This document shows positions 1-7,583 of a DNA stretch of 7,583 bases, one piece after another. The notes under the pieces were generated by a model, which was not told where the DNA came from, ran no database searches, and saw only the letters and a program-made list of their open reading frames with translations. Source of the DNA: Promethearchaeota archaeon (lineage in GTDB: Archaea > Asgardarchaeota > Thorarchaeia > Thorarchaeales > Thorarchaeaceae). Each line of letters starts with the position of its first letter. Position 1 is the first letter of the stretch. The position numbers and the translations under genes were made by a program. The DNA is taken from positions 1 to 7,583 of the forward strand of contig JALVPN010000014.1 of the NCBI GenBank assembly GCA_027031765.1, in the 5' to 3' direction.

Positions 1-93
1 GGGGTGAGGCCTACAGGTTGTGTCCTCCCGCTGGCAGTGCGTGAGATGACTGTTCAGGGGCACATGGTGGATGTGGGGCGTGCGTAGTGCTGT

Positions 94-528
94 TCATACC
101 AGGACCCATGCCAGGAGGAACCAGTAGGCCCCGAGGAGGAGTGCAACAGTCCAGAGGCCGATGGTGGCGAACATGAGCTTTCTGGTCTTGCGGAGCAGGC
201 GGAGGGGGAGTCCCCGGTTCAAGAGGAAGAGCACAACCAGGGAGGTGCCCATGGCGAGCGCAAGTGTGCCCACTGTGTCGTGTGCGAGCTGGTACCAGTT
301 CACGAGGGGGCTGCTGAGGGCGAGCCCTATGCGTTCGAATGCTCTTGGGACCATCCACAGGGACACGATGATGAGGTGGACTGCGATGACTGTGTTCACA
401 GCCCAGTGGTGGGTCTTGAACTCCATCCTCCTGGACCCGAGCAGCCAGCCTGTAAGGAGGACTGCTGCGGTTACCACTTCGCTCACCAGTACGATGAGGG
501 AGAAGGGGACTCCCACGGACTCCTGCAC
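94..528 (-). CDS. Small 4-TM membrane protein, DUF420/cytochrome b561-like (possible heme b binding)
   Basis: 144 aa with four hydrophobic segments. His at H40/H41 (RRMEFKTHHW, start of TM2), H51 and H83 (YQLAHDTVG, TM3). GTG start at 528 with GGAGG 9 nt upstream; TGA stop. The gene is well supported; the family call is by resemblance only. Confidence 0.7.
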   Translation of the reverse strand: MQESVGVPFSLIVLVSEVVTAAVLLTGWLLGSRRMEFKTHHWAVNTVIAVHLIIVSLWMVPRAFERIGLALSSPLVNWYQLAHDTVGTLALAMGTSLVVLFLLNRGLPLRLLRKTRKLMFATIGLWTVALLLGAYWFLLAWVLV

Positions 529-537
529 TGCACTTGG

Positions 538-544
538 CCTCCTC
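538..544 (-). promoter_or_regulatory. Shine-Dalgarno-like site GAGGAGG for the 94..528 gene
   Basis: The minus strand reads TAA-GAGGAGG-CCAAGTGCA-GTG. The motif lies directly after the stop of the upstream gene and 9 nt before the GTG at 528, which suggests co-transcription. Confidence 0.65.
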
Positions 545-1264
545 TTACATCCTGATTGTTGTCACACTGCCCCTGGTGGTGAACGTGCTCTTGTCTGGGG
601 AGGCTGCCCGCTGTCTATGTGCAGCGACGATTGCCGCACCGATCATCCCCCACGGGCAGAACCTTACCTCAAGGTTTCGATATGCCTCCGAGTCATGGAT
701 TTCCGAAAAAGCGCAGCCATTGACCGCGACTGTGACCTCGTCCTGACGGACTTTCACGCGGGAATACGTGACGAACCCGCGCCTCCTCAGGTATTCTGCA
801 AGACCCCTGAGCTTCTGGTCCAGTGGCACATCCGGGTCCAGGAGCTGCTCGGGCAGGTATGCCACAAGGATGTCAGCCATTCGGGTGAACACGTAGTCCT
901 TGATGGCTGCGTCTCCAAGCACCTCGATGAACGCACTCTCGTAGCCGAAGATGGCCGCTCTCAGTTTCCAGACCTCTTCAGTGGTCAGGTCGCGAGTTGT
1001 ACCCTGCCTGTAGGCGTCCTCCACTCTCACCTTGAACTCGTCAATGAACTCCTTCAGCTGCTTGGTCAGGTCAGCCTCACCTGACAGACTTGAGAACACC
1101 TCCGGGAGAAACTCGCGAACATAGTGCACCATCTTTGGCAGCACGTGTCTGTCAAACATGTCGGGCCCGATGAGTTCCTTTCCCACCGACTCGTAGGCCT
1201 CAAGGATACCCATGTAGAGGAAGACTGCTGCGAGTTCTTCTCGGGACACGTCTCCGTGACTCAT
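545..1264 (-). CDS. V4R-like (V4R/MetOD1/Bet3-type fold) protein with a duplicated N-terminal helical module
   Basis: ATG at 1264 (MSHGDV...) is preferred over the GTG at 1285; TAA stop. The C-terminal part (helix, G, beta-hairpin, VNGCAF..IH...FCPWG..GAAIV, terminal strands) matches the layout of V4R-type domains. Cys codons at 713-715 and 656-658, His at 695-697. Confidence 0.65.
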   Translation of the reverse strand: MSHGDVSREELAAVFLYMGILEAYESVGKELIGPDMFDRHVLPKMVHYVREFLPEVFSSLSGEADLTKQLKEFIDEFKVRVEDAYRQGTTRDLTTEEVWKLRAAIFGYESAFIEVLGDAAIKDYVFTRMADILVAYLPEQLLDPDVPLDQKLRGLAEYLRRRGFVTYSRVKVRQDEVTVAVNGCAFSEIHDSEAYRNLEVRFCPWGMIGAAIVAAHRQRAASPDKSTFTTRGSVTTIRM

Positions 1265-1307
1265 AGAGGACGGGACCCCCAGCACAGGAGTGCATCCGTG
1301 CCGCCCC

Positions 1308-1317
1308 TATAATATAT
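1308..1317 (-). promoter_or_regulatory. Candidate archaeal TATA box for the V4R-like gene
   Basis: An AT-only island (minus strand ATATATTATA) in GC-rich DNA, about 45-55 nt upstream of ATG 1264. Confidence 0.45.
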
Positions 1318-1375
1318 TGTGGGTCAGACATATTGTGGGTCAGGTGCATCTGAGATACGGTGCACTGTGGGTCAG
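1314..1375. repeat. Direct repeat ATATTGTGGGTCAG x2 plus a third TGTGGGTCAG core
   Basis: Exact 14-mers at 1314-1327 and 1330-1343. The 10-bp core occurs at 1318, 1334 and 1366 (spacings of 16 and 32). Confidence 0.85.
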
Positions 1376-2412
1376 GTATGTCTCAGGAGTCGCACAACAT
1401 AGCCGCTGTCCTGAGACTCGATGGCGACCTGATGAGGCACCTCACCTGGCACCACCGACACGAAGCTGTCCAGAGACCTCCGCGACAGCGACTTGGCAAG
1501 GTTCTCAAGGTTCTTGATCAGCGTGGACAGGAATACGTTGAGGCGGGTGATGAGCCTCTGCTCCCCCATCGAGAACCTTGGCCCGCTAGCTCCGACAATA
1601 CGGCCCGTGTTGTCTAGGCGCAGCACCCCGATCACCTCGCCGTCCTCTAGGGAGTGCTGCGGGCGCTGGGTTGCTCCCCCTCCACAGAGCCGCCTTGCCG
1701 CCTCAAAGACATCGGCCTGCGGAGTCGTGAGCGGACCAACGCTCACACCCACTACCGGACTGCAGTTCACTACTGCCACGGTGTAGTCCTTTACATTCAT
1801 GACGAAGCTCTCATACTCGTCCAGGATCCCCAGTGTCCTGAGACACCCAAGAAGGGATGCATGGACAAGGGCTGCGTCCCCTACCATATCCTTCTTGAAC
1901 AGTGGCCTGGGCCTTGAGAAGCTTGCAATCAGCTCCCCGTCTGGTACGCGGAACGCAAAACCCACGACCACCTTGCCCTCTTCTGCAATCCGTGCGATCT
2001 CCTCCTTGACCACTGCTTCCGGAGTGAACAGGGCCGCATTTATCCTGTCAATCTGTCTGCTCAGTCCCTCTTTTGACTCAGGGGAGAGCTGCTGGCCCCC
2101 TTTGGGGAACTGGACTCCCCCGACGACTTCCAGTATCCTCGACATCGCCTCACTGGCGTACTCCCTTGGTGCGGAACGCGCGAAGACGCCCACGAGGACC
2201 CGGTCGTCGGTTGGACAGCGAGCGTACAGGAAGTACTCGTTCTCTGTGAAGAACGACTGGAGTGCGTCCGCCCGTGTGTGGATGCTGAAGTCTTGGATTG
2301 CTGACAGCAGCCCGCCTGACAGCACCGCCCTGTCATCGTCCGCCATGGCTCTGTCAGCAGTGTAGTGGAAGAGGAGTATCCCTGAGTCCAGGACAAAAAC
2401 TTCCTTGAGCAT
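1372..2412 (-). CDS. Longin-domain protein with two further roadblock/longin-like domains
   Basis: 346 aa, ATG to TGA. The N-terminus (VFVLDSGILLFHY...D..VLSGGLLSAIQDFS...LQSF..EN..FLY...VLVGVF..helix) fits the Asgard-type longin pattern (beta-beta-alpha-beta-beta-beta-alpha). Two more similar units follow at aa ~131-243 and ~258-346. Confidence 0.7.
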   Translation of the reverse strand: MLKEVFVLDSGILLFHYTADRAMADDDRAVLSGGLLSAIQDFSIHTRADALQSFFTENEYFLYARCPTDDRVLVGVFARSAPREYASEAMSRILEVVGGVQFPKGGQQLSPESKEGLSRQIDRINAALFTPEAVVKEEIARIAEEGKVVVGFAFRVPDGELIASFSRPRPLFKKDMVGDAALVHASLLGCLRTLGILDEYESFVMNVKDYTVAVVNCSPVVGVSVGPLTTPQADVFEAARRLCGGGATQRPQHSLEDGEVIGVLRLDNTGRIVGASGPRFSMGEQRLITRLNVFLSTLIKNLENLAKSLSRRSLDSFVSVVPGEVPHQVAIESQDSGYVVRLLRHT

Positions 2413-2437
2413 CTCGTCAGAGTATCAGGGTCCGTTC

Positions 2438-2444
2438 CTTTAAG
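2438..2444 (-). promoter_or_regulatory. Candidate TATA box (minus strand CTTAAAG) for a leaderless longin-gene transcript
   Basis: TTAAAG lies 26-31 nt upstream of ATG 2412, the usual archaeal leaderless spacing. No SD motif precedes that ATG. Confidence 0.55.
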
Positions 2445-2497
2445 CCTTGTTGTCCTCAACGGGAAGAAAGATTAGGACATGGCACGTTGACGCATGC

Positions 2498-3070
2498 ATG
2501 AGCCCTAGGTCTGCTGAGAGACATTCCGCTCACATAGTGTTCCTGTTCCTGGTTGTTGGACTGGCCCTGTTGCCCCCTGCTGCCCAGGCCCACACCCCCG
2601 AGTCCGTCACATTGGAATACGACTTTGACGACCAAGTACTCACTGTGCACGTCACACATCCGGTCTCTGACCCTACCACTCACTACATAGCGCGCATTGT
2701 GGTCGAGAAGAATGGCCAACAGGTGGCCAGCCGTGACTACACGAGTCAAGAGAGTTCCAGTGGCATGTCAGACACCTTCAACGTCCCAGCTGAGGACAGC
2801 GACGTGCTGAGAGCAACGGCCTTCTGCAGCATATCTGGCCAATCGTCTGCAGAGATAACGGTGCACGCACCAACAAGCACCACTACAACAACTACAGGTA
2901 CCACCACCACCACATCCACCAGCACTACGACCACAACAACAACTATGACGACGACCAACACGACCGTGACCCCCGCTCCCGGCCCCTCCGTGGAGTTGCT
3001 CCTTGTCGGGTCGGCTGCTGTGGCCGTGGTACTCGTCATTGCCGTACTGGTCCTGAGAACACGGCGCTGA
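2498..3070 (+). CDS. Exported, C-terminally membrane-anchored protein with a superoxide reductase/desulfoferrodoxin-like metal-binding pattern and a Thr-rich stalk
   Basis: ATG at 2498 gives a 31-aa signal peptide ending AQA|H. The mature domain reads HTP...THPVSDPTTHYI...ATAFCSISG, followed by a Thr-rich linker, a hydrophobic helix and a basic tail LRTRR; TGA stop. Confidence 0.75.
   Translation: MSPRSAERHSAHIVFLFLVVGLALLPPAAQAHTPESVTLEYDFDDQVLTVHVTHPVSDPTTHYIARIVVEKNGQQVASRDYTSQESSSGMSDTFNVPAEDSDVLRATAFCSISGQSSAEITVHAPTSTTTTTTGTTTTTSTSTTTTTTTMTTTNTTVTPAPGPSVELLLVGSAAVAVVLVIAVLVLRTRR
2873..2971 (+). repeat. Low-complexity Thr/Ser-rich coding linker
   Basis: 33 codons (TSTTTTTTGTTTTTSTSTTTTTTTMTTTNTTVT) using mixed ACA/ACC/ACT/ACG codons, so it is not a pure microsatellite. 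It contains an N-T-T sequon. Confidence 0.9.
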
Positions 3071-3187
3071 ACGGCACTCAGGAGGGTAGACGGAAGCGAC
3101 TGCTTGGGCGTACCGGTCAGGTGTGCGCCGCTGTCTGAGGGGCGACGATACCCGTCACGGTCTGAGGCCACAGCCTGACAGATCTGG

Positions 3188-3215
3188 TGGTCGGATGGTC
3201 GGCTGGTCGGCTGGT
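3188..3215. repeat. 8-bp tandem repeat (TGGTCGGM) x3.5
   Basis: tggtcgga-tggtcggc-tggtcggc-tggt, in the gap between convergent genes. Confidence 0.7.
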
Positions 3216-3245
3216 ACGTTACTCGGAGTGTGGGAGGTGTGGCCC

Positions 3246-5444
3246 TCACCAGCCTGCAGTTGTACCAGCGGCCGGCAGCCAGAGCCTGAACTCTGCGCCT
3301 TGGCTGTAGTCACCTGGCACCCTGTCACGTGCCTCGATGCGTCCGCCGTACTTGTCGACTATCTGTCTTGACTGGTGCAGGCCCAGACCGCCATAACGCC
3401 TGCTCATGAGGAACAGGTCGGCCTTCCGCGCATCTGGTATTCCGGGGCCGTTGTCAGCCACCGACAACACGTAGCCCTTGTCCTCGTACCACACGCGTAC
3501 CCAGACCTTCTTGTCGTCCCGTGGGTTGTGCTCCACTGCGTTCACAAGGATATTGGTCACCAGGAGCTCGAGGTACTCGTCAGCCACGACCGTTGCTGTC
3601 TGTACGTCGAACTCTGTCACGAACTCCACGCCTGTGGTCCTTGATTCGAGCGCGGCCACGCATGAGCGGACGGCATCTAGCAGTGGTCGCTCCTTGAGCT
3701 GCGCAGCTGTCAGGTGCTCGATGTCCTTTGCTTCCTCAATCAGCCTAGCACACCGCTGCACCGACTCCTCGACCACCTTGAACAGGGACTCCTGGAGCGA
3801 CTCGTCGGTGGCGCCCCTCAGGAGCGAGGCACTGATCTGAATGACCTGCAGCTGGTTCCTGATGTCGTGGCCCAGCAGGTCGAGGTAGAGCATTGCCTGG
3901 TCACGGATCCGGTGGGCCCGCATCTCTGCACGCCGCCTCTCCGTGGTGTCGATGAACACCATCTGTACTGCCTGCTGCCCACCATAGTCTGTGGCCGTGG
4001 CGAACGTGTCGACCCACCTGACCGTGCCGGCACTGTGGATGACCCTGTACTCGCCCCTCATGGTGACCCGTTTCCCGGCAAGTGCCCCCAGCACTCCGGA
4101 CCTGATGGCCGCTCTGTCCTCCTCATGGAACAGCGCCCAGACCTCATCCATGGACATCTCCACGAGCTCGTCCCGTGAACGTCCGACAATGTGTGCCAGC
4201 GCCCTGTTGACGTATGCAAAGCCGTGTTCGTCGATGATTGCAAGTCCCTGTAGTGACTTCTCCGCAAGGGCGCGGTACCTCATCTCCGACCTTATAATGG
4301 CCTCCTCAGCCCTCTTCCTTTCTGTGATGTCTATCATTGCCACCTGCAGGGCCCTGCGCCCCTCGTACTCCAGCGTACTGGCAAATGCGTCGACCCACCG
4401 GATCTCACCGTCCTTGCGCACGATCCTGTGCTCCACACGCCCCATCACGGTCTGGTTGTCGAGGGTCTTCTTCTGAGCACGCTCGACTCGCGGGAGGTCG
4501 TCAGGGTGCACCAGGGACCATATTGTGCCGGTGTCGAGTGTCATCAGCTCCTCGACGTCATAGCCTGTTATCTCAGCGAGCGCTCTGTTCGCGAAGACGA
4601 CCCTGCCGTCCTGAATGATTGCAAGCCCCTGCAACGACTCCTCTATGAGGTTCCTGTACTTCTGTTCACTCCTCTTCAGCGCCTCTTGGGCCCTCACCAT
4701 GTTGCTCATGTCCACTACGACACCAGAGAACCCGGTGGGCACGCCGTCCTGGTCGCAGACAACTGCGATGCTCATCTGTGCAGGGAACTCCGTGCCATCA
4801 CGTCGGATGAGCGTCAGCCGTCTGTTCCGTACGACACCCTCTCTGAGGGCCAGCTGCATCATCTCCTGGACAGCTGGTCGGCTCTCGGGGCTCACGAGCT
4901 TGAGGATGTCCTTTCCGACGAGCTCGTCGGACTCCTCTCCGCCGTACTGTACAACCCCTTGTCTGTTCACCATGACGATTGTGCCCTCGACATCCGTCAG
5001 AAAGACGACAAAGGGCGAGGCCTCGATGAGGCGGCTGTAGCGCTCCCTGCTCGCTCTCAGGGCCATCTCGACCTCCCGGTAGTGCGTGATGTCCGTCACA
5101 ACCGCTACTGAGCCGACCTGCTCCCCGTCCTCGAACAGTGGTGTCCCTGATACTTTTGTGTACACAGTATGCCCGTCTCTGGCCACCCAGCACAGGTCGT
5201 ACTCGGTCGTCCTGCCAGCAGCACGCGCACGCAGGTTCTCTACCAGTACTTCCCTGCTGTCCTGACGGAGGAACTCCTTGGCGTCACGCCCTATCATCTC
5301 GTCGGGTGTGTAGCCCAGCATCTCAGCCATCCTGTGGTTGACGTACTCCATCGTCGCGTCGCGAGTGGCAAGCACCAACCCCTCCGTCATTGTTTCGACA
5401 ATGATCCGGTACAGGTCGGGCTCTTGGTCTGGGTCGAGCTTCAT
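3246..5444 (-). CDS. Cytoplasmic sensor histidine kinase, 4 x PAS/PAC + HisKA + HATPase_c
   Basis: ATG at 5444 (MKLDPD...), 732 aa; the longer GTG start at 5615 adds sequence that does not look protein-like. Four PAS units start near 5411, 5039, 4658 and 4277. H-box DLLGHDIRNQL (His codon 3867-3869), N-box NILVNAVEHN, G1 VADNGPGIP, short lid and G2 YGGLGL. No TM segment. Confidence 0.93.
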   Translation of the reverse strand: MKLDPDQEPDLYRIIVETMTEGLVLATRDATMEYVNHRMAEMLGYTPDEMIGRDAKEFLRQDSREVLVENLRARAAGRTTEYDLCWVARDGHTVYTKVSGTPLFEDGEQVGSVAVVTDITHYREVEMALRASRERYSRLIEASPFVVFLTDVEGTIVMVNRQGVVQYGGEESDELVGKDILKLVSPESRPAVQEMMQLALREGVVRNRRLTLIRRDGTEFPAQMSIAVVCDQDGVPTGFSGVVVDMSNMVRAQEALKRSEQKYRNLIEESLQGLAIIQDGRVVFANRALAEITGYDVEELMTLDTGTIWSLVHPDDLPRVERAQKKTLDNQTVMGRVEHRIVRKDGEIRWVDAFASTLEYEGRRALQVAMIDITERKRAEEAIIRSEMRYRALAEKSLQGLAIIDEHGFAYVNRALAHIVGRSRDELVEMSMDEVWALFHEEDRAAIRSGVLGALAGKRVTMRGEYRVIHSAGTVRWVDTFATATDYGGQQAVQMVFIDTTERRRAEMRAHRIRDQAMLYLDLLGHDIRNQLQVIQISASLLRGATDESLQESLFKVVEESVQRCARLIEEAKDIEHLTAAQLKERPLLDAVRSCVAALESRTTGVEFVTEFDVQTATVVADEYLELLVTNILVNAVEHNPRDDKKVWVRVWYEDKGYVLSVADNGPGIPDARKADLFLMSRRYGGLGLHQSRQIVDKYGGRIEARDRVPGDYSQGAEFRLWLPAAGTTAGW

Positions 5445-5493
5445 AATGTGTGCCCTTCTACGCGCATGGTATAGCACTCTTGTGGCCCTGCTG

Positions 5494-5500
5494 ATATTAA
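5494..5500. promoter_or_regulatory. Possible TATA-like element ATATTAA in the kinase/pseudogene divergent gap
   Basis: The most TATA-like AT-rich stretch in the gap, about 50-56 nt upstream of ATG 5444. Confidence 0.3.
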
Positions 5501-5711
5501 CTCTACTGTCCGTTTCCGTGGGCCTGCTGGTCAAAACCGTCCCGGGCAGAACGACACGATCCCCCCAGCTGGAGATGTCGGCCTGCACCCCCACGTGACC
5601 CTCCACAAGACCCACAGTCTACGTCTCGTGCTGCCCCTTCATCAGGCCCGTAGCATCAATACGACTGCAGCCGCTTTCCGATGGCCTGCTGCGTTGCAAG
5701 GTGGGTCTCAC

Positions 5712-6810
5712 ATGTCCTCCGGACACTGGGACTGGACCGGTAACGTGGTGGCACGGCACCCGCTCCTCGCCCTGGATAGGGGAACAATCTATGACCGGGT
5801 AGAGCGCACACGGTACTCCCACCGCACACTGGACGCAGGGCCGGACAGGACAGCCCATCTCCTTGCGTGCCTAGGAGTTGGCCGGGGCAACAGAGTAGCG
5901 GCCCTGTCAAAGAACCGTATCGACCGTATTGATGCATACCTGGGCGCCTCGAAGCCGGGTGCCGTGCTCGTGCCGCTGAACGCACATCTGGCCAACGTGA
6001 ACTGGAGCACGTGTCGAGAAGGCCTGGCCCAGAGTGTTGCTCTTCGACCCGCTCAGGGGTCAGAGTTTGACTTGCCGTACTCGGAGGTCTCGGGACACGA
6101 TGGTCCTGTCATGGGCGAGCACGATGTGCGCGACCACCACGTCACGCGTGCAGTGATACGCGACCAGCCGGCCTCGCCACCCGAACGCCCCATCATCTCC
6201 TTTGACGACCCGGAGCTCGTCCTGTTCATCAGTGACACGACAGGCGTCGCCAAAGGGGCAGTGCTCTCGCACAGACTCGTGTCCTAGAACGAGGTGGACA
6301 CGGTCCTGTAGTGGGGCCTACGTCCCGATGACGTCCAGCCGCTGCCCTTCCCACTGTTCCACACTACGGGTTGGAATGCCCTCACCCTGCCCTTCATCCA
6401 CCTGGGTGCGAAGACCGTGCTGATGGGTAACTTCGACCCCGAAGACTGCTTGCGGGTCGTCCCGTCCGAGAGGTGCACCACTGTGGTGGATGTGCCAACG
6501 ACGTTCCTCATGGTATCCCAGTCGGCGTCGTTCGCCAGGACCGGCCTCTCCTCCGTCCGGACGTTCGTCAGTGACGGCGCCCATGTCCCGTCTCGATCAT
6601 GGGAACGTACTGGGCCTGGGGGAAAGGCCTTCAAGATGGACTACGGCCTCACCGGGGTGAGCCCCAACAACTCCTACCGGCCGGAGGCCGACACCCGCAG
6701 GAAGCCCATATCCGTCGGCCTTCCAGTCCTCCACTGTGACCCTCGCGTCGTCGGTGATGACGTGGAGGAGCTGACAGAGTGCGGCCAGCAAGATACTGAG
6801 ACGCAAGCTT
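5712..6810 (+). pseudogene. Degraded long-chain acyl-CoA synthetase / AMP-binding (ANL, FadD/MenE-like) gene
   Basis: Decayed motifs are recognisable: RGNRVAALSKN, GAVLVPLN, FISDTTGVAKGAVLSH (from YTSGTTGxPKG), PLFHTTGWN, DYGLTG (from GYGLTE), SVGLP, and SKILRRKL (from GKILRR). In-frame TAG at 6285-6287 and 6309-6311, frameshifts at about 5995-6055, and the C-terminal block is missing. The end coordinate is approximate. Confidence 0.88.
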
Positions 6811-7030
6811 GGACGACCGTGCTTTCCGCCCTGTCGGTGCGCGTTGCCCCGGACCCGTGGTCGGAGCGTCTGGACATGCAGCCCCGGGGAGTACTACCCC
6901 GGAGTCGTGGCCGGGTCTGTGCGACCCGTAGTTCTGCCCCGGGGGCTGTCGACTGTGCTGTGGGCCCCGGACAACATTCATATCGTCTCGATACCTCTCT
7001 TCCACAGGTCCTGGGCCCGACAGTAGGTAG

Positions 7031-7045
7031 AGTCAGTCAGTCAGT
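7031..7045. repeat. Tetranucleotide microsatellite (AGTC)x3.75
   Basis: agtcagtcagtcagt in non-coding DNA. Confidence 0.6.
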
Positions 7046-7187
7046 AGCCGTGGGCGCGCATTGGACTCCGCGTGGGCAACAGCCCAGGAGAGTGTGCATA
7101 TCTGCTGGGTGGTGCTGACCGCACGTATGGGGCTGCTGCAAGACACGCGGGAATGGACACTGTACGTGGTCGGTGGTGACCGCTGCT

Positions 7188-7583
7188 ATGTCAGAGAGGG
7201 AGCTACGGAAGTTCTCATCAGACCTTGAGGGTGCGGAGAACACGGCCCGCATCCGCCTGTTCGGCAAGGCGCGTCGGAAGTACGAGGAGCTGGCCAAGAC
7301 TGCCAGAGAACTAAAGCCAGACATGGTGTCAGAACTGGTGTTCCTCTCACACTTCTATGCGCTGGCAGACGACATTGCCCGACGCCGGGACCCACACAAG
7401 ACCGGGTCACTGGACAGACTGCTCGCCCTAGAGGACTCGATGCCTGACACAAAGGTCACGTTGGTACTGCCGGATGGCTGGTTCGGGGAGTGTTCTACCA
7501 AACGCATCCTGGACGAGCTGCGTGGTGTGCGCCTGATGTACCTCGGGCTGCAGGGGCGCCGTCCGGAGTCTATCCCCCAGGCC
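7188..7583 (+). CDS. Hypothetical protein, 3'-truncated by the window edge; helical N-terminus
   Basis: ATG at 7188 is open for 132 codons to the end of the window: MSERELRKFSSDLEGAENTARIRLFGKARRKYEELAKTARELKPDMVSELVFLSHFYALADDIARRRDPHKTGSLDRLLALEDSMPDTKVTLVLPDGWFGECSTKRILDELRGVRLMYLGLQGRRPESIPQA. The composition is protein-like. It is absent from the ORF track, presumably because it has no stop codon in the window. Confidence 0.75.
   Translation, partial: MSERELRKFSSDLEGAENTARIRLFGKARRKYEELAKTARELKPDMVSELVFLSHFYALADDIARRRDPHKTGSLDRLLALEDSMPDTKVTLVLPDGWFGECSTKRILDELRGVRLMYLGLQGRRPESIPQA

Follow-up and report, generated by a model that had tools for sequence, protein, structure and literature searches.

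Tri-longin Rab GEFs and TRAPP are regarded as inventions of eukaryotes, for which longin, roadblock and Bet3/V4R domains of greater age supplied the parts. A window of 7,583 nucleotides (the whole stretch of DNA analysed here) from an Asgard (Thorarchaeota) archaeon carries two neighbouring genes on the minus strand that the first-pass annotation read as a longin gene followed by a V4R-fold gene, raising the question of whether the two form a TRAPP-like pairing. The two genes (A and B) open a cassette of three that is restricted to Asgard archaea, the conserved third gene (C), encoding a DUF420-like protein, being absent from the earlier reading. The cassette shares building blocks with both TRAPP and the tri-longin GEFs and is an orthologue of neither. 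The one sequencing run found to contain the stretch is of DNA from a hydrothermal vent. The features of the locus are:

1372-2412, minus strand: gene A, 346 aa, three-domain protein of predicted longin-roadblock-lamtor type (P0001)
2029-2412, minus strand: A domain 1, predicted canonical longin, N-terminal (DSSP of the AF2 model, VIA matches, invariant columns)
1672-2028, minus strand: A domain 2, predicted roadblock type (VIA matches, alignment)
1375-1665, minus strand: A domain 3, predicted lamtor type (DSSP of the AF2 model)
1265-1371, minus strand: A-B spacer, 107 bp
1318-1327, 1334-1343 and 1366-1375: three exact CTGACCCACA direct repeats, A-B spacer
1308-1317, minus strand: TATA-like element in the A-B spacer, ~48 nt before the B ATG
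545-1264, minus strand: gene B, 239 aa from the ATG, predicted H-NOX/V4R/Bet3-superfold protein (P0002)
989-1264, minus strand: B N-terminal helical module, aa 1-92, tandem duplicate of the core-domain helical hairpin
548-988, minus strand: B core, aa 93-239, combining two helices with a Bet3/V4R-type alpha/beta module (predicted)
713-715, 695-697 and 656-658, minus strand: B residues C184, H190 and C203, invariant columns
94-528, minus strand: gene C, 144 aa, predicted four-helix membrane protein

Gene order, transcription and spread of the cassette

A and B had been described as co-oriented and 107 bp apart, and the A stop codon at 1372-1374 and the B ATG at 1262-1264 leave exactly that spacer, with an alternative GTG start for B at 1285. 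In 36/36 species-level Asgard loci spanning Thor-, Prometh(Loki)-, Hermod-, Frey-, Hod-, Heimdall- and Kariarchaeota, the gene immediately upstream of B is a co-oriented A-family ORF, such that the objection anticipated in the first-pass annotation, that the adjacency would not be conserved, falls away. At 33 of these loci the next co-oriented gene after B is C, the A-B-C order being kept in 36, 35 and 33 of the 36 across seven lineages. Between lineages B proteins fall to 38-53% identity, yet gene order and strand are identical, and the A/B adjacency is far beyond chance. Long persistence of gene order is the usual sign of a functional link.

Within the same 36 loci the coupling of B to C is tighter (median gap 15 nt, range -1 to 27 nt) than that of A to B (median spacer 66 nt, 107 nt at the present locus), with ~790 bp inserted between A and B in the L019/G008 lineage. 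The proposal that B has its own TATA box fits the TATA-like element in the spacer. Similar motifs (ATTTTAG/ATATAAG) are found again in the A-B spacers of other loci. The conserved motif suggests, at the level of sequence, that transcription of B-C can be independent of A. The third of the CTGACCCACA repeats extends into the A stop codon.

Among 201 Asgard genomes sampled, all 18 carriers of B also carried A, with the two adjacent in 17. Both are real genes, and their co-occurrence and order are strict. The cassette was present in ~9% of the sample (18/201) and in 14 of the 44 genomes of its own family, being absent from some relatives that are 96-98% complete. A cassette so patchy, and missing from near-complete relatives, is accessory rather than core trafficking machinery. 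In the literature searched (subscription journals lying outside its scope) no paper was found that describes the cassette, pairs 'tri-longin' with Asgard or reports an Asgard Mon1/Ccz1-type protein.

The predicted architecture of A

Searches of A, B and C against Pfam and NCBIfam, and of all A homologues against Pfam, returned nothing meaningful, and all folds of the three proteins are predictions. A has 22 full-length homologues (33-43% identity, all Asgard MAGs) and is the only member of its family in the host genome. On its AF2 model (pLDDT 83.9) A is a predicted three-domain longin-roadblock-lamtor protein with the build of the tri-longin Rab-GEF subunits, the order LD1 longin, LD2 roadblock and LD3 lamtor being that of Mon1, Ccz1, Fuzzy, Inturned and HPS1/4 (PMC6864590). 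A full-length Foldseek search of the PDB gave these same proteins as the top 17 matches, with E values of 1e-8 to 7e-6 over 380-480 aligned columns, the low global TM (0.2-0.26) indicating that the likeness does not extend to how the domains are arranged relative to one another. The earlier reading of A as a longin is upheld for the N-terminal domain but not for the protein as a whole, which has three domains and its best full-length matches outside TRAPP.

Domain 1 is the most conserved part of A and includes an acidic loop (aa 19-33) in which model confidence is low. Its best solved match by VIA was TRAPPC4/synbindin (2j3t_D; Z 13.3, rmsd 2.6, 115 aa), followed by VAMP7 (Z 12.3), Fuzzy LD1 (Z 11.4), Sec22b (Z 11.4) and Trs23 (Z 11.3). 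TRAPP is not singled out, since only ~2 units separate TRAPPC4, VAMP7, Fuzzy and Sec22b in score. Domain 2 carries the FSRPxPLF motif, invariant in the homologue alignment, and matched MK-D1 Roadblock2 (9jq8_B; Z 10.5, rmsd 2.1), MglB (Z 10.0) and LAMTOR (Z 9.7) by VIA, while PDB sequence-profile searches yielded only a weak roadblock hint in domain 3, to dynein LC7/roadblock (E 0.3). Jointly, domains 2 and 3 aligned to tandem roadblock proteins of the Atlas (TM 0.50-0.60 over 200-216 aa). Neither A nor 21 homologues matched Fuz_longin_1-3, Mon1 or CCZ1 in Pfam at E up to 1, although other longin genes of the host genome did match such models, PF19036 matching five other loci and not gene A. 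A longin of the GAP type, for which the GP motif and Arg finger of FLCN/SMCR8 are the signature (PMC12290439), was considered for A and rejected, the beta1-beta2 loop having no conserved GP or Arg.

Compared with the subunits of Mon1-Ccz1, Fuzzy-Inturned (CPLANE) and HPS1-HPS4 (BLOC-3), with which it has its predicted domain order in common, A is much smaller and has no loop inserts, and as a single-copy protein it could form at most a homodimer, whereas theirs are heterodimers of paralogues. It is also paired with one protein of the V4R fold and one of the membrane, partners that the eukaryotic GEFs do not have, and any GEF activity of A is hypothetical. Roadblock/lamtor platforms for GTPases at a membrane are found in Ragulator-Rag and MglB-MglA, in keeping with the domain 2 matches to MglB and LAMTOR at Z ~10, although in the cassette the domains lie in one chain, no GTPase is fused or syntenic and the tether would be an integral membrane protein. 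As stated in the first-pass annotation, no small GTPase gene was found in the window, and one occurs within 6 kb of the cassette at only 1/36 loci, such that the association is not conserved. The host genome, with 27 Ras-family matches, encodes roughly 25 Ras-superfamily GTPases elsewhere, which are possible clients. Some roles of longin and roadblock domains have nothing to do with GTPases.

The fold of B and the membrane protein C

B has 154 homologues (48-63% identity), all from Asgard MAGs, and an AF2 model with pLDDT 83.7 and pTM 0.83. That its N-terminal module duplicates the hairpin of the core is indicated by hhalign of the two parts (aa 23-79 against aa 107-161; probability 79%, E 1.6e-5), the module being absent from remote relatives of B. 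In Thor-TRAPPC3 and the bacterial V4R sensor domains N-terminal helices serve dimerisation (PMC10933270). By VIA, H-NOX (Z 7.3, aa 14-239) scored above Trs31 (3cue_B; Z 5.8, rmsd 3.7, 133 aa), Thor-TRAPPC3 (7yh2; Z 5.3), PoxR (Z 5.1), DmpR (Z 5.0) and MJ1460 (Z 4.2), with aa 91-239 as the matched range for Trs31, Thor-TRAPPC3, PoxR and DmpR. With YslB and BcsD these structure matches make up a coherent superfamily list, the Bet3-type two-layer alpha/beta fold scoring modestly, tied with V4R and below H-NOX, such that the likeness holds at superfold level only. In the Atlas the nearest predicted-structure neighbours of B were prokaryotic V4R/MetOD1-type proteins (TM 0.54/0.60 to the V4R/MetOD1 cluster) and RdxA_C rather than eukaryotic TRAPP; such a grouping had been named in advance as counting against a TRAPP relation, and the result leans that way.

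Profile comparisons draw a sharper line. By hhalign, B against the Thor TRAPP and V4R families gave probabilities of 0.04% and 0.4%, while TRAPP against V4R as a control gave 96%, and no Pfam match was obtained for B, PF04051 (TRAPP) and PF02830 (V4R) included. A B profile run against 1.84 billion representatives yielded 23 matches, of which the distant ones (P0154-P0164) are unannotated and on short contigs, and the profile widened with distant relatives still made no bridge to TRAPP or V4R. The V4R-fold assignment thus stands for the V4R/Bet3/H-NOX superfold but not as a profile-level link to either family. In two of the remote relatives of the core (P0155 and P0161) it is fused behind multi-pass membrane domains, in which no homology to C was detected; neither fusions nor extended versions of B turned up when looked for, which is weak evidence.

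The C184/H190/C203 triad is common to the remote relatives P0154-P0164 and is flanked by the second strand and the last long helix, the position at which Thor-TRAPPC3 and PoxR bind a structural Zn (PMC10933270). Within the predicted overall fold that it has in common with Thor-TRAPPC3 (7YH2), the V4R domains of PoxR/MopR/DmpR and H-NOX, B has a putative metal-type Cys/His cluster placed where Thor-TRAPPC3/V4R have theirs, though as Cys-His-Cys rather than four Cys or Cys3-Glu, and it also differs from them in the extra tandem helical hairpin. Unlike H-NOX, B has no haem motif, Y-x-S-x-R being absent from its sequence and invariant columns. On these models B, of the H-NOX/V4R/Bet3 superfold, is a candidate for binding a ligand or metal.

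For C, an Atlas feature lead pointed to DUF420. The window copy gave no PF04238 match in Pfam, and an orthologue in genome G001 scored 23.5 bits (cut-off 30.5 bits), covering positions 2-128 of the 130 in the model. C is probably a divergent DUF420/CtaM-like protein, with four predicted TM helices and a length similar to that family, the score of the orthologue lying below cut-off, and its gene context differs. CtaM, the Bacillus member of DUF420, has been proposed to export copper in the course of oxidase assembly (PMC13344008). In the alignment E17, R34, H40, H41, M59, H83 and M119 of C are invariant, with H40, H41 and M119 read as cytoplasmic and M59 and H83 as lying on the outer side. We know of no use of C for haem-copper oxidase assembly in the Asgard hosts of the cassette.

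Competing explanations and what the cassette may mean

The reading tentatively preferred here is of a module anchored to the membrane that would serve as a GTPase platform or in ligand sensing. We infer that A, B and C act together as a single membrane-attached unit, in which C would provide the anchor, B may bind a presumptive small ligand or metal and A, probably dimeric, would be a longin/roadblock platform for a putative client among the ~25 Ras-superfamily GTPases, any direction of regulation by the unit being likewise presumptive. Complex prediction for A with B gave ipSAE values of 0.01 and 0.00, which were weighed neither for nor against a complex. Counted for the unit were the conserved order, the 18/18 co-occurrence, the domain order of A, the coherent B matches, the DUF420-like C, the position of the Cys-His-Cys cluster, the membrane-fused remote relatives of B and the 27 Ras-family matches, while counted against it were the missing conserved GTPase nearby, the patchiness, the A-B TATA-like motif, the lack of a Fuz_longin/Mon1/CCZ1 sequence match for A and the lack of a TRAPP/V4R profile link for B.

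True TRAPP or proto-TRAPP identity is unlikely. The TRAPP core combines longin subunits (Bet5, Trs23, Trs20) with Bet3-family subunits and the cassette likewise places a longin domain next to a Bet3-superfold protein, which is the part of the proposed TRAPP-like pairing that stands. That A and B are the longin and Bet3-like subunits of a primitive TRAPP-type Rab GEF would be in keeping with the matches of A domain 1 to TRAPPC4 (Z 13.3) and Trs23 (Z 11.3), those of the B core to Trs31 (Z 5.8) and Thor-TRAPPC3 (Z 5.3), the strict adjacency and a Heimdall longin-TRAPPC3 fusion on record (PMC10933270), but it is highly improbable given that the longin scores do not single out TRAPP, that A has three domains, with tri-longin subunits as its full-length matches, where TRAPP longin subunits have one, and that B is not a PF04051 protein, has no profile relation to Thor TRAPP where V4R does and has prokaryotic V4R/MetOD1-type neighbours. 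In the host genome PF04051 matches were confined to contig C41 and PF02830 matches fell on contigs other than that of B, with the bona fide PF04051 and PF02830 genes forming a separate cluster on C41 in which the PF04051 genes have no longin neighbour. The cassette also has one gene of each type where TRAPP has several paralogues, a membrane subunit and no syntenic GTPase.

The tight B-C pair with its own TATA-like element is open to a different interpretation, in which B and C would form a cytosol-to-membrane module for the delivery or sensing of Cu, Zn or possibly haem, with A an adaptor that has no GTPase client. This would accommodate the relation of C to DUF420 and to CtaM, proposed in copper export (PMC13344008), the mid-membrane Glu and the invariant His/Met pairs at both membrane faces, a B fold family that binds Zn, haem or hydrophobic ligands and a copper P-type ATPase near the cassette in a Freyarchaeia locus. 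It is nevertheless unlikely, as the DUF420 match is below threshold, the Zn of Thor-TRAPPC3 and PoxR is structural rather than trafficked (PMC10933270), B has no haem motif, metal-related neighbours are lineage-specific and the strictly co-occurring A is offered no role. Less probable again is that A alone and a B-C bicistron are functionally separate and adjacent through shared regulation or history with no complex between them; the long A-B spacer (against 15 nt for B-C), its conserved TATA-like motif and the tolerated ~790 bp insertion would agree with this, but the 18/18 co-occurrence and the order and strand kept despite B divergence do not.

Mon1, Ccz1, Fuzzy, Inturned and HPS1/4 have been proposed to derive from a single progenitor. 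It is conceivable, if doubtful, that in the cassette a relative of that progenitor survives among archaea, with homodimeric A, B and the membrane anchor acting as an exchange factor for an Asgard Rab/Arf-like GTPase. If true, the design of TRAPP (longin plus Bet3) and that of the Rab7-type GEFs (tri-longin) would already have been combined before eukaryotes arose. The patchy distribution counsels caution, in that the role of the cassette may be narrower than general trafficking and lie in sensing or metal handling. Across several lineages of Asgard archaea, parts of the predicted longin, roadblock and Bet3/V4R types already stand in a fixed gene order alongside a membrane protein, and three named proteins with ~25 GTPases of the same genome make a finite set on which the origin of membrane-traffic regulators is directly testable.

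The A-B-C cassette and its distribution

Downstream of the longin gene (A) and the V4R-fold gene (B) paired by the first-pass annotation lies a third gene (C), the cassette being laid out as follows.

Features of the A-B-C cassette in the window
1372-2412, minus strand: gene A, 346-aa ORF, stop codon at 1372-1374
1308-1317, A-B spacer: TATA-like element, from sequence
545-1264 from ATG, minus strand: gene B, 239-aa ORF, ATG at 1262-1264
94-528, minus strand: gene C, ORF for a 144-aa four-helix membrane protein

The stop and ATG positions bear out the shared orientation and 107-bp spacer described for A and B. Neither protein has a family match in Pfam or NCBIfam, and the relatives of both (22 full-length for A at 33-43% identity; 154 homologues for B at 48-63%) were every one in Asgard MAGs. 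Gene A is single-copy in its genome. A pattern scan with the B alignment, taking one genome per GTDB species, gave 36 loci spanning Thor-, Prometh(Loki)-, Hermod-, Frey-, Hod-, Heimdall- and Kariarchaeota, and HMM scans of six-frame ORFs showed that in every one of them a co-oriented A-family ORF lies immediately 5′ of B (median spacer 66 nt). In 33 of the 36 loci gene C comes directly after B in the same orientation (median gap 15 nt, range -1 to 27), with one of the other three stopping at a contig edge, one holding a decayed copy and one an inverted copy. Clustering of neighbouring ORFs identified A, B and C as the only genes conserved throughout the loci. Among 201 evenly sampled Asgard genomes, 18 had full-length B; all of these carry A, with the two adjacent in 17 and on two contig ends in the remaining genome. 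Within its own family the cassette turns up in 14 of 44 genomes, and it was not detected in several relatives of 96-98% completeness; given this patchy occurrence and absence from near-complete relatives, the cassette is accessory.

About 790 bp are inserted between A and B in one lineage (L019/G008), and on a complete Thorarchaeota chromosome (locus L037, CP070658.1) the cassette is decayed, B being cut short after ~155 aa and gene C absent. A fourth gene of ~120 aa with weak zinc-ribbon matches is found in 17 loci (L003:7246-7602 and 16 others), 3′ of gene C in 14 and 5′ of gene A in three. The host is a high-GC Thorarchaeota-type genome, with a hydrothermal-vent metagenome the sole public run containing the stretch; the G+C content of the window is ~60% vs 31-51% in orthologous loci of other Asgard genomes (L001-L039), and the host lineage is unusually GC-rich and Thorarchaeota-type.

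Spacer and flanking genes

The TATA-like element, together with comparable ATTTTAG/ATATAAG motifs 40-50 nt before the B start in many other loci, supports the earlier remark that B seems to have its own TATA box, and B-C probably has its own promoter, with or without read-through from A. A 58-bp part of the spacer (1318-1375, minus strand) contains CTGACCCACA three times without mismatch, the last two copies lengthened to CTGACCCACAATAT and abutting the TATA-like element; these repeats may be the operator of a regulated internal promoter.

Divergent from gene A, the gene at 2447-3070 (plus strand) encodes a secreted or surface protein in which a weak desulfoferrodoxin/SOR-like domain is accompanied by a Thr-rich linker and, at the C-terminus, a membrane helix; members of this family sit at the equivalent place in 11 related loci. 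The histidine kinase encoded two genes upstream of the cassette (3246-5615, minus strand; 789 aa, four PAS domains) is not conserved with it. The AMP-binding gene of acyl-CoA synthetase type at 5595-7118 (plus strand) is split, with Pfam model positions 17-185 in ORF 5595-6287 and 243-364 in ORF 6417-7118, and is either a pseudogene carrying a frameshift or the product of an assembly error. On a Freyarchaeia chromosome (L001:8122-10382) the cassette is followed, 1.4-3.6 kb downstream, by a Sec23/24-like gene and a dynactin-p25-like hexapeptide-repeat gene; no such neighbours were seen in other lineages.

Architecture of the three proteins

The AF2 model of A (pLDDT 83.9) has three alpha/beta domains. 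Domain 1 matches TRAPPC4 (structural-match score Z 13.3), VAMP7 (12.3), Fuzzy LD1 (11.4), Sec22b (11.4) and Trs23 (11.3), while domain 2 (aa 129-247) is modelled as a roadblock domain matching MK-D1 Roadblock2 (Z 10.5, rmsd 2.1), MglB (10.0) and LAMTOR (9.7), and domains 2 and 3 jointly align to tandem roadblock proteins. Tri-longin subunits are defined by a canonical longin LD1, a roadblock-type LD2 and a lamtor-type LD3 (Gerondopoulos et al., PMC6864590), exactly the domain order of the predicted structure of A, and the 17 best Foldseek PDB matches of full-length A are Fuzzy, Inturned, Mon1, Ccz1 and HPS1/4. A has no sequence-level link to these subunits; the Pfam Fuz_longin, Mon1 and CCZ1 models match neither A nor its homologues. 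PF19036 matches five other longin genes of the same genome, not A.

In the AF2 model of B (pLDDT 83.7, pTM 0.83) a helical part at the N-terminus leads into an alpha/beta module, the N-terminal 90 residues being a tandem copy of the core helical hairpin (hhalign 79%, E 1.6e-5). Its matches, H-NOX (Z 7.3 over aa 14-239), YslB (6.3), Trs31 (5.8), Thor-TRAPPC3 7YH2 (5.3), PoxR (5.1), DmpR (5.0), MJ1460 V4R (4.2) and BcsD, make up one coherent superfamily list, and the nearest Atlas shapes are prokaryotic RdxA_C, V4R/MetOD1 and DUF2507 clusters. Since the Z values are modest and Bet3-type and V4R-type matches tied, the model places B within the H-NOX/V4R/Bet3 superfold, without assignment to TRAPP. 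Comparison of the B profile with Thor TRAPP and V4R families from relatives' genomes gave probabilities of 0.04% and 0.4%, no relation, whereas the TRAPP and V4R profiles match one another at 96%. Residues C184, H190 and C203 of B are invariant, are common to distant relatives and lie at the Zn-binding position of Thor-TRAPPC3/PoxR (PMC10933270). Searching 1.84 billion representatives with the B profile gave only 23 matches, of which the distant ones cover the core only (aa 90-239). Two of these have an N-terminal multi-pass membrane domain of no detectable kinship to C; such fusions behind an uncharacterised membrane domain, in proteins of 270-360 aa, are found in another Asgard family.

Distant B-core relatives with membrane fusion
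P0155, P0161; genome:contig G186:C176, G175:C49, G091:C60

An alignment of C has E17, R34, H40, H41, M59, H83 and M119 invariant. An Atlas feature search led to DUF420, and the orthologue in G001, a relative, aligns to the whole of PF04238 at 23.5 bits, under the 30.5-bit cut-off; on these two leads C is classed as a divergent DUF420/CtaM-like protein. In Bacillus, CtaM is proposed to take part in exporting copper for the assembly of oxidase (PMC13344008).

Possible roles of the cassette

The TRAPP and V4R genes proper of this genome (G000) lie elsewhere.

TRAPP/V4R cluster
Contig C41:24514-28642 (locus L083, 3015-7176): two PF04051 genes and PF02830

These genuine family members have helix-turn-helix proteins alongside, a layout conserved in the family, and no longin gene beside them; the first PF04051 match has an in-frame TAG inside. 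The C41 genes are more plausibly the members of any TRAPP-like assembly in this organism, and that the cassette is a proto-TRAPP, as the first-pass annotation suggested from the longin and V4R-type folds, is very improbable. The absence of a small GTPase gene from the window was confirmed, all 27 Ras-family matches of the genome lying off its contig, and in a motif scan just one of the 36 loci showed a small-GTPase-like ORF no more than 6 kb from the cassette. Strict co-occurrence and fixed gene order speak for joint action of A, B and C; that two separate units, B-C having its probable own promoter, are kept adjacent is improbable. That B-C, with the invariant Cys and His residues of B and the CtaM-like C, forms a metal or cofactor module to which the tri-longin-like A is an adaptor is a somewhat better prospect, if still unlikely.

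Asgard roadblock, longin and TRAPPC3 proteins, and a Heimdall longin-TRAPPC3 fusion, have been described (Tran et al., PMC10933270); the A-B-C cassette is absent from that account, and a search of the accessible literature library found no paper connecting Asgard archaea with tri-longin or Mon1/Ccz1-type proteins. From the building blocks of the three proteins we tentatively favour, short of an even chance, a membrane-attached platform, in which C would be the anchor at the membrane, B a subunit for ligand or metal binding, and A a longin/roadblock scaffold serving a GTPase encoded elsewhere.

Follow-up and report, generated by a model that had tools for sequence, protein, structure and literature searches.

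A predicted surface-anchored, superoxide reductase-like domain with an altered ligand set in an Asgard archaeon

The window analyzed here, a stretch of 7,583 nucleotides corresponding to positions 1–7,583 of the forward strand of contig JALVPN010000014.1 from Promethearchaeota archaeon (GCA_027031765.1), carries a gene for a superoxide reductase (SOR)-like surface protein and, on the opposite strand, a gene for a small four-helix membrane protein (Table 1). The SOR-like reading frame begins with the ATG at 2498 and ends with the TGA at 3068–3070; a TTG at 2447 is an alternative start, and orthologues begin approximately 25–30 residues ahead of the first conserved His.

The signal peptide contains Arg4 and Arg8 in its n-region, followed by a hydrophobic core and the sequence AQA at positions −3 to −1, and no twin-arginine motif is present in it. 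The globular domain comprises 94 residues, and its AF2 model has a pLDDT of 96.8. Ser or Thr accounts for 29 of 34 residues in the stalk (counted over residues 125–158), and we infer from this sequence that the stalk may be O-glycosylated. A hydrophobic C-terminal tail is found in 95 of 156 family members. Sorting through the PGF-CTERM pathway was rejected for the window protein, as its tail carries no PGF motif; PGF-type tails occur in 20 of its relatives. An exported protein tethered to the membrane on a Thr-rich stalk had been described in the initial annotation of this DNA, and the sequence supports this description. The positions given there for His32, His54, His62, and Cys110 (2591, 2657, 2681, and 2825, the last being the first base of the codon at 2825–2827) are exact, the spacings are right (21 residues from His32 to His54, 7 from His54 to His62, and 47 from His62 to Cys110), and the motifs AQA/HTP, HP, HYI, and CSISG are present as claimed.

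Table 1. Coordinates of the genes and protein features discussed in the text (window positions).
Feature	Positions	Strand	Basis
144-aa four-helix membrane protein	94..528	−	Four His invariant among orthologues
SOR-like surface protein gene, 190 aa (P0001)	2498..3070	+	ORF list and translation
Sec-type signal peptide, residues 1–31	2498..2590	+	Sequence; family-wide −3/−1 rule
SOR-like seven-stranded β-sandwich domain, residues 32–125	2591..2872	+	
His32, predicted mature residue 1, equivalent of the first SOR Fe-ligand His (EKHVP motif)	2591..2593	+	His in 140/158; hhalign pairing
His54 (mature His23), equivalent of the SOR HP-motif ligand	2657..2659	+	His in 157/158
His62 (mature His31), HYI motif, equivalent of the third SOR ligand	2681..2683	+	His in 156/158; aligns with SOR HHI
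Y81-T-S-Q84 loop, family-specific	2738..2749	+	Y in 154/158, Q in 156/158
C110-S-I-S113-G114; Cys equivalent to the SOR axial Cys	2825..2839	+	C in 156/158, G in 154/158
Thr/Ser-rich stalk, residues 126–159 (34 aa)	2873..2974	+	Sequence
C-terminal transmembrane anchor V165–L186, then basic tail RTRR	2990..3067	+	Sequence

The proposal that the domain derives from SOR is supported by a Pfam match, by the register of the motifs in hhalign, and by the position of SORs at the top of the Foldseek results. The match to Pfam PF01880 (Desulfoferrodox) is marginal, with 22.7 bits for the whole protein and 24.2 bits for the domain at a cut-off of 22.2 (E = 5e-5 to 1.5e-4), and the same model is matched independently by 27 of 118 family members at E < 0.01. 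The window protein reaches 20.5–22.6 bits with NCBIfam TIGR00332, under the cut-off of 61.9. Three SOR motifs (H-x-P, H-x7-HYI, and C-S-I-x-G) are kept in order, and the comparison of the family with 16 Asgard SORs by hhalign (E = 3e-4, probability 40%) places H1 on H16, HYI on HHI, and C-x-I-x-G on CNIHG, with His32 paired with His16 of the SOR encoded in the same genome. When this SOR was used as a single template, the Cys motif alone was aligned, and a search of PDB sequences with the family profile returned no SOR, just chance PI3K-C2 matches at E = 0.1. The best Foldseek matches of the model are SORs (4brj, 2ji2, and 1do6; TM 0.59–0.66, E = 4.5e-4), and the VIA Z for SOR (9.9) is tied with those of generic FnIII domains and lies below that of SoxZ (11.5). 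We consider an exported, SOR-derived domain very likely. As the same genome encodes a canonical cytoplasmic 1Fe-SOR (positions 1480–1869 of locus L005), the SOR-like gene is regarded as a diverged paralogue and not as the housekeeping enzyme.

The family, which has no name, comprises 1081 clusters at 50% identity, with hosts among Asgard archaea, Thermoplasmatota, methanogens, Omnitrophota, and Thermodesulfobacteriota, and the gene was found in 51 of 201 Asgard genomes sampled. Conservation was counted in an alignment of 158 members, and 118 members were scanned for Pfam relatives. Among the samples listed for the SOR-like gene there is no RNA data set, the only sample being a hydrothermal-vent metagenome, the probable source of the DNA.

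The Fe(His)4(Cys) center II of SORs is formed by four equatorial His residues and an axial Cys (PMC3116461). This center is incomplete in the window protein, in which three His residues and the Cys are found and Ser113 stands where SORs have the fourth His (C-x2-H to C-x2-S). The absence of the fourth His, as had been read from the window protein, extends to the whole family; position 113 is Ser in 48 members, Gly in 37, Ala in 24, and Phe in 15, and is His in just 1 of 158, namely P0059. The expected invariance of the motif residues holds for His54, His62, and Cys110, each conserved at approximately 99%, but not for His1, at which 140 of the 158 members have His. His51 in the sequence VHV, which had been put forward as an alternative ligand, was ruled out because it is not conserved among the 158 members, its column being Thr in 93 of them; Glu40 is invariant just among close Thorarchaeota homologues. 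The Y81-T-S-Q84 loop, which connects strands 43–49 and 58–64 of the model, is a candidate for a fourth ligand or a second-sphere group and would be located at the His/Cys end of the sandwich. From the strand order in the model, all conserved polar residues are expected at this one end.

Signal peptide cleavage was assessed with a crude test, which required a hydrophobic core and, immediately ahead of the His/Asn column, small side chains at −3 and −1; it was passed by 145 of the 147 members with a presequence of at least 15 residues. Among the 158 members, 143 have Ala at −1 and 127 have Val or Ala at −3, and an RR-like motif of any sort occurs in 10 of 147 presequences. The His32 column directly follows the predicted cleavage site across the alignment. 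The earlier suggestion that cleavage exposes His1 is strengthened by these data, since AQA/H fits the −3/−1 rule and the first His stands at the predicted mature N-terminus in approximately 90% of members, which argues that the free N-terminus matters. The column has changed at least three times independently, to Asn in 12 members, Asp in 2, and Thr in 2, and three b561 fusions are found among these 16, suggesting that the His1 imidazole is not strictly required. The Glu-Lys that stands ahead of the first His in SORs is missing in the family because the first His is the predicted mature N-terminus, AQA of the predicted signal peptide standing in its place. One of the two residues of this Glu-Lys (EKHVP motif) is also missing in some natural SORs.

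The 1Fe-SOR/neelaredoxin proteins (PF01880; P. furiosus 1DO6, I. hospitalis 4BK8) have an Ig-like β-sandwich, as is predicted for the family, and share with it anaerobic hosts, the motifs H-x-P, H-x(n)-H-[YH]-I, and C-[NS]-[IL]-x-G in order and register, and the axial Cys with three His residues. In contrast to these cytoplasmic enzymes, the family is predicted to be Sec-exported and membrane-tethered, has Ser, Gly, or Ala in place of the fourth equatorial His, contains 47 rather than 63 residues between HYI and Cys together with its own YTSQ loop, and falls below the NCBIfam cut-off for SOR. The TAT-SOR class of SORGOdb contains a SOR domain that is predicted to act outside the cytoplasm (PMC3116461). 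TAT-SORs possess a complete active site II and a twin-arginine signal, which implies that they fold and load iron in the cytoplasm, whereas the family has a Sec-type signal, no fourth His, and a first His that is predicted to become residue 1. The Atlas cluster of TAT-SORs matches the domain with a TM of 0.70, compared with 0.92–0.96 for the family's own clusters.

In 18 of 158 members, the protein ends in a cytochrome b561 domain (phmmer E = 1e-30 to 6e-5), in some together with DOMON. PF03188 was matched above the cut-off in eight of nine fusions scanned, three of which also contain DOMON, and all four haem-ligand His residues are conserved in 19 of 19 aligned b561 domains. In direct fusions, the SOR-like domain appears to be separated from the first b561 helix by approximately 14 residues. 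Three others have a separate b561-like gene beside them, upstream at a distance of 76 bp in the case of P0059 and downstream in the other two cases, after 6 bp for P0141 and after 70 bp for the SOR-like gene of a Thorarchaeote from the same taxonomic family as the window. An Atlas fold search retrieved a 196-member archaeal cluster of 267-aa proteins that contain b561 in 68% of cases (TM 0.92 to the domain). In the loci examined, no conserved operon partner was found, as the neighbors vary between phyla and b561 alone recurs. The redox role that had been proposed for the domain is strengthened by these fusions and adjacencies with cytochrome b561 and DOMON, which point to a redox-active extracytoplasmic metal site that would be fed by trans-membrane electron transfer. 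The arrangement, with the SOR-like domain N-terminal (outside) to a four-His b561 core and sometimes linked through DOMON, resembles that of eukaryotic CYBDOM proteins (PMC10784544), with the difference that the extracellular terminal module is a SOR-like metal domain, which has no description in the literature searched. The fusion of a SOR-like domain with b561/DOMON is new here, and the literature search returned no paper joining SOR or desulfoferrodoxin with b561, DOMON, or the histidine brace in a relevant way. The window protein itself is not fused to b561 and ends in a single transmembrane helix, and its genome (95% complete) contains no match to PF03188 or to the Thorarchaeote b561-like protein. 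Among Asgard genomes, b561 is found in 4 of 51 with the SOR-like gene and in 6 of 150 without it, a weak association, which indicates that most members work without a b561 partner.

The explanation that we prefer overall, with moderate confidence, is that of an anchored SOR-like redox metal module at the terminus of an electron path. The protein would be Sec-exported and anchored in the membrane by its C-terminus, its one globular domain would be a diverged SOR β-sandwich, and cleavage after AQA would turn His32 into residue 1. His32, His54, His62, and Cys110 would represent three of the four equatorial His residues and the axial Cys of SOR, and would most likely combine, at one end of the sandwich, into a mononuclear metal site with redox activity, with another group replacing the lost fourth His; the α-amine of His1 and the loop with the invariant Gln84 and Tyr81 are candidates. 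As the family is fused to or adjoins di-haem b561, with or without DOMON, in other lineages, the domain may be read as the outward-facing terminal module of a trans-membrane electron path, for which the most probable activity would be the reduction of superoxide, or of a related oxidant, at the cell surface of anaerobes. The version in the window organism would be a stand-alone, tethered one. Taken singly, a redox-active metal site built from the three His residues and the Cys is probable, and the balance tips slightly toward iron rather than copper. The reduction of superoxide or other reactive oxygen species is a plausible but tentative assignment, and direct ligation by the α-amine is doubtful. 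We are similarly hesitant about the fullest form of the proposal, in which an extracytoplasmic metallo-enzyme of a new class would use the His1 amine, either by direct ligation or in the role of the catalytic Lys, to complete a SOR-derived His3Cys site, giving a "histidine-brace SOR" that in many lineages would be wired through b561, with or without DOMON, to a cytoplasmic reductant. Points against the preferred explanation are the incomplete ligand set, the missing Glu-Lys ahead of the first His, the failure with TIGR00332, the PDB profile search without SOR, the His1 variants, the lack of a recognizable b561 in the window's genome, and the rarity of b561 among Asgard genomes with the SOR-like gene.

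The four-helix protein of the window is a lead only as a partner of the SOR-like protein. It is 51% identical to the divergently adjacent gene product in loci L002–L004, and such genes adjoin the SOR-like gene, in three synteny arrangements, among relatives of the window organism at the genus level. In 43 genomes of the taxonomic family, which are kin and not independent, the two genes occur together in 13, singly in 8 and 7, and not at all in 15. The only link of the protein to DUF420/CtaM is by Atlas features, with a similarity of 0.94 to clusters that contain DUF420 in 17–28% of their members; no Pfam match was obtained at E < 10, and the genome-wide PF04238 search did not return it. No relationship with b561 was detectable by hhalign against the family's b561 domains (probability 0.4%). 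Its AF2 model has a pLDDT of 69.7 and gave no meaningful match in the Atlas fold search, and the complex predicted with the mature SOR-like protein scored 0.09, which weighs neither way.

A rather unlikely alternative is that the SOR-like protein is an extracytoplasmic copper protein, either a chaperone or a cupro-enzyme, with a histidine-brace-like chelate of the amine and Nδ completed by His54 and/or His62 and Cys110, in an architecture like that of YcnI, CopC, and LPMO. The histidine brace is a T-shaped N3 copper site formed by the amine, the Nδ of His1, and the Nε of a second His. Histidine-brace proteins (LPMO, CopC, and YcnI/DUF1775) share with the family the β-sandwich and cleavage before a conserved His, which is predicted here, and LPMO-type enzymes need external electron donors, as in the wiring proposed for the family. 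The position of the His directly at the cleavage site throughout the family favors copper, as do the recurrent replacements by Asn and Asp, whose side-chain oxygen would be isosteric with His Nδ in a six-membered amine chelate. With Sec export, metal loading would take place outside the cell, where copper outcompetes iron according to the Irving–Williams series, and b561 and DOMON modules are the classic servants of copper mono-oxygenases. An Omnitrophota locus (L017) has the SOR-like gene two genes upstream of a YHS-HMA P-type ATPase. The layout mirrors that of YcnI, with a signal peptide ahead of an N-terminal His, an Ig-like domain, and a transmembrane tether at the C-terminus, and the neighboring four-helix protein is DUF420-like by its Atlas features, DUF420/CtaM having been proposed to export or reduce copper (PMC13344008). 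However, the domain descends from an iron enzyme and has kept the axial Cys, its anaerobic hosts live in sulfidic or reduced habitats in which copper is scarce, and neither CopC, CopD, Sco, nor other copper genes recur beside the gene in the loci examined. The DUF420 assignment has no Pfam support, and the link to the four-helix protein is limited to one genus-level group, with 13 genomes encoding that protein without the SOR-like gene. Moreover, the family has no detectable sequence or family relationship to histidine-brace proteins, and its hosts are mostly strict anaerobes. We know of no histidine-brace protein with a conserved Cys at the site.

It is improbable that the domain is a metal reductase or metal-capture module, for which Fe(III) or Cu(II) would be a transient substrate that is reduced through b561/DOMON and passed to uptake. 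The b561 and DOMON–b561 fusions are compatible with such a role, and so are the automatic IMG name "iron-regulated membrane protein" of one fused cluster member and the CYBDOM proteins, which are ferric reductases (PMC10784544, PMC10784552), Dcytb/CYBDOM ferric reductases serving as a model for the proposed electron route. However, a pre-organized site with at least four ligands, including a Cys, suggests a permanent cofactor, no transporter recurs beside the gene in the loci examined, and in the anoxic settings where most hosts live the soluble form of iron is already Fe(II). It is comparably improbable that the domain is a surface module of Ig-like fold without catalytic activity, acting as a SoxZ-like partner or carrier, as an adhesin, or as a pseudo-enzyme, in which the His and Cys residues would have a structural role or would hold some ligand that is not a redox metal: 9 of 118 members match Pfam SoxZ, giant multi-Ig surface proteins of 1270 and 1915 aa also begin with the domain, and the catalytic Lys, the Glu, and the fourth His of SOR are missing, but the three His residues and one Cys are approximately 99% conserved across more than 150 aligned clusters that are otherwise 35–60% identical, SoxZ proteins (PF08770; 1V8H, 2OX5) have a SoxY partner and neither a conserved His3Cys cluster nor an N-terminal His, the loci examined contain no SoxY-like gene, and the recurrent fusion to a di-haem cytochrome is hard to explain without a redox role.

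SORs are regarded as cytoplasmic, rarely Tat-exported enzymes with an invariant Fe(His)4Cys site and rubredoxin-type donors. The anchored SOR-like module preferred here departs from this picture, as more than 1000 clusters appear to be Sec-exported and surface-displayed, with altered ligands, a predicted processed N-terminal His, and fusions to b-type cytochromes. If the domain is redox-active, anaerobes would possess a dedicated means of directing reductant from the cytoplasm at oxidants beyond the membrane, a barrier that superoxide cannot cross; the site would be of a new type, an N-terminal-amine- or Gln-assisted His3Cys center, and the domain would provide a prokaryotic partner for b561/DOMON modules, whose terminal acceptors are largely unknown. 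Should the reading of a wired site be true, the family would constitute the first trans-membrane superoxide (or peroxide/O2) reductase system that protects the outer surface of anaerobes, including Asgard archaea. As the family is common in Asgard archaea, it is also relevant to the handling of oxygen by these relatives of eukaryotes.

The initial annotation described a surface-displayed superoxide reductase (SOR)-like domain in the 190-aa protein P0001, and translation of the window reproduces its codon positions and spacings exactly, with 21, 7 and 47 residues separating His32, His54, His62 and Cys110. At the sequence level, an exported and tethered architecture is apparent, in which a predicted signal peptide is followed by the SOR-like domain, a Ser/Thr stalk and a hydrophobic C-terminal helix, and the near homologues from Thorarchaeota and Promethearchaeia (142-172 aa) have an identical layout.

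Features of the window and of compared loci, with residue conservation over 158 family sequences (precursor numbering, mature numbering in brackets)
Feature	Location or extent	Strand	Basis or conservation
SOR-like gene (P0001)	2498-3070 (ATG 2498, stop 3068-3070)	+	translation
Signal peptide of P0001	N-terminal, MSPRSAERHSAHIVFLFLVVGLALLPPAAQA	+	sequence
SOR-like domain of P0001	94 residues, begins HTP	+	sequence
Ser/Thr stalk of P0001	29/34 residues Ser or Thr	+	sequence
C-terminal end of P0001	APGPS, then 22-residue hydrophobic helix, then RTRR	+	sequence
His32 (His1)	codon 2591	+	His 140, Asn 12, Asp 2, Thr 2
Pro34			153/158
Glu40			varies beyond near homologues
Tyr41			149/158
His51 (in VHV)			Thr in 93/158
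His54 (His23)	codon 2657	+	157/158
His62 (His31)	codon 2681	+	156/158
Asn72			147/158
Tyr81 (Tyr50)			154/158
Gln84 (Gln53)			156/158
Asp102			145/158
Cys110 (Cys79)	codon 2825	+	156/158
Position 113 (fourth-His place)			S48, G37, A24, F15
Gly114 (Gly83)			154/158
Four-helix (4-TM) protein, 144 aa	94-528	-	
4-TM, V4R-like and tri-longin-like genes	94-2412	-	
Sensor histidine kinase, 789 aa	3246-5615	-	four PAS, HisKA, HATPase_c
AMP-binding gene, two ORFs	5595-7118 (5595-6287, 6417-7118)	+	Pfam profile positions 17-185 and 243-364
Tandem SOR-like genes	L007:5411-6574		192 and 164 aa, 90 bp apart
Giant surface protein	L013:5938-9750		1270 aa
Metal-ATPase locus	L017:5965-9816		
b561-like neighbour	L040:908-1249		113 aa
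b561-like neighbour	L053:3677-4042		121 aa

The Pfam Desulfoferrodox profile PF01880 narrowly exceeds its cut-off of 22.2 bits on P0001 (22.7 bits for the whole protein, 24.2 for the domain alone), and the NCBIfam SOR domain model scores far under its own; among 118 relatives scanned singly at E<0.01, PF01880 was matched in 27 and SoxZ in 9. A second gene in the same genome encodes a canonical 129-aa 1Fe-SOR with the motifs EKHVP, HP..HHI and CNIHG (99-bit match). When the family profile is aligned with that of 16 Asgard SORs, His1 pairs with the His of EKH, HYI with HHI, and C-S-I-S-G with C-N-I-H-G, at a modest score (E 3e-4, probability 40%). The AlphaFold2 model of the domain, built from 118 homologues, confidently predicts an Ig-like fold of seven strands (pLDDT 96.8), for which Foldseek ranks SORs at the top (4brj, 4bk8, 2ji2, 1do6; E 4.5e-4 to 2e-3) and SoxZ next; fold geometry is not by itself diagnostic of an SOR relationship. 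The three in-register motifs and the HMM matches make descent of the domain from SOR likely. P0001 nevertheless falls outside the SOR family definition, as it lacks the fourth His of the defining Fe(His)4Cys ligand set (PMC3116461) and the Glu-Lys pair is gone.

The His/His/His/Cys set is conserved family-wide, and the missing fourth His noticed in P0001 proves to be a property of the whole family, with His at position 113 in P0059 alone (CSVHG), a member that also has an adjoining b561 gene. The residue preceding His32 is Ala in 143/158 sequences, that at -3 is Val or Ala in 127/158, and a crude signal-peptide test is passed by 145/147 members; the signal peptide would be cut just before His32. 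RR-like motifs of any kind occur in only 10/147 members, and export is therefore assigned to Sec, not Tat. Known Tat-exported SORs keep the full site (PMC3116461), whereas this Sec-exported family has a His3Cys set. In a tree built without the His1 column, supported branches require at least three His1-to-Asn changes, and parsimony puts the number at eight. The order of strands in the model leads us to infer that one sandwich end holds His1, His23, His31, Tyr50, Gln53, Cys79 and Gly83, and the opposite end Asn41 and Gly70-Asp71 in hairpins (mature numbering). The conserved residues would gather into a single site, at which His/His/His/Cys may bind a metal; the free alpha-amine of His1 could be a ligand or a substitute for the lost Lys, and Gln84 and Tyr81 are candidate alternative groups completing the site.

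Cytochrome b561 and DOMON-b561 proteins pass electrons one at a time through the membrane to acceptors outside the cell (PMC10691727, PMC10784544), and both modules are linked to the SOR-like domain in relatives of P0001. Inspection of contigs from diverse members revealed a b561/DUF4079-type gene 76 bp upstream of P0059 (PF03188 27.6 bits, cut-off 23), a four-His b561 gene of 134 aa located 6 bp downstream of P0141 (26.7 bits, Pfam) and, in a Thorarchaeote of the window's taxonomic family (G131), a 121-aa b561-like gene 70 bp after the SOR-like gene on the same strand. A phmmer search with the P0141 neighbour detected a C-terminal b561 domain in 18/158 members (E 5e-30 to 6e-5); Pfam finds b561 in all nine fusions scanned, eight of them over cut-off. 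The SOR-like domain is joined straight to b561 in proteins of ~230-280 aa (with a gap of ~14 residues in P0148), through Big_7/Glucodextran_B Ig domains (P0032, 445 aa), or through DOMON, in some cases preceded by such Ig domains (P0049, P0048, P0138; 530-805 aa). All 19 aligned b561 domains keep the four haem-ligand His residues, and three b561-fused members have Asn at position 1. An independent Atlas fold search lists first an archaeal cluster of proteins 267 aa long (196 members, 68% with b561), which superposes on the SOR-like domain (TM 0.92, rmsd 1.5 A). Every fused version, and likewise the 134-aa L044 protein, has a haem-ligand His in its first helix (W-P-x-H) that the short stand-alone b561-like neighbours at L040 and L053 lack; to complete the outer haem site, these two would need a ligand donated by the partner.

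Being fused repeatedly to b561, the SOR-like domain is positioned outermost in an electron chain, with electrons presumably flowing outward through the membrane; the fusions are strong circumstantial support for a redox-active centre in the domain. On account of the probable descent from SOR, the conserved axial Cys and the anaerobic hosts, we favour a mononuclear Fe site that would, in the manner of SOR, reduce superoxide or a related oxidant by one electron at the cell surface. A copper site, with a brace-like chelate by His1 or Asn1 plus the Cys, is a serious rival that we regard as rather improbable. The sole copper-type context among the loci examined is the Omnitrophota locus L017, in which an SPFH/Band-7 gene and then a gene for a YHS-HMA heavy-metal P-type ATPase come after the SOR-like gene. 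A ferric/cupric reductase role is less likely, as is a non-catalytic one. P0001 itself has no b561 fusion, the window's genome (95% complete) has zero matches to PF03188 and to the Thorarchaeote b561-like protein, and b561 is recognisable in only 4/51 SOR-like-positive Asgard genomes. As electron donors to P0001, abiotic reductants are also conceivable in hydrothermal-vent sediment, the probable source setting.

The sole recurrent neighbour of the SOR-like gene is the 4-TM gene, a lead only as a partner. It is divergently adjacent in L002-L004, G134 and G098 and convergent in G200; in the window, L007, L008 (where a contig end cuts it), G146, G081, G137, G116 and G194, the V4R-like and tri-longin-like genes lie between the two. 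The full order is kept in the window and L007, and L009 has the other three genes with the 4-TM match absent from the DNA examined. Set against the direct adjacency in L002-L004, the V4R/longin pair seems to have been inserted, or lost, as a single block. The linkage is limited to one genus-level group and the window; the 4-TM protein also occurs in 13 genomes that lack an SOR-like gene. Language-model features alone liken it to DUF420, with no support from a Pfam scan or a genome-wide PF04238 search; DUF420/CtaM has been proposed as a copper exporter or reducer (PMC13344008). The histidine kinase gene, convergent to the SOR-like gene, is not conserved beside homologues at the other loci examined, and the AMP-binding (acyl-CoA-synthetase-like) gene is either broken in two by a frameshift or an assembly error, or is a pseudogene.

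Searched exhaustively, 1.84 billion cluster representatives yield 1081 family clusters at E<=1e-3, of which 229 reach E<=1e-10; in nearly all, the match starts at residues 25-35, just past the signal peptide. Sources include Thorarchaeota, Heimdallarchaeota, Thermoplasmatota, Omnitrophota and Methanomicrobiales, and the Atlas clusters are dominated by Omnitrophota (1068 members), Thermodesulfobacteriota and Methanobacteriota. The gene occurs in 51/201 sampled genomes of the window's phylum, in 1-3 copies; several Asgard genomes carry two or three, and one Thorarchaeote has a tandem duplication. Giant surface proteins, one in a Thermoplasmatales MAG (L013) and the other P0156 (1915 aa), likewise carry the domain as their N-terminal head. 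PGF-type tails end 20 members (P0012, P0028, P0060, P0061, P0101, P0110, P0116 and others), which suggests archaeosortase-dependent anchoring and, beside the TM helix and b561 fusion, at least three anchoring modes.

SORs, full-site Tat-exported SORs (PMC3116461), b561/DOMON modules and N-terminal-His metal sites are already known. The searchable literature yielded no SOR-derived family that is exported by Sec and has a His3Cys set, no processed N-terminal His within an SOR-derived family and no fusion of an SOR-derived domain to b561 or DOMON, and functional names in all sources go no further than 'hypothetical' or an automatic 'desulfoferrodoxin family'. The family is of high interest to bioinorganic chemistry and to the study of oxygen tolerance in anaerobes and Asgard archaea.
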